Source of the DNA: an uncultured Thermus sp.
GTDB taxonomy: Bacteria; Deinococcota; Deinococci; Deinococcales; Thermaceae
DNA: 64,000 nt
Direction of reading: 5' to 3'
Assembly: GCA_947085095.1 (NCBI GenBank)
Contig: CAMTVD010000009.1
Location: 1 to 64,000, forward strand
Shown: positions 1-64,000 of the stretch, one piece after another
Layout: every line of letters begins with the position of its first letter
Numbering within the stretch: the stretch's first letter is position 1
The notes under the pieces: generated by a model
What the model saw: only the letters and a program-made list of their open reading frames with translations
What the model was told of the DNA's origin: nothing
Databases searched by the model: none
Made by a program: the position numbers and the translations under genes

Positions 1-564
1 AAGGAAGTGCGGGTCTTGGAACCAGGGGAAGAGGTGCTCCGCTACCGGGTCCTGCCCAACCTGAAGCTCCTCGGCAAGAAGTACGGCAAGCTTCTTCCCA
101 GGATCCGCGAGGCCCTGGAAAAGGAGGCCTCGAGGGTGGCTAGCCTGGTCCTGAAGGGGGAAAGGGTGCCCCTGCGTTTGGAGGACCAGGAGGTGGTCCT
201 GGAGCCGGAGGAAGTGCTCCTCGAGGCCCAGGCCCCCGAGGGGTACCAGGCCCTGGAAAAGGAGGGGTACGTGGCCGCCCTGGAGGTGCGGGTCACCGAG
301 GCCCTTCGCCTGGAAGGCCTGGCCCGGGACCTGATCCGCCTCCTTCAGGAGGCCCGGAAAACCATGGGCCTCAAAGTCTCCGACCGCATCCGGGTGGGCT
401 ACCGGGCGGAGGGGGCCTACCTGGAGGCCCTGAGGCGGCACGGGGCGTGGATCGCCGGCGAGGTTTTGGCCTTGGCACTGGCCGAGGAACCCCTCGAGGG
501 CTTCCAGACCGGGGTGGAGGACGAGGAGGGCAAGGCGGTCTTCTGGCTGGCCAAGGTGGGGTGA
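1..564 (+). CDS. ileS: Isoleucyl-tRNA synthetase, C-terminal part (5'-truncated by window)
   Basis: Open frame from base 1; [12 protein letters not shown] and [26 protein letters not shown] are typical of the IleRS type-2 C-terminal domain. Confidence 0.9.
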
Positions 565-573
565 GGCCGCCCC

Positions 574-635
574 GTTTTGGCCCGGGCCAGAATGACGGGC
601 CACGCCCCCGTGGGCATGGGGCCTCCTTGCCAAAG
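574..635. repeat. Intergenic hairpin repeat, copy 1
   Basis: CGGGCCACGCCCCCGT (596-611) is identical to 47578-47593; enclosed by TTTGG...CCAAA. Confidence 0.55.
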
Positions 636-685
636 GCGGCCCTATGCCCTATCCTGAGGATGGAAGTTTCCATGAAGCGCTTCCA
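627..685 (+). promoter_or_regulatory. Sigma-70-type promoter with overlapping LacI-family operator
   Basis: TTGCCA(627-632)-N17-TATCCT(650-655); palindrome GAAGCGCTTC (674-683) within ATGAAGCGCTTCCA, plus TGGAAGTTTCCA (661-672). Confidence 0.7.
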
Positions 686-702
686 CCCGGAACCCTGAGG
701 CC

Positions 703-1734
703 ATGAAGAAGAAACCCACCATCCACGAGGTAGCCGCCCGCGCTGGGGTGGGCTTGGGCACGGTGAGCCGGGTCCTCAACAACCACAAGGCGGTGCGTCC
801 GGAAACCCGGGCCCGGGTCCTTAGGGCCATGGAGGAACTGGGCTACACCCCAAACCCCCACGCCCGGAGGATCGCCGGAGGGCGGAGCTACACGGTCTCC
901 GTCCTCCTCCCCTTCGTGGCCACGGAGTTCTACCGCAGGCTCATTGAGGGGGTTGAGAGCGTCCTTCTGGAAAAGCGCTACGATCTGGCCCTCTTCCCCA
1001 TCCTCTCCAAGGCCCGGCTGAAGCGCTACCTGGAGAGCACCACCCTGGCCTACCTCACGGACGGCCTGATCCTGGCCTCCTACGACCTCACGGAGCACTT
1101 CGGGGAGGGCCGCCTCCCCACGGAGCGTCCCGTGGTCTTGGTAGACGCCAAAAATCCCCGGTACGATTCCGTGTACCTGGACAACTTCCTGGGGGGGAGG
1201 ATGGCCGGGGCGCACCTGGCCCGCTTTCCCGGGGCCATCTTCGCCATCAAGGTGGAGGAGGAGCCCGACCAGGCCTTCCGCCACACGGTCTTTAGCGAAC
1301 GCATGGCCGGGTTCCAAGAGGCCCTCCAGGCCTTGGGACGCCCCTTCCCCGAAGACCACCTCTACGTGACCCGCCTTTCCCAAGAAGGAGGCCGCCTGGC
1401 CCTGAGGCACTTCCTGGACAAGGCTTCCCCGCCTTTGAACATCTTCGCCGGAGCAGACCAGGTGGCCTTGGGGGTGCTGGAAGAGGCCGAGCGCCTGGGC
1501 CTCACCCTGGGGAAGGAGGTGCGGATCCTGGGCTTTGACGGCCACCCCTTCGCCGAGGAGGCGGGGCTTTCCACCATCGCCCAACCGGTGGAGGCCATGG
1601 GGGCGAGAGCGGCCCAGCTTCTCCTGGAGAGGATGCAGGGCTACGCGGGCCCCCCCCGGCAGGTGCGCTTTGAACCCGTCCTGGTGGAAAGGGCTTCCAC
1701 CGGCACGCCCCCGGAGGTCCCCTACCTCCCTTAG
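703..1734 (+). CDS. LacI/GalR-family transcriptional regulator
   Basis: TIHEVAARAGVGLGTVSRVLN HTH, YTPNPHAR hinge, sugar-binding domain (GFDG, LSTIAQP). Confidence 0.95.
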   Translation: MKKKPTIHEVAARAGVGLGTVSRVLNNHKAVRPETRARVLRAMEELGYTPNPHARRIAGGRSYTVSVLLPFVATEFYRRLIEGVESVLLEKRYDLALFPILSKARLKRYLESTTLAYLTDGLILASYDLTEHFGEGRLPTERPVVLVDAKNPRYDSVYLDNFLGGRMAGAHLARFPGAIFAIKVEEEPDQAFRHTVFSERMAGFQEALQALGRPFPEDHLYVTRLSQEGGRLALRHFLDKASPPLNIFAGADQVALGVLEEAERLGLTLGKEVRILGFDGHPFAEEAGLSTIAQPVEAMGARAAQLLLERMQGYAGPPRQVRFEPVLVERASTGTPPEVPYLP

Positions 1735-1743
1735 AATCCCCCT

Positions 1744-2187
1744 ATGCGGCCGGAAACCCTTATCCTCCCCTTGCGCCTGGTGATCCTCATGCCCGTCCTG
1801 GGCCTCCTCTTGGGCTCCTTCTATTTCGCGTACCACGCCCTCCTCGAGGCCCTCGCCGCCTGGCAAAGCCCCCTGGACGAAGCCCTGACCCGCCTGATAG
1901 GAGCGGTGGACCTGGGGCTCCTTTCCGCCGTCTTCCTCATCTTCGGCCTCGGCCTCTTTGAGCTCTTCATCCGCAAGCTGGACCTGCCCATGGAAAGCGT
2001 GCTCCGGGTGGAAAGCCTTTCCGACCTCAAGAGCAAGCTGGGCCAGGTCATCGTCATGATCCTGGTGGTCAAGTTCTTTGAGAAGGCCCTGGCCTTCAAG
2101 CCCAAGGAGGCCCTGGACTTCCTCCTCTTCGCCGGAGGGGTAACCCTCTTGGCCGGGGCCCTCTGGCTCGCCAAGGCCAAGGAGTGA
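1744..2187 (+). CDS. YqhA/UPF0114-family membrane protein
   Basis: Four hydrophobic segments; GLFELFI and SLSDLKSKLGQVIVMILVV motifs. Confidence 0.8.
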   Translation: MRPETLILPLRLVILMPVLGLLLGSFYFAYHALLEALAAWQSPLDEALTRLIGAVDLGLLSAVFLIFGLGLFELFIRKLDLPMESVLRVESLSDLKSKLGQVIVMILVVKFFEKALAFKPKEALDFLLFAGGVTLLAGALWLAKAKE

Positions 2188-2852
2188 TCGTCTACCTGGA
2201 CCAGAACCACGCCAGCCGCATGGCCAAGCACCTCCTGGGCCAGCGGGGACACGAGGCCTTCGGCAGGCTCTTTCTGGCCCTGCGGGGGAAAGCCTTGGCT
2301 CCGCCTTCCCCCTTCCACGTCCTGGAAACTCTCCATCCTGTGCGGGGCCCGGAGGAGAAAGTGGGCTACCTCCTTCCTGCCCTGCAAGAGGTCTTCGGGA
2401 CCCTTTCCCAGGGGTACTGGGTGCGTCCCTGGCAGGAGATCGCCAAGAGGCAGGAGCGGGGTCTCTACCGGGAGGACTTCCTCTGGCAGGGGGGGAGCTG
2501 GGAAGCTCCCGCGGACCTCGCCCCTTTCCAGGGGCTACCGGAAAGCCTCCCCGAGGACCTTCCCCTCCCCCAGCTCCAGGCCTGGGCCGAGGCGGAGATA
2601 CGCCGGCGTACCGGTCTCAAGGCGGTGCCCTTCGTCCGCCTCCTGGCCCATCTCCTGGCACAAAGCCGCAAGGACAAGGCCCGCAAGCCCCGCCCCTCGG
2701 ACCTCCTGGACTTCGTCATGGCCGCCACGGTCTACCCTTACGTGGACCTCCTCCTCACCGATCGCTACCTGCGAAACCTCCTAGGGGCCAAGGCGGTGGG
2801 GGGGCGGTGGAAGGAGGTGGAGGCCCTGGCCGCGAGCTTCCGAGGGCGGTAG
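2184..2852 (+). CDS. Hypothetical protein with PIN-like acidic residue pattern
   Basis: GTGA overlap with the upstream gene; motifs IVYLDQNH, HVLE, DLLD, LLTD. Confidence 0.6.
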   Translation: MIVYLDQNHASRMAKHLLGQRGHEAFGRLFLALRGKALAPPSPFHVLETLHPVRGPEEKVGYLLPALQEVFGTLSQGYWVRPWQEIAKRQERGLYREDFLWQGGSWEAPADLAPFQGLPESLPEDLPLPQLQAWAEAEIRRRTGLKAVPFVRLLAHLLAQSRKDKARKPRPSDLLDFVMAATVYPYVDLLLTDRYLRNLLGAKAVGGRWKEVEALAASFRGR

Positions 2853-2862
2853 ACTCGGGGGG

Positions 2863-3981
2863 ATGAGAGGCATCCAGGACCCCAGGCTGGTCCCCATTGC
2901 GGAAAAGGCGCTCGCAGGCGAGCGGATCACCTTCGCCGAGGGCCTCATTCTCTACGAGACCAAAGACCTCCCCACCCTCATGCGCCTAGCCAACCTGGTG
3001 CGGGAGAAGAAGCACGGCCACAAGACCTACTTCGTCCACTCCATCCGGGTGTCCCAGACCAACATCTGCTACGTGGGCTGCACCTTCTGCGCTTTCCAGC
3101 GGCGGTTCGGGGAGGAAGGGGCCTGGGACCTCGAGGTGGAGGAGGTGGTGGCCTGGGTGCGGGCGCGCTACCAGCCTGGCCTCACGGAGATCCACCTGAC
3201 GGCAGGCCACCATCCCAAGCGGCCTTTCCAGTACTACCTGGACCTGGTGCGGGCCCTGAAGGAGAGCTTCCCCGGGGTGCAGGTGAAGGCCTGGACGGCG
3301 GCGGAGATCCACCATTTTTCCAAGATCGCCCGCCTCCCCTACCGGGAGGTTCTTATGGCCCTGAAGGAAGCGGGATTAGACGCCATGCCAGGAGGTGGGG
3401 CAGAGATTTTTGCGGAAAGAGTGCGCAAAAAGATCGCCCGGGCCAAGGTCTCCGCCCAGGGGTGGCTGGAGGTCCACCGTACCGCCCACGAGCTGGGCAT
3501 TCCCACCAACGCCACCATGCTCTACGGGCACATAGAGACCCTGGAGGAGCGCCTGGACCACATGGAGCGCCTGCGCCGCCTCCAGGACGAGACCGGGGGG
3601 TTCATGAGCTTCATCCCCCTGGCCTTCCAGCCCGACGGGAACCCCCTAGCCCGGGAGCTGGGAAAGAAGGGGTTCACCACGGGGCTAGATGACCTCCGCA
3701 ACCTGGCCGTGGCCCGCCTTTACCTGGACAACTTCCCCCACATCAAGGGCTACTGGGCCACCCTCACCCCTGAGCTCGCCCAGGTCTCCCTGGACTGGGG
3801 GGTGACGGACATAGACGGCACCCTCATTGAGGAGAGGATCGTCCACATGGCGGGAAGCCCCACCCCCCAAGGGCTCACCAAAGAGGCCCTGGCGGGGATC
3901 ATCCGGGCCGCGGGCCGCCTCCCCGTGGAGCGGGACGCCCTCTACCGGGAGGTGCGCATCTGGGACCAGGTGGAGGCGTGA
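2863..3981 (+). CDS. mqnE: Aminofutalosine synthase (radical SAM)
   Basis: CYVGCTFC radical-SAM motif, MPGGGAEIF, ATMLYGHIE; adjacent to mqnA. Confidence 0.88.
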   Translation: MRGIQDPRLVPIAEKALAGERITFAEGLILYETKDLPTLMRLANLVREKKHGHKTYFVHSIRVSQTNICYVGCTFCAFQRRFGEEGAWDLEVEEVVAWVRARYQPGLTEIHLTAGHHPKRPFQYYLDLVRALKESFPGVQVKAWTAAEIHHFSKIARLPYREVLMALKEAGLDAMPGGGAEIFAERVRKKIARAKVSAQGWLEVHRTAHELGIPTNATMLYGHIETLEERLDHMERLRRLQDETGGFMSFIPLAFQPDGNPLARELGKKGFTTGLDDLRNLAVARLYLDNFPHIKGYWATLTPELAQVSLDWGVTDIDGTLIEERIVHMAGSPTPQGLTKEALAGIIRAAGRLPVERDALYREVRIWDQVEA

Positions 3982-4790
3982 ACTACCGCCTGGGCCTCCC
4001 CCCCTACGCCAACGTGGCCCCCCTGGCCCACTTCCTTAGGCCCGAGGGCTTTGAGCTGGTCCAGGCCCCGCCCACGACCCTCAACCGGATGCTCTCCGAG
4101 GGGGAGCTGGACCTCTCCCTGGCCTCGAGCCTGGCCTACCTGGAGCGCCAGGAGGCCTGGGGCCTCCTCCCCGACTTCTCCGTGGCCGTGCTGGGGCCGG
4201 TGTACTCGGTGAGCCTCTTCCACCGCGCGCCCTTGGAAAGCCTGAGGCGGGTGGCCCTCACCGGGGAGAGCGCCACCAGCGTGGCCCTCCTCCGCCTCCT
4301 TTTGGAGGAGCGGGGGGTAAGGCCCCACTACGAGCGGGCCGACGGGGAGCTTGAGCTTTTGCAAGACTACGAGGGGGTCCTCCTCATCGGGGACCGGGCC
4401 ATCAAGGCCTACGCCCGCCTCCTCCAGGACCTTCCCGAAACCCCCATGGACCTCCCCACCCGCTTCGGGAAGGTGGAGGTCACGGACCTGGCCATGGCCT
4501 GGTTCCGCAGAACCCGCCTCCCCTTCGTCTTCGCCGTCTGGGCCTACCGCAAGGAGAACCCCCCACCCAAGGAGGTGGTCCAGGCCTTGAGGCGGGCCCG
4601 GGCTCAGGGCCTGAGCCGCCTGGGGGAGGTGGCCCAGACCGAGGGAAAGCGCCTTGGCGTCCACCCCACCCTCCTCCTCCACTACCTCTGGAACTTCCGC
4701 TACCACCTGGAGGAGCCCGACCGCCTGGGCCTCAAGGCCTTCGCGGAGGCCCTGGGCCTCCCCTTCCGCCCCGTTTACTATCCCCAATAG
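3978..4790 (+). CDS. mqnA: Chorismate dehydratase (futalosine pathway)
   Basis: YANVAPL, GPVYSV, SATSVALL, LLIGDRA and LPFVFAVW motifs. Confidence 0.88.
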   Translation: MNYRLGLPPYANVAPLAHFLRPEGFELVQAPPTTLNRMLSEGELDLSLASSLAYLERQEAWGLLPDFSVAVLGPVYSVSLFHRAPLESLRRVALTGESATSVALLRLLLEERGVRPHYERADGELELLQDYEGVLLIGDRAIKAYARLLQDLPETPMDLPTRFGKVEVTDLAMAWFRRTRLPFVFAVWAYRKENPPPKEVVQALRRARAQGLSRLGEVAQTEGKRLGVHPTLLLHYLWNFRYHLEEPDRLGLKAFAEALGLPFRPVYYPQ

Positions 4791-4848
4791 TGCTTGACAG
4801 AACATAGCGCTTGGGATAGCGTAGCCTTGGGCCGCTGGCCCAAGGAGG
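4777..4848 (+). promoter_or_regulatory. Promoter of the yceI operon, with inverted repeat and RBS-overlapping hairpin
   Basis: TTGACA(4794-4799)-N17-TAGCGT(4817-4822); ACTAT-N5-ATAGT (4777-4791); hairpin CCTTGGGCC-GCT-GGCCCAAGG (4825-4845) overlaps AAGGAGG. Confidence 0.65.
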
Positions 4849-4854
4849 GTAAAG

Positions 4855-5391
4855 ATGCGCTGGAACCTGGATCCGGCCCACACCAGCATCACCTTCTTCG
4901 TGCGGCACATGATGGTAGCCACGGTGCGGGGAAGCCTGAACCTGAAGGAGGGCTTCGTGGAGACCGACGAGAAGGGGAACCCTCTCCGGGTGGAGGCCCG
5001 CCTGGACGCCAGGAGCATCTACACCGGCGTGGCCGACCGGGACAACCACCTCCGCTCCCCAGACTTCCTGGATGCGGAGCGCTACCCGGAGATCGTCTTC
5101 CGGAGCGAGAAGATCACCCCCCTGGGGGAAGGCCGCTACCGGGTGGAAGGGGAGCTCACCCTCCGGGACGTGACCCGGCCCCTAAGCTTTGAGGTGGAGA
5201 CCGCCGGCCCCGTCAAGGACCCCTGGGGCAACGAGCGCCTGGCCGCCCACTTTGAGGGCAAGCTGAACCGCAAGGACTTCGGCCTCACCTGGAACATGGT
5301 CCTGGAAACCGGGGGGCTTCTCGTGGGGGAGGAGGTCCGCTTTAGCGTGGATACCGAGGTGGTGGCGGCCAAGGAGGCCGTGGGGGGGTGA
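4855..5391 (+). CDS. YceI-family polyisoprenoid-binding protein
   Basis: [44 protein letters not shown]. Confidence 0.93.
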
Positions 5392-5780
5392 GGATGGCCC
5401 CTCTTGGCCTCGGCCTCCTGGCCACGGGGATGGCCCTGGGGACCAACCTTCTCCTCTACGCCCTGGCCTGGCTGGCGGGCGCGCCCTTCCAGGTGGCCCC
5501 TCCCGGAAGGCCCCCCGAGGAGGTGGGCCTGGCCGCCGTCGTCCTCTTCACCGCCCTGCCCATGGCCCTAGGGTTCGCCCTCTACGTGCCCCTAAGAAGG
5601 CGAAGCCCCAGGGCCTTGCCCCTCTTCGTGAGCCTGGCCCTGGCCGTCTTCCTCCTGATGCTCTTCCCCCCCTTGGCCGCCGCCTCCGATCCCCGAACAG
5701 AGCTCGGGCTCATCGCCCTGCACGTGCCCCCTGTGGCCTTTTACCTGTGGGGTCTCGCCCGGATGGAGGAAGCCCTTTGA
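5388..5780 (+). CDS. Four-TM membrane protein (DUF6069-like)
   Basis: Hydrophobic helices, LIALHV near the C-terminus; GTGA-coupled to yceI. Confidence 0.65.
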
Positions 5781-6535
5781 GGCGGCTTTTGGGGCTCACC
5801 CTAAGGGTGCGGGACCTGAAGGCCCAGCTGGCCTTCTACCAGGGCCTCCTGGGGCTTGGGGTGGAGGCCGACCCGCCCCGATACCGGCTCTTCCCTCAGG
5901 GGCGGGGCTTCTTCCTGGATCTGATCCATGACCCGGAGGCCCCCCTCCGCCCCTACCCCTCGGTGGGCCTCTATCACTTCGCCCTACTCCTGCCCCACCG
6001 CAAGGCCCTGGCCGGGGTTTCCCAGAGGCTTCTGGAGGCCGGGGCCCAGTTTGAGGGGGCCGCGGACCACGGGGTCTCGGAGGCCCTCTACTTCCGGGAT
6101 CCCGAGGGGAACGGTCTGGAGCTCTACCGGGACCGGCCCCAAGGGGCTTGGCCCCAAAGGGGCCCCCTCATGTTCACCGCCCCCCTCAACCTGGAAAAGC
6201 TCCTAGGGGAAAGCCCGGGCTCAAGCTCCCTACCCCCGGAAACCCAGCTGGGCCATATCCACCTGCATGTGGCCGACTTGGCCGAGGCCGAGACCTTCTT
6301 TTCTGGAAGACTGGGCATGGCCGTCACCCTGCGCACCTACCCCGGGGCCCTCTTTTTCGCCTGGGACGGCTACCACCACCACGCGGGGGCCAACGTCTGG
6401 ACGGGGAAGCGCCTCGCCCCCGAGGGGTCCACGGGGCTTGTGGGCTACGCCCTCGAGGCCCCGGCAGGGGTTCCCCCCGGGCTTTACCAAGACCCCACCG
6501 GGGTCCAGGTGCGGGTGGCCTCCCAAGCCCCTTGA
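5777..6535 (+). CDS. VOC-family protein (CatE-like catechol 2,3-dioxygenase/glyoxalase)
   Basis: GLYHFALLLP, DHGVSEALYFRDPEGNGLELYRD, GHIHLHV, YHHHAGANVW; TTG start at 5777 after GGAGGA. Confidence 0.85.
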   Translation: MRRLLGLTLRVRDLKAQLAFYQGLLGLGVEADPPRYRLFPQGRGFFLDLIHDPEAPLRPYPSVGLYHFALLLPHRKALAGVSQRLLEAGAQFEGAADHGVSEALYFRDPEGNGLELYRDRPQGAWPQRGPLMFTAPLNLEKLLGESPGSSSLPPETQLGHIHLHVADLAEAETFFSGRLGMAVTLRTYPGALFFAWDGYHHHAGANVWTGKRLAPEGSTGLVGYALEAPAGVPPGLYQDPTGVQVRVASQAP

Positions 6536-6561
6536 CGGCACCCTTCTCCCTGTCCTAAACT
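6532..6561 (+). promoter_or_regulatory. Promoter of the aroF-tyrA leader
   Basis: TTGACG(6532-6537)-N18-TAAACT(6556-6561). Confidence 0.65.
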
Positions 6562-6572
6562 TTGGGGCAACT

Positions 6573-6638
6573 ATGCCGACCTTTGGGTGCTACTACGGCT
6601 TTTATCCTCCCGCCGGGGGCGCCCTCGGTCTGGCATAG
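6573..6638 (+). CDS. Putative attenuator leader peptide MPTFGCYYGFYPPAGGALGLA
   Basis: 21 codons with 3 Tyr + 2 Phe among codons 4-11, directly upstream of a terminator and aroF-tyrA. Confidence 0.8.
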   Translation: MPTFGCYYGFYPPAGGALGLA

Positions 6639-6653
6639 CGGTTTTCCGCAAGA

Positions 6654-6684
6654 GGGCGCCCCCGAAAGGGGGCGCTTAGGTTTT
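6654..6684 (+). terminator. Attenuator terminator hairpin
   Basis: GCGCCCCC-GAAA-GGGGGCGC then TTAGGTTTT; the 5' arm can alternatively pair with 6614-6626 (13-bp perfect complement). Confidence 0.8.
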
Positions 6685-6695
6685 AGGAGGCGAGC

Positions 6696-7730
6696 ATGCT
6701 GATCGTGATGAAGCGGGGGTACACGGAGGCGGAGCTGGAGGAGGTCATCCAGGAGATCCGAAAGGTGGGCTACCGGCCCCATGTCTCCCAAGGGGTGGAG
6801 ACCACCCTGGTGGGGGCCATCGGCCGGGGGCCCACCCCGGAACTCATGGAGCACTTCCGGGCCCTGCCTGGGGTGGCGGAGGTCATCCCCATCTCCAAGC
6901 CTTGGAAGCTGGCCAGCCTGGACGTGCAACCCTTCCCCACGGTTTTGGAGTTTCCCACGGGGAGGACCGGGGGCGGGCACGTGATGGTGGCGGCGGGGCC
7001 TTGCGGGGTGGAAAGCCGGGAGCAGACCCTGAGGGCGGCCCGCTACGTGAAGGCCCACGGGGCCCAGATGCTCCGGGGCGGGGCCTTCAAGCCCAGGACG
7101 AGCCCTTACGCCTTCCAGGGCCTGGGGGTGGAGGGCCTGAAGATCCTGGCCGAAGCCCGGAAGGAAGCCGGCCTCCCCGTGGTCACCGAGGTCCTCTCCC
7201 CAGAGCAGGTGGAGCTGGTGGCGGAGTACGCCGACGCCCTGCAGATCGGGGCCCGGAACGCCCAGAACTTCCCCCTCCTCCAGGCGGTGGGGGAGGTGGG
7301 GAAGCCCGTAATCCTCAAGCGGGGGATGAGCATGACCCTCGAGGAGCTCCTCATGAGCGCCGAGTACGTCCTCTCCCGGGGCAACATGCGGGTCATCCTG
7401 GTGGAAAGGGGCATCCGCACCTTTGAAAGGGCCACCCGCTTCACCCTGGACGTCTCCGCCGTCCCGGTCCTCAAGAGCTGGACCCACCTCCCCGTCTGGG
7501 TGGACCCCTCCCACCCCGCGGGGAAGAGGGACTGGGTCATCCCCCTGGCCCTGGCGGGCCTGGCCGCCGGGGCGGACGGGATCATCGTGGAAACCCACCC
7601 CGAGCCGGAAAAGGCCCTCTCCGACGCCGCCCAGCAGCTCCACGAGGACGAGTTCGCCCAGCTCATGGAGAAGGTCCGCCGCCTCACGGAGGCCCTGGGC
7701 AAGACCCTGGCCACCCCCGCCTACCGATGA
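6696..7730 (+). CDS. aroF: DAHP synthase, class I-beta, with N-terminal regulatory domain
   Basis: AGPCGVES, GGAFKPRTSPYAFQG, QIGARNAQN, ERGIRTFE, VDPSH. Confidence 0.95.
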   Translation: MLIVMKRGYTEAELEEVIQEIRKVGYRPHVSQGVETTLVGAIGRGPTPELMEHFRALPGVAEVIPISKPWKLASLDVQPFPTVLEFPTGRTGGGHVMVAAGPCGVESREQTLRAARYVKAHGAQMLRGGAFKPRTSPYAFQGLGVEGLKILAEARKEAGLPVVTEVLSPEQVELVAEYADALQIGARNAQNFPLLQAVGEVGKPVILKRGMSMTLEELLMSAEYVLSRGNMRVILVERGIRTFERATRFTLDVSAVPVLKSWTHLPVWVDPSHPAGKRDWVIPLALAGLAAGADGIIVETHPEPEKALSDAAQQLHEDEFAQLMEKVRRLTEALGKTLATPAYR

Positions 7731-8806
7731 AACCCCTCCTCGCCAAAGTGGGCATCTTCGGGGTGGGGCTTCTCGGGGGAAGCGTGGCCCTGGGGCTAAG
7801 GGAGCGCTTTCTGACGGACGAGGTCCACGTTTACGACCAGGATCCCCTGGCCCTGGAGAAGGCCCTTTTCCTGGGGGTGGCGGACCGGGCCCACGCGGAG
7901 ATCGGCCCCTGGGTGAGGGACCTCTCCTTGGGCATCCTGGCCGCCCCTGTGGGGGCGCTGGCCGAGCTGGGAAGGGCTCTCGCCCCCTACGCCCATCCCG
8001 AGAGCCTCTGGACCGATGTGGGCAGCGTCAAGGGGAAGGTGGTGGAGGCCCTCGAGGGCCTCCTCCCCAACTTCCTGGGGGGCCACCCCATGGCGGGAAG
8101 CGAGCGGGCCGGAGTGGAGAACGCCCATGCGGGCCTCCTGCAAAACGCCGTCTGGGTCCTTACCCCCACGGAGCGGACCACCCCCCAAGCCCGGGAAGGA
8201 ATCCGGGGGGTGGTGGAGGCCCTGGGGGCGTATCCCCTTGAGGTCCCCCCCAGGCTCCACGACCAGCTGGTGGCCCGCATCTCCCACCTCCCCTACCTCC
8301 TGGCGGTGGCCCTGAACCGCCTGGTGGCCCGAAGCGGGGAGAGGGACCTCCTCATGTTCCTGGCGGCGGGGGGCTTCCGCGACCTCACCCGGGTGGCCTC
8401 GGGCAGCCCCCGGATGAGCCGGGACATGGTGGTGGAGAACAAGGAGGCCCTAAGGGAGGCCATAGAGGAGCTACGGGCGGTCCTCCTGGAGCTGGAAGAC
8501 CTCCTGGAGGAGCCAGAGGCCCTCCTAAGGGCAGCGGAGGAGGCCAAGAGGACCCGGGATGCCCTACCCATCGTGCGCCGCAGCCTCCTTCCCGAGATGC
8601 ACGACCTGGTAGTCCAGGTGCCGGACCGCCCCGGGGAGATCGCCAAGATCGCCACCGCCTTGGGGGAGGCCGGGGTCAACATCAAGGACATAGAGGTCCT
8701 CACCATCCGGGAAGAGGCGGGGGCCCTGAGGCTCGGCTTCGCCACCCGGGAGGAGAAGGAAAGGGCCAGGGAGGTCCTCAAGGAGGTGGGGTACCGGGTT
8801 CGCTAG
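7727..8806 (+). CDS. tyrA: Prephenate/arogenate dehydrogenase with C-terminal ACT domain
   Basis: GVGLLGGS, TDVGSVK, GGHPMAGSE, SHLP, GFRDLTRVA; ACT motif VPDRPGEIA. Confidence 0.93.
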   Translation: MKPLLAKVGIFGVGLLGGSVALGLRERFLTDEVHVYDQDPLALEKALFLGVADRAHAEIGPWVRDLSLGILAAPVGALAELGRALAPYAHPESLWTDVGSVKGKVVEALEGLLPNFLGGHPMAGSERAGVENAHAGLLQNAVWVLTPTERTTPQAREGIRGVVEALGAYPLEVPPRLHDQLVARISHLPYLLAVALNRLVARSGERDLLMFLAAGGFRDLTRVASGSPRMSRDMVVENKEALREAIEELRAVLLELEDLLEEPEALLRAAEEAKRTRDALPIVRRSLLPEMHDLVVQVPDRPGEIAKIATALGEAGVNIKDIEVLTIREEAGALRLGFATREEKERAREVLKEVGYRVR

Positions 8807-9734
8807 CCCAGGCCACCCGGTTCTTCCCCAAGGCCTTCGCCCGGTAAAGCGCCCGGTCCGCCCTGAGGAAGAGCTCCTGCAAATCCCCCCGGTAGAGGAC
8901 CACCCCAAAGCTGGCGCTGACCCCCAAGGCCGCAAGGCCTTCCCGAAGCCTCTCCGCCAGGCGCTCGGCACCAAGGGGGTCGGTGGCGGGAAGCAGAATG
9001 GCGAACTCTTCCCCGCCCCACCGGCCCACCAGGTCCCCCTGGCGCACGTGGGTCTTCAGGTATCGGGCCACCTCCTTCAGGAGGCGGTCCCCCTCCTGGT
9101 GCCCCTTCTCGTCGTTCACCCGCTTGAAGTCGTCCAGGTCCAGGAGGATGAAGGCGAAGGGTTTCTCCCCCCGCTCCACCCGGGCCGCCTCCCTTTCCAG
9201 GGCCATCTCCAGGGCCCGGCGGTTGGGGAGGCCCGTGAGGGGGCAGGTGAGGGCCTGCTCCCGCCAGAAGCGCACCTGGCCGTAAAGCTCCCGAAAGCGG
9301 GCCAAGAGGAGGGCCAGGGCCAGGAGAACGGGCTGGGAAAGGGCGTAGTGGCCATAGGGAAAGCCCGTTTCCCGGCCCGTGAGGAGGGGAAAAAGGACGA
9401 GAAGGCCACCCCAAAAGGCCCCCGCTCCTAGGGCCCAAGATAGGGGGTAGGCGAAGGCGGCAAGGAGGTAAAGGGCCGGGCTCCAGAAGCCCGCCCCCCA
9501 GTAGGCCTCCCCCAAACGCCAGGCCTCAAAGAGCAGGTAGGCCCCCAGGGCGTGGACCAGAACCCGGGGAGCCCGCTTTGGGCCCTGGAGGAAGGCCCAG
9601 AGGAAGAGGAGGCCGAAGAGGAGGTAGACGATGTAAAGGCGAGGGTCCTGAAGGGGTCGGTAAGAGAGCTGGACACCTACCCCCAGGGCCAGGCCCACCC
9701 AGGTGAGGGCATAAAGAAGGCGGGCCAGCTCCAT
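8778..9734 (-). CDS. Membrane-anchored diguanylate cyclase (GGDEF)
   Basis: N-terminal TM helices; LTGLPNRR, DLDDFKRVND, RQGD I-site, GGEEF, ADRALYRAK. Confidence 0.93.
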   Translation of the reverse strand: MELARLLYALTWVGLALGVGVQLSYRPLQDPRLYIVYLLFGLLFLWAFLQGPKRAPRVLVHALGAYLLFEAWRLGEAYWGAGFWSPALYLLAAFAYPLSWALGAGAFWGGLLVLFPLLTGRETGFPYGHYALSQPVLLALALLLARFRELYGQVRFWREQALTCPLTGLPNRRALEMALEREAARVERGEKPFAFILLDLDDFKRVNDEKGHQEGDRLLKEVARYLKTHVRQGDLVGRWGGEEFAILLPATDPLGAERLAERLREGLAALGVSASFGVVLYRGDLQELFLRADRALYRAKALGKNRVAWASEPGTPPP

Positions 9735-9783
9735 ACCCCATTATTTCCTAGACGCTGTGAAACCCCTGTAAAAAAAGAGCTTC

Positions 9784-11121
9784 TCAAGGTAGGACCTTGC
9801 CGGGGTTCAGGATCCCGTGGGGGTCCAAGGCCGCCTTCACCCGCCCCAGGAAGGTCAGGGTGATGGGGTCCAGGGCCTCGGCCATGAAGGGGCGCTTCAT
9901 GGCCCCGATCCCGTGCTCCCCGGAAAGGACCCCGCCGTGGCGCAGAGCCACCCGGGCGATCTCGTGGGCCAGCTCCCAGACCTTCTCCTCGGGCTCAAAC
10001 CGGGGGTCAAAGAGGATGTTGGGGTGGAGGTTCCCATCCCCGATGTGGCCGAACTGGACCACAAGGAGGCCGTAGGTCCTGCCCAGCTCGGCGATCTCCG
10101 CCACCACCTGGGGGAGGGCAGAGCGGGGCACGGCGATGTCCTCGTTGACCCGCTGGGGGCGGAGACGGCCCAGGGCGGGGCTCACGCTCCTCCGGGCCCG
10201 CCAGAGGGCCTCGGCCTCCTTCTCGTCCCGGGCCCTACGCACCTCGGCCCCAAGCTCCAGGGCCGTTCTCTCCACCAGGGAAAGCTCCTCCTCCACCAGC
10301 TCCTTATCGTCCCCGTCCGTCTCCACCAGGAGGAGGGCCCTGTCCCGGGGCAGGCCCATGCCCAGGTAGTCCTCCACAGCGTTCACCGCGCTTTGGTCCA
10401 TGAACTCCAGCTTGGCGGGCACCGCCCCCAGGGCGATGGCCCGGGAAACCCCCTCCGCCAGGGCCTCCACCCCGGGGAAGACGGCCATCAGGGTGGCCCG
10501 GTGGCAAGGGAGGGGGAGAAGCCGGAGCCGGGCCCCGGTGATGAGGCCCAGGGTCCCCTCCGAGCCGATGAGGAGGCCCGGGAGGTCGTAGGCCCTCCGG
10601 TCCAGGCGCCACACCTCCCCCTCCCCGTCCACCCACTCCAGCTCTAATACGTAGTCCCCCGTGACCCCGTACTTGAAGCAGAGGGGCCCCCCGGCGTTCT
10701 CCCCCAGGTTCCCCCCCAGGGTGCTGGTGCGCAAAGAGGCGGGGTCCGGGGGGTAGAAGAGGCCAAAGGACCTGGCCGCCTCGGAGACCTGGGCCGTGGT
10801 CACCCCCGGCTCGGCCCAGGCGGTGCGGGCCTTGGGGTCCACCTCCAGACGGGCCATGCGGGTGAAGGCCACCACGATGGCCCCCTCCAGGGGCACCGCC
10901 CCCCCAGAAAGCCCGCTCCCCGCCCCCCGGGGCACCAGGGGGACCCCGTAGCGCCGGGCCAGGCGCACCAGGGCCTGGACCTCCGCTGTGGACCCCGGCA
11001 GGACCACGGCCAAGGGGGCCTCCCCCACCAGGATGGCGTCGTAACGGTAGACCTCCTTCTCCGGGCGGGAGAGGAGGGCCCTGGGTCCAAAAGCCGCCCT
11101 CAGCTCCTCCAGAAGCCCCAT
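9784..11121 (-). CDS. FAD-linked oxidase (GlcD/D-lactate dehydrogenase family)
   Basis: [45 protein letters not shown]. Confidence 0.9.
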
Positions 11122-11130
11122 GCCCTTAGG

Positions 11131-11589
11131 CTACCAGCTGGGGTCGCAAGGGTAGGGGGCGGGGCGCACCAGGTTCAGGGCCCGCACGTAAGGGCCATAG
11201 ACCCCGGCGGTCATCCCCCTAACCCAGAGCCTGCGGTCCGGGAGGGGCTCAATGCCGATGCCCTGGGGAGAGAGGGCCGAGGCCGCCCGGATCTCCCCGC
11301 CCGGGGTCACCTCCAGGTATCCCCGCACCTCGGGGCCAAAAATGGGGCCTTCTAGGCGAAGGGTTTCCCCGGGCTTAGCCCGCCAGGGGTCCACCCCCTC
11401 CGGAACCCAGAAGAACTCCAGGGCATCCAACCGCCCCTCCAGGTAGAAGCGGTAGTCCAAGAGGGTGTTCCGGTCCGTGCAGTAAGTGCCCTGGGTGCGG
11501 AGGGCCTGGATGCGGTGGCCGGGGTAGGCCACCTCCAGGGTCAGGGAGCAGGCGGCGAGGAGGGGAAGGAGGAGAAGAAGGGCGCGCAT
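11131..11589 (-). CDS. Hypothetical lipoprotein
   Basis: Signal peptide with lipobox LAAC; contains LSPQGIGIEP. Confidence 0.75.
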   Translation of the reverse strand: MRALLLLLPLLAACSLTLEVAYPGHRIQALRTQGTYCTDRNTLLDYRFYLEGRLDALEFFWVPEGVDPWRAKPGETLRLEGPIFGPEVRGYLEVTPGGEIRAASALSPQGIGIEPLPDRRLWVRGMTAGVYGPYVRALNLVRPAPYPCDPSW

Positions 11590-11660
11590 GCTTCCATGCT
11601 GCCCCAGGGCCCCGCTAGAAGAGCTTGGAGGGGGCTAAAAGGGCCTTTAGACTTGGGGCC

Positions 11661-12113
11661 ATGGCCTACTGGCTCCTCAAGACCGAACCCGAGACCTACA
11701 GCATAGAGGACCTCAGGCGGGACGGGCGGGCCCTATGGGACGGGGTTAGGAACTACCAGGCCCGGAACTACCTGATGCAGATGCGAGAGGGGGACCTCTG
11801 CTTCGTCTACCACTCCAGCGCCAACCCCCCGGGGATCGCCGGCCTGGCCCGGGTGGTCCAGACCGGCATCCCCGACCCCACCCAGTTTGACCCCCATAGC
11901 CCCTACTTTGACCCCAGGGCCACCCGGGAAAATCCCCGCTGGTACACGGTGGAGGTGGCCTTCCTCGAGGCCTGGCCCCTCATCCCCTTGGCCGAGCTCA
12001 AACGCCTCTTTCCCCCGGACCACCCCCTGGTGAAGCGGGGGAACCGGCTTTCCGTGATGCCGGTTCCCCCGGAGGTGGCGGAGAGGCTTATTGCGCGGAA
12101 AGAGTCCCGATGA
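11661..12113 (+). CDS. EVE-domain protein
   Basis: YWLLKTEP, WDGVRNYQARN, YHS, NRLSVMPV; start moved to the ATG 7 nt after TAGACT. Confidence 0.9.
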   Translation: MAYWLLKTEPETYSIEDLRRDGRALWDGVRNYQARNYLMQMREGDLCFVYHSSANPPGIAGLARVVQTGIPDPTQFDPHSPYFDPRATRENPRWYTVEVAFLEAWPLIPLAELKRLFPPDHPLVKRGNRLSVMPVPPEVAERLIARKESR

Positions 12114-13308
12114 TCCGGAAGAGGGGCAGGAACATCCCCGCCACGATCATGCCCACGATCACGCCCAGGAAGATGATCATGAGGGGCTCTATGGCCGCGG
12201 TGAGGCTGGCCACCGCCTCGTCCACCTCCCGCTCGTAGAAGTCGGCGATCTTGGAGAGGAGGGTGTCCAGGGCCCCCGTCTCCTCGCCGATGGCCACCAT
12301 GGAGCTCACCATGGGGGGGAAGACGAAGGGGTGCTGGGCCAGGGTGAGGTTCAGGGGTTCCCCCTGCTGGACCTTGTGCTTGGCCAGGTCCACGATCTCC
12401 TCCACCACGCTGTTCCCCGCGGTGCCCTTGGTGATGTCCAAGGACTCCAGGATGTTCACCCCGCTCGTGAGGAGGAGGGCCAGGGTGCGGGAGAAGCGGG
12501 CGATGGCCGTCTTGCGGTTCAGGTTGCCGAAGACGGGCATCCTCAGCTTGACGCGGTCTATCACCTTCCGCCCCTGGGGGGTGCCGTAGTACCAGCGGTA
12601 GGCGAAGAAGAGGAGCACAAAAAGGAGAAGTAGGGGGAAGGTGGCGGCCCGGAGGAACTCGGAAAGGGCGATGAGGAAGCGGGTGAGGAGGGGAAGCTCC
12701 GAGCCCAGGTCGGTGAGGATCTGGGCGAACTGGGGCACGATCCCCGTGAGGAGGAAGTAGGCCACGCCCACGGCGAAGACGAAGACGATGACCGGGTAGG
12801 TCATGGCGCTTTTAATCTTGCCCCTTAGCTCCAGGTCCTTCTCCAGGAAGGTGGCCAGGCGGTCCAGGATCACGTCCAGACCCCCGGAGGTCTCCCCCGC
12901 CCGCACCAGGTTCACGTAAAGCCGGGAGAAGAGCTTGTGCTTGGCCAGGGCCTCGGAGAGGTTCATCCCCCCTTCAATGTCGGTGCGCACCTGCTTGATG
13001 ATCTCCCGGAACTTCTTGTTTTCTGTCTGCTTTTCCAGGATGGCCAGGGACTGGAGCAGGGTGAGGCCCGCCCCGATCATGGTGGCCAGCTGGCGGGAGA
13101 AGACGGCGAGGTCCTTGAGCCCAGGGCCCCGCTCCAGGACGGGCAGGCGCACCTCGGCCTGGAGGCCCCGCCCCGGCTCCTTGATCTCCGCCACGAAGAG
13201 GCCCCGGTCCCTCAGGAGGCGCGCCGCGGTGCGCAGGTCCTCGGCCTCAATGGTGGCCTCCACCAGGCGGCCCTGGCGGTCACGGGCCTTATACTGGTAG
13301 ACTGGCAT
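12088..13308 (-). CDS. pilC: Type IV pilus inner-membrane platform protein (PilC/GspF family)
   Basis: MPVYQYKA start, FSRQLATMI, GETSG, YPVIV, GEETGALD, IEPL; 406 aa. Confidence 0.93.
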   Translation of the reverse strand: MPVYQYKARDRQGRLVEATIEAEDLRTAARLLRDRGLFVAEIKEPGRGLQAEVRLPVLERGPGLKDLAVFSRQLATMIGAGLTLLQSLAILEKQTENKKFREIIKQVRTDIEGGMNLSEALAKHKLFSRLYVNLVRAGETSGGLDVILDRLATFLEKDLELRGKIKSAMTYPVIVFVFAVGVAYFLLTGIVPQFAQILTDLGSELPLLTRFLIALSEFLRAATFPLLLLFVLLFFAYRWYYGTPQGRKVIDRVKLRMPVFGNLNRKTAIARFSRTLALLLTSGVNILESLDITKGTAGNSVVEEIVDLAKHKVQQGEPLNLTLAQHPFVFPPMVSSMVAIGEETGALDTLLSKIADFYEREVDEAVASLTAAIEPLMIIFLGVIVGMIVAGMFLPLFRIIGTLSAQ

Positions 13309-13903
13309 GGCTGAAGTATACCAAAAGGAGCTGGCTGAGGCCGTGGAAACCCTAAGGAAGGGTGGCCTGGTGGCCTTTCCCACGGACACGGTCTGGGGCG
13401 TCATGGCCCGGATGGAGGACGAGGCCGCCTGCCGCAGGATCTACGCCCTGAAGGGCCGGGAGGAGAGGAAGCCCCTCCAGGTCCTGGTGGCCGACCTCGA
13501 GGACGCCCTAAGGCTTTCGGACCTAGGGCCCCTGAAGGAGCGTTTCCTGCGCCTGGCGGAGGCTTTTTGGCCGGGAGGGCTCACCGTGGTGGTGCCGGGC
13601 AAGGGCATCCCCCCCTGGATCAGCCAGGACGGCTCCGTGGGCCTCCGGATGCCCGCCCACGAAACCCTACGGGAACTCCTCCGGCGGGCGGGAGGGTATG
13701 CGGCGGCCACCAGCCTGAATAGGAGTGGCGAGCCCCCGGTGCGCACGGAGGCGGAGGCCCGGGCCTTCCCCGTGGACTTCGTCTTCCCCGGAGAGGCCTT
13801 GGGTCTGGCCTCCAGCGTGGTGGACCTGCGCACGGGGGAGGTCCTCCGGGAAGGGGCCATCCCCAAGGAAGCCCTCCTCCCCTACCTGAAGGATGCCCCC
13901 TGA
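13307..13903 (+). CDS. tsaC: L-threonylcarbamoyladenylate synthase (Sua5/YrdC)
   Basis: VAFPTDTVWG, IYALKGR, FWPGGLTVV, VGLRMP, TSLNRSG; the exact start could be GTG 13343. Confidence 0.88.
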   Translation: MAEVYQKELAEAVETLRKGGLVAFPTDTVWGVMARMEDEAACRRIYALKGREERKPLQVLVADLEDALRLSDLGPLKERFLRLAEAFWPGGLTVVVPGKGIPPWISQDGSVGLRMPAHETLRELLRRAGGYAAATSLNRSGEPPVRTEAEARAFPVDFVFPGEALGLASSVVDLRTGEVLREGAIPKEALLPYLKDAP

Positions 13904-14417
13904 CCTCAGGGTCCAACTCCTCGCCGTCCTCTTCGCCGCGGGAAGGCCCGTGGGCCTAAGGGAGCTCAAGGCCCTGGACCACCCAGAGGAGGCCCTTCTC
14001 CGGGCCCTAGAGAGCCTGGAAAAGGAACTAGCCAAAGGGGAGCTGGGGATCGCCCTGGAACGGGTGGCGGGGGGGTGGCGGCTCGTGGTCCACGAGGGGG
14101 CCCTAAAGGCGGTGGAAAAGGTTCTCAAGCCCACCCCTCCCCGCCTCTCCAAGGGGGCTCTGGAGGTCCTGGCCCTCATCGCCTACCACCAGCCCATCAC
14201 CCGGGCGGAGCTGGAGGCTATGCGGGGAAAGAGCGTGGAGGGGGTCCTGGAAGGCCTTTTGGAGCGGGGCCTGATCCAGGTGGTGGGGGAGAAGGAGGCC
14301 CCGGGGAGGCCCAGGCTCTACGGCACCACGGAGCGCTTTCTGGAGGTCTTCGGCCTGGAAAGCCTAGACGACCTCCCGCCCCTCGAGGACGGCCCACCCC
14401 TCCTCCTCCGGGGCTAG
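13893..14417 (+). CDS. scpB: SMC-Scp complex subunit ScpB
   Basis: LSKGALEVLALIAYHQPITRAELEAMRG, PGRPRLYGTTERFLEVFGL. Confidence 0.93.
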   Translation: MPPDLRVQLLAVLFAAGRPVGLRELKALDHPEEALLRALESLEKELAKGELGIALERVAGGWRLVVHEGALKAVEKVLKPTPPRLSKGALEVLALIAYHQPITRAELEAMRGKSVEGVLEGLLERGLIQVVGEKEAPGRPRLYGTTERFLEVFGLESLDDLPPLEDGPPLLLRG

Positions 14418-15443
14418 GACCTCCTTGGCGGGAACGGGCAGCGGGCTATAGAGCTCGTTCTGCCGCACAAAGGCGAGGAGGAAGCGCCCCAGGAGGCGCA
14501 TCTGGCTCCTATGGGCCCGGATGGCCTTTTCCTTGAGGTCCACCTCCTCCGGGGTGAGGGGAAACCTTTCCCAAGGAAGCCCCCGGCCCCGGGGGGGAGG
14601 GTAGAGGGGAAGCCCCTTGTGGAGGCCCTTAGGCAGGGGGTACTGGTACCCTCCGTGGACGATGTAATACCAAAGCCGCCCCTCCAGGCCCAAGGAGGCC
14701 GCCGCCTGCATGCCGAAGTAGGCGGTGGCCTGGTGGTCCCGGTGGGCGTCCAGGGGGCTTGGGAGGAGGATGCGAGTGGGCTTCAGCTCCTTTAGGAGCT
14801 CCACCAGGGTGGCCTCGAGGGCCTTCCCCGTGTAGGGAAGGCCCGGGCGGTAGCACCCCGGGTAGGCCACGGCCTTGAGCCCGGTGTAGGGGCTCTCGTA
14901 GGCCAGGTAGTAATGGGTGGTGAAGAGGTGGAAAAGCCCCTGGTCGGGGAATCCCAGGAAGTGGGCGCTCTCCCGGGAAAGGCCCAGGGCCTCGAGGCCC
15001 CGCCAGGCCTCCACCATCCGCCTCAGGGCCAGGCGGCGCATGGCCTCCTGGGAGGGCAGGGGGCTTCCCGCCGCCAGGTCAAAGGCATCCCCCGAGGTGA
15101 GGTAGACCACGCTCACCCGCCCACCCTCCTTTTGGACGCGGCGCATGAGGCCCGCCGCCGCCAGCACCTCGTCGTCGGGGTGGGGGGCGAGCACCGGGAG
15201 GTGCTCCCCCGGCGCCGGCCCGGGAAAAAGGGCAAGGCGGCGCACCCTTGCCGAGGCCAGGAGGGCGTGGTAGGAGGCGAAAACGAAGCGGCCGTTGACG
15301 AAGGCCCAGACCCCCAAAGCGGCCAGAAGGAGGGCGAGGCGCTCGGCCCAGACCAGACCCAGCCAGAGCCTCAGCGCTTCCGCTCCCGCCACGTAAAGGA
15401 GGAGGAAGAGGAGCAACCACTGCCAGGGAGCCAAGCGGCGCAC
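14364..15443 (-). CDS. Membrane-anchored PIG-L family deacetylase
   Basis: APHPDDE, TSGD, LGFPD, AHRDH, HRSQ; GTG start 7 nt after TAAAAT (ATG 15452 is an alternative). Confidence 0.85.
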   Translation of the reverse strand: MRRLAPWQWLLLFLLLYVAGAEALRLWLGLVWAERLALLLAALGVWAFVNGRFVFASYHALLASARVRRLALFPGPAPGEHLPVLAPHPDDEVLAAAGLMRRVQKEGGRVSVVYLTSGDAFDLAAGSPLPSQEAMRRLALRRMVEAWRGLEALGLSRESAHFLGFPDQGLFHLFTTHYYLAYESPYTGLKAVAYPGCYRPGLPYTGKALEATLVELLKELKPTRILLPSPLDAHRDHQATAYFGMQAAASLGLEGRLWYYIVHGGYQYPLPKGLHKGLPLYPPPRGRGLPWERFPLTPEEVDLKEKAIRAHRSQMRLLGRFLLAFVRQNELYSPLPVPAKEVLAPEEEGWAVLEGREVV

Positions 15444-15481
15444 GGGAGGCATTTTACGGGAAAGCGTTTTAGACTGGTCCC

Positions 15482-16108
15482 ATGGTCCAGGTCCGCCCCG
15501 CCGGGGAAGGGGATCTAGAGGCCATTGCCCGCCTCTCCCACGAAACCCTCCTCCTGGGCAGGGAGGGAAGCCGGGTCTTCCCCAGCGAGGCCCTCTGGGG
15601 GGAGCTCTTCGTGGCCCCCTACCTGCGCCGGGGGTGCTGCTCCCTGGTGGCGGAGGAAGAGGGGGAGGTGGTGGGCTACATCCTGGGGGCCTGCGCCACC
15701 TGGCCCCTGGTCCTGGACCTGGCCCTGCGCCTTCCCCTCCTTCTCCTCCGTCTCCTCCTTGGCCGCTACGGGCCCATCCTCCCCCACCTCCGCTACCTCC
15801 TTCGCCTCCTCCTCTACCCCGGGCCCAAGGCCCCAAGGGGGCGCTACCCCGCCCACCTCCACATCGCCGTGGACCCCAAGACCCAGGGCAAGGGTCTGGG
15901 GAAGGCCCTTCTCTCGGCTTTTCTGGATTGTTTACACGCTAAGGGCATCAAGGGGGTGCAGCTTTCCACCACCCGGGCCAACCAGGCGGCCCGGAGGCTC
16001 TACCGGAGCCTGGGCTTCCGGCTTTACGCCAAGCGGGCCAGCCCCTTCTGGGCCCCCTACCTGGGCCGCCCCGTGATCCACGAGGTCTGGGTGAAGGAGT
16101 TGGGGTAG
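15482..16108 (+). CDS. GNAT-family acetyltransferase
   Basis: AHLHIAVDPKTQGKGLGKAL, NQAARRLYRSLGF. Confidence 0.88.
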   Translation: MVQVRPAGEGDLEAIARLSHETLLLGREGSRVFPSEALWGELFVAPYLRRGCCSLVAEEEGEVVGYILGACATWPLVLDLALRLPLLLLRLLLGRYGPILPHLRYLLRLLLYPGPKAPRGRYPAHLHIAVDPKTQGKGLGKALLSAFLDCLHAKGIKGVQLSTTRANQAARRLYRSLGFRLYAKRASPFWAPYLGRPVIHEVWVKELG

Positions 16109-16127
16109 ACTCCCCTCGAGGTGCGCC

Positions 16128-17285
16128 ATGCTGGACTTCTACGCTTTGGAGGACCTCCTCACCCCCGAGGAGAAGGAGATCGCAAGGGCCGCCCGCCGCT
16201 TCCTGGAAAAGGAGGCCATGCCCCACATCCGGGACTGGTGGGAGGAAGGGGTCTTCCCCACCCACCTGATCCCCAAGTTCGGGGAGATGGGCTTCCTAGG
16301 CCCCACCCTGCCCCCGGAGTACGGGGGGGCGGGGGTCAGTAGCGCCGCCTACGGCCTCATGGCCTACGAGCTGGAACGGGTGGACTCGGGGCTTAGGAGC
16401 TTCGCCAGCGTCCAGAGCTCCCTGGTCATGTACCCCATCTATGCCTTCGGCAGCGAGGCGCAAAAGCGGGAGTTCCTCCCTAGGCTCGCCCGGGGGGAGA
16501 TGGTGGGCTGCTTCGGCCTCACCGAGCCCGACGGGGGTTCCGACCCCTACGGCAACATGAAGACCAGGGCCCGGCGGGAAGGGGACACCTGGGTCCTCAC
16601 GGGCAGCAAGATGTGGATCACCAACGGCAACCTGGCCCAGATCGCCATCGTCTGGGCCAAGGACGAGGAGGGAAGGGTCCTAGGCTTCATCGTCCCCACG
16701 GACAGCAAGGGCTTCCAGGCCCGGGAGGTGAAGCACAAGATGAGCCTCCGGGCCTCGGTGACCAGCGAGCTCATCCTGGAGGAGGTGCGGGTGCCCGAGT
16801 CCTTGCGCCTGCCCAAGGCGGAAGGCCTCAAGGCCCCCCTCTCCTGCCTCACCCAGGCCCGCTTCGGCATCGCCTGGGGGGCCCTGGGGGCGTTAGAGGC
16901 GGTCTACACCGAGGCGGTGGCCTTCGCGGGGAGCCGCACCACCTTCGGGGAGCCCATCGCCAAGAAGCAGCTGGTCCAGGCCAAGCTGGCGGAGATGCTG
17001 GCCTGGCACACGGAGGGGCTCCTCCTCGCCTGGCGGCTTGCCCGGCTCAAGGACGAGGGGAAGCTCAGGCCTGCCCAGGTCTCCCTGGCCAAAAGGCAGA
17101 ACGTGAAGAAGGCCCTGGAGGCCGCCCGCCTGGCCCGGGACATCCTGGGGGGAAGCGGCATCACCCTGGAGTACCACGCCATCCGCCACATGCTCAACCT
17201 GGAGACCGTCTACACCTACGAGGGCACCCACGACATCCACACCCTGGTCCTGGGGCGGGAGATCACCGGCCTGAACGCCCTCTAG
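16128..17285 (+). CDS. Acyl-CoA dehydrogenase (glutaryl-CoA dehydrogenase-like)
   Basis: ELERVDSGLRS, CFGLTEPDGGSD, GSKMWITN, TYEGTHDIH. Confidence 0.9.
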   Translation: MLDFYALEDLLTPEEKEIARAARRFLEKEAMPHIRDWWEEGVFPTHLIPKFGEMGFLGPTLPPEYGGAGVSSAAYGLMAYELERVDSGLRSFASVQSSLVMYPIYAFGSEAQKREFLPRLARGEMVGCFGLTEPDGGSDPYGNMKTRARREGDTWVLTGSKMWITNGNLAQIAIVWAKDEEGRVLGFIVPTDSKGFQAREVKHKMSLRASVTSELILEEVRVPESLRLPKAEGLKAPLSCLTQARFGIAWGALGALEAVYTEAVAFAGSRTTFGEPIAKKQLVQAKLAEMLAWHTEGLLLAWRLARLKDEGKLRPAQVSLAKRQNVKKALEAARLARDILGGSGITLEYHAIRHMLNLETVYTYEGTHDIHTLVLGREITGLNAL

Positions 17286-17286
17286 C

Positions 17287-18186
17287 ATGCTGGTGGTCTT
17301 CTCCGGGGACCCCTTTCTGGCGCGGGAGGCCCTCCTGAAGGAGGCGAGGCTCCTTGGGCTTTCCCGCTTCACTGAGCCCACCCCCGAGGCCCTGGAAAAG
17401 GCCCTGGCCCCGGGGCTCTTTGGGAGCGGGGGGGCGCTACTGGACCTCCGGGAAGTCTCCGAGGGGGAGTGGAAGGCCCTGAAGCCCCTTTTGGAAAAGG
17501 TCCCCGAAGGGGTCCCCGTCCTCATCCTGGACCCCAGGCCAAGCCCCTCCCGGGCCGCCTTCTACCGGGGAAGGGAAAGGCGGGACTTCCCCACCCCCAA
17601 GGGGAAGGACCTCCTGAGGCACCTGGAGAACCGGGCCAAGCGCCTGGGCCTCAGGCTCCCCGCCGGGGTGGCCCAGTACCTGGCGGCCCTCGAGGCCGAC
17701 CTGGAGGCCCTGGAGCGGGAGCTGGAGAAGCTTGCCCTCCTCCCCCCGCCCCTCACCCTGGAGAAGGTGGAGAAGGTGGTGGCCCTGAGGCCCCCCCTCA
17801 CGGGCTTTGACCTGGTGCGGGCCGTCTTGGAGAAGAACCCCAAGGAGGCCCTAAGCCGCCTCAGGCGCCTCAGAGAGGATGGGGAGGAGCCCTTGAAGCT
17901 CCTGGGGGCCCTGGCCTGGCAGTTCGGCCTCCTGGCCCAGGCCTTCTTCCTCCTCCAGGAAACCCAAAGGCCCAAGGAGGAGGACCTGGCCCGCCTGAAG
18001 GCCCACCCCTACGCCGCCAGGAGGGCCCTGGAGGAGGCGAGGAGGCTGGATAAGGAAGCCCTCCGCCAGGCCCTCAGCACCCTCATAGAGGCGGAGCGCC
18101 GGGCCAAGGGGGGCAAGGACCCCTGGCTCGCCCTGGAGATGGCCGTCCTCCGCCTGGCGGTTGACCAGCGGGTCAGCCCCGGGTAG
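17287..18186 (+). CDS. holA: DNA polymerase III delta subunit
   Basis: GDPFL, PGLFG, ALERELEKLAL, FDLVRAV, HPYAA, LALE. Confidence 0.85.
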   Translation: MLVVFSGDPFLAREALLKEARLLGLSRFTEPTPEALEKALAPGLFGSGGALLDLREVSEGEWKALKPLLEKVPEGVPVLILDPRPSPSRAAFYRGRERRDFPTPKGKDLLRHLENRAKRLGLRLPAGVAQYLAALEADLEALERELEKLALLPPPLTLEKVEKVVALRPPLTGFDLVRAVLEKNPKEALSRLRRLREDGEEPLKLLGALAWQFGLLAQAFFLLQETQRPKEEDLARLKAHPYAARRALEEARRLDKEALRQALSTLIEAERRAKGGKDPWLALEMAVLRLAVDQRVSPG

Positions 18187-18195
18187 ACTCGGGGC

Positions 18196-19590
18196 ATGCT
18201 GCAAGCCGAGTTATTGGAAGCGGTGCTGAAGCGGGCCCTTTCGGGGGGAGCCGACTTCGCCGAGGTCTATGCCGAGCGCTCCAAAAGAAGGCGCATGACG
18301 GTGCGCTCCGGCAGGCTGGAGGACGCCCTAAGCGGCCTGGACTACGGGGCCGGGATAAGGCTCTTCTTCGGCACCGAGGTGGTCTACGCCTACACCAACG
18401 ACCTCACAAAAGAGGGCCTCCTGGAGGCCCTGGAAACCCTCCTAAAGGCCAAGGGGGCCTTGGGGCGGGTGGACGAGCGGGGCATGGGGGGTCTGGACTT
18501 CCGCAAAAGGGCCCCTAAAGGCCTCCACACCCCTAAGGTGGCCTACGGGGAAAAGGACAAGCGCTACCGCCTGGAAAGGCTGCTGGAGGCGGAAAGCGGG
18601 GCCAGGATCGCCCCGGAGATCCGCCAGGTGGAAACGAGCCTCCTGGAGTGGGAAGAGGAGGTCCTGATCGCCAACACGGAAGGGGTCTTGGCGGAGGAAA
18701 AGCGGGTCAGGACCCGGCTCTTCGTCCTGGCGGTGGCCCAGGAGGGGGCCGAGGTGCAGACGGGCTACGCCGGGCCCGGCAAGAGCGTGGGCCTGGAGCT
18801 CTTTGACCTCTACCCCCCCAAGGCGGTGGGGGAGAAGGCCGCCCGTCAGGCCCTGACCAACCTAAAGGCCAAGCCCGCCCCCGCGGGCACCTTCCCCGTG
18901 GTGGTGGGGCCTGGCTTCGGCGGGGTCCTCTTCCACGAGGCGGTGGGCCACCTCCTGGAAACCACCAGCGTGGCCAAGAAGGCCAGCGTCCTCTCCGACA
19001 AGCTGGGAGAGAGGATCGCCAGCCCCGCCGTCACCTACATAGACGACGGCACCCTCCCCCACGCTTGGGGCTCCACCGAAATGGACGACGAGGGGCGCCC
19101 CACGGAGCGCACGGTCCTCATAGAAGAGGGCGTCCTGAAGGCCTACATGGTGGACCGCCTGGGCCACCTCCAGACCGGCTACCCCATGACGGGCTCGGGC
19201 CGGAGGCAGGACTACACCTTCGCCCCCACCTCCAGGATGCGCAACACCTTCATCGCCCCTGGGGACAAGAAGCCCGAGGAACTCTTTGAGGGAATAGAGT
19301 TCGGCCTCTACGCCAAGGAGATGGGGGGCGGGCAGGTGAAGCCGGGCTCGGGGGAGTACAACTTCGCCGTGCAGGAAGGGTACATCATCCGCAAGGGGCG
19401 GATAGAGGAGGCCGTGCGGGGGGCCATGCTGGTGGGCAAGGGCCCCGAGACCCTCTTGAAGGTGGTGGCCGTGGCCGATGACTGGGAAAACGCCCCGGGC
19501 ATGTGCGGAAGTCTCTCCGGGGCGGTGCCGGTGGAGGTGGGCCAGCCCCACGTGCTGGTCTCGGAGATCGTGGTGGGAGGTCGGGCATGA
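18196..19590 (+). CDS. tldD: TldD-family metalloprotease
   Basis: GADFAEVY, FHEAVGHLLE (HExxxH), DDEG, PTSRMRNT, GMCG. Confidence 0.9.
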   Translation: MLQAELLEAVLKRALSGGADFAEVYAERSKRRRMTVRSGRLEDALSGLDYGAGIRLFFGTEVVYAYTNDLTKEGLLEALETLLKAKGALGRVDERGMGGLDFRKRAPKGLHTPKVAYGEKDKRYRLERLLEAESGARIAPEIRQVETSLLEWEEEVLIANTEGVLAEEKRVRTRLFVLAVAQEGAEVQTGYAGPGKSVGLELFDLYPPKAVGEKAARQALTNLKAKPAPAGTFPVVVGPGFGGVLFHEAVGHLLETTSVAKKASVLSDKLGERIASPAVTYIDDGTLPHAWGSTEMDDEGRPTERTVLIEEGVLKAYMVDRLGHLQTGYPMTGSGRRQDYTFAPTSRMRNTFIAPGDKKPEELFEGIEFGLYAKEMGGGQVKPGSGEYNFAVQEGYIIRKGRIEEAVRGAMLVGKGPETLLKVVAVADDWENAPGMCGSLSGAVPVEVGQPHVLVSEIVVGGRA

Positions 19591-20897
19591 CCCTGGAAGA
19601 GGCCAAGAGCTACGTGTTGCGGAAGGCCAAGGAGCTGGGCCTCGAGGCCGAGCTCCTCTTCGTGGAAAACCGGGAGCTCTCCTTAAGGGCCCAGGGAGGC
19701 AGGCTGGAGGAGCTCAAGGAGGCCCGCCAGGGCGGGGTGGGCCTAAGGGTGGTGGCCGGGGGCCGGGTGGGCTACGCCTACACCGAGGAGCTTTCCCAAG
19801 AGGCCCTGGACTGGGCCTTGGAGGAGGCCCGGGAAAACGCCCTCCTCTCCGCCAAGGAGGGGAGAATCCCCCCGGGGAAGCCCCTGGGGAGCCACGACCT
19901 CCTGGGGGAGGGGCTTTCCGCCCCCCTCGAGGCCAAAAGGCAGGCGGCCCTGAGCCTGGAAAAGGCCCTCCAGGAAGACCCCAGGGTCAGGGCGGTCCTC
20001 ATGGGGGGGTATATGGAGCGGGAGGTGCGCCTTGCCCTGGAGAGCACCCAGGGGGCCCAAGGGGCCTACCGCACCGGCCTCGCCGGGCTCATGGGGAGCT
20101 TCGTCATGGGGGAGGGAGCAAGCCTCAAGCAGGGATGGGACTTCCGCCCCAGCAAGGAGTTCCACGCCCTGGAGCCGGGCCGCACGGCCCTGGAGTTTTT
20201 GGAGAAGACGGCCAGGCTCCTGGGGGCCAGGCCCCTCCGGACGGGGCGCTACCGGGCCTACCTGGAGCCCAAGGCCATGGCGTCCCTCCTCATGGTCTTC
20301 GCCCAGGCCCTCTCCGGCAAGATGGCCATGGAGGGCAAAAGCCGCCTTCTGGGCAGGATTGGGGAGAGAATTGGGAGCGAGCTTGTCACCCTCATAGACG
20401 ACCCCACCCTGGAAAAGGGCCTCCTCTCCCGCCCCTTTGACGCCGAGGGCACCCCGGCCCGGCCCACGGTGGTGGTGGAGAAGGGCATCTTCAAAACCTT
20501 CCTCCACAACTCCGAGACCGCCAGGGCCCTGGGCCAGGAGAACACCGGCCACGCCAGCAGAAGCTATAAGGGCACCCTGGGGGTGGCCCCCAGCAACCTC
20601 TACCTGGCCCCCGTGGGGGGCCTGAAGCTGACGGACGGGGTTGTCGTCACCGAGTTCATGGGGCTCCACGCCGGGGCCAACCCCGTGAGCCTGGACTTCT
20701 CCCTGCAGGCCTTGGGGCTTTGGGTGGAGGAGGGGGAGGTCCGGCACGCGGTGGAGAACTTCGCCGTGGCCGGCAACCTCCTGGAGCTTTTGCAGGCGGT
20801 GGAAGGGGTAGGGGAGGAGCTGGACTGGGTCCTGATGGACGCCGCCTACGGGAGCCCGATGGTGGCGGTGGCCGAGCTTTCCTTCGCGGGGGCATGA
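19587..20897 (+). CDS. pmbA: PmbA/TldE-family protein
   Basis: Paralog lacking HExxxH; SRPFDAEG, TGHASR, ANPVSLDFS; ATGA-coupled to tldD. Confidence 0.87.
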   Translation: MTLEEAKSYVLRKAKELGLEAELLFVENRELSLRAQGGRLEELKEARQGGVGLRVVAGGRVGYAYTEELSQEALDWALEEARENALLSAKEGRIPPGKPLGSHDLLGEGLSAPLEAKRQAALSLEKALQEDPRVRAVLMGGYMEREVRLALESTQGAQGAYRTGLAGLMGSFVMGEGASLKQGWDFRPSKEFHALEPGRTALEFLEKTARLLGARPLRTGRYRAYLEPKAMASLLMVFAQALSGKMAMEGKSRLLGRIGERIGSELVTLIDDPTLEKGLLSRPFDAEGTPARPTVVVEKGIFKTFLHNSETARALGQENTGHASRSYKGTLGVAPSNLYLAPVGGLKLTDGVVVTEFMGLHAGANPVSLDFSLQALGLWVEEGEVRHAVENFAVAGNLLELLQAVEGVGEELDWVLMDAAYGSPMVAVAELSFAGA

Positions 20898-21841
20898 GGG
20901 TCTTCGTCACCCGCACCCTGCCAGGCCCCGCATTGGAGCGGCTTAGGGAGGAGGGCCTCGAGGTGGAGGTCCACCAAGGCCTCCTCCTCCCCCGGGAGGA
21001 GCTCCTAAAAAGGGTGGAGGGGGTGGTGGGCCTCATCCCCACGGTGGAGGACCGGATAGACGAGGAGGTCATGGACCGGGCGGGGCCAGGCCTCAAGGTC
21101 ATCGCCTGCTACAGCGTGGGGGTGGACCATGTGGACCTAAAGGCCGCCCGGGAACGGGGCATCCGGGTCACCCACACCCCCGGGGTCCTCACCGAGGCCA
21201 CCGCCGACCTCACCCTGGCCCTCCTCCTGGCGGTGGCCAGACGGGTGGTGGAGGGGGTGGACCACGTCCGGGAAGGCCTCTGGCGGGCCTGGCACCCGGA
21301 GCTCCTCCTGGGCCTGGACCTTGGGGGCCTCACCCTGGGCCTCGTGGGCATGGGCCGGATCGGCCAGGCGGTGGCCAAACGGGCCGAGGCTTTTGGAATG
21401 CGGGTGGTCTACCATAGCCGCACCGAGAAGCCCCTCCCCTACCCCCACCTCCCCCTAGACGAACTCCTGGCCTCCGCCGACATCCTCTCCCTCCACGCCC
21501 CCCTGACCCCGGAAACCCACCGCCTCCTCAACCGGGAAAGGCTCTTCGCCATGAAGAAGGGGGCCATCCTCATCAACACCGCCCGGGGAGCTCTGGTGGA
21601 CACCGAGGCCCTGGTGGAGGCCCTGGACGGCCACCTCTTCGGGGCCGGGCTGGACGTGACCGACCCTGAGCCCCTGCCCCTGGGCCACCCCCTCTTGGCC
21701 CGCAAAAACGCCCTCATCACCCCCCACATCGGCTCCGCGGGGCGGCGCACCCGGGAGCGGATGGCCGAGATGGCGGTGGAAAACCTCCTGGCGGTCCTGA
21801 AGGGCCAGGAGCCCCCAAACCCGGTAGCATGGGGCCCATGA
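20894..21841 (+). CDS. D-glycerate dehydrogenase/glyoxylate reductase
   Basis: SVGVDHVD, TPGVLTEATAD, GMGRIG, INTARG, LDVTDPEP, PHIGSA. Confidence 0.9.
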   Translation: MRVFVTRTLPGPALERLREEGLEVEVHQGLLLPREELLKRVEGVVGLIPTVEDRIDEEVMDRAGPGLKVIACYSVGVDHVDLKAARERGIRVTHTPGVLTEATADLTLALLLAVARRVVEGVDHVREGLWRAWHPELLLGLDLGGLTLGLVGMGRIGQAVAKRAEAFGMRVVYHSRTEKPLPYPHLPLDELLASADILSLHAPLTPETHRLLNRERLFAMKKGAILINTARGALVDTEALVEALDGHLFGAGLDVTDPEPLPLGHPLLARKNALITPHIGSAGRRTRERMAEMAVENLLAVLKGQEPPNPVAWGP

Positions 21842-22584
21842 GCCTCCTGGTGGGCTTCCTGGGCGGGATTTTCGGCGGGCTGGTGGGCCTGGGCGGGGGA
21901 ACGGTGATGATCCCCCTCATGGTGGGACTCCTCAAGCTTTCCCAGCACCAGGCCCACGGCACCAGCCTGGTGGCCGTCTTCTTCACCGGCCTCATGGGGG
22001 CCCTCACCTACGGCCTCCAGGGCTCCTTAGACCTAAAAGCGGCCTTTCTCCTGGCCCTCACCGCCATCCTCACCGCCCGCTACGGGGCCAAGTACGCTCA
22101 CAGCCTTCCCGAAGCCAGGCTCAAGCGGGCCTTTGGCTGGTTTCTCTTCTTCGTTTCCTTTCTCCTTCTCTTGAAGCCTTATCTGGCCCCGCTGGGCCTG
22201 GTGCCGGGGGAGGTGGCCCAGGACCTCACCCTCCTCCTGGCGGGGGCCTTCACCGGCTTCCTCTCGGGGATGATGGGGGTGGGGGGCGGGACCATCATGG
22301 TCCCCGCCATGGTCCTCCTCCTGGGTATGGCCCAGCACACCGCCCAGGGGACGAGCCTTCTCGCCATGGTGCCTGCCAGCCTGGTGGGGGCCTACACCCA
22401 CTTCCACCTGGGGAACGTGGCGAAGGCCCTGGTGCCTGGCCTGGTGCCTGGAGTTCTTCTGGGCACCTTCCTAGGCGGGGAGCTGGCCCACCTCCTGCCC
22501 GAGGGAGGCCTGAGGGGGGTCTTTGCCGCCGTCCTTCTCTGGACCGCCTGGCGGTACCTCCGTCCCTCGGGTGGGAAAAAGTAA
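21838..22584 (+). CDS. TauE/SafE-family membrane exporter
   Basis: Duplicated GLGGG/GVGGG motifs and QH.A.GTSL repeats. Confidence 0.88.
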   Translation: MSLLVGFLGGIFGGLVGLGGGTVMIPLMVGLLKLSQHQAHGTSLVAVFFTGLMGALTYGLQGSLDLKAAFLLALTAILTARYGAKYAHSLPEARLKRAFGWFLFFVSFLLLLKPYLAPLGLVPGEVAQDLTLLLAGAFTGFLSGMMGVGGGTIMVPAMVLLLGMAQHTAQGTSLLAMVPASLVGAYTHFHLGNVAKALVPGLVPGVLLGTFLGGELAHLLPEGGLRGVFAAVLLWTAWRYLRPSGGKK

Positions 22585-22647
22585 CCTAATGCACTGTTCG
22601 GCGAACTCAAGGAGGTTTATCTTCCTATTGGAAGGAGGTGAGGGTTT

Positions 22648-22977
22648 ATGCGGCGTTGGCAGGACTGGGCTAACCTTGTCCTGGGTGTTTGGCTCGTCCT
22701 CTCCCCCTGGCTCTTGGGCTTTAGCGGTACCCCCGCGGCCATGTGGAACGCGGTCATCATCGGGGTAGTGGTGGGGCTGATGGCCCTGTTGCACCTCCGG
22801 GGTGGCCCCTTGTGGGAGGAGTGGGTCAACGTGGTCCTGGGCGTTTGGCTTATCCTCTCCCCCTGGATTCTGGGGTTTAGCGGGATGACGGGCGCCATGT
22901 GGAATGCGGTGATCGTGGGGCTCCTGGTGGGGGTTTTGGCCCTCAGCGTCACCCGGGAAAAACCTAAGGCCGCCTAA
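22648..22977 (+). CDS. SPW-repeat membrane protein
   Basis: Two 52-aa repeats W.N.VLGVWL.LSPW.LGFSG...AMWNAVI.G; strong RBS AAGGAGGTG. Confidence 0.88.
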   Translation: MRRWQDWANLVLGVWLVLSPWLLGFSGTPAAMWNAVIIGVVVGLMALLHLRGGPLWEEWVNVVLGVWLILSPWILGFSGMTGAMWNAVIVGLLVGVLALSVTREKPKAA

Positions 22978-22988
22978 GCCTGGCCCGC

Positions 22989-23027
22989 CCCTACCCCTGC
23001 CCAGGCCTTGGGCGGGGGTAGGTTCTT
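22989..23027 (+). terminator. Hairpin after the SPW gene
   Basis: CCTACCCCTGCCCA...TGGGCGGGGGTAGG followed by TTCTT. Confidence 0.6.
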
Positions 23028-23101
23028 GCATCCGGGAAACCAAGGGTGTAAGGTGGACCTGGCCTTTAAACCGGTCCCGCGAGGCCGGAAAGGGGGAAGA
23101 G

Positions 23102-24619
<1,518 letters not shown>

Positions 24620-24623
<4 letters not shown>

Positions 24624-25897
24624 TCCTGATCAAAAACGTGAAACTGGTGGACGCCCGGGGGGAGCAAGGCCCTCTGGACGTCCTTATCGGCGAGGGGCGG
24701 ATCCTCTCCCTGGAAGGGGGGGAGGCCTCCTGGGTCATGGACGGCACCGGGAAGCTCCTGGCCCCAGGCTTCCTGGACCTCCACGCCCACCTGCGGGAGC
24801 CCGGCGAGGAGGTGAAGGAGGACCTGGCCTCGGGGCTTCTTGCGGCGGCGCGGGGGGGGTACACGGACCTGGTCTCCATGCCCAACACCAAGCCCCCCGT
24901 GGACACCAAGGAGGCGGTCTTGGCCCTCAAGGAGAAGGCCAAGCTTCTGGGCCTGGCCCGGCTCCACCCCGGGGCCGCCCTCACCCAGGGGCAAGAAGGG
25001 CGGCACCTCACGGAGGCTGGCCTCCTCAAGGAGGCGGGAGCGGCCCTCCTCACCGACGACGGCCGCACCAACGAGGACGCAGGGGTGCTGGCGGCGGGGC
25101 TCCTGCAGGCCGCCCCCCTGGGCCTCCCCGTAGCCGTCCACGCCGAGGACGCCTCCCTTAGGCGGAGCGGGGTGATGAACGACGGGCCCCTCGCCGACCT
25201 CCTGGGCCTGCCCGGCAATCCCCCCGAGGCCGAGGCCGCCCGCATCGCCCGGGACCTCGAGGTCCTCCGCTACGCCTTAAGGCGCTCAAAGGCCAGGCCC
25301 CACCTCCACATCCAGCACCTCTCCACCAAGCGGGGGGTGGAGCTCGTGCGCGAGGCCAAGGGGGCGGGCCTCCCCGTGACCGCGGAGGCCACCCCCCACC
25401 ACCTCACCCTCACGGAGGAAGGCCTAAAGGCCTTTGACCCCCTCTTCAAGGTGGCCCCACCCCTCCGCACAAAGGAGGACCAGGAGGCCCTCCTGGAAGC
25501 GCTTTTGGATGGAACCGTGGACGCCATCGCCACCGACCACGCCCCCCACACCCAGGCGGAGAAGGAGATGGACCTGAGGCGGGCCCCCTTCGGCATTCCC
25601 AGCCTGGAGGTGGCCTTCCCCCTCCTCTACACCGAGCTTCACCTGAAGCGGGGCTTCCCTCTCCCCCGCCTCATCGCCCTCTTCACCGACGGTCCCCGGC
25701 GCATCCTGGGCCATGAGCCCCTCCACCTGGAGGAGGGGGCCGAGGCCAGCCTGGTCCTCCTGGACCCCAAGGAGGCCCCGGTGGACCCTAAGCGCTTCGC
25801 CTCCAAGGCCCGCTACTCCCCCTGGGCGGGATGGGTCCTGGGGGGATGGCCGGTCCTCACCCTGGTGGAGGGGCGGGTGGTCCACCGGGTAGAATGA
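24620..25897 (+). CDS. pyrC: Dihydroorotase
   Basis: [25 protein letters not shown]. Confidence 0.95.
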
Positions 25898-25901
25898 GGG
25901 C

Positions 25902-26378
25902 GTGCTCAAGAAGCTCCTGGAAGCGGACGAGGTGGGCCTAAGGCTAGAGTGGGTGGGCGGGCTTCCCCTCTGGGAGGTCCACCCCACCTACCGCCACCAG
26001 AGGGCCGTGGACCGCATCCGAAGTAGCATCCGCCCCAAGGAGGGCGAGGCCTGCGGGTGCGTGCACGTGGCTGACGTCTACATACGCTTTCCCGACGGCT
26101 CCTACAAGCGCCCGGACATCGCCATCTTCTGCCGGGAGCCCGAGGAGCTGGACGAGGCCATCAGCCAGATCCCCGAGGCGGTGGTGGAGGTGGTGAGCCG
26201 AGGCTACGAGGCCAAGGACCTGGAGATCGGGCCCCGCTTCTACCTCTCCCAGGGGGTGAAGGACGTGGTGGTCTTTGACCCTTACACCCTCCTGGTCCTC
26301 CACCTGCGCCGGGACGGGGCCCATAGGCACATCTCCCCGGTGGAGCTGGAGCTTTCCAGCTGCACGCTCACCGTCTGA
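25902..26378 (+). CDS. Uma2-family (PD-(D/E)xK) putative endonuclease
   Basis: KRPDIAI, PEAVVEVVS, YLSQGV..VVVFDP. Confidence 0.85.
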   Translation: MLKKLLEADEVGLRLEWVGGLPLWEVHPTYRHQRAVDRIRSSIRPKEGEACGCVHVADVYIRFPDGSYKRPDIAIFCREPEELDEAISQIPEAVVEVVSRGYEAKDLEIGPRFYLSQGVKDVVVFDPYTLLVLHLRRDGAHRHISPVELELSSCTLTV

Positions 26379-27405
26379 GGTCTTGGAGGGCGCGCACCCC
26401 TTCCGCCTCCATGAGGCGAAGGAGCCCTTTGAGAAGCTTCCGGGGAAAGAGGGGCCCTCCGTAGACGAAGCCCGTGTAGACCTGGACCAGGCTAGCCCCT
26501 GCCTTGAGCCTTTCCCAGAGGTCCTCAGGGGTTTCTATCCCGCCCACGCTCACCAGAAAAAGCCCCTCCGCCCCCCCCGCCAGGTGCTTCAGGACCTCGA
26601 GGGCCCTCCCCTTCAAAGGCCTCCCCGAAAGCCCCCCCGCCTCCCCCGCCAGGGGGCTTTTCAGGCCCTCCCGGCCTAGAGTGGTGTTCACCGCCACCAG
26701 GCCCTGGAGCCCGTGCTTCTTGGCCAGGGAAAGGACCTCGTCCAGGGCCTCAGGGGAAAGGTCCGGGGCCAGCTTCAGCAGGAGGGGCTTAGGGGTAGCC
26801 GGGCGGAGGCGGGCGAGGAGCTCGTCCAGGAAGGGGCCTTCCTGTAGGGCGCGAAGCCCGGGAGTGTTGGGGGAACTCACGTTCAGGACGAAGTAGTCCC
26901 CGTAAGGCTCCAGGAGCTTCAGGGCCTGGAGGTAGTCCTCAGCCGCCCTTTCCAGGGGGGTGTCCCGGTTCTTCCCCAGGTTTACCCCCACGGGGAGGGG
27001 AAGCCCCCGGGCGCGAAAGGCCCCAAGCCGCTTCGCCGCCTCTTCCGCCCCCTGGTTGTTGAAGCCCATGCGGTTGATGAGGGCCCGGTCCTCCAGAAGG
27101 CGGAAGAGCCTGGGCCTGGGGTTTCCCTCCTGGGGCCTGGGGGTCAGGGTCCCCACCTCGGCATAGCCAAAGCCCAGGGCCCACCAGGCGGGAAGGGCCC
27201 TGGCGTCCTTGTCCATCCCCGCCGCCAGGCCCAGGGGGTTGGGGAAGGTGAGGCCCATGGCCTCCACCCTTAGCCTCGGGTCCTCCACCCTTAGGAGGCG
27301 GGCCGGGACCTCTAAAAGGGGCCCGCACCCGGACCAGAAGGCGAGAGCCTTCAGGGTGAGCTCGTGGGCCTTTTCCGGTTCCAGGAGAAAGAGGAGGCGG
27401 TGCAT
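26368..27405 (-). CDS. pyrD: Quinone-dependent dihydroorotate dehydrogenase
   Basis: NPLGLAAGMDK, NRMGFNN, NVSSPNTPGLR, GGLSG; ATG 27414 is an alternative start. Confidence 0.95.
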   Translation of the reverse strand: MHRLLFLLEPEKAHELTLKALAFWSGCGPLLEVPARLLRVEDPRLRVEAMGLTFPNPLGLAAGMDKDARALPAWWALGFGYAEVGTLTPRPQEGNPRPRLFRLLEDRALINRMGFNNQGAEEAAKRLGAFRARGLPLPVGVNLGKNRDTPLERAAEDYLQALKLLEPYGDYFVLNVSSPNTPGLRALQEGPFLDELLARLRPATPKPLLLKLAPDLSPEALDEVLSLAKKHGLQGLVAVNTTLGREGLKSPLAGEAGGLSGRPLKGRALEVLKHLAGGAEGLFLVSVGGIETPEDLWERLKAGASLVQVYTGFVYGGPLFPRKLLKGLLRLMEAEGVRALQDLRR

Positions 27406-27428
27406 CCTCCCCATGGTAAACTCTTCCC

Positions 27429-27974
27429 ATGCGCCGGAGCGCCTTTCTCCTCGGCCTTCTTCTGACCCTCACCGCCTGCTCGGTGACCGTTACTGTGGAC
27501 TTGCCTAACCAGACCCTGGACCTACCAGGGATAACCGACACCGGCGGCCAAATCGCCTACCCCAAGGACGGCCTCAGCTTTAGCCCTCCGCCCGTGGACG
27601 TGGTCCGGGGCCTGCGGGTGGAGGGGGTCCTCGAGGCCTCCACGCCCTTGAACGTCACCCTGGAGTTCTACGCCCGGACCAAAGACCCCAGCCAGGACCC
27701 CACCTGCACGTCTCCCACCTTCCCCTTCGCGCCCCAGGGCATAGGCGTGGAGCCCGTAATGTACCTTTGCCCCGTGGGCCCTGACGATCAAAAGGTGGGC
27801 GAGGCCAGCTTCCGGAACAGCCAGCAAGCCTCCTTCACGCTCCAGGGAACCAAGCTGGCCGAGGGTATCCAGAAGGGTAAGCTCTGGCTGGGCATCAAGG
27901 CCAGCGGCCTGCCTTCCACACCCCTCACCCTCACCTTCCGCAACATGAAGGCCTACGTGACCGTGGGCCTCTAG
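27429..27974 (+). CDS. Hypothetical lipoprotein
   Basis: Lipobox LTAC; contains FAPQGIGVEP between two Cys. Confidence 0.78.
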   Translation: MRRSAFLLGLLLTLTACSVTVTVDLPNQTLDLPGITDTGGQIAYPKDGLSFSPPPVDVVRGLRVEGVLEASTPLNVTLEFYARTKDPSQDPTCTSPTFPFAPQGIGVEPVMYLCPVGPDDQKVGEASFRNSQQASFTLQGTKLAEGIQKGKLWLGIKASGLPSTPLTLTFRNMKAYVTVGL

Positions 27975-28030
27975 CGCCTTTGTGCCCCCGGGTCCCTTTG
28001 CCCTGAGCCCATCCCGTATCATGGGGATAG

Positions 28031-30411
<2,381 letters not shown>

Positions 30412-30415
<4 letters not shown>

Positions 30416-30972
30416 GGGAGCTCCTCCTTGCGGTTGGCGTTGAGGAAAACCCTTTCCCCAAACCGGGCCGAAACCTCGGCGAAGGGCAGGTGGGTGGCCC
30501 CCAGGACCTCCGCCACCCGCCTTAGGAGAAAGTCCCCCTCCCGGATCTGCTTCTCCACCTGGGGTAGGCAGTCCTTGTGGTACATGGCGGCCAGGGGTTC
30601 CGGGTGGCCTTCCTGGGAGTGGGCCACCACCACCGGATGGGGGGAGGAAAGGGCCTTCTCGTGGAGGAAGTCCCAGTAGGCCCGGGTGAGGAAGGGTAGG
30701 TCCGTGGCCGCCACCGCCACCCAGGGGAAGCGGGCGTGGGAGAGGGCGGCGTGGAGGCCAGAGAGGCTGTCCGCCCCCGGCAGGAGGTCCGGGTAGACGG
30801 GGACGCCAAAGCCCTCGTAGGGGCGGTTCGCCACGATGAAGCGCTCCCCGGCTCCGGAGAGGCTTTCCAGCACCCAAAGGAGAAGGGGCTTTCCCCGGTA
30901 GAGGAAGAGGGCCTTGTCCTCCCCAAACCGCCTCGAGGCCCCCCCGGCCAAAACGGCGCCCGAGTAGCCCAT
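30412..30972 (-). CDS. mobA: Molybdenum cofactor guanylyltransferase
   Basis: LAGGASRRFGEDKA, ATDLPF, EPLAA.Y, FLNAN. Confidence 0.9.
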
Positions 30973-30976
30973 GCCC

Positions 30977-31849
30977 CTAGCCTAAGGCCTGGACCAGCCT
31001 CCTGGCCCAGAGGGGGGCCAGGAGGAAGCCCGTGGAGCCGAAGCCGGTGAGGGCGTACCCCCCGGGGAGGGGGCTTAGGGGGGTGGGCCTGCGGAAGCGC
31101 ACCCCCCGCCAGATGCCGGCCACCTTGGGCCTTCGCCCCAGAAGGGCCTCCGCCCCCTTCAGGAGCCACTCCACCTCTCCCTCCTCCGGATGGGGTTCCC
31201 CGTAGCCGGGGAGGTCCAGGTAGCTTCCCCCGAGGGCCATCCCCGCCAGGAAGACCCGGTAGCTCAGGGCCTCCTCCCGGTACTCAAAAAGGAGGAGCTC
31301 CAGCCCCGCCACGAAGCGCCCCTCCAGGCCGAACACCCCCGCCCCCTTGGCCCCCCCGGCGTAGAGAACCACCTCCGGCCGTAGCCTCCTCCCCCCTTCC
31401 AGGACCACCTCCCCCGGCGCATAGGCCACCACCCTGGCCCTGATCCCGCCCAGCTCAGCCCAAACCCTTTCCAGGAAGGCCCTGGGCTCCAACCAGAAGG
31501 CCTCAGGGAGGTAAAGCCCCTCCCTCCGCCAGGCGTAGTGGAGGCCGCTCCCCTTAAGCCGCCTCTCCCAGGCCTCCCGTTCCCCCTCGGGCACGGGGCG
31601 GAGAAGGCCCAAGTGGAGGGGAACGTAGCGGCCATAGAGCTCTCGGGCGGCCTCCAGGGCCTCCCCCCCTTCGGGCACCAGGACCCCACGCTTCCCCCGC
31701 ACCGGGTTCACCAGGGCCACGGGGACCCGGCTCGCCTCCCCCACCCCCTCCGCCACCCAGAGGAAGGCAAACCCCGCCTCCTTCAGGGCCAGGGCCAGGG
31801 CCGCCCCCGCCACCCCGGCCCCCACCAGGAGGATGGGCTTCGCTTCCAT
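30977..31849 (-). CDS. FAD-dependent oxidoreductase (DAO/MnmC-like)
   Basis: VGAGVAG dinucleotide motif, GFGSTGFLLAP. Confidence 0.75.
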   Translation of the reverse strand: MEAKPILLVGAGVAGAALALALKEAGFAFLWVAEGVGEASRVPVALVNPVRGKRGVLVPEGGEALEAARELYGRYVPLHLGLLRPVPEGEREAWERRLKGSGLHYAWRREGLYLPEAFWLEPRAFLERVWAELGGIRARVVAYAPGEVVLEGGRRLRPEVVLYAGGAKGAGVFGLEGRFVAGLELLLFEYREEALSYRVFLAGMALGGSYLDLPGYGEPHPEEGEVEWLLKGAEALLGRRPKVAGIWRGVRFRRPTPLSPLPGGYALTGFGSTGFLLAPLWARRLVQALG

Positions 31850-31893
31850 GTTTCGGCCACCCCACGGGAGGGACACGCCTCTTCTGGGGCGCT

Positions 31894-32226
31894 TTAGAAG
31901 CGGTACCCCTCCCCCTCCCTCCGGCAAAGCCCCCGGGCCGCCAGGGCCTCCAGAAGCCCCTTGGCCTCCTCCTCGGGCAGGAAGGGGGCAAGGTGGGCAG
32001 GAAGCAGATACCCCCCCCGCCGCCAGGCCTCCCGCATGGCCAGCCGCTCCAGGGCGGCTCTGGAGGGCCCCCCGGAGAGCACCCGCCCCTGCCAGGAGGC
32101 CACGCCCAGGTAGAGGAGGCTCGAGGCCAAAAGGGCCAGGATGCCCCCCAGCCCTGTGAAGCGGAAGGCGGCGAAGAGGAGCAGGAAGAGGGCCAAAGCG
32201 GCGGCGAGGGGAAGTAGGGGCCGCAT
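31894..32226 (-). CDS. Hypothetical membrane protein
   Basis: Two TM helices plus a short soluble C-terminal domain; RBS AGGAG. Confidence 0.65.
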   Translation of the reverse strand: MRPLLPLAAALALFLLLFAAFRFTGLGGILALLASSLLYLGVASWQGRVLSGGPSRAALERLAMREAWRRGGYLLPAHLAPFLPEEEAKGLLEALAARGLCRREGEGYRF

Positions 32227-32235
32227 CCTCTCCTC

Positions 32236-33558
32236 CTAGGCCACGGGCAAGGGAATGAGGCTGGGCTCCCGGGCCCCCACCACCTCGCCAAAGAGGAGGT
32301 GGGGCGTGGCCTGCTTGACCTCCACCTGGTAAAGCCCCGGGGTGGGGGCCTGGTGAGCGGGGATCAGGACGGGGTGGTTCCCCCGGTCATGCCCCTGCGC
32401 GTACCCCTCCTCCTTGGCCGCCCCCCGCACCAGGACCTCCACCCTCTTCCCCACCCACTCTAGGTTCCGGCGGTAGCTCCACTCCTTCTGCTTCTCAATA
32501 AGTCTCTGCAAGCGCTCCACCTTCACCTCCCGGGGCAGGTCCTGGAAGTGCTTGTAGGCGGGGGTGCCGGGACGGGGGGAGTAGATGAACATGTAGGCCT
32601 GGTCGTACCCCACCTCGTCGTAGAGGGAAAGGGTATCCTGGAAGTCCTCCTCCGTCTCCCCGGGAAAGCCCACAATGATGTCAGTGGAAAGAACCACATC
32701 AGGAAGAGCCTCGCGGATCCTGCGGATCCTCTCCAGGTAGTGGGCCCGGCGGTACTCCCGGGCCATGCGCCTCAGGACCCGGTCCGAGCCCGACTGCACG
32801 GGGAGGTGGATGTAGCGGGTGATGGCCGGGGTCTCGGCGATGGCCTCTATGATGTCGTCGGTGAAGTTCACCGGGTGGCTGGTGAGGAAGCGCACCCTGG
32901 GGATGCCCATCCCCCCCACCATCCTGAGAAGCTCGGCGAAGGAAGGGAAGCCCGGCTGGTCCTTGCCGTAGGAGTTCACGTTCTGGCCCAGGAGGGTGAT
33001 CTCCACCACCCCCGCCTCCCTCAGCATCTCAATCTCCTTCAGGATGAGGTCCGGGTGGCGGGAAACCTCGGGGCCCCGGGTGGTGGGGACGATGCAGTAG
33101 GTGCAGTGGTGGTTGCACCCCCGGATGATGGTCACGTGGGCGGAAAGCGCCCCCTTGGGGGGCGGAGGGATGTAGTCCAGGACGTCCTCCCGGAAGGTGA
33201 GGTCAAAGAACCGCTCGTTCCCCTTCAGCGCCTCAGGCAAGGAGGTGAGGGCCCCGGGGCCCAGGAGGATGTCCACCCCAAACTTCCTGGCCATCTGCTG
33301 CCCCTCGTCCAGCTGGGCCAAACAGCCCATCAGGCCGATGAGGAGGCCCCGCCTCTCCTTCTCCTTGCGAAGCTGGCCCAAAAGGGAGCGGACCTTCTCC
33401 ACCGGCTTGCCCCGCACGGCGCAGGTGTTCACCAAGACGAAGTCCGCCTCCTCCACGGAGTCCACCAGCTCCCACCCCAGGCTCACCAGCTCGCTGGCCA
33501 CCAGGTGGGAGTCGTACTCGTTCATCTGGCATCCGAAGGTGATGATGTGGGCGCGCAT
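32236..33558 (-). CDS. miaB: tRNA methylthiotransferase
   Basis: [26 protein letters not shown]-terminal TRAM; start after AGGAGG. Confidence 0.95.
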
Positions 33559-33609
33559 TCTTCCTCCTGGGCGACCGGGGGGATCCCGGGCCCGTCCCTT
33601 TAGTGTAGC

Positions 33610-33640
33610 AAAAGGGCCTCCCAAAAGCGGGAGACCCTTC
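33610..33640 (-). terminator. Terminator after tRNA-Met
   Basis: Minus strand AAGGGTCTCCC-GCTTTT-GGGAGGCCCTTTT. Confidence 0.7.
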
Positions 33641-33644
33641 AGCC

Positions 33645-33721
33645 TGGTGGCGGCGGTGGGACTCGAACCCACGACACCACGATTATGAGTCGTGTGCTCT
33701 GACCACCTGAGCTACGCCGCC
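33645..33721 (-). tRNA. tRNA-Met(CAT), elongator type
   Basis: GGCGGCGTAGCTCAGGTGGTCAGAGCACACGACTCATAATCGTGGTGTCGTGGGTTCGAGTCCCACCGCCGCCACCA: 77-nt cloverleaf, paired G1-C72, encoded CCA. Confidence 0.93.
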
Positions 33722-33764
33722 CAGCGCCAGGCAACCCCCATCATAGGGGAGAAGGGCCTAAGGG

Positions 33765-34214
33765 TCAAGGTTCAAACCCGATATGCTCCATGAAGTCGGG
33801 GAGGATTTCTTGGGCAAAGAGCTCCAGGAAAGCCTTCACCGCCCCCAGGCTCACCCCTCCCGTGAGGTCCAGGTCCGACTCTATCCAGACCGCCCCCTCC
33901 CCGTCCAAAAAGGCCCGGCTGAAGCGGCGGTCCCGGTTCCACTGGTTGAGAAGGTCCAGGTCGGGCGGCTCCTCCGGGGTGAAGCCCGCGCTCAGGGTGA
34001 GGACCCCGCAGCGCTCTCCCTGGCAATAGTCCAGGTAGAGCCAGACCCTCTTCAGGCCCGCCATCTCCAGGCGGTACTCGCCCGGGCCGGTGCGCTCGTA
34101 GGCCAGCTGGGCCTCCTGGAATACCCCTTCCAGCTCCTTGGGGGTTATCCCCTTCAAGGAGGCCTGCGCCAAAGCCATGCCCAAAGCCAAAACCACAAAC
34201 AAAAATACCCGCAT
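33765..34214 (-). CDS. Secreted YbjN-domain protein
   Basis: Signal peptide ALA-Q; LNQWNRDRRFSRAFLD, DLTGGV. Confidence 0.75.
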   Translation of the reverse strand: MRVFLFVVLALGMALAQASLKGITPKELEGVFQEAQLAYERTGPGEYRLEMAGLKRVWLYLDYCQGERCGVLTLSAGFTPEEPPDLDLLNQWNRDRRFSRAFLDGEGAVWIESDLDLTGGVSLGAVKAFLELFAQEILPDFMEHIGFEP

Positions 34215-34249
34215 GAAATCCCCCTTCCGTCCCCGAGGACCCCCTCAGC

Positions 34250-35362
34250 TTACACGATGCCCCGCTCCCTCACGAGGCTTCCTTTTAGGAAGCGCTCCAG
34301 GCGGAAGGGCCCTATGTCCAGGCTCCGGGCCCGGCCGAAAACCACCTCCTCCGCCATGAGGCGGCCCACCATGGCCGCCTGCTGCACCCCATGCCCAGAG
34401 AAGCCCGCCGCCACCAGAAGCCCCTCGGCCACGAAGCCCAGGATGGGGTTGTGGTCCGGCGTGACCTCGTAGTAGCCCCACCAGCTGGCCCTCCGGTCCA
34501 GGGAGAGCTCCGAGAGGAAGGGGAAGCGGGCGAGGCCCGCCTCGAGGGTGGGCCCAAGCCAGGCCCAGTCCACCCCCTCGCTAAACCCCGGGGGCTCCTC
34601 GGAGTTGGAGCGGCCGAAGAGGAGGCGCTCCCCCTCGGAGCGCAGGTAAAAGCCCGTCCCCAGGTCAATGGTGAGGGGAAAGGCGTGGGGGAAGGGGGCC
34701 GGGGCCGTGGCAAAGACCATGCGCCTGAGGGGCCATATGGGGATCTCCAGCCCCAGCCGCCGCCCCACCTCCCCCGTCCAGGCCCCGGTGCAGAGGAGGA
34801 GGAAGGGAGCCTCGTGCCGCCCCTTGGGGGTCTCTACCCGCCAAAGGCCCCCATGGCGCTCGGCGAAGAGGAGGGGCTCAGCAAAGCGCACCTCGGCCCC
34901 AAGCCGCCTGGCCTCCTTTAGGTAAAAGGCCGTGGCCCCGTGGGGGTCCATCACCCCGTCCATGGGCCCAAAGGTGGCGAAGGCCAAGCCCTCCTCCCGG
35001 AAGGGCACCTTCTCCCTGGCCTCCGCCAGGCCGAGCCGCTCCACGGGCACCCCCAAGGCTCTCTGCGTCCTCAAGGCCTCCTCCTGAGCCTCCGCCAGAG
35101 CCTCGGGAACCAGAAAGAGGTAACCGATGGGCCGGTAGCCCGCCTCGGGGATCCCCCGGTACTCCAGGATGGAGTGGTAGGAAAGGAGGACATTTAGGGG
35201 CTCGGAGAACTGCACCCTGACCCCCGCCGCGCTCCTTCCCGTGGACCCCTGGGCGAAGGTAGCCTCCTTCTCCAGGAGCAAAACCTCCAGTCCCGCCTCC
35301 GCTAGCCGGTAGGCCGAGGCCGCCCCCAGGATCCCCGCCCCCACCACGATGACCCGGGCCAC
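34250..35362 (-). CDS. FAD-dependent oxidoreductase (sarcosine oxidase beta/DadA family)
   Basis: VGAGILG, STGRSAAG, TPDHNPILG, GFSGHG. Confidence 0.88.
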   Translation of the reverse strand: MARVIVVGAGILGAASAYRLAEAGLEVLLLEKEATFAQGSTGRSAAGVRVQFSEPLNVLLSYHSILEYRGIPEAGYRPIGYLFLVPEALAEAQEEALRTQRALGVPVERLGLAEAREKVPFREEGLAFATFGPMDGVMDPHGATAFYLKEARRLGAEVRFAEPLLFAERHGGLWRVETPKGRHEAPFLLLCTGAWTGEVGRRLGLEIPIWPLRRMVFATAPAPFPHAFPLTIDLGTGFYLRSEGERLLFGRSNSEEPPGFSEGVDWAWLGPTLEAGLARFPFLSELSLDRRASWWGYYEVTPDHNPILGFVAEGLLVAAGFSGHGVQQAAMVGRLMAEEVVFGRARSLDIGPFRLERFLKGSLVRERGIV

Positions 35363-35434
35363 GCCCTGAGTCTACCAAGGGCTCCCCTGTGGTGTAGTGT
35401 AAAAGAGGGCGTTTCCGCCCCAGGAGGTGAAGCC

Positions 35435-36925
35435 ATGCCCCTGATCACCACGGAAACCGGCAAGAAGGTGCACGTTCTCGAGGACGGGCGCAAACTCATC
35501 ACCGTCATCCCCGGAGACGGGATCGGCCCCGAGTGCGTGGAGGCCACCCTCAAGATCCTCGAGGCCGCCAAAGCTCCCTTAGCCTACGAGGTACGGGAGG
35601 CGGGAGCCAGCGTCTTCAAGAAGGGCATCGCCTCGGGTGTACCCCAGGAGACCATAGAGTCCATCCGCAAGACCCGGGTGGCCCTAAAAGGCCCCCTGGA
35701 GACCCCGGTGGGCTATGGGGAGAAGAGCGCCAACGTCACCCTGAGGAAGCTCTTTGAAACCTACGCCAATGTCCGCCCCGTGCGGGAGTTTCCCAACGTC
35801 CCCACCCCCTACTCGGGCCGGGGCATTGACCTGGTGGTGGTGCGGGAGAACGTGGAGGACCTCTACGCGGGGATTGAGCACATGCAGACCCCCGGCGTGG
35901 CCCAGACCCTCAAGCTCATCTCCTGGAAGGGCTCGGAGAAGATCGCCCGTTTCGCCTTTGAGCTGGCCCGGGCTGAGGGGCGGGGGAAGGTCCACTGCGC
36001 CACCAAGTCCAACATCATGAAGCTCGCCGAGGGGACCCTGAAGCGGGCCTTTGAGAGGGTGGCCCAGGACTACCCCGAGATAGAAGCCCACCACATCATC
36101 GTGGACAACGCCGCCCACCAGCTGGTGAAAAGGCCCGAGCAGTTTGAGGTCTTAGTCACCAGCAACATGAACGGGGACATCCTCTCCGACCTCACCTCGG
36201 GGCTCATCGGCGGCCTGGGCTTCGCCCCCTCGGCCAACATCGGCAACGAGGTGGCCATCTTTGAGGCCGTCCACGGCTCCGCCCCCAAGTACGCCGGGAA
36301 GAACGTCATCAACCCCACCGCCGTCCTCCTCTCCGCGGTGATGATGCTCCGCTACCTGGAGGAGTTCGCCACGGCGGACCTCATTGAGAACGCCGTCCTC
36401 TACACCCTCGAGGAGGGCCGGGTCCTCACGGGGGACGTGGTGGGCTACGACCGGGGGGCCAAGACCACGGAGTACACCGAGGCCATCATCCAGAACCTGG
36501 GGAAGACCCCCAAGAAGGCCCGGGTGCGGGACTACAAGCCCTTCCGCCTGCCCCAGGTGAAGGAGGCCATCGCCGCCATCGTCCCCAAGAGCCGCAGGGT
36601 GGTGGGGGTGGACATCTTCGTGGAAACCGACCTCCTGCCCGAGCCCCTGGGGAAGGCCCTGGAGGACCTCGCCGCGGGCACCCCCTTCCGGCTCAAGATG
36701 GTCTCCAACCGCGGCACCCAGGTCTACCCCCCCACCGGAGGGCTCACCGACCTGGTGGACCACTACCGCTGCCGGTTCCTTTACCGGGGGGAGGGGGAGG
36801 CCAAGGACCAAGAGATCCTGGACCTGGTAAGCCGGGTGGCCAGCCGCTTCCGCTGGATGCACCTGGAAAAGCTCCAGGAGTTTGACGGCGAACCCGGTTT
36901 CACCAAGGCCCAAGGAGAGGACTGA
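35435..36925 (+). CDS. icd: Isocitrate dehydrogenase, Thermus type with C-terminal extension
   Basis: IPGDGIGPE, KGPLETPVG, SANVTLRK, NMNGDILSD, EAVHGSAPKYAG; 496 aa. Confidence 0.92.
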   Translation: MPLITTETGKKVHVLEDGRKLITVIPGDGIGPECVEATLKILEAAKAPLAYEVREAGASVFKKGIASGVPQETIESIRKTRVALKGPLETPVGYGEKSANVTLRKLFETYANVRPVREFPNVPTPYSGRGIDLVVVRENVEDLYAGIEHMQTPGVAQTLKLISWKGSEKIARFAFELARAEGRGKVHCATKSNIMKLAEGTLKRAFERVAQDYPEIEAHHIIVDNAAHQLVKRPEQFEVLVTSNMNGDILSDLTSGLIGGLGFAPSANIGNEVAIFEAVHGSAPKYAGKNVINPTAVLLSAVMMLRYLEEFATADLIENAVLYTLEEGRVLTGDVVGYDRGAKTTEYTEAIIQNLGKTPKKARVRDYKPFRLPQVKEAIAAIVPKSRRVVGVDIFVETDLLPEPLGKALEDLAAGTPFRLKMVSNRGTQVYPPTGGLTDLVDHYRCRFLYRGEGEAKDQEILDLVSRVASRFRWMHLEKLQEFDGEPGFTKAQGED

Positions 36926-37006
36926 AACCCCAGAAGGACCCACCGTACACCCGGCCTCCGCCATAACGAAGAAGGGTACGAAAGCATCATCGCGTAGAGG
37001 AAAACC

Positions 37007-38287
37007 ATGGCTTACACACACATCAAACTCCCGGAAGAAGGCGAGCGGATCACCATCCAAGACGGCGTGCTCCAGGTCCCGAACCAGCCCATCATCGGCT
37101 TCATTGAGGGGGACGGAACGGGTCCAGATATCTGGAGAGCGGCCAAACCCGTTCTAGACGCGGCGGTAGCCAAGGCCTACGGCGGGCGGCGGCGCATCGT
37201 TTGGGTAGAGCTTTACGCCGGGGAAAAGGCCAACCAGGTCTACGGGGAGCCCATCTGGCTTCCCAAGGAAACCCTGGCGTTCATCCAGGAGTACCTGGTG
37301 GCCATCAAGGGCCCCCTGACCACGCCGGTGGGCGGGGGCATCCGCAGCATCAACGTGGCCCTCAGGCAGGAGCTGGACCTCTACGCCTGCGTGCGCCCCG
37401 TGCGCTGGTTCCAGGGGGTGCCGAGCCCGGTGAAGCACCCGGAGCTGGTGAACATGGTCATCTTCCGGGAGAACACCGAGGACATCTACGCCGGGGTTGA
37501 GTGGCCGGCGGGGAGCGAAGGGGTGCAGAAGGTCCTGGACTTCCTCAAAAGGGAGTTCCCCCAGGCCTACGCCAAGGTCCGCTTCCCCGAGACCCCGGGC
37601 CTGGGCCTGAAGCCCATTTCCCAGGAGGGGACGGAGCGCCTGGTGGAGGCGGCCATTGAGTACGCCATCAAGGAGGACCTCCCCAGCGTGACCCTGGTGC
37701 ACAAGGGGAACATCATGAAGTTCACCGAAGGGGCCTTCCGGGAGTGGGGCTACGCCCTGGCCCGGGAGAAGTACGGGGCCAAACCTTTGGACGGCGGGCC
37801 CTGGCACGTGCTCAAGAACCCCCGCACCGGCCGGGAGATCGTCATCAAGGACATGATCGCCGACAACTTCCTGCAGCAGATCCTCCTCCGCCCCGACGAG
37901 TACTCGGTGATCGCCACCATGAACCTCAACGGGGACTACCTCTCCGACGCCCTGGCCGCCCAGGTGGGAGGGATCGGCATCGCTCCCGGGGCCAACATCA
38001 ACTACAAGACGGGGCACGCCGTCTTTGAGGCCACCCACGGCACCGCTCCCAAGTACGCGGGCCAGGACAAGGTGAACCCCAGTAGCGTCATCCTCTCCGG
38101 GGAGATGATGCTCCGCTACCTGGGCTGGAACGAGGCGGCGGACCTGATCCTCAGGGCCATGGAGAGAACCATCGGCAAAGGCCTCGTCACCTACGACTTC
38201 CACCGCCTCCTGGTGGCCGAGGGCAAGCCCGCCACCCTCCTTAAGACCAGCGAGTTCGGCCAGGCCCTGATCCAGCACATGGACTAG
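37007..38287 (+). CDS. icd: NADP-dependent isocitrate dehydrogenase, E. coli/Bacillus type
   Basis: [55 protein letters not shown]. Confidence 0.93.
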
Positions 38288-40071
38288 GCCAGGGCGAAGC
38301 GGGCCTCGAGGGCCCCTAGGTCCGCCTCCAGGAAGTGGAGGCGGGCCTCGGTGTTTAGGGGAAGGGGGTGGGAGAGCGCCACCTGGGTGGTGAGGCCCAG
38401 CTCGGGAAGGAGGAAGACCCCCTGGCCCCCCCGCCGTTCCACCAGAACCCCGGGGCCCTCGTAGCCCTTTTCCATCAGGTAAAGAAGGGTCCAGTGGAGC
38501 TTGCTCCGCCTCTCCGCCTCCCGCACCAGGTCGGCCACGGCCTCCGCCGCCCCCACCCTCTCCAGGATCTCCCTCTGGGAAAGGGGCTTCTCCCCTCTGA
38601 GCCAGGCCCTAAGCTGCTGGTGGGCCACCAGGTCCAGGTAGCGCCTTAGAGGGCTCGTCACCTGGGCGTAAAGGGGAAGGCCCAGGCCCTTGTGAGGGGC
38701 GGGCACCGCCTTGAGCTGGGCCCGTTTCAGGGTGCGCCGCTGGGCGAAAAGGGCCGCCAGCCCTTCCCCTTCCACCCGATGGGAAGGAGCCTCCTGGGTG
38801 GCAAAGGGGAAGGGAAGGCCCTCCTTAAGGGCCAGGTGGGCGGCGGCGTAGCCCGCGAGGAGCATGGCCTCCCGCACCCAGACCCGGCTCTCGTAGGGGG
38901 GGAGAGGGGTGATCCTGATCTCCTCCCCCTCCACCCGCACCTTCACCTCGGGGAGGGCGATGTCCAGGGCCCCCTGGGCCAAGCGCTTGTCCAGAAAGGC
39001 CTCCGCCAGCTCCTTCAGGGGGCCCAAGGCCTCCACCCCCAGGGCCTCCCGGTAGGTGAGGCGCCTCACCCGCACCCAGGAGAGGTAAAGGGCCTCTTCC
39101 AGAAGCTCCCCTTCTGGGGAGACCAGGAGGTCAAAGGTGAGGGCGGGGGAAACCTCCTTTAGCCCCAGGCCCAGGGCCTCGGTGACGGCCAAGGGGAGCA
39201 TGGGCACCGTGCCCTCGGGGAGGTAGAGGTTGGCCCCCCGGCGGAGGGCCTCCCCGTCCAAGGGGCTTCCCGGGGCCACCAGGGCCGCCACGTCGGCCAC
39301 GTGCACCAGGAGGCGGAAGCCCTCCTCCACCCTTTCGGCGTAGACCGCGTCGTCCGGGTCCTGGCTTCCCTCGTCGTCAATGGCGAAGGCAAGGAGGTGG
39401 GTGAGGTCCACCCGCTCCTCCTCGGGGAGGGGGGGTACGGGAAGGTCTGGCGGGGCCAGGGGAAGGCCAAGCCGCCTGGGGTGGGGGTTTTCCCGCCGCC
39501 AAAGCCCAAGGCGCAGGAGGAGGCCGTGGGCGGCCTCGGGGGTTTCGGGAAGGCCCAGGGCCTTCAGGACCCGGCTTTCCTTCCGCTCCCCGTAGGCCAG
39601 GGCCTCCACTTCGGCCAGAAGGGGGCGGTCCTCGGGGGAGGGCCGTCCCTGGCGGATCCGCTCCAGGGCCTCCTGAAAGGCCCGCTCCCTCTCCTCCCTG
39701 CGCCTTTTCATCTCCTCCAGGGAGGCCAGCTCCTCCCGGGTGCGGGCCCGGACCTCGCCACCCTCCAGGACGAACCTCTCCCCCTTCTGGGCCAGGAGGT
39801 AGGCCCCGTAGGCGGCCTCGGGGGTGTACTGGCCGTAGACCAGCTCGGCCAGCTCCTTCAGGCTCACCCTCTGGCCCTGGAGGAGTTCCCAGGCCTCTTC
39901 CTCCTCCCCCTCGGGTACCCTCAGGTCCAGGCTGGCGGGGCCGGGGTGGAGGAAAAGCACATCCTTGGGGCGAACCTTGAGCTTTTCCCCGCCTTCAAGG
40001 GTGATCTCCAAGCGGTCCCCCTTCTCCTCCGCCAGGGCGGGCTTGCCTTTGTAGATGACGAGCGCGGCCAC
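38284..40071 (-). CDS. RNB-domain exoribonuclease (RNase II/R family)
   Basis: [29 protein letters not shown]. Confidence 0.9.
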
Positions 40072-40106
40072 GCCCCCTAGGATAGCGGACAGGTATAGTG
40101 AGGCCC

Positions 40107-41819
40107 ATGGAGTGGGACCTTTCGGACCTCTACGCCTCCCCTGAGGACCCCAGGCTTTTCCAGGACCTCGAGGCCGCCCTGGCCGTGGCCCAGGGCCTAG
40201 ACCCCAAGGACCTCCTAAAGCCGGATAGGACAGCGGACCTCCTCGCCCGCTACGAGAAGGCCTTGGAGCTCGCCTACAAGCCCCTGAACTACGCCAGCCT
40301 CTACTTCGCCACCCGCACCCAGGACCCCGGGGCCAAGGCCCTCTTGGACCGGGTCAGGAACCGCTACACCGAGGTGAAAAACCACCTCGTCCCCCTGGAG
40401 GTGGCCCTGAGGAAGCTCCCCGAGGAGGCCTTCCAGGCCCTTTTGGCCCACCCGGGCCTCACGGACCTCCGCCACTTCCTGGAAAGGCAGCGGGCCTACG
40501 CCCCCTACACCCTTTCTGAGCGGGAAGAGGAGCTCCTGAACCTCAAGGGCCTGGTGGGTAAAAGCGCCTGGAGCCAGTTCTACACGGAGTACACGGGCCG
40601 CTTCCGCTTTCTGGTGCGGGGCCAGGAGCTCACGGAGATGGAGGTGCGGGCCCTGAGGCGGGACCCCGACCCCGAGGTGCGCCGGGAAGCCCACCAGGTC
40701 CTCTATGCCAGGCTTCTGGAGGAAGCGCCCACCCTGAGCGCCGTCTTTAACGCGGTTTATCTGGACTATCTCCAGGACCTCCGCCTGCGGAACTACGGGA
40801 ACCCCCTGGAGCCCGTGGCCCTAAGGGATGAGGTGGAGGTGCGGGACATTGAGGCCCTCCTTTCGGCCACGGAAAGCTTCTACCCCCTGGTGGAGCGCTA
40901 CTACCTCTGGAAGGCGAAAAGGCTCGGCCTGGAGAAGACCCCAAGCCAGGACCTCCTCGCCCCCTTAGGGGAGAAGCCCAAGGTGCCCTTTGAAGAGGCC
41001 AAGGAGATGGTCCTCGAGGCCTTCCGCCGCTTCTCCCCCGAGGTGGAGGGCATCGCCCGGGAGTTCTTTGAAAAGCGCTGGATAGACGTTTACCCCAGGC
41101 CCGGCAAGCGGGGCGGAGCCTTCTGTAGCGGGGGGCTTCCCTCCACCCACCCCTACGTCCTCCTCAACCACACCGACGACCTGGACAGCGCCCACACCCT
41201 GGCCCACGAGCTGGGGCACGGGGTGCATTTCTACTTGGCGAGGAAGCAGCGCCTCCTCAACTTCGGGGCCTCCACCCCCCTGGCGGAGACCGCCAGCGTC
41301 TTCGCGGAGATCCTCCTGGACGACCTCCTTTTGGAGAGACTTTCCGGCGAGGAGAAAACCCTCCTCCTGGCGGAGCGGGTGGAGGACGCCATCAACACCC
41401 TCTTCCGCCAGGTGATGTACACCTTCTTTGAGAAGCGGAGCCTCCTGGCCCGGCAAGAAGCCGCCCTCTCCCCCGAGGCCTTCCACCAGATCTGGCAGGA
41501 GGAGCAGAGGAGGCTTTACGGGGAGGGCGTGGCCTGGACCGAGCTGGACCAGTCCGCTTGGGCGGGCATCCCCCACTTCGTCCACTACCGCTTCTACACC
41601 TATAGCTACGCCTTAGGCTACCTGGTGGTCCTGGCCCTCTACGGCCGTTACCGGGAGGAGGGGAAGGCCTTCGTGCCCAAGTACCTGGAGGTGCTGAAGG
41701 CGGGGGAAAAGGCGAGCCCCAAGGAGATCCTGGCCCAAGCCGGGGTGGAGCTCGCCTCCGAGGCCTTCTTCCGCTACGGCTTCGGGGTCTTGGAGGACTG
41801 GATCAAGGCCCTTCCCTAG
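40107..41819 (+). CDS. pepF: Oligoendopeptidase F (peptidase M3B)
   Basis: WDLSDLY, GKRGGAFC, HELGHGVH, AETAS, FYTYSY. Confidence 0.9.
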   Translation: MEWDLSDLYASPEDPRLFQDLEAALAVAQGLDPKDLLKPDRTADLLARYEKALELAYKPLNYASLYFATRTQDPGAKALLDRVRNRYTEVKNHLVPLEVALRKLPEEAFQALLAHPGLTDLRHFLERQRAYAPYTLSEREEELLNLKGLVGKSAWSQFYTEYTGRFRFLVRGQELTEMEVRALRRDPDPEVRREAHQVLYARLLEEAPTLSAVFNAVYLDYLQDLRLRNYGNPLEPVALRDEVEVRDIEALLSATESFYPLVERYYLWKAKRLGLEKTPSQDLLAPLGEKPKVPFEEAKEMVLEAFRRFSPEVEGIAREFFEKRWIDVYPRPGKRGGAFCSGGLPSTHPYVLLNHTDDLDSAHTLAHELGHGVHFYLARKQRLLNFGASTPLAETASVFAEILLDDLLLERLSGEEKTLLLAERVEDAINTLFRQVMYTFFEKRSLLARQEAALSPEAFHQIWQEEQRRLYGEGVAWTELDQSAWAGIPHFVHYRFYTYSYALGYLVVLALYGRYREEGKAFVPKYLEVLKAGEKASPKEILAQAGVELASEAFFRYGFGVLEDWIKALP

Positions 41820-41833
41820 GCGAAAATAAAGGG

Positions 41834-42877
41834 ATGGACCTGGTCTACCGCCCCGAGCGCTACCCCTTCCTCACCCAGGACCTCCCCGGGATAGGGGGGG
41901 TGATCCGCCTCCTCCCTCAGGACTTCCAGGTGGAGGAGGTGCCCGCCTACCTGCCCAGCGGGGAAGGGGAGCACCTCTACCTCCTCCTGGAGAAGGAGGG
42001 CCTCACCACCCGGGAGGTCTTTGAGTTCCTGCGGGACCAGGTGGGCGTCCCGGAAAAAGAGATCGGGGTGGCGGGCCTCAAGGACAAGCACGCCCTCACC
42101 CGGCAGTGGTTTTCCATCCCCAGGAAGCACGAGGATGCCCTCTGCCTTTTGGAAAACCTAAGGGGGGTACGGCTCCTCCACGCTGACCTCCACACCAACA
42201 AGCTGAGGATCGGCCACCTCAGGGGAAACCGCTTCCGGATCCTCATCCGGGAGCCCCAGGGAGGAAGGGAGCGGGCGGAGGCCATCCTTCGGGTCCTTCA
42301 GGAGAAGGGGGTGCCCAACTACTACGGCCCCCAGCGCTTCGGCCTTAAGGGCCTGAACCCGGTGCGGGGGTACGAGCTTTTGCAGAAAGGGAAGGGCCGG
42401 GGAACCCCCTGGCTCAAGCGCTTCCTCATGGGAAGCCTCCAGAGCCTCCTCTTCAACGACTGGGTGGCCCTCAGGATGGAAAAGGGCCTTTACGACCGGG
42501 TGATCCCCGGGGACTGGGCCAAGAAGCACGCCACGGGGGGGGAGTTCCTGGTGGAAAGCGCATCCGAGACGGAACGGGCCCTGCGCCTGGAGATCAGCGC
42601 CACCGGGCCCCTCTTCGGCAAGAAGTACCCGGAGGCCCAGGGAGAGGCCCGGGCCCTCGAGGACGAGGTCCTGGAGCGCTACGCCTTGAAGCGGGAGGAC
42701 TTTAAGGCCCGCCGGGGAGCCAGGCGGCCCATCCGGGTACCCCTGGCCGAGTGGGAGGTGCGGGAAACCCCGGAAGGGCTGTGGCTCTCCTTCTTCCTCC
42801 CCAAGGGGAGCTACGCCACGAGCCTCCTCCGGGAGGTGATGAAGCGGGAGGTGGACGCCCCGGACGAGGAAGAATAA
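41834..42877 (+). CDS. truD: tRNA pseudouridine(13) synthase
   Basis: DFQVEE, AGLKDKHALTRQW, GNRFRI, NYYGPQRFG, LPKGSYAT. Confidence 0.95.
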   Translation: MDLVYRPERYPFLTQDLPGIGGVIRLLPQDFQVEEVPAYLPSGEGEHLYLLLEKEGLTTREVFEFLRDQVGVPEKEIGVAGLKDKHALTRQWFSIPRKHEDALCLLENLRGVRLLHADLHTNKLRIGHLRGNRFRILIREPQGGRERAEAILRVLQEKGVPNYYGPQRFGLKGLNPVRGYELLQKGKGRGTPWLKRFLMGSLQSLLFNDWVALRMEKGLYDRVIPGDWAKKHATGGEFLVESASETERALRLEISATGPLFGKKYPEAQGEARALEDEVLERYALKREDFKARRGARRPIRVPLAEWEVRETPEGLWLSFFLPKGSYATSLLREVMKREVDAPDEEE

Positions 42878-42878
42878 C

Positions 42879-42902
42879 CCCCCCACCCCATGGGGTGGGG
42901 GG
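42879..42902. terminator. Perfect 24-bp palindrome between convergent genes
   Basis: CCCCCCACCCCATGGGGTGGGGGG; no U-tract, so function is uncertain. Confidence 0.45.
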
Positions 42903-42916
42903 CTCCGCCTCCTGGC

Positions 42917-43357
42917 CTAGAAGCGGTAGCCCAGCTTGAGCTGGGCCGCCAGCGCATTCCCCGCAAGGCCGATGTCCCCGCCCAGGAAGAAGGGGCTACC
43001 CAGGACTGCTTTCAGGTCGTACTCCGCATCCGCCCGGAAGTAGAGCCTGGTGTTGCCGAAGTCAAACCCCGGGACGCTCACCCCCAGGCCCACCCCCACC
43101 TTCAGCCCCTCGGGGAAGGGGTAGAGGTAGCGGAGGAGGAAAGCGCCGTTGACCTTGCCGCCCTCGTCATAGGCCAGGTCCAGGGCTGGGCGCACCTCCC
43201 CCACCGGGGGCTGGAAGAGGAGGCAGTGCCAGGAAACCTCCACCCCAAACCCCTGGGTTCCGCCAATAGCCGCCAGGGAGGGCCTTAGGTTCTCCACGGA
43301 AAACTGGGCCGAGGCCACGCCAAGGGCCAAAACCAACGCCGCCAAAAGTTTCCTCAT
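42917..43357 (-). CDS. Small outer-membrane beta-barrel protein
   Basis: Signal peptide ASA-Q, amphipathic strands, C-terminal LKLGYRF beta-signal. Confidence 0.7.
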   Translation of the reverse strand: MRKLLAALVLALGVASAQFSVENLRPSLAAIGGTQGFGVEVSWHCLLFQPPVGEVRPALDLAYDEGGKVNGAFLLRYLYPFPEGLKVGVGLGVSVPGFDFGNTRLYFRADAEYDLKAVLGSPFFLGGDIGLAGNALAAQLKLGYRF

Positions 43358-43360
43358 AGT

Positions 43361-43747
43361 TCACCTCCCGCTTTCTAGGGTATCTTTGCGCAACAGATCT
43401 GACAAGACCGCTGACACCTCTCCCTCGGCGGGGAACGCCCTCAGGCCCATGGCCTCGAGGTGGGGCCTTAGGCTCAGGCCCACCCCCCTGAGGAGGACCA
43501 GGGGCTCCCCCAGGTTCAGCATGACCACGAAGGCGGCCACGTACTCCGCCATCTCCTCCGGGGCCATGGGGGGGCCTCCCGTGCGGCCAAAGCCGGGAAG
43601 GTCCAGAAGGTAGAAGGTGTACCCCTCGGGAAGCCCTTCCCGCCAAAGGGAGGCCTCCTCGGCCAGGAGGAGGATGGGAGGGCCCTGCCCCACCCGCTGG
43701 AAGACCAGGTTCAGGCCGTAAAGGTGGATGAAGCCCCACCGCCTCAT
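43361..43747 (-). CDS. Minimal alpha/beta-hydrolase-fold protein
   Basis: GQGPPILLL, LDLPGFGRT; only 128 aa and no GxSxG. Confidence 0.7.
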   Translation of the reverse strand: MRRWGFIHLYGLNLVFQRVGQGPPILLLAEEASLWREGLPEGYTFYLLDLPGFGRTGGPPMAPEEMAEYVAAFVVMLNLGEPLVLLRGVGLSLRPHLEAMGLRAFPAEGEVSAVLSDLLRKDTLESGR

Positions 43748-44376
43748 AGGGCAAGCCCTCCGGGGAGAGGCCTAAACCCCTCCCCCAGAAGGAAGTCCGC
43801 CACCAGGTCCCGCACCTCCAGCGGGGCCTCCCAGGGGACCAGGTGCCCCGCCCCCTCGAGGGCGAAGCGGAGGGCTTCCCCCTTGGCGAAGTCCGCCACC
43901 TCCTTCCCGTAAAGGGGCGGGGTGAAAGCGTCCAGGGCCCCCTGCACCACCAGGACCCGGGCCTCCGTGCCCCTGAGCCAGCGCCGCTCGTCGGAAAGCC
44001 CCTCCAGAAGGCCCAGCCACGTCCGAAGGCTCTCCTCGGTAAGCCCCTCCTTCCAGGCGGCGAAAACCTCCTCGTCCCCCACGCTTAGGGGTCCGAAGAA
44101 GAGGGCCCGCCCCACCCGGGCGAACCCCTCCACCCCGCCCCGCTCCAGGCCAAAGCGGAGGGCGGAAAGCTTGGCGGCGAGGAGGGCGTCCTTGCGCAGG
44201 ACGGGGGAAAGGAGGATGAGGCTTCTCGCCCCCTCCCGGAACCCGATCCTAAGGGCCTCCAGGGCCCCTTCCCCGAAGGCAATGAGGTGCAGCCCCTCCT
44301 CGGCGGGAAGGCCTTCAAAGAAGCCAAGCCCGGCAGGGGGAGCCAGCAGGCCCGGAAAGACGCGCACCTCGCCCAC
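43744..44376 (-). CDS. Alpha/beta-hydrolase-fold protein, degenerate nucleophile elbow
   Basis: LIAFGEGA elbow, VVQGALDAFTPP, GAGHLVPWEAP; start inferred from TATAAA-N6-GTG. Confidence 0.7.
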   Translation of the reverse strand: MGEVRVFPGLLAPPAGLGFFEGLPAEEGLHLIAFGEGALEALRIGFREGARSLILLSPVLRKDALLAAKLSALRFGLERGGVEGFARVGRALFFGPLSVGDEEVFAAWKEGLTEESLRTWLGLLEGLSDERRWLRGTEARVLVVQGALDAFTPPLYGKEVADFAKGEALRFALEGAGHLVPWEAPLEVRDLVADFLLGEGFRPLPGGLAL

Positions 44377-44397
44377 ACCCCCTTTATACTCCAGGAC

Positions 44398-44802
44398 ATG
44401 GACGCCAAGGCGATCCTGGAGCGGGACACCCTGGACAAGACCCTGGGGGTGCGCTACCTGAAGGTGGAAAAGGAGGAAGTGGTGGCGGAGCTTACGGTCT
44501 CCCCCAGGGTCCACCAGCCCTTTGGCTTCCTCCACGGCGGGGCCACGGTGGCCCTGGCGGAGAGCGTGGCCAGCGTGGGGGGATTTCTGAACTGTCCCCC
44601 GGGGCACGCCGCCTTTGGCCTGGAGATCAACTGCAACCACATCAAGAGGAAGCAGGCGGGCACCATCCGGGCCGTGGGCAGGCCCTTGCATGTGGGCCGC
44701 ACCACCCAGGTCTGGGAGGTGAAGGTCTACGACGAGGAGGGGAAGCTCCTGGCGGCGAGCCGCTGCACCCTGGCCGTGGTTCCCCTAGAACCAGGAAAGT
44801 AG
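44398..44802 (+). CDS. PaaI/MenI-like hotdog thioesterase
   Basis: HQPFGFLHGGATVALAE, GLEINCNH, GRTTQVW. Confidence 0.9.
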   Translation: MDAKAILERDTLDKTLGVRYLKVEKEEVVAELTVSPRVHQPFGFLHGGATVALAESVASVGGFLNCPPGHAAFGLEINCNHIKRKQAGTIRAVGRPLHVGRTTQVWEVKVYDEEGKLLAASRCTLAVVPLEPGK

Positions 44803-45747
44803 CCAGGAAACCCAGTTCCTCCCCAAAAAGCCCTCGTCCCCCAGGGCCCAGAGGTCCCGGTGGCGGTCCAGGCCTTGGGGGAGGGCCTCGAGGCCAAACC
44901 CCCCGTCCCAGTCCGTGCCCAGGCCCACCCCCTTGGGGCCCAGGATGGCCTCGGCGTGGGCCTTGTGCCTTAGGAAGGCGGCGAGGGGGAGCCTCTCCAT
45001 CCCCCGCTTCCAGGCGGGGTCCAGAAAGGCGTTGAAGGGGACCAGGCCCAAGACCCCGCCTCTTTGGGCCAGGGCCAAAAGGGCCTCGTCGGAAAGGTGG
45101 CGGGGCGTGGGGGTGAGGGCCCGGGCGTTGGCGTGGGTGGCGCAGACAGGCCCCCCGTAGGCCTCGAGGGCGGGAAAGAGGGCCTCCTCGGCCAGGTGGG
45201 AGAGGTCCAGGGCCACGCCCAAGGCCTCCATCTCCCCAAGGAGGGCCCGCCCCTCCTCCCTGAGGGGGCCCGGCTCCGCGTTCCCCCCGGCGTAGGCGTT
45301 CCCCGTGGCCCAGGTGAGGGAGAGGAGCCTCAGGCCCCTTTCCCGCAAAGGGCGGAGGTCCTCGGGGGACCGCAAGGGGTGGGCCCCCTCCAGGAGGAGG
45401 ACCAGGCCGGGGACCCCGTCCTCGGGAAAGCGCTCCAGGTGGCGGAGGAGGTCCTCCCGCTCCCTGAGAATCCGCACCAGGCCCCTCCTTTCCCAGGCCT
45501 CGTAGAGGGCGAGCTGGGCGTGAAGGGCCTCCTCCCAGGCCTCTAGATGCCCCTCCCGGGGGTCTATGAAGAGGGTGGCGAAGGCGATGCCCACCCGGGC
45601 CTCCCCAAGGGAGGGGAGGGTCACCAGGGGGGTGTCGGGGTGGGGGTCGTGCTGGCGGAGGACCTCGAGGGGGAGGGTCAGGTCCCGCCCCAGGACCAGG
45701 GCGTTGTAGGCCAGGTCCAGGTGGGCGTCCACCAGGAAGGCGGGCAT
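44785..45747 (-). CDS. Membrane dipeptidase (peptidase M19)
   Basis: DAHLD, LEGA, DLSH, THAN, GLGTDWDG. Confidence 0.88.
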   Translation of the reverse strand: MPAFLVDAHLDLAYNALVLGRDLTLPLEVLRQHDPHPDTPLVTLPSLGEARVGIAFATLFIDPREGHLEAWEEALHAQLALYEAWERRGLVRILREREDLLRHLERFPEDGVPGLVLLLEGAHPLRSPEDLRPLRERGLRLLSLTWATGNAYAGGNAEPGPLREEGRALLGEMEALGVALDLSHLAEEALFPALEAYGGPVCATHANARALTPTPRHLSDEALLALAQRGGVLGLVPFNAFLDPAWKRGMERLPLAAFLRHKAHAEAILGPKGVGLGTDWDGGFGLEALPQGLDRHRDLWALGDEGFLGRNWVSWLLSWF

Positions 45748-45770
45748 GGGAGGAGTCTACAATGGGAGGC

Positions 45771-47549
45771 GTGCGGCCCGAGGACCTTCCCCCCCTCCCC
45801 GAGGCCCCCGGGGTCTACCTGTGGAAGCGGGGGGAGGAGGTGCTCTACGTGGGCAAGGCCAAGAGCCTCAGAGCCCGGGTGCGGAGCTACTTCCACGGGG
45901 AGGGAAAGGCCCTGAGGATCGCCGAGGAGGCCACGGGGCTTGACTTCATCGCCACCCGGGACGAGGTGGAGGCCCTGCTTTTGGAGGCCAACCTCATCAA
46001 GGCCCACCACCCCCCCTACAACGTCCTCCTCAAGGACGACAAGCACTACCCCTTCCTCAAGCTCACCAACGAGCCCTTCCCCACCCTTTTGGTGGTGCGG
46101 CGGGTGGAGGAGGACGGGGCCAAGTACTTTGGGCCCTTTCCTGAGGCCGGGGCCTTGAGGCGCATCAAGACCCTCGTGGACCGCCTCTTTCCCTTGCGCA
46201 AGAACTCGGGCTACCCCATGAAAAGGCGGCGCTTCCCCTGCCTCAACCACAGCATGGGGCGGTGCCTGGCCCCTTGCGTGGGCCTGGCGGACCCCAAGGC
46301 CTACGGGGAGGTGGTGCGGCAGGTGGAAGCGGTCCTGGAGGGCCGGGTGGACGGGCTTCTTTCGGAGCTAGAGGCCAAGATGCGGGAGGCCGCCAAGAAG
46401 CTTGAGTTTGAGCGGGCGGCGGAGATCCGCGACCAGATGGAGGCCCTGAAGGCCTTCTTCTCCACGGCCCAGCAGGCCTTTGACCCAGAGCTTGGCGATT
46501 TGGACTTCCTGGGGATGGCCCGGGCCGGGGCCCTCGCCGTGGTCCAGCTCTACCAGGTGCGCTCCGGGCGCATCCTGGGCCGGATCAGCCGGGCGGTGGA
46601 GAAGGAGGAGGCTTCAGACGAGGAGGTCCTCTGGGCCTTCCTAAGGGACCACTACCTGGAGGCCTCCCCCCTTCCCCCCCTGGTCCTCCTCCCCTTCCCC
46701 CTGGAGGACCTGGAGGGCCTGGCGGAGCTCTTGAGGCGCCGGGCGGGAAGGCGGGTGGAACTCAGGGTCCCCAAGCGGGGGGAAAAGCACCGGCTTTTGG
46801 AGCTGGCGGAGAAGAACGCCAGGCTGGCCCTGGAAAGCGAGCTCAAGCTTCTGGAAAGGCGGGGGGACCACCCGGGGCTCAAGGCCCTGCAGGAGCTTCT
46901 GGGGCTTTCCCAAAGACCTTTCCGCATAGAGGGCTACGACGTGAGCCACCTCCAGGGCCAGGCCCGGGTCTTTTCCATGGCGGTCATGGAGGGGGGAAGG
47001 CCCAAGAAGGCGGAGTACCGCAGGATGCGGCTTAAAGCGGGCAACGACGACTACGCCGCCATGGAGGAGGGGATCTTCCGCCGCTTCACGGGAAGCCTCA
47101 AGGAGATGCCCCTCCCCGACCTCCTCCTCATTGACGGGGGCCTGGGCCAGGTGCGGGCGGCCTTAAAGGCCCTGGAGCGGGCGGGCCTCAGCCTGCCCCT
47201 GGTGGGCCTGGCCAAGAAGGAGGAGGTCCTCACCACCCCGGAAGGGCGGGAGATCCGCCTCCCCCTCACCCACCCCGCCCTGAGGCTCCTCATCCACCTC
47301 CGGGACGAGGCCCACCGGAACGGCCTCCGCTACCACCAAAAGAAGCGGGAAGAGGGAGCCCTTCGGGTCCTGGAGGGGATTCCCGGGATCGGGGAAGGGC
47401 GGAAGAGGCTCCTTCTGGAGCGCTACGGGGGGCTCAAAGCCCTCGAGGAGGCCCCCCTGGAGGAGCTGGCCCGGCTTCCCGGGATGAACCTAAGGGCGGC
47501 CCGGGCCCTCAAAGAGGCCCTCCAGAAAGGCGCGCCTGAACCGGGGTGA
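45771..47549 (+). CDS. uvrC: Excinuclease ABC subunit C
   Basis: PGVYL, YVGKAKSLRARVRSYF, IEGYDVSH, LIDGGLGQ, RDEAHR, HhH. Confidence 0.96.
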   Translation: MRPEDLPPLPEAPGVYLWKRGEEVLYVGKAKSLRARVRSYFHGEGKALRIAEEATGLDFIATRDEVEALLLEANLIKAHHPPYNVLLKDDKHYPFLKLTNEPFPTLLVVRRVEEDGAKYFGPFPEAGALRRIKTLVDRLFPLRKNSGYPMKRRRFPCLNHSMGRCLAPCVGLADPKAYGEVVRQVEAVLEGRVDGLLSELEAKMREAAKKLEFERAAEIRDQMEALKAFFSTAQQAFDPELGDLDFLGMARAGALAVVQLYQVRSGRILGRISRAVEKEEASDEEVLWAFLRDHYLEASPLPPLVLLPFPLEDLEGLAELLRRRAGRRVELRVPKRGEKHRLLELAEKNARLALESELKLLERRGDHPGLKALQELLGLSQRPFRIEGYDVSHLQGQARVFSMAVMEGGRPKKAEYRRMRLKAGNDDYAAMEEGIFRRFTGSLKEMPLPDLLLIDGGLGQVRAALKALERAGLSLPLVGLAKKEEVLTTPEGREIRLPLTHPALRLLIHLRDEAHRNGLRYHQKKREEGALRVLEGIPGIGEGRKRLLLERYGGLKALEEAPLEELARLPGMNLRAARALKEALQKGAPEPG

Positions 47550-47563
47550 GCTGGTTGCCCTGG

Positions 47564-47617
47564 CTTTGATGGAAGACCGGGCCACGCCCCCGTCCACTGC
47601 GGGGGCTACCACCAAAA
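47564..47617. repeat. Intergenic hairpin repeat, copy 2
   Basis: CGGGCCACGCCCCCGT (47578-47593); hairpin GCCCCCG-TCCACTG-CGGGGGC; flanks TTTGATGG...CCACCAAA. Confidence 0.55.
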
Positions 47618-47647
47618 CCCTTCAAGGCCTTGTATGATGGCCCCCTG

Positions 47648-49426
47648 ATGGTGCGCCGCGCCCTGGAAGAGGCCATTCACACCGCCCTCAAGGAGATGGG
47701 CCTGGACCTCCGGCTCAAGGTGGCCAAGGCCCCCAAGGACAAGCCCGGGGACTACGGGGTCCCCCTCTTCGCCCTGGCCAAGGAGCTGAGGAGACCCCCC
47801 CAGGCCATCGCCGAGGAGCTCAAGGCCCGCCTTGAGCTTCCCCCCTTCGTGGAGGAGGCCATTCCCGTGGGAGGATATTTGAACTTCCGCCTCCGCACGG
47901 AGGACCTCCTCAAAGAAGCCCTGCGCACCAAAGGGCCCTTTCCCAAGCGGGAAGGCCTGGTCCTCATTGAGCACACCTCGGTGAACCCCAACAAGGAGCT
48001 CCACGTGGGCCACCTCAGGAACATCGTCTTAGGGGACAGCCTGGCCCGCATCCTGGCCTACGCGGGGCGCGAGGTCCTGGTCCTCAACTACATTGACGAC
48101 ACCGGCCGCCAGGCGGCGGAGACCCTCTTCGCCCTGAGGCACTACGGCCTCACCTGGAACGGGGAGGAGAAGTACGACCACTTCGCCGGCAGGGCCTACG
48201 TGCGCCTCCACCAGGACCCGGACTACGAGCGGCTGGCCCCGAGGATTGAGGAGGTCCTCCACGCCCTAGAGCGGGGGGAGCTGAGGGAGGAGGTCAACCA
48301 AATCCTCCTGGCCCAGCTCGCCACCATGCACGCCCTCGCCGCCCACTATGACCTTTTGGTCTGGGAGTCGGACATCGTGCGGGCGGGGCTCTTGCACAAG
48401 GCCTTGGCCATCCTGGAGCGAAGCCCCCACGTCTTCCGCCCCACGGAGGGGAAGTACGCCGGGGCCCTGGTGATGGACGCTAGCCCCTTCATCCCGGGCC
48501 TCGAGGACCCCCTCTTCGTCCTGGTGCGCTCCGGAGGGGCCGCCACCTACTACGCCAAGGACATCGCCTTCCAGTTCTGGAAGATGGGGCTCCTGGAGGG
48601 CCTGACCTTCCGCCCCTACGAAAACCCCTACTACCCCTCCCTAAGGACCAGCGCCCCCGAGGGGGAGCCCTATACCCCCAGGGCCAAGGAAACCGTGAAC
48701 GTGATTGACGTGCGCCAAAGCCACCCCCAGGTCCTGGTGCGGGCCGCCTTAGCCCTGGCGGGCCGCCCGGACCTGGCCGAGAGTGCCTTCCACCTGGCCT
48801 ACGAGACCGTCCTCCTGGAGGGAAAGCAGATGTCGGGGCGCAAGGGCCTCTCGGTGAGCGTGGACGAGGTCTTGGAAGAGGCCAGGAGGCGGGCCCTAGG
48901 GGTCATAGAGGAGAAGAACCCCAACCACCCCGACAAGGAGGAAGCGGCCCGCATGGTGGCCCTGGGGGCCATCCGCTTCGCCATGAGCAAGACCGAGCCC
49001 AAAAAGCAGATTGACTTCCGCTACGAGGAGGCTCTCTCCTTTGAGGGGGACACGGGGCCCTACGTGCAGTACGCCCACGCCCGGGCCCACGCCATTCTGC
49101 GCAAGGCGGGGACCTGGGGCCTCCCGGACTTCGCCCAGGCCACCCCCTACGAGAGGGAACTGGCCTTGGCTCTTCTGGACTTTGAGGAAGCCGTCCTGGA
49201 AAGCGCGGAGGAAAAGACCCCCCACGTCCTGGCCCAGTACCTCCTGAACCTTTCCGCAGCGTGGAACGCCTACTACAACGCCAAGGAGGAGGGCCGCCCC
49301 GCCACCCCCGTCCTCACCGCTCAGGGGGGCCTAAGGGAGCTCCGCCTGGAACTGGTCCGAAGCCTCCAGGAGACCCTGAGGACCGGCCTTGGCCTTCTGG
49401 GCATTCCCGCCCCTGAGGTAATGTAA
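47648..49426 (+). CDS. argS: Arginyl-tRNA synthetase
   Basis: EHTSVNPNKELHVGHLRN, MSGRKG, GDTGPYVQYAHAR. Confidence 0.96.
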   Translation: MVRRALEEAIHTALKEMGLDLRLKVAKAPKDKPGDYGVPLFALAKELRRPPQAIAEELKARLELPPFVEEAIPVGGYLNFRLRTEDLLKEALRTKGPFPKREGLVLIEHTSVNPNKELHVGHLRNIVLGDSLARILAYAGREVLVLNYIDDTGRQAAETLFALRHYGLTWNGEEKYDHFAGRAYVRLHQDPDYERLAPRIEEVLHALERGELREEVNQILLAQLATMHALAAHYDLLVWESDIVRAGLLHKALAILERSPHVFRPTEGKYAGALVMDASPFIPGLEDPLFVLVRSGGAATYYAKDIAFQFWKMGLLEGLTFRPYENPYYPSLRTSAPEGEPYTPRAKETVNVIDVRQSHPQVLVRAALALAGRPDLAESAFHLAYETVLLEGKQMSGRKGLSVSVDEVLEEARRRALGVIEEKNPNHPDKEEAARMVALGAIRFAMSKTEPKKQIDFRYEEALSFEGDTGPYVQYAHARAHAILRKAGTWGLPDFAQATPYERELALALLDFEEAVLESAEEKTPHVLAQYLLNLSAAWNAYYNAKEEGRPATPVLTAQGGLRELRLELVRSLQETLRTGLGLLGIPAPEVM

Positions 49427-49430
49427 GGGC

Positions 49431-50480
49431 ATGGGCCGTCCCCTTTTTCTTGGCCTCCTCCTTCTCCTGGCCCTGGCCCTGGGCCAGCGCCTCACCTCCC
49501 CCGAGGAGGTGGCGCGGAGCCAGGTCATCAAAAAAGCCCTCCCCGCCGTGGTGCGCATCCAGGGCACCGCCCCCGCCAGCGAAGGGGGATCCGTGGGCAC
49601 AGGCTTCTTCGTGAGCCCCTTGCGGGTGGTGACCAACTACCACGTGGTCCAGGACCTCGCCGACCTCACCGTGCGCCTTTCTGATGGCCGCACCTTCCCC
49701 GCGGAGCGCTTCGCCGTGGACCCGGGGATTGACCTGGCCCTCCTCACGGTGAAGGGGGTGCAGGCCCCGGGGGTCTTGAGCTTCAGCCGGGTCCCCACGC
49801 AAAACCTCCCCCTGGGCATGGGGGTGGTCCTGGTGGGCTTTCCCTACGGCCAGGGTCCCCTGGCCTCCTACGGCATCCTGGCAGGCATCGGACCGCTTGA
49901 GGTCCCCACTCCCGACCCCAGCATCGGGGCCGAGGTGGGGGAGTACCTCTTCACCGACGCCCCCCTCACCGTGGGCAACTCGGGTAGCCCCCTCATGAAC
50001 CTCCAAGGAGAGGTGATCGGGGTGGTGGCGGACGTGGTGGGGGGGCCCTCGGGGGTGGGGGGGATCGGGGTGGCCATCCCGGCGGAGCTGGCGGCCCAGA
50101 GCGTGGAGGACCTGGAACGCTTCGGCATCCCCCAACGGGGGTGGCTGGGGGCGAGCCTGGTTTCCCTGGAGGAGCTTCCCCCCGTCCTCCTCCGGGCCCT
50201 GGGCCTCACCACCACCCAAGGGGCCATGGTGGACCGGGTGGAGCCGGGTAGCCCCGCCGCCCGGGCGGGCCTGAGGGGGGCGCAGCGGGACCCCCAGGGC
50301 CGCCTGGTCACCCTAGGGGACGTGATCCTGGCGGTAAACGGCAAGCCGGTGAAGGACAAGGCCGAGGTGGTGCGGCAGATCGCCCGCTTCCGCCCCGGGG
50401 ACCGGGTGCGCCTCACCCTCTGGCGGGAGGGGCGGAGGCTGGAGGCCACCCTGGTCATGATGGCCCGTCCCCGGAGGTGA
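49431..50480 (+). CDS. HtrA/DegQ-like serine protease with PDZ domain
   Basis: TNYHVV, DLALL, GNSGSPL triad; PDZ motifs GSPAARAGL and GDVI. Confidence 0.9.
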   Translation: MGRPLFLGLLLLLALALGQRLTSPEEVARSQVIKKALPAVVRIQGTAPASEGGSVGTGFFVSPLRVVTNYHVVQDLADLTVRLSDGRTFPAERFAVDPGIDLALLTVKGVQAPGVLSFSRVPTQNLPLGMGVVLVGFPYGQGPLASYGILAGIGPLEVPTPDPSIGAEVGEYLFTDAPLTVGNSGSPLMNLQGEVIGVVADVVGGPSGVGGIGVAIPAELAAQSVEDLERFGIPQRGWLGASLVSLEELPPVLLRALGLTTTQGAMVDRVEPGSPAARAGLRGAQRDPQGRLVTLGDVILAVNGKPVKDKAEVVRQIARFRPGDRVRLTLWREGRRLEATLVMMARPRR

Positions 50481-50483
50481 GGG

Positions 50484-51089
50484 GTGTACATCGCCGTGGA
50501 GGGACCCATTGGGGTGGGCAAGACCACCCTGGCCTGCCTCCTGGCGGAGGCCTTGGGGGCTGAGCCCCTTTTGGAAGTGGTGGAGGAAAACCCCTTCCTC
50601 CCCCTCTTCTACCAGGACCGGGGGCGCTACGCCTTCAAGGCCCAGGTCTTCTTCCTCCTCTCCCGCTTCCGCCAGCTCGCCCGTCTGCGGGAGAGGCCCC
50701 TCTTCGGGGGGGTGGTGGCGGACTACCTCCTGGACAAGGACCCCATTTTCGCCAGCCTGAACCTCGAGGGCCCCGAGTGGGACCTCTACCTGGAGCTTTA
50801 CCGGGAGCTGGCCCCCAAGGTCCCGCCCCCCGACCTCACCCTCTACCTCCGGGCCCCGGTCCCCGTCCTCTTGGAGCGCATAAGGAAGCGGGGGCGGCCC
50901 TTTGAGGCGGGCATGGACCCCGCCTACCTGGAAGCCCTCTCGGAGGCCTACGAGCGCCACTTCGCCCGCTACCCCCATCCCCTTTTGCTCCTGGAGGCCC
51001 AGGAGCTGGACTTTAGCCCAGGGGGCCCCCACCGGGAGGAGGTGGTGGCCCTGGTGCGGGCCCACCTGGCCAAGGAGGGGAGGCCCTGA
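50484..51089 (+). CDS. Deoxynucleoside kinase
   Basis: EGPIGVGKTT, ENPFLPLFY, RIRKRGR. Confidence 0.9.
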   Translation: MYIAVEGPIGVGKTTLACLLAEALGAEPLLEVVEENPFLPLFYQDRGRYAFKAQVFFLLSRFRQLARLRERPLFGGVVADYLLDKDPIFASLNLEGPEWDLYLELYRELAPKVPPPDLTLYLRAPVPVLLERIRKRGRPFEAGMDPAYLEALSEAYERHFARYPHPLLLLEAQELDFSPGGPHREEVVALVRAHLAKEGRP

Positions 51090-51697
51090 TGTACATCGCC
51101 ATCGCCGGCAACATCGGCAGCGGCAAAAGCACCCTCACCGCCCTGCTGGCGGAGACCTTTGGGCTAAAACCGGTTTATGAAGCGGTGAGCGAGAACCCCT
51201 ACCTGGAGGACTTTTACCGGGACATGGGGGCCTACGCCTTCCACTCCCAGGTCTTCTTCCTGGCGAGAAGGGTGCGCCAGCACCTCCTGGAGGTGAACGG
51301 CAAGGAGGGGGTGGTCCAGGACCGCACCGTCTACGAGGATGCCTTCGTCTTCGCCCAAAACCTCTACCAGCAAGGCCACCTCTCCCAGCGGGACTGGCGG
51401 ACTTATATGGATCTCTTCCATAGCGTCTCCCCCGCCCTCCGAAAGCCCGATCTCCTCATCTACCTCAGGGCGAGCCTGCCCACCCTAAGGGCCCGAATCC
51501 AAAAAAGGGGCCGTCCCTTTGAAAGGGACCTCCCCGACCGCTATCTCCTGTCCCTAAACACCCTCTACGAAGAGCTGATCGCCTCCTGGAACCTATCCCC
51601 GGTAGAGGTGGTGGAGGCCGACCGGGTAGACTTCGTGGAGCGGGAGGAGGACCGGATGGCCCTCTTAGAGGCCCTGAGCCGGAGGATTGGTCCATGA
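51089..51697 (+). CDS. Deoxynucleoside kinase
   Basis: GNIGSGKST, NPYLEDFY, DRTVYED, RIQKRGR. Confidence 0.9.
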   Translation: MYIAIAGNIGSGKSTLTALLAETFGLKPVYEAVSENPYLEDFYRDMGAYAFHSQVFFLARRVRQHLLEVNGKEGVVQDRTVYEDAFVFAQNLYQQGHLSQRDWRTYMDLFHSVSPALRKPDLLIYLRASLPTLRARIQKRGRPFERDLPDRYLLSLNTLYEELIASWNLSPVEVVEADRVDFVEREEDRMALLEALSRRIGP

Positions 51698-53157
51698 CCC
51701 TCAAGGAGCTCTTCGCCCCCTTTGGGAAGGAGGCCCCGCCCCTTCCCGTGCGGGGCCTCACCCAGGACTCGAGGCGGGTGGAGCCGGGCTTCGTCTTCGT
51801 GGCCATCCCCGGTGTCCCCCTCCCCCACCGCAAGCCCCTGGACGGGCACGACTTCGTCCTCGAGGCCCTCAGGCGGGGGGCCATCGCCGTGGTGGGGGAA
51901 CGGGACCTCGCCCTTCCCGTCCCCTACCTGAGGGTGGAGGATAGCCGCCAGGCCCTCGCCCTCCTCGCCCGGCGCTTCCACGGGGAGCCCGACAGGGCCC
52001 TCACCCTCTTCGGGGTCACGGGCTCCAAGGGGAAGAGCACCACCAGCTTCCTCCTCCACCACCTCCTGGGGGAGGCGGCCCTCCTCTCCACCGTGGGCCT
52101 CCGCCTGGGGAAGGAGAAAAGGGCCCCCATCGGCCACTTCACCACCCCCGAGGCCCCCGAGGTCTACGCCTTTCTAAGGGAGGCCACGGAGCTAGGCCTG
52201 AAGGCGGCGGTGCTGGAGGTCTCCAGCCACGCCCTGGCCCTGAAGCGGGTGGAGGGGCTCACCTTCCAGGTGGGGGTGTTTGTGAGCTTCTACCCCGACG
52301 ACCACCTGGACCTCCACGGCACCCCCGAGGCCTACTTCAGCGCCAAGGCCCTCTTAGTGGAGCGGTCGGAACTCGCGGTCCTAAGCACCCAGCTTCCCCA
52401 CCTGGACCGCCTCCGCAAGAGGCCCCACCTCCTCTTCGGCCCCGGGGGGGAGGTCTGGGCGGAAGGGGTGCGGGAGGAAGCGGGTGGCCTTCGCTTCACC
52501 CTCCACACCCCCTGGGGAAAGGGAGAAGCCTTCTTGCCCATGCTGGGGGCCTACAACGTGAAAAACGCCCTGGCCGCCTCCGCCGCCGCCCTGGCCCATG
52601 GGGTGCCCCTGGAAAGGGCCCTGGAAAGGCTAGCGGGCTTCCCGGGGGTTCCGGGGCGGATGGAGGTCATCCAGGCAAAGCCCTTCCGGGTGGTCATAGA
52701 CTTCGCCCACACCGGGAAGAGCCTCGAGGCCGCCCTAGAAACCCTGAGGCCCACCACCCAAGGGCGGCTCCTCCTGGTGGTGGGGGCCGCGGGGGAAAGG
52801 GACCCAAGGAGAAGGGAGGACATCGGCCGGGTGGCGGCCCGCCTGGCCGACAAGACCTTCTTCACCGAGGAGGACCACCGCACCGAGGACCTCGGGGCCA
52901 TCCTGGAGGCCATGGCCCGGGCGGCCGAGGAGGAGGGAGGGCTTTTTGAGCTGGTCCCCAACCGGGAGGAGGCCATCCTGCGGGCCATCCTGGAGGCCGA
53001 GGAGGGGGACACGGTGCTCCTGGCGGGCAAGGGGCACGAAACCACCCTGGAAAGGGGAAGGGAGGCCCTCCCCTGGAACGAAAGGGAGGTGGCCTTAAAG
53101 GCCCTGAAGCTCAGGGCGCAGGCTGAAAGCTCCTCGCCCCGGGAAGGGGAGGCCTGA
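51694..53157 (+). CDS. murE: UDP-MurNAc-dipeptide:diamino acid ligase
   Basis: DSRRV, GVTGSKGKST, TTPE, EVSSH, DHLD, GRME, DFAH, AGKGHE. Confidence 0.92.
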   Translation: MTLKELFAPFGKEAPPLPVRGLTQDSRRVEPGFVFVAIPGVPLPHRKPLDGHDFVLEALRRGAIAVVGERDLALPVPYLRVEDSRQALALLARRFHGEPDRALTLFGVTGSKGKSTTSFLLHHLLGEAALLSTVGLRLGKEKRAPIGHFTTPEAPEVYAFLREATELGLKAAVLEVSSHALALKRVEGLTFQVGVFVSFYPDDHLDLHGTPEAYFSAKALLVERSELAVLSTQLPHLDRLRKRPHLLFGPGGEVWAEGVREEAGGLRFTLHTPWGKGEAFLPMLGAYNVKNALAASAAALAHGVPLERALERLAGFPGVPGRMEVIQAKPFRVVIDFAHTGKSLEAALETLRPTTQGRLLLVVGAAGERDPRRREDIGRVAARLADKTFFTEEDHRTEDLGAILEAMARAAEEEGGLFELVPNREEAILRAILEAEEGDTVLLAGKGHETTLERGREALPWNEREVALKALKLRAQAESSSPREGEA

Positions 53158-54448
53158 GGGCGGAAAGCCACCCGGAAAAGGCCGCAAGGCCCCTCCGGTA
53201 CATGGCCTGGCGCTTCTCCCTCTTCCCCATCCTCCCCTCCACGGGGGGCACCAGGCCCCAGTTGGCGTTCATGGGCTGGAAGTTCTCCGGGTTCGCCGTG
53301 GCCAGGAAGCGGACCAGCCCCCCCAGCATGCTCGCCTCAGGGGGAGCGGTGGGCTCCAGGCCTAAGGCGCGCCGGGCGGCGTTCAGCCCCGCCAAAAAGC
53401 CGGTGGCGGCGCTTTCCAGGTACCCCTCCACCCCCGCCAGGACCCCGGCGGCGAAGAGACCCTCCGCCTCCCGGAACTCCAGGGTCTCCCTTAGGAGCCT
53501 CGGGGCGTTCAGGTAGGTGTTGCGGTGCATCACCCCGTAGCGGACGATCTCGGCGTTTTCCAGGCCGGGGATCATCTGGATGAGGCGCTTCTGCTCGGGC
53601 CACTTGAGCCCGGTCTGGAAGCCCACCAGGCTCCACATCCGCCCCTCCTTGTCCTCCTGGCGAAGCTGCACCACGGCGAAGGGCTCCTTTCCGGTCCTGG
53701 GGTCCACCAGCCCCACGGGCTTCATGGGGCCGAAGAGGAGGGTCTGGTACCCCCTCCGCCCCAGCTCCTCCACGGGCACGCAGGCCTCAAAGTACTGCAG
53801 GTTCTCCCAGTCGTGGGGGGTGTGCCGCTCCGCCGCCACCAGGGCCTCGTAAAAGCGGCGGTACTCCTCCTCGGTCATGGGGCAGTTGAGGTAGTCGGCG
53901 CTCTGGCCGTAGCGGCCCGCGCGAAAGCACTTCTCCAGGTTGATGCTCTCGTGGAGGACGATGGGGCTGGCGGCGTCGTAGTAGGCGAGGAAGTGGTCGC
54001 CGAAGCGCCGCTTCAGGGCCTCCGCCAGGGCCTCCGCGGTGAGGGGCCCCGTGGCCAGGATGGCGATCCCCTGGGGAATCTCCTTGACCTCCTCCCGCAC
54101 CACCTCCAGGAGGGGATGGGCCAGGAGCCTTTCCGTGATGCGCTGGGAGAACAGCTCCCGGTCCACCGCCAAGGCCCCCCCGGCGGGGACCCGGGCCGCC
54201 TCCGCCGCCTCCATGACCAGGCTCCCCGAAAGGCGCATCTCCGCCTGCAGGAGGCCCTTGGCCTGGGTCTCCCCTTCCCCGCCCAAGGAGTTGGAGCAGA
54301 CGATCTCGGCGAGGCGGTCCGTGGCGTGGGCCGGGGTCATGCGCTGGGGACGCATCTCAAAAAGGCGCACGGGCACGCCCATGCGCAAAAGGGTCCAGGC
54401 GGCCTCGCTTCCCGCAAGCCCCCCTCCCACCACGTTCACCCGTTCCAT
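53111..54448 (-). CDS. trmFO: Folate-dependent tRNA m5U54 methyltransferase
   Basis: [39 protein letters not shown]. Confidence 0.95.
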
Positions 54449-54502
54449 CCTTCAGATGGTAGCACCGGAAGGCCTTTGGGGAAAGTGGCCTATAATGGCG
54501 CC

Positions 54503-55261
54503 GTGAGCCTGGCCAAGCGCATCATCCCCTGCCTGGACGTCCACGGGGGCCGCGTGGTCAAGGGGGTGAACTTCGTGAACCTCAAGGACGCGGGGGACCC
54601 CGTGGAGGCGGCCCAGGCCTACGACGAAGCCGGGGCCGACGAGCTGGTCTTTTTGGACATCTCCGCCACCCACGAGGAGCGGGCCATCCTCCTGGAGGTG
54701 GTGGCCCAGGTGGCCGAGACGGTCTTCATCCCCCTCACCGTGGGCGGGGGAGTGCGCTCCCTAGAAGACGCAAGGCGGCTCCTCCTGGCGGGAGCGGACA
54801 AGGTGAGCGTGAACTCGGCGGCGGTGCGGCGCCCCGAGCTCATCGCCGAGCTTGCCCACCACTTCGGCGCCCAGGCGGTGGTCCTGGCCATAGACGCCAA
54901 GTGGCGGGGGGATTTCCCGGAGGTGTACGTGGCGGGGGGGCGGATCCCCACGGGCCTCCACGCCGTGGAGTGGGCGGTGAGGGGAGCGGAGCTTGGGGCC
55001 GGGGAGATCCTCCTCACCAGCATGGACCAAGACGGCACCAAGGAGGGGTACGATCTGAGGCTCACGGCGATGGTGGCCCAGGCGGTGAACGTCCCCGTCA
55101 TCGCCAGCGGGGGGGCGGGGAGGATGGAGCACTTCCTAAAGGCCTTCCAGGCGGGGGCCGAGGCCGCCCTGGCCGCCAGCGTCTTCCACTTCGGGGAGAT
55201 CCCCATCCCCGAGCTCAAGGCCTTCTTGGCGGAAAGGGGCCTCCACGTGCGGCTAGACTAG
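54503..55261 (+). CDS. hisF: Imidazole glycerol phosphate synthase cyclase subunit
   Basis: [35 protein letters not shown]. Confidence 0.96.
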
Positions 55262-55265
55262 GGGC

Positions 55266-55889
55266 ATGAATCTGGAGGCGGTGCGCTTTGACGAAGGGGG
55301 CCTGGTCCCGGTGGTGGTCCAGGACGCCCGCACGGGGGAGGTCCTGACCCTGGCCTACGCCAACCGGGAGGCCCTGGAGGAGACCCTGAGGAGTGGGCGG
55401 AGCGTCTTCTATAGCCGAAGCCGCCAGGCCCTCTGGCGCAAGGGGGAGACCTCCGGAAACGTCCAGGAGGTGGTGGAGGTCCTCCTGGACTGCGATGGGG
55501 ACGCCGTGGTCTACCGGGTCCTCCCAAAGGGCCCCGCCTGCCACACGGGGGAGAGGACCTGCTTCCACCGCCCCCTCCTAGAGGGTAGGAAGGACCTGGG
55601 CTTCGTGGTGGGCCAGGTCTACGCCACCATCGGGGAGAGGCTCAAGACCCTTCCTGAGCACAGCTACGTGGCCCGCCTGCACCGGGCGGGCCTGGACCGC
55701 ATCCTGAAAAAGATCGGGGAGGAGGCGGGGGAGGTCATCCTCGCCGCCAAAAACGGGGATCCCAAGGAGGTCCGCCACGAGGCCGCCGACCTCCTCTTCC
55801 ACCTCCTCCTGGTCCTGGCGGAGCTGGGCCTCACCCCTGAGGACCTGGCCGAGACCCTCTGGGCGCGGCACCGGCCCGAGGAAGGCTAA
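55266..55889 (+). CDS. hisIE: Bifunctional PR-AMP cyclohydrolase / PR-ATP pyrophosphatase
   Basis: [33 protein letters not shown]. Confidence 0.95.
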
Positions 55890-55947
55890 GGGGTTCTCAT
55901 CCTTCAAAGAATCCGCTCTCCCAACCACACCTAGGCCAGGAGGCAAA

Positions 55948-55974
55948 GGGGCCTAGGGCCCGCCCTAGGCCCCC
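55948..55974. terminator. Hairpin between convergent hisIE and the phytase-like gene
   Basis: GGGGCCTAGGG-CCCG-CCCTAGGCCCC. Confidence 0.6.
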
Positions 55975-55989
55975 GAATCCTCCCTCCGT

Positions 55990-57282
55990 TTAGCGGATCG
56001 CCTGCCCTACCCCTGGGGCCAGGCGCAGGGACGTGGGGAGCTTGATCCAGATGAACTCGTTGGCGTCCTTAACATCCGGACCCCTGCCCCCCGTGGCGGG
56101 GTAGTTGTTGTCGTTGGTGACCAGCAGGGTGCTGGGGTCCAGGACCAGGACCGCCTCAATGGTGAGGTAAGGGAAGCGGAAGACACCGCCCCGGGTGCTG
56201 GGGGCAAGCCCTCGAGGATCGGCGATGTTGAGCAGATCGGCCACCAGCTCCTTGGCGAAGACCCCGTTGGCGTCCTTGCGCGTGAGGTCAATCTTGTAGA
56301 TGCGCTTGAAGCGGGCCTCATCCCCTTGCCGGCCATCCCTTTCGATGACCAGGAGTTCCCGCTCGTTCACCACCGCCAGCTCCCCGATGGCGTGGGCGGG
56401 GTCATCCATGGGGTAGCGGCCCAAGAGGCCCAGCCAGCGCTTGGCGATGGGGTCAAACTCCATAAGGCGGAGGGTCCCCGGCGGGTCTCCGGCCACCGTT
56501 CCCTCCAGCATGGCGTAGATGCGGGTGCGCTCGGGGTTGGTGGTCATCCCCTCAAAGCCCCGGGAGGTGGCCAGGTTGGCGGGCCAGGGCTGCCCGGGGC
56601 CCACGGGGTTGAGGAGGAGGGCCGGATTCTGGGGAGCCCGTACCTGGTCCTTGGCGGGGTCCTTGCCGGGCCCGTAGTCCGGGGTGGGGAAGGGGGGGTC
56701 CAAGAGAACCCCGTTCGGGTCAAAGTGAAGGAGGAAGGGCCCGAACTCGTCCCCGATCCAGAGGGTCCCATCGGCGGCGAAGACGAACGACTCGGGGTCA
56801 AAGTCGTACCCCGTGAGGAGGCGGCCCGTGGTGTTCTCGTTGAGGATGGGGAAGGGGACGAAGCGGTTGGGGTCTCGGAGCTGGAGGTAGCGCACCACTT
56901 GGACGTCCCCGGGGCCCCCTTGGGGGGTACGGGGCCGAGGCTGGACTAGGTAGAGCCTCAGGAGGTAGTCCGGGCTATTCGCCTTGGACCCAAAGCCGTT
57001 GTCGGCGAGGACCCAGTAACTCCCGAGCCTGGGGCCGAACTGGATGGCGCTAAACCCCTGGACGGGCTGGCTACCGTAGGGGGCGGGGAGGGTGCGGAAC
57101 CCAGGGGTGGCCCGGTAGGCCCCGCTCGGGGGGCCCTCGGCGAAGGTGTCCGCGGGCAGTACCGCAAAGCCCACCAGCTCTACCCCGGGGGCCTGGGGGG
57201 CCTGGGAGAGGGCGGAGAGGATACTCCCCGCAACCAGGACCAGCGAGGCTACGGCCAAAAGGGGCAGAATGCGCTTCCTCAT
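55990..57282 (-). CDS. Secreted esterase-like/phytase-like beta-propeller protein
   Basis: Signal peptide; QPVQGFS, DNGFGSKANSPD, DFDPES, DEFGP, SRGFEG, NDNNYP; RBS GGAGGT. Confidence 0.82.
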   Translation of the reverse strand: MRKRILPLLAVASLVLVAGSILSALSQAPQAPGVELVGFAVLPADTFAEGPPSGAYRATPGFRTLPAPYGSQPVQGFSAIQFGPRLGSYWVLADNGFGSKANSPDYLLRLYLVQPRPRTPQGGPGDVQVVRYLQLRDPNRFVPFPILNENTTGRLLTGYDFDPESFVFAADGTLWIGDEFGPFLLHFDPNGVLLDPPFPTPDYGPGKDPAKDQVRAPQNPALLLNPVGPGQPWPANLATSRGFEGMTTNPERTRIYAMLEGTVAGDPPGTLRLMEFDPIAKRWLGLLGRYPMDDPAHAIGELAVVNERELLVIERDGRQGDEARFKRIYKIDLTRKDANGVFAKELVADLLNIADPRGLAPSTRGGVFRFPYLTIEAVLVLDPSTLLVTNDNNYPATGGRGPDVKDANEFIWIKLPTSLRLAPGVGQAIR

Positions 57283-57323
57283 ACTCAACCTCCTCGTGGA
57301 GGGGTTTTCCCCTCCCACCGCCA

Positions 57324-57355
57324 AGGCTAGCCCAGGCATGTCAGGGGAGGTTCAA
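57324..57355 (-). promoter_or_regulatory. Candidate Pho-box promoter
   Basis: Minus strand TTGAA-N6-CTGAC-N10-TAGCCT; same layout as 59141-59172. Confidence 0.6.
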
Positions 57356-57379
57356 GCCGTTAGGGGGGTAGAGCCATAG

Positions 57380-57409
57380 AGAAAAGGGTGCCCCGCCAGG
57401 GGGCACCCC
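57380..57409 (-). terminator. Terminator after the alkaline phosphatase gene
   Basis: GGGTGCCCC stem with short loop, followed by TTTTCT on the minus strand. Confidence 0.7.
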
Positions 57410-57422
57410 TCTCCTTCCCAGC

Positions 57423-59120
57423 TCAGCGCGTGGGCGCCAGGGTGGTGGGGTAGTCCAGGAGGCGGCCGAAGAGGGTGGCGTGCATGAGGCGGTAAACGTC
57501 TATGTTGTCAAATCGGCTGTAGAACAGGCTGTTGAGCGTGCTGGCGTTCAGGCCCGCGGCCCGGCTCAGGATGCCCCCGTGGAAGTCAGGGGAGCCCGCC
57601 CAGGCGACCCCGAACTGCATCCGCTTGCCGAAGGCGTCGGGGGCCGAGAGGAAGAGGGGGGTACCCCGGCCTTCCACCCCGTCCACCGGGGCGCTCACGC
57701 TGGCGGCGCCGGCCGCGGGGTTCACGCCCACGCTACCCGCCTTGTCCGTCTCTTGGCCTGCGGGCACCACGGTGGTGGGGGGGGTGACCCCGGAGCGGTT
57801 GGGGGCCACCACCTGGAAGCCCCCGGCGTCGCTGTCCGCCGCGGTGAGGATCAGGGTGTTGGGGTTGCGGGCCAGGTAGGCCAGGGCAGTGCCTATGGCG
57901 TCGTCGGTGTCCTTGAGGGCGTGGAGCACGCCCACAGCGTTGTCGTTGTTGCCGAAGTTGTCCACCGCCTCCTGCTCCGCCACCAGGAAGAAGCGCCGGT
58001 TCTCGGGGCGGGGCTGCTGGCGGGCGGCCCGGTCCAGGATGGTGATGGCCACCTCCACCATCTCCGCGAAGGTGGGAGGGTTGTAGCCGGGCTGGGCGGG
58101 GTCGTAGTCCCCCCAGAGGACGATGCGGCTCTGGTTGTTGGGGCCCACCTGGCCGGGCTGGAGGCCGGGGCGCACGAAGCCCCGCTGGATCAGGTCCTCC
58201 TCGTTGCGGTCGTTGAAGAGGTCCTGGTAGGCGAAGATGCCCAGGACCCGGGGGGCGTAGTTGGGGTTCTGGCGCAGGGCCTGGCGCAGGCGCTCAAACT
58301 CCGCCCGGGTCTTGACCACGATCCAGTCGTCCCCCTGCAGGGGGTCGTTGCTGGGGTTGCCGCTTCCCTGGCGGTTCCAGTAGTCCTCCAGGTCCAGGTC
58401 GTCGGCCCGCAGGCTGGTGCGGCTGTTGACGGGCTGGCCCCGCTCCTGGTTGACGTTGCGGTGGAGGAGGGTGGCCACCTTGGGCCGGGTGTCCGCCTCC
58501 CCGCCCCCCATGACCACCCAGGGGGCGGTGTCCTTCATGCCGGGGCGGCCCATGATGATCTGCCGGGTGATCTCCTGCCAGTTGTCCCGGTTGCCCACCT
58601 CGGCCAGGAAGGCCCCCGTGCCCGGCTCGGCGATGTGTCCGTCGTTCACGATGCCCACGGGGATGCCCGCGTTGGCCGCCTCCCGCATGATGGAGCCCGG
58701 GTAGCCAGAGAGGGAGCGGATGGCGCGATCGGTGGGCGGGTTCAGGTTGCCGTCCCCGTCCTTGCCGAAGGAGCCCAGCCCGTCCACCTTGTAGCCGAAG
58801 GCGTGGGTGGTGGCCCCGCCGTTGGAGGTCCCCGTCAGGATGTTGTTCATGTGCCCACGGTAGACGGCCATGTAGCGGAGCCGGTCCCAGTTGAGGAGGC
58901 CGTCGGGCCCTTTGAAGTAGAGCCGGGCCGCCGCCCAGTGGTTCAGGCCGCTCCCGTCGGGGTGGAAGAAGATCACGTTGCCCGTGGGAAAGACGCGCGT
59001 AGAGGGAACCCTACCCGGGTCGGTCGCGTCCATCCTGGCGCTTCCCAGGCCCAGGATGGCTAGGAAAAGGGCCGCGGCCCCCATCGCAAGACCTGCCTTG
59101 GCCAAGCCCAAACGTTTCAT
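57423..59120 (-). CDS. Secreted alkaline phosphatase (PhoA superfamily)
   Basis: Signal peptide; NVIFFHPDG (metal Asp), [10 protein letters not shown] (catalytic Ser), [16 protein letters not shown]. Confidence 0.82.
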
Positions 59121-59140
59121 CCCTCATCACCTCCGCCCGC

Positions 59141-59172
59141 AGGCTAAGGGGGAAACGTCAGAGAAGCGTCAA
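59141..59172 (-). promoter_or_regulatory. Candidate Pho-box promoter
   Basis: Minus strand TTGAC-N6-CTGAC-N10-TAGCCT. Confidence 0.6.
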
Positions 59173-59241
59173 GAGAAGGGCTGGCAAACGCAGCAAGGAT
59201 CTCCTGGCCCCCGCCGCCCCCGGTCTCGGTATAGTGGAAGC

Positions 59242-60210
59242 ATGGAAATTGAGCGCCGCTTGGTCCTGGAGGTGGTGCGGGTCACGGAGCAGGCCGCCCT
59301 GGCGGCGAGCCGCCTGGCGGGCAAGGGGGACAAGGAGGCCGTGGACGAGGCGGGCACCGAGGCCATGCGCCGGGTGCTCAAGGGGCTTCCCATAAGGGGC
59401 ACCGTGGTCATCGGCGAGGGGGAGATGGACGAGGCCCCCATGCTCTATATCGGGGAGGTGCTGGGCCAGGGAGGCCTCGAGGTGGACATCGCCGTGGACC
59501 CGGTGGAGGGGACCACCACCGCCGCCAAGGGCCTGCCCAACGCCGTCACCGTGATCGCCATCAGCGAGAAGGGGGGGCTCTTCCACGCCCCGGACATGTA
59601 CATGGAAAAGCTCATCGTCCCCCCACCCGCCGCCGGGCTGGTGGACCTCACCTGGCCGGTCTCCGCCAACCTCAAGGCCCTGGCCCTGGCCCTGCAGCGG
59701 GCGGTGGAGGACCTGGTGATCGTGGTCCTGGACCGCCCCCGGCACGAGAGGCTCATCCGGGAGATCCGGGAGGCGGGGGCCCGGGTCAAGCTCATCTCTG
59801 ACGGGGACGTGATCGCCGCCCTGGCCGCCGCCATCCGGGGCACGGGGGTCCACGCGGTCATGGGCATCGGCGGGGCCCCGGAAGGGGTTTTGGCGGCGGC
59901 GGCCCTCAAGTGCCTGGGGGGGGAGATCCAGGCCCGCTTCACCCCGCAAAACGAGGAGGAAAGGGCGCGGCTTCGGGCCATGGGCGGGGATGAGAACCGC
60001 ATCTACCGCACCGAGGACCTGGCCCCGGGGAAGGAGATCGTCTTCGCCGCCACCGGGATCACCGACGGGGACATCCTCCAGGGGGTGCGCTTCTTCGGCG
60101 GAGGGGCCCGGACCCACTCCATCGTCATGGGCCACGCCACCCGCACCGTGCGCTTTATAGACTCCATTCACCTTTTTGAAACGGGCGCCCGGGTCACCAT
60201 CCGGGTATAG
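59242..60210 (+). CDS. glpX: Fructose-1,6-bisphosphatase class II
   Basis: [42 protein letters not shown]. Confidence 0.95.
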
Positions 60211-60217
60211 TAAGGGC

Positions 60218-61978
60218 GTGCCCCGGCGCACCTACCTCGAGGCCGAGGGGGAAAGGCTGGCCCTGGACTTCCTGGGGGACGAGCTCAGGGCCTCCGTCTT
60301 CCTCAAGCGTTACGCCCTGAGGGATGAGGAGGGAAGGCTTTTAGAGGCCACCCCGGAGGAAACGTGGCAGAGGCTCGCCCGCCAGGTGGCCCGGGTGGAG
60401 AAGGGGGCCCTTAGGGAGATCCTCTGGCTCCTCTCCGAGTTCCGCTTCGTCCCCGGGGGGCGGATCCTCTTCGGCCTCGGCAACTGGCGGAGGAGCACCC
60501 TCTTCAACTGCTACTTCCTCCCCATCCGGGAGGACTCGGTAAGGGGCATCGCCCGCTTCCTGGAGGAGGCCATGCGCACCTTCGCCTTTGGGGGCGGGGT
60601 GGGCACCAACGCCGACGTCCTCAGGCCCAAGGGGGCCAGGGTGGGGAACGCCGGGGTGGAGAGCTCGGGGGCAGTGAGCTTCATGGAGCTCTTCTCCACC
60701 CTGGCGGGGGTCATGGGGAGTAGCGGGGGGAGGCGGGGGGCCCTGATGCTCACCTTCTCCGACACCCACCCCGAGCTTTTGGACTTCCTCCGGGCCAAGA
60801 CCGACCCCGCCCGGAGCAAAGTCCGCCACGCCAACATCTCCCTAAGGGCCACGAATGCCTTCCTGGAGGCGGCCCTGGCCGACGAGCCCTGGGAGCTCCG
60901 CTTCACCACCCCCAGGGAGGAGATCCGGACCACCCTCCGGGCCAAGGAGGCCTGGGAGGCGTTGGTGGAGGCCGCCTGGGCGAGCGCCGAGCCCGGCCTC
61001 CTTTTCTGGGACCGCATCCGCACCTGGACCACCGCCCAGTACGGGGGGATGGAGGTGGTGGGGGTGAACGTCTGCGGGGAGGTGCCCATGGAGCCCTACG
61101 GGGCCTGCAACCTGGGAAGCCTGAACCTCTCCGCCTTCGTCCGGGCCCCCTTCAGCCAGGAGGCCCGGCTGGACTGGGCCGCCCTCGAGGAGGCCACCCG
61201 CCTGGCGGTGCGCTTTTTGGACGCCACCCTTGACCTGGGGAAAAACCGCCACCCCCTTAGGGCCCAGCGGGAGGCCTCCCTGAGAAGCCGCCGCATCGGC
61301 CTTGGGGTCATGGGCCTGGCGGACATGCTGGCCATGCTGGGCCTCCCCTACGGCTCCGAGGCCTCCATCCGCTTCGCCGAGGAGGCCATGCGGCGCATCA
61401 AGGAGGCCGCCTACCGGGAAAGCGCCCGCCTGGCCCGAACCCGGGGCCCCTTCCCCGCCTTTGATCCCAGGCGGCACCTGGAAAGCCCCTTCATCCAGGC
61501 CCTGCCGGAGGACCTGATCCGGGAGGTGGAAAAGGGCCTCCGGAACGCCGCCCTCCTCTCCATCGCCCCCACGGGCTCCATCTCCATCCTGGCGGGGGTC
61601 ACGAGCGGGATTGAGCCCATCTTCGCCCTCACCTACCTGCGCCACGCAGGGGGAAGCGTCTTCCTGGCGGAACACCCCCTCCTCCGGCGCTACCGGGAGG
61701 CCACCAAGGGGGGCCTCCCCGACTGGCCCACCGCCCATCAGGTGGACCCCTTCCAGCGGGTCCGCCTCCAGGCCGCCCTCCAGCGCCACGTGGACCAGAG
61801 CATCTCCTCCACGGTGAACCTGCCCCGGGACACCCCCAAGGAGGTGGTGGAGCGGCTTTTCCTCGAGGCCTGGCGGGAGGGGTGCAAGGGCCTCACCGTC
61901 TTCCGGGAGGGAAGCCGGGAGGAGGTCATTGAGCCCCTGCCCCCCGTGGGGGTCTGCACCTTCTGCCAGACGGCGTGA
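60218..61978 (+). CDS. nrdJ: Ribonucleotide reductase, probably class II (B12-dependent), compact form
   Basis: FNCY, GGGVG, RRGA, NVCGE, ACNLGSLNL, IAPTGSIS, SGIEP, KGLTVFR, C-terminal CTFC; no adjacent beta subunit. Confidence 0.8.
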   Translation: MPRRTYLEAEGERLALDFLGDELRASVFLKRYALRDEEGRLLEATPEETWQRLARQVARVEKGALREILWLLSEFRFVPGGRILFGLGNWRRSTLFNCYFLPIREDSVRGIARFLEEAMRTFAFGGGVGTNADVLRPKGARVGNAGVESSGAVSFMELFSTLAGVMGSSGGRRGALMLTFSDTHPELLDFLRAKTDPARSKVRHANISLRATNAFLEAALADEPWELRFTTPREEIRTTLRAKEAWEALVEAAWASAEPGLLFWDRIRTWTTAQYGGMEVVGVNVCGEVPMEPYGACNLGSLNLSAFVRAPFSQEARLDWAALEEATRLAVRFLDATLDLGKNRHPLRAQREASLRSRRIGLGVMGLADMLAMLGLPYGSEASIRFAEEAMRRIKEAAYRESARLARTRGPFPAFDPRRHLESPFIQALPEDLIREVEKGLRNAALLSIAPTGSISILAGVTSGIEPIFALTYLRHAGGSVFLAEHPLLRRYREATKGGLPDWPTAHQVDPFQRVRLQAALQRHVDQSISSTVNLPRDTPKEVVERLFLEAWREGCKGLTVFREGSREEVIEPLPPVGVCTFCQTA

Positions 61979-61996
61979 GCCCACCCCAGAAGAGAG

Positions 61997-62671
61997 ATGA
62001 CCCGTTACCGCATCGCCGCCAAGCCCTACCTCCCCTACCCCGGGGAGCGCCTGGCCCGCAGGAAGGGCCTTGGAGGGGAGTTTTACGAGCTCAGGCCCTA
62101 TGCGGAAGGGGACGAGGTGCGCCGGGTCCACTGGCGGGCCTACGCCAAGACGGGAAGGCTCTACACCCGCCTGGAGACCGCACCGGAAAGGAGCCGCTTC
62201 CGCCTCTTTCTGGACGAGAGCGAGAGCATGCGCCTCCACGGGAAGCTCCTTTATGCGGAAAGGGTGGCGGCCCTCCTCCTCAGGATCGCCCGGCAGGAGG
62301 ACCCCAGGGCCCGCCTGGAGCGGGGCCGACCCCAGGACCTCCGCCTGGGAGGAGGGGTCCTGGTCCTCCTCACCGACGGCCTGGACCCCCTCCCCTGGCC
62401 CAGGCTCCTCCCCAGAAGGGTGGTCCTGGTCCAGGTCCTCTCCCCCCTGGAGCTGGACCCGCCCCTAGAGGAGGCTCTCCTCAAGGACGTGGAATCCGGG
62501 GAGACCCTGCCTGTGGGGAAGGAGGAGGTCTTGGGCTACAAGAGGGCCCTGGCGGAGCACCTAAAAGGCCTACGCCTTCTCGCCCTCCTCCGGGGGCGGT
62601 ACGCCCTCCTCAAGGTGGGGGAAGCCCCCCTGCCAAGCCTCCTACGCCAGGGCGTTCTGGAACTCCTCTAG
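61997..62671 (+). CDS. DUF58-domain protein
   Basis: EFYELRPYAEGDEVRRVHWRAYAK, LDESESM, LTDG. Confidence 0.85.
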   Translation: MTRYRIAAKPYLPYPGERLARRKGLGGEFYELRPYAEGDEVRRVHWRAYAKTGRLYTRLETAPERSRFRLFLDESESMRLHGKLLYAERVAALLLRIARQEDPRARLERGRPQDLRLGGGVLVLLTDGLDPLPWPRLLPRRVVLVQVLSPLELDPPLEEALLKDVESGETLPVGKEEVLGYKRALAEHLKGLRLLALLRGRYALLKVGEAPLPSLLRQGVLELL

Positions 62672-64000
62672 CCCCAGCGCCTGAAGCCGCCTGGGGTCCA
62701 CCCCCCCCTCCCATCCCGCCAGGCGATGGTAGGCCTTGAGCGCCCCCTGGAAGGCCTCCCTGTCCAGGCGGGCCTCGGCGTTCCCCCGGCGGAAGGGCTG
62801 GAAGAGGCGCTCCGGCAGGCGGTCCTCCTCGGGAGGGATCCCCTCCCGCAGGTTGAAAAGCCGGGTGAGCTGCAGCGTCCTCTCCCCCACCAAAAGCATC
62901 TCCTCCGGGGCCAAGCGCCAGCCCGTGGCGGCGTAGAGGGCCTCCCGCCACTCCTCGGGGGTCCAGGGGACGAAGTCGCACATCACCAGGCTGTTCACGA
63001 AGCCCCGCTCCCGGGTCTTGGTCCAGAGCATCCGCACCTTGGCCTCGGAGAGGTCCTCTACGGGCAGGGGGGCGAAGGCCTCCCCGTAGAAGCGAAGCTC
63101 CTCCAGGGCCTTCCCCTCCTTGGTGTAGGCGGTGTCGTGGAGGTTGTGGTTGTGGTCGGCCCCCGTGGGGCTCACCGCATACCCCACCCCCAGGGCCCGC
63201 TTGTACCGGGGGTCGTGCATGGGCACCTCCTGCCCCTTCACGTGCACAGCGAGTTCCGGGTGGCCGAGGGCCTCGGCCAGGCGCCTGGCCCCCAGGGCCA
63301 GAAGGGCCCCAAGCCGCCCCTCCTTCCGGGCCAGGCGCTCAATGGCGGCGATGAGGGCGTCCCCGTTGCCGAAGCGAAGGCCCAGCCCCTCGTCGTCCAG
63401 ATACCCCTTTTCCACCGCCTCCATGGCGCAGGCGATGGTGACCCCCACCCCGATCACGTCCAGGCCGTACTGGTTGCAGAGGGTGTTGGCCTTGGTGACG
63501 GCGTAGGGGTCGGTGACCCCGCACGTGGAGCCCAAGGCCCCCAGCCCCTCGTACTCCGGCCCCCCGTACTCGGGGCGGACATCGTACTTGCCGGTCCCCT
63601 CAATCTTCACCACCTGCTTGCAGCGGATGACGCAGGCGTAGCAGGTGTCGCGGCCGGTGCGGATGCCAAGAGCGTCCAGGCTGGTGCCGTCCAGGGCCTC
63701 CGCCCCCTCCAGGAAGCCGTCCAGGAAGTTGTGGCTGGGGAGGACCCCCCGGAGGTTGAAGGGGCGCACCGCGCCCACGGTCCCCATGGTGATGAGGCCC
63801 GCCGCCCGGTCCATCCGCTCCTTGGCCATGCGCCGGGCCAGCTCCTTGAGGAGGGCGGGGTCGTGGTAGGCGGGAAGGGTCTTCCTGTCGGCCCGGGCGG
63901 AGACCGCCTTGAGCCCCTTGGCCCCCATGACCGCCCCCAAGCCCCCCCGCCCGGCGAAGTGGGCCAGGTCGTGGATCACGTTGGCGGTGAGGACCTGGTT
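62642..64000 (-). CDS. aor: Aldehyde:ferredoxin oxidoreductase family protein (5'-truncated)
   Basis: GRGGLGAVMGAKGLKA, CYACVIRC, GPEYE, CNQYGLD, HDPR, DRLPER; frame open to the window end. Confidence 0.9.
   Translation of the reverse strand, partial: NQVLTANVIHDLAHFAGRGGLGAVMGAKGLKAVSARADRKTLPAYHDPALLKELARRMAKERMDRAAGLITMGTVGAVRPFNLRGVLPSHNFLDGFLEGAEALDGTSLDALGIRTGRDTCYACVIRCKQVVKIEGTGKYDVRPEYGGPEYEGLGALGSTCGVTDPYAVTKANTLCNQYGLDVIGVGVTIACAMEAVEKGYLDDEGLGLRFGNGDALIAAIERLARKEGRLGALLALGARRLAEALGHPELAVHVKGQEVPMHDPRYKRALGVGYAVSPTGADHNHNLHDTAYTKEGKALEELRFYGEAFAPLPVEDLSEAKVRMLWTKTRERGFVNSLVMCDFVPWTPEEWREALYAATGWRLAPEEMLLVGERTLQLTRLFNLREGIPPEEDRLPERLFQPFRRGNAEARLDREAFQGALKAYHRLAGWEGGVDPRRLQALGLEEFQNALA

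Follow-up and report, generated by a model that had tools for sequence, protein, structure and literature searches.

A predicted ribosome-mediated attenuator with a Phe/Tyr leader peptide upstream of aroF-tyrA in Thermus

In the window (the whole stretch of 64,000 nucleotides that was analysed, from an uncultured Thermus sp.), the aroF-tyrA operon is preceded by a promoter, a short ORF with clustered Tyr and Phe codons and a hairpin. This raises the question of whether translation of the short ORF controls the expression of the operon, as an earlier note on this DNA had proposed by pointing to the layout of trp- and pheA-type attenuation. The same arrangement was found before aroF in all of the Thermus genomes examined, as well as in Meiothermus and Calidithermus, and on the pattern of the sequence the element very likely acts on the aroF-tyrA operon as a classical ribosome-mediated transcription attenuator.

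The leader region of the window

The features of the locus are as follows, all of them on the forward (+) strand.

6532-6561, +: sigma-70-type promoter, with the -35 hexamer TTGACG (6532-6537), an 18-nt spacer and the -10 hexamer TAAACT (6556-6561)
6572-6581, +: 5' strand of helix 0, in the start-codon region; partner 6627-6637; in the MFE fold
6573-6638, +: leader ORF of 21 codons plus TAG, MPTFGCYYGFYPPAGGALGLA; ATG at 6573, TAG at 6636-6638
6582-6605, +: putative regulatory codon block, F4 TTT, Y7 Y8 TAC TAC, F10 TTT, Y11 TAT
6585-6590, +: segment 1, GGGTGC, codons 5-6; partner 6619-6624 inside segment 2; in the MFE fold
6614-6626, +: segment 2, CGGGGGCGCCCTC, codons 14-18; 5' strand of the candidate antiterminator
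6627-6637, +: 3' strand of helix 0, last codons and stop codon; partner 6572-6581; in the MFE fold
6652-6664, +: segment 3, GAGGGCGCCCCCG; 3' strand of the candidate antiterminator, with 6654-6663 doubling as the 5' arm of the terminator
6668-6677, +: segment 4, GGGGGCGCTT; 3' arm of the terminator; hairpin in the MFE and centroid folds
6676-6684, +: interrupted U tract, TTAGGTTTT; its first two T can also pair G-U in the stem
6685-6690, +: Shine-Dalgarno sequence of aroF, AGGAGG, directly after the U tract and 5 nt before the ATG at 6696
6696-7730, +: aroF, class Iβ DAHP synthase with an N-terminal ferredoxin-like regulatory domain (Pfam)
7727-8806, +: tyrA, prephenate dehydrogenase with a C-terminal ACT domain (Pfam PDH_N, PDH_C, ACT)

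The promoter described earlier, TTGACG-N18-TAAACT, could be read directly at 6532-6561 and was the sole promoter-like match found by a promoter scan within 5500-9500 (mean of 0.2 in shuffled sequences). Its -35 hexamer overlaps the TGA stop codon (6533-6535) of an upstream glyoxalase-family gene. The leader ATG follows the -10 by 11 nt and has no Shine-Dalgarno sequence, and from this spacing the 5' UTR of the leader is probably 0-5 nt long. The same interval measured 10-11 nt across Thermus, 8-9 nt across Meiothermus and 7 nt in the more distant family f2. A distance of 11 nt between the -10 and the ATG is long for a truly leaderless start.

The 21-codon ORF, with its five Tyr or Phe codons among codons 4-11 (F4, Y7, Y8, F10, Y11), is likewise present as the earlier note had it and encodes the peptide M P T F G C Y Y G F Y P P A G G A L G L A. 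Aromatic residues account for 7.95% of codons in the genome background (581 long ORFs), from which the chance of at least five in eight codons was calculated to be about 1.5e-4. Genome-wide, Phe is encoded by TTT in 22.8% of cases and Tyr by TAT in 7.9%. The ORF finder gave no separate entry for the leader, as had been pointed out; what it lists is an open frame of 123 codons at 6267-6638, whose 3' end is the leader frame.

Downstream of the aromatic codons, 6614-6626 is an exact 13-bp reverse complement of 6652-6664, and this second stretch is shared with the 5' arm of the terminator, so that both of these earlier observations hold in the window. The duplex between segment 2 and the terminator 5' arm has a predicted energy of -33.8 kcal/mol, which was reached by none of 500 shuffles. 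The terminator hairpin, GCGCCCCC-GAAA-GGGGGCGC, lies at 6656-6675 with its GAAA loop at 6664-6667, and is lengthened to 6654-6677 in the fold by two G-U pairs. It is absent from the list of a simple terminator scan because its T run is interrupted; similarly spaced tails follow gene-end hairpins of the same genome (TAAGCTTTTT, TAAGGCTTTTT and TGAGGTTTTT). Two elements are added here to those of the earlier note, segment 1 (6585-6590) and helix 0, which pairs the start and stop regions. As segment 1 adjoins the aromatic codons on their 5' side, a stalled ribosome would cover it.

The start of tyrA overlaps the stop of aroF by 4 nt, and aroF is followed by tyrA in 43 of the 46 related loci. The Pfam matches of aroF were DAHP_synth_1 (4.8e-78) and DAHP_snth_FXD (3.5e-20). 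A paralogous DAHP synthase, fused to a chorismate mutase, has a plain leaderless promoter without a leader ORF.

Logan contigs from 18 metatranscriptome runs matched the region, each run sharing less than half of the query words, and those of four runs were compared with the window. The assembled contigs cover 6596-7027 (X1), 6385-6731 (X3) and 6596-6706 (X4), some of them bridging the hairpin into aroF; since RNA starts, ends and strand are not visible in contigs, which could also derive from DNA, they are silent on termination and on the start site. Rfam searches gave only chance matches and no leader family for window positions 6000-7200 (E up to 10), and no leader family among 12 related loci at the gathering score, where the sole match was a tmRNA elsewhere. 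A crude genome scan for short ORFs that precede a hairpin and a T run returned 72 rows, with no further leader among the three inspected closely. The scan demands a perfect 7-bp stem, which many leaders would escape; 69 of the 72 rows were the aroF leader or, by eye, 3' ends of longer frames. The candidates C13 (WYYY), C12 (WWW) and C14 (KK..K) were rejected as other leaders as they are all ends of longer frames.

Conservation in Thermus and in the Meiothermus group

The element was present in all 32 Thermus genomes searched, in 31 by DNA match and in one by inspection. The latter (G158, the same stretch as locus L009) carries a diverged leader, MRGFGCVPLGFYFGPSGRP, together with a hairpin. 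The leader ORF had 21 codons in 30/30 Thermus loci read (29, plus L073 by eye), and TTGAC[AG]-N17/18-TAnnCT was found in 29 Thermus loci, the hexamer columns being invariant in alignment A2. Among 25 distinct Thermus leaders the ATG was invariant and the stop codon, at one fixed position, was TAG in 22, TAA in two and TGA in one.

Conservation of the aromatic codons upstream of aroF, which had been put forward as a check on the proposal, was borne out by a leader core of [Y/F]8-G9-F10-Y11 in Thermus. In the 25 distinct leaders, position 8 was F in 23 and Y in two, its codons swapping among TTC, TTT and TAC, and positions 10 and 11 were F and Y, respectively, in all 25. The rare codons TTT at position 10 and TAT at position 11 were each used in 24/25. 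The number of aromatic codons per Thermus leader ranged from three to seven, with L088 (MRTLGCPFGFYRPGGGALRPA) as an example with only three. Variability at the three codon positions within the Thermus leader was 0.084, 0.066 and 0.098, with no wobble bias.

The same layout was found with unrelated stem sequences in 14 loci of Meiothermus, Calidithermus and relatives. These loci carry the promoter, CATATG, a leader ending in [F/Y]FGYFYWPxVPVRxA, a segment 2 of UCCCCGUGAGG and a terminator of the form CUUCCGGGG...CCCCGGAAG-U6-7. The leader, which includes the peptide FFGYFYWP in Meiothermus and Calidithermus, is 25-33 residues long in Meiothermus and is unlike that of Thermus outside the aromatic block.

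Taking Thermus and the Meiothermus group together, a GC hairpin with a U-rich tail was found in 29/29 loci, and a strand complementary to the terminator 5' arm lay within the last 4-23 nt before the stop codon in 26/29, a count in which L011 and L012 were misplaced by the region rule. The duplex runs 6 nt past the stop codon in L027 and straddles it in L009. The z-scores of the antiterminator duplex against shuffles were -1.1 to -5.1 across the 29 loci. Complementarity that beats shuffles and a position in the last codons, kept in both sequence families, support an antiterminator that excludes the terminator and whose 5' strand could be reached by a ribosome standing at the stop codon.

Covarying stems, the other mark of conservation named in the earlier note, were found for the terminator in both groups and, weakly, for helix 0; the antiterminator 2:3 did not show significant covariation. 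In Thermus, 98.7% of cells in the terminator stem were paired and four pairs had changed on both sides, while 12 cells had changed on both sides in Meiothermus; neither score was reached in 500 shuffles. The antiterminator of Thermus keeps an 11-bp core without covariation (493/500 shuffles reached its covariation score), and the score of the Meiothermus antiterminator was reached by 37/500 shuffles. The outermost two pairs of the 13-bp complement were kept in just one and three of 15 Thermus sequences, so that the 13-bp complement is specific to the window and the conserved core is 11 bp. The palindromic GGCGCC core is common to the Thermus stems, which makes part of the mutual complementarity automatic.

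For the 1:2 pairing, GGG[C/U]GC with GCGCCC, 96.7% of cells were paired in 15 Thermus sequences, compared with 48-69% when one strand was slid; it is without covariation because the pairs hardly vary. A candidate 1:2 pairing in Meiothermus was seen by eye, some 30 nt to the 5' side of the aromatic codons. Helix 0 was paired in 92% of cells in Thermus, compared with 22-50% when slid, and in 84% in Meiothermus and Calidithermus, compared with 25-40%, where six cells had changed on both sides (9/500 shuffles).

Ribosome position, folding and competing explanations

Transcription would begin at the ATG at 6573 or a few bases upstream, and a ribosome would load without a Shine-Dalgarno sequence and translate the 21-codon leader. 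With charged tRNA-Phe and tRNA-Tyr in good supply, the ribosome would reach the TAG at 6636 and mask segment 2 (6614-6626), which would allow segments 3 and 4 to form the terminator at 6654-6677, and RNA polymerase would halt ahead of aroF, at the U-rich tail. A shortage of either charged tRNA would make the ribosome stall at codons 7-11 and mask segment 1 (6585-6590), leaving segment 2 free to pair with segment 3 once it is made; this 2:3 pairing would block the terminator and the polymerase would enter aroF-tyrA. With no ribosome on the RNA, helix 0, 1:2 and 3:4 could all form, resulting in termination. The start site, the translation of the ORF, termination at the hairpin and a response to Phe and/or Tyr are very probable parts of this model, judging from the arrangement of the elements.

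Thermodynamic folding of the leader in the window went from terminator to antiterminator with a ribosome on the aromatic codons and back again with the ribosome at the stop codon, in agreement with the earlier proposal that a stall would free segment 2 and that full translation would let the terminator form. In full-length folds with a ribosome mask, the terminator of the window was intact in the free RNA and with the ribosome at the stop codon, and was lost at 37 °C with a ribosome on F4, Y7, Y8 or F10, and at 65 °C with one on any of the five aromatic codons. In 11 of the 15 Thermus loci the terminator was abolished by one or more of the stalled positions at 65 °C; equilibrium folding retained it at every stall position in 4/15 Thermus and 13/14 Meiothermus-group loci, the switch being reproduced in 1/14 of the latter at 65 °C. 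As the terminator is retained at equilibrium in many loci, a kinetic, co-transcriptional argument is needed, and because attenuation is kinetic, the failure in the Meiothermus group is neither counter-evidence nor support.

In transcripts cut before the 3' arm and folded at 65 °C, the 5' arm was sequestered at a mean of 0.80 with a stalled ribosome, compared with 0.48 with the ribosome at the stop codon. The mean for cut transcripts without a ribosome was 0.72, which is a mismatch with classical super-attenuation. Sequestration of the aroF Shine-Dalgarno sequence by the UUUUCC after the stop codon or by CCUCC at 6606-6610 was seen in some folds only and is unconserved in Thermus, and was rejected.

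The conserved peptide could matter in itself if a nascent-chain arrest motif ([Y/F]GFY..P, with [E/D]DGYxY in sister families) stalled the ribosome, perhaps on a free amino acid, with the stall being read by the same RNA switch. The non-aromatic residues G9 and P13 are each conserved in 25/25 distinct Thermus leaders, and the [V/M]-[E/D]-D-G-Y block of families f2 and f4, described below, shows selection at the peptide level. However, G9, P13 and the residues that follow overlap RNA segments or a conserved UUUUAU stretch, there is no wobble bias inside Thermus, and aromatic residues are exchanged, with F or Y at position 8 and Y, P or R at position 12. A biosynthetic operon needs induction by shortage, for which hungry codons suffice more simply, and arrest by the peptide is considered unlikely. 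Still less probable is a functional micropeptide of 21 residues, separated from aroF merely by the hairpin. Its length and much of its sequence are conserved within Thermus, but its conserved residues at the N and C termini fall where RNA helices 0, 1:2 and 2:3 lie, the Meiothermus peptide differs as described above, and inspection by eye showed no signal or membrane-like feature; this reading has very little in its favour.

Two further explanations dispense with translation. The hairpin, which sits 120 nt after the glyoxalase-family gene, could be an ordinary terminator or insulator after that gene, the short ORF being an untranslated by-product of conserved RNA or DNA. The ORF region in Thermus is near-invariant at all three codon positions, so that a coding constraint is invisible inside the genus, which would fit such a by-product. 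However, the promoter, ORF and hairpin remain linked to aroF in loci whose upstream flanks differ, for which reason the hairpin was ruled out as the terminator of the glyoxalase-family gene. A promoter-like site also lies between that gene and the hairpin, the ORF has a fixed length with three different stop codons at one position and F/Y swaps, and a similar ORF is found in Meiothermus despite unrelated stem nucleotides, all of which makes the ordinary terminator highly improbable. A leader RNA read by a protein or a small molecule, in the manner of TRAP or a riboswitch, would account for the conserved alternative helices 0, 1:2, 2:3 and 3:4, and the lack of a match to an Rfam family leaves room for a new class. 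This explanation hardly fits the start and stop codons being conserved, the conserved unpaired stretch being exactly the run of aromatic codons, and there being no conserved unpaired pocket or repeated protein-binding motif, and we give it almost no weight. The ribosome-mediated attenuator is the preferred reading.

Relation to known leaders and significance

The genus also uses leader-peptide attenuation for the lysine biosynthesis cluster of T. thermophilus, a case that concerns a different amino acid and operon. In E. coli pheL-pheA and trpL-trp, as in the element described here, a short ORF carries clustered codons for the product of the pathway, four segments form the pairings 1:2 (a candidate in Thermus), 2:3 and 3:4 with the terminator just before the first gene, and the stop codon is set so that a terminating ribosome masks segment 2. 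Unlike these leaders, the Thermus leader has no Shine-Dalgarno sequence, with its ATG 11 nt after the -10, and is probably leaderless or nearly so. It also mixes Phe and Tyr codons instead of having a run of a single kind, would control a DAHP synthase together with TyrA, adds a helix between the start codon and the stop region, and matches no leader family in Rfam. The element can be considered a new example of a known attenuator type, a textbook-type switch, and this assignment is well supported.

Another leader upstream of aroF is aroR of Corynebacterium glutamicum, on which Neshat et al. are said to have worked in 2014. The aroR leader is a characterised analogue (Mentz et al., 2013, PMC4046766) that also carries mixed Phe and Tyr codons (Phe-Tyr-Phe) before a DAHP synthase gene, with ribosome stalling raising transcription. 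The likeness is one of layout; C. glutamicum belongs to another phylum, and the Thermus element precedes aroF-tyrA with three to seven aromatic codons. According to a review, the aroR leader responds to Phe and not to Tyr (PMC11802643), so that sensing of both amino acids in Thermus is not assured; the same review describes E. coli aroF-tyrA as repressor-controlled. In mycobacteria, leaderless polycysteine short ORFs are outlined as Cys-responsive attenuators (bioRxiv 10.1101/834739). As summarised there, these are also mini-ORFs at the extreme 5' end of a polycistronic mRNA without a Shine-Dalgarno sequence, where the speed of translation reports one amino acid; the phylum and the amino acid are different, and the read-out in Thermus would be an intrinsic terminator.

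The earlier note could not confirm that the element had been described. A putative attenuator before aroAIβ>tyrA of T. thermophilus is already given in Table 7 of Song et al. (2005), taken from Merino's web database (PMC1173090). The attenuator is a table entry only, given without a leader peptide, and the term 'leader peptide' is absent from the main text of that paper. Since the operon and the genus are the same, the entry is almost certainly the same terminator/antiterminator pair.

In more distant families of the order, aroF is preceded by a different, Tyr-only leader, M-[E/D]-D-G-Y-x-Y, with no obvious terminator. Two loci outside the Thermaceae (L044 and L046) had no ORF like the Thermus leader. 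The block [V/M]-[E/D]-D-G-Y of families f2 and f4 is constant except at wobble positions and at the A/G of its start codon (mean variability 0.083, 0.0 and 0.221 at codon positions 1, 2 and 3), which indicates that the peptide has been under selection at an AroF identity of about 60%. One speculative and rather doubtful reading is that the aroF-tyrA leader peptides form an old family spanning the order, of which the Thermus element is a single branch. In this family the core [E/D]-D-G-Y-x-Y would have become F-G-Y-F-Y-W and F-G-F-Y-Y while being kept at the peptide level, sensing would have widened from Tyr to Phe and Tyr (and Trp), the read-out would have changed from a terminator-less mechanism to a classical terminator, and the non-aromatic residues would act as an arrest or sensitising motif. 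If this were true, the element would be more than a run of hungry codons.

Thermus is genetically tractable, with purified RNA polymerase, ribosomes and many solved structures, and the element is a compact natural system of about 115 nt, suited to the study of the coupling of RNA polymerase with a probably leaderless-initiating ribosome at high temperature. The 21-codon ORF and its relatives are missing from genome annotation and have no Rfam model. For aromatic control in this lineage, the sequence suggests that one DAHP synthase is attenuated together with TyrA; the chorismate-mutase-fused paralogue has no leader ORF. Across the order, a leader peptide that shifts its amino-acid specificity and its read-out before the same operon provides material for the study of attenuator evolution.

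Features of the leader region and its operon

The sequence upstream of aroF-tyrA had been read in the earlier note as a ribosome-mediated attenuator sensing Tyr and Phe, and the elements listed for that reading were all found in place in the window, as follows.

Features of the aroF-tyrA region (window positions, all on the + strand)
5747-6535: glyoxalase/dioxygenase-family gene, its TGA falling within the -35 hexamer
6532-6537 and 6556-6561: promoter-like site, -35 TTGACG and -10 TAAACT with an 18-nt spacer, read in the sequence
6573 (ATG) to 6636-6638 (TAG): leader ORF, translation MPTFGCYYGFYPPAGGALGLA, with aromatic codons F4, Y7, Y8, F10 and Y11 read in the sequence
6585-6590: segment 1
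6614-6626 and 6652-6664: segments 2 and 3 (antiterminator), exact 13-nt reverse complements
6656-6675: hairpin GCGCCCCC-GAAA-GGGGGCGC followed by TTAGGTTTT, read in the sequence; segment 3 and segment 4 (6668-6677) form the terminator
6685-6690: AGGAGG, with the next ATG (aroF) at 6696
6696-7730: aroF, class Iβ DAHP synthase with an N-terminal ferredoxin-like domain
7727-8806: tyrA, prephenate dehydrogenase with an ACT domain

The leader ORF is indeed not listed separately, as had been remarked: the ORF finder reports it only within a longer open frame of 123 codons (6267-6638), of which it is the 3' end and which overlaps the real upstream gene in a different frame. The promoter-like site was the only one found in the 4 kb scanned, against an average of 0.2 in shuffled sequences. 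A simple scan of the same 4 kb did not call the hairpin at 6654-6677 as a terminator, because the stem takes in part of the T run through two G-U pairs and what remains of that run is interrupted. Folding of the RNA from 6565 to 6700 (-65.8 kcal/mol, z = -2.05) returned this 10-bp hairpin in both the MFE and the centroid structure.

The interrupted U tract resembles the tails after gene-end hairpins in the same genome (TAAGCTTTTT, TAAGGCTTTTT and TGAGGTTTTT), where a spacer of 4-6 nt often precedes the T run (for example at C2:25844, C4:14581 and C22:107019, scanned strand). A spaced T run is apparently a house style of this genome's terminators, one that simple scanners would miss. Contigs from two different metatranscriptome runs (X1 and X4) both start at 6596, within the leader ORF; most likely the assembly broke there because the site varies among strains, and the shared start is not evidence of an RNA end.

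The aroF and tyrA genes overlap by 4 nt, and aroF is followed by tyrA in 43 of 46 related loci, the exceptions being L018 and two non-Thermaceae loci. The minus strand carries a GGDEF diguanylate-cyclase gene (8778-9734) that is convergent with tyrA, the two ORFs overlapping by 29 nt (8778-8806). The genome also carries a second DAHP synthase outside the window (G000:C14:221683-222759), which has a chorismate-mutase-like N-terminus fused to it. A TTGACA-N17-TAAAAT promoter ends 6 nt before the ATG of this gene, so its mRNA looks leaderless, and no leader ORF was present in the upstream sequence inspected. Judged from the sequence, the start of the aroF-tyrA leader is probably leaderless too.

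Conservation in Thermus and the Meiothermus group

Scanning of species genomes with AroF gave 46 loci, and 15 Thermus-type sequences including the window were aligned over the whole region (alignment A1). A DNA search with 6556-6700 matched 31 of 32 Thermus genomes; the sole miss, G158, is the same stretch as locus L009, in which the leader and hairpin are present but diverged. The 21-codon ORF occurs in all 30 loci from this search (29 by pattern, L073 by eye). Among the 25 distinct leader sequences the ATG is invariant and the stop (TAG in 22, TAA in 2, TGA in 1) occupies one common position. The aromatic core proved conserved in Thermus, as the earlier note's reading implies: G9, F10, Y11 and P13 are invariant, position 8 is always aromatic (F in 23, Y in 2), and Y is found at position 7 in 16 and at position 12 in 19 of the 25. 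Codon 10 is TTT and codon 11 is TAT in 24 of 25 each, while in the window's own genome TTT makes up 22.8% of Phe codons and TAT 7.9% of Tyr codons (581 long ORFs picked by high GC3, so that the estimate is somewhat biased towards C-ending codons). Variability at codon positions 1, 2 and 3 is equal within the Thermus leaders (0.084, 0.066 and 0.098), so that wobble bias tells nothing about coding constraint within the genus.

The 14 Meiothermus/Calidithermus loci (alignment A2) share the layout of Thermus with different stem sequences. A promoter (TTGACA-N17-TAcACT) is followed 8-9 nt downstream by CATATG and a leader ORF of 25-33 codons ending in ...[F/Y]FGYFYWPxVPVRxA, the residue after FGYFY being W in 11/14 and R in 3/14. 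The terminator is canonical, e.g. GCUUCCGGGG-loop-CCCCGGAAG then U6-7. Around hairpin and U tract there is also a 6-bp outer stem, e.g. CACGCA...UGCGUG (L013-L034, A2 columns 183-188 with 233-238), with pairing in 76.5% of cells and 2 pairs changed on both sides. In a Thermaceae MAG (L019:1180-1503) 177 nt separate the leader and terminator from aroF, compared with the usual ~70 nt, and the insert between leader and aroF holds another TTGACA. In a Meiothermus MAG (L028:67-422, minus strand) a tmRNA gene (Rfam RF00023, 182 bits) adjoins the leader upstream.

Alternative pairing and the proposed ribosome stall

In Thermus and in the Meiothermus group alike, the strand that can pair with the 5' arm of the terminator falls within the final codons of the ORF. 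Counted from the stop, it occupies -23 to -4 in Thermus; in 13 of 14 Meiothermus-group loci it runs from -20 up to the stop itself, the duplex of L027 extending to +6. In L009 it straddles the stop. The rows for L011 and L012 were set aside rather than scored against the element, as the rule used had wrongly placed the search region. Antiterminator duplex energies beat mononucleotide shuffles (z -1.1 to -5.1), none of 500 reaching the observed value for the window. An addition to the earlier note is helix 0, in which the start-codon region (6572-6581) pairs with the last codons and stop (6627-6637).

Pairing of the proposed helices (cells paired; slid controls; changes on both sides; shuffles reaching the observed value, being the covariation score for the antiterminator)
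Terminator, Thermus: 98.7%; 40-62%; 4 pairs; 0/500
Terminator and outer stem, Meiothermus group: 86.8%; 31-53%; 12 cells; 0/500
Antiterminator, Thermus: 84.7%; 48-64%; 1 cell; 493/500
Antiterminator, Meiothermus group: 82.3%; 38-70%; 4 cells; 37/500
Segment 1 (6585-6590 with 6619-6624), Thermus: 96.7%; 48-69%; none; 500/500
Helix 0 (6572-6581 with 6627-6637), Thermus: 92%; 22-50%; 2 cells; 95/500
Helix 0, Meiothermus group: 84%; 25-40%; 6 cells; 9/500

As for the covarying stems that the earlier note proposed to look for, the alignments show covariation in support of the terminator and, to a weak degree, of helix 0, but not of the antiterminator. The 13-bp complement is exact in the window, but its two outer pairs are kept in just 1 and 3 of the 15 Thermus sequences, leaving a conserved core of 11 bp. 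Part of the mutual complementarity in Thermus is automatic, because the palindrome GGCGCC is common to all segments. The case for the antiterminator comes instead from the ORF ends of two unrelated sequence families, each of which keeps a copy of the sequence of the terminator's 3' arm. Helix 0 can explain the conservation seen at both ends of the leader peptide (M-R/Q/P-T at the N-terminus, R-S/L-A at the C-terminus).

The proposed mechanism is classical ribosome-mediated transcription attenuation ahead of aroF-tyrA. Stalled with any of codons 7-11 in the A site, a ribosome would cover segment 1 and reach at most ~6615, leaving segment 2 free; at the stop codon it would cover ~6621-6648, and with it half of segment 2 and helix 0. 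This geometry fits classical attenuation. Rare U-ending codons at the aromatic core could sharpen the response, rare codons being used similarly in the E. coli leu leader. After transcription has passed the end of the ORF, helix 0 could hide the AUG at the 5' end, perhaps limiting the leader to one round of translation.

The ribosome was modelled as a 28-nt mask around the A site. With the full leader of the window, the terminator survived in ribosome-free RNA and when the ribosome stood at the stop; it was lost with the ribosome on F4, Y7, Y8 or F10 at 37 °C and, at 65 °C, on any of the five aromatic codons. Across the loci, one or more stall positions removed the terminator from the full leader at 65 °C in 11/15 Thermus and 1/14 Meiothermus-group loci. 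When transcripts cut short of the 3' arm were folded at 65 °C, the share of the 5' arm paired upstream averaged 0.80 with a stalled ribosome, 0.48 with one at the stop and 0.72 without a ribosome, the last value being at odds with classical super-attenuation. In these models attenuation fits the window well, and the other loci in its kinetic form only.

Earlier reports and the sister families

In Song et al. 2005 (PMC1173090), 'Thermus thermophilus ^aroAIβ > tyrA' appears among putative attenuators in Table 7, taken from Merino's web database, and 'leader peptide' does not occur in the main text. In other reports, a Corynebacterium glutamicum aroF leader with Phe-Tyr-Phe is described (Mentz et al. 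2013, PMC4046766; review PMC11802643), its response to Phe and not Tyr being credited by the review to Neshat et al. 2014, and leader genes are counted in the Deinococcus-Thermus group without an aroF-tyrA case (Korolev et al. 2016, PMC4833913). No account of the Thermus leader peptide, or experiment on it, was found in the full-text literature searched, which leaves out most subscription journals.

A search of 151 genomes of the order for AroF orthologues gave, among the matches listed, full-length ones in the window's own family, in sister family f4 (71-79% identity) and in part of f2 (58-63% identity); those of f3 and f5 were all of the paralogue type (residues about 67-340). Upstream sequences were taken from 36 sister-family loci, 16 from the AroF species scan (L015-L016, L021-L025, L035-L041, L043 and L045; about -160 to -30 of aroF) and 20 fetched additionally (L047-L066; about -310 to -70). 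The f4 and f2 orthologues have a different leader, with a promoter, an ATG within 7-9 nt and, about 7-17 codons past it, an SD-like GG[A/G]GGTG. Five nt further on lies [A/G]TG-GA[A/G/C]-GA[C/T]-GG[C/G/T]-TA[T/C], encoding [M/V]-[E/D]-D-G-Y-[G/P/D]-(G)-Y in frame with the promoter-proximal ATG. The [M/V]-[E/D]-D-G-Y motif is found in 33 of 36 loci; apart from wobble positions and the A or G that opens the start-like codon, it does not vary. There are 2-4 Tyr codons in these leaders, the conserved block has no Phe codon, and no hairpin with a U tract was seen between leader and aroF in the loci inspected. This suggests, though it does not prove, that the terminator-type attenuators of Thermus and Meiothermus, with their Phe/Tyr(/Trp) codons, derive from an old Tyr-sensing leader.

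To summarise, the aroF-tyrA leader is a real finding, and its interpretation as an attenuator is very probably right, since the layout is kept across Thermus and Meiothermus/Calidithermus and the calculated folds of the window's leader switch when a stalled ribosome is modelled on it. By kind it is textbook attenuation, in a member without an earlier experimental description. Of moderate interest are the probable leaderless start, the extra start/stop helix and the evolutionary history of the leader, which, ahead of one operon, appears to have changed both its specificity and its read-out platform.
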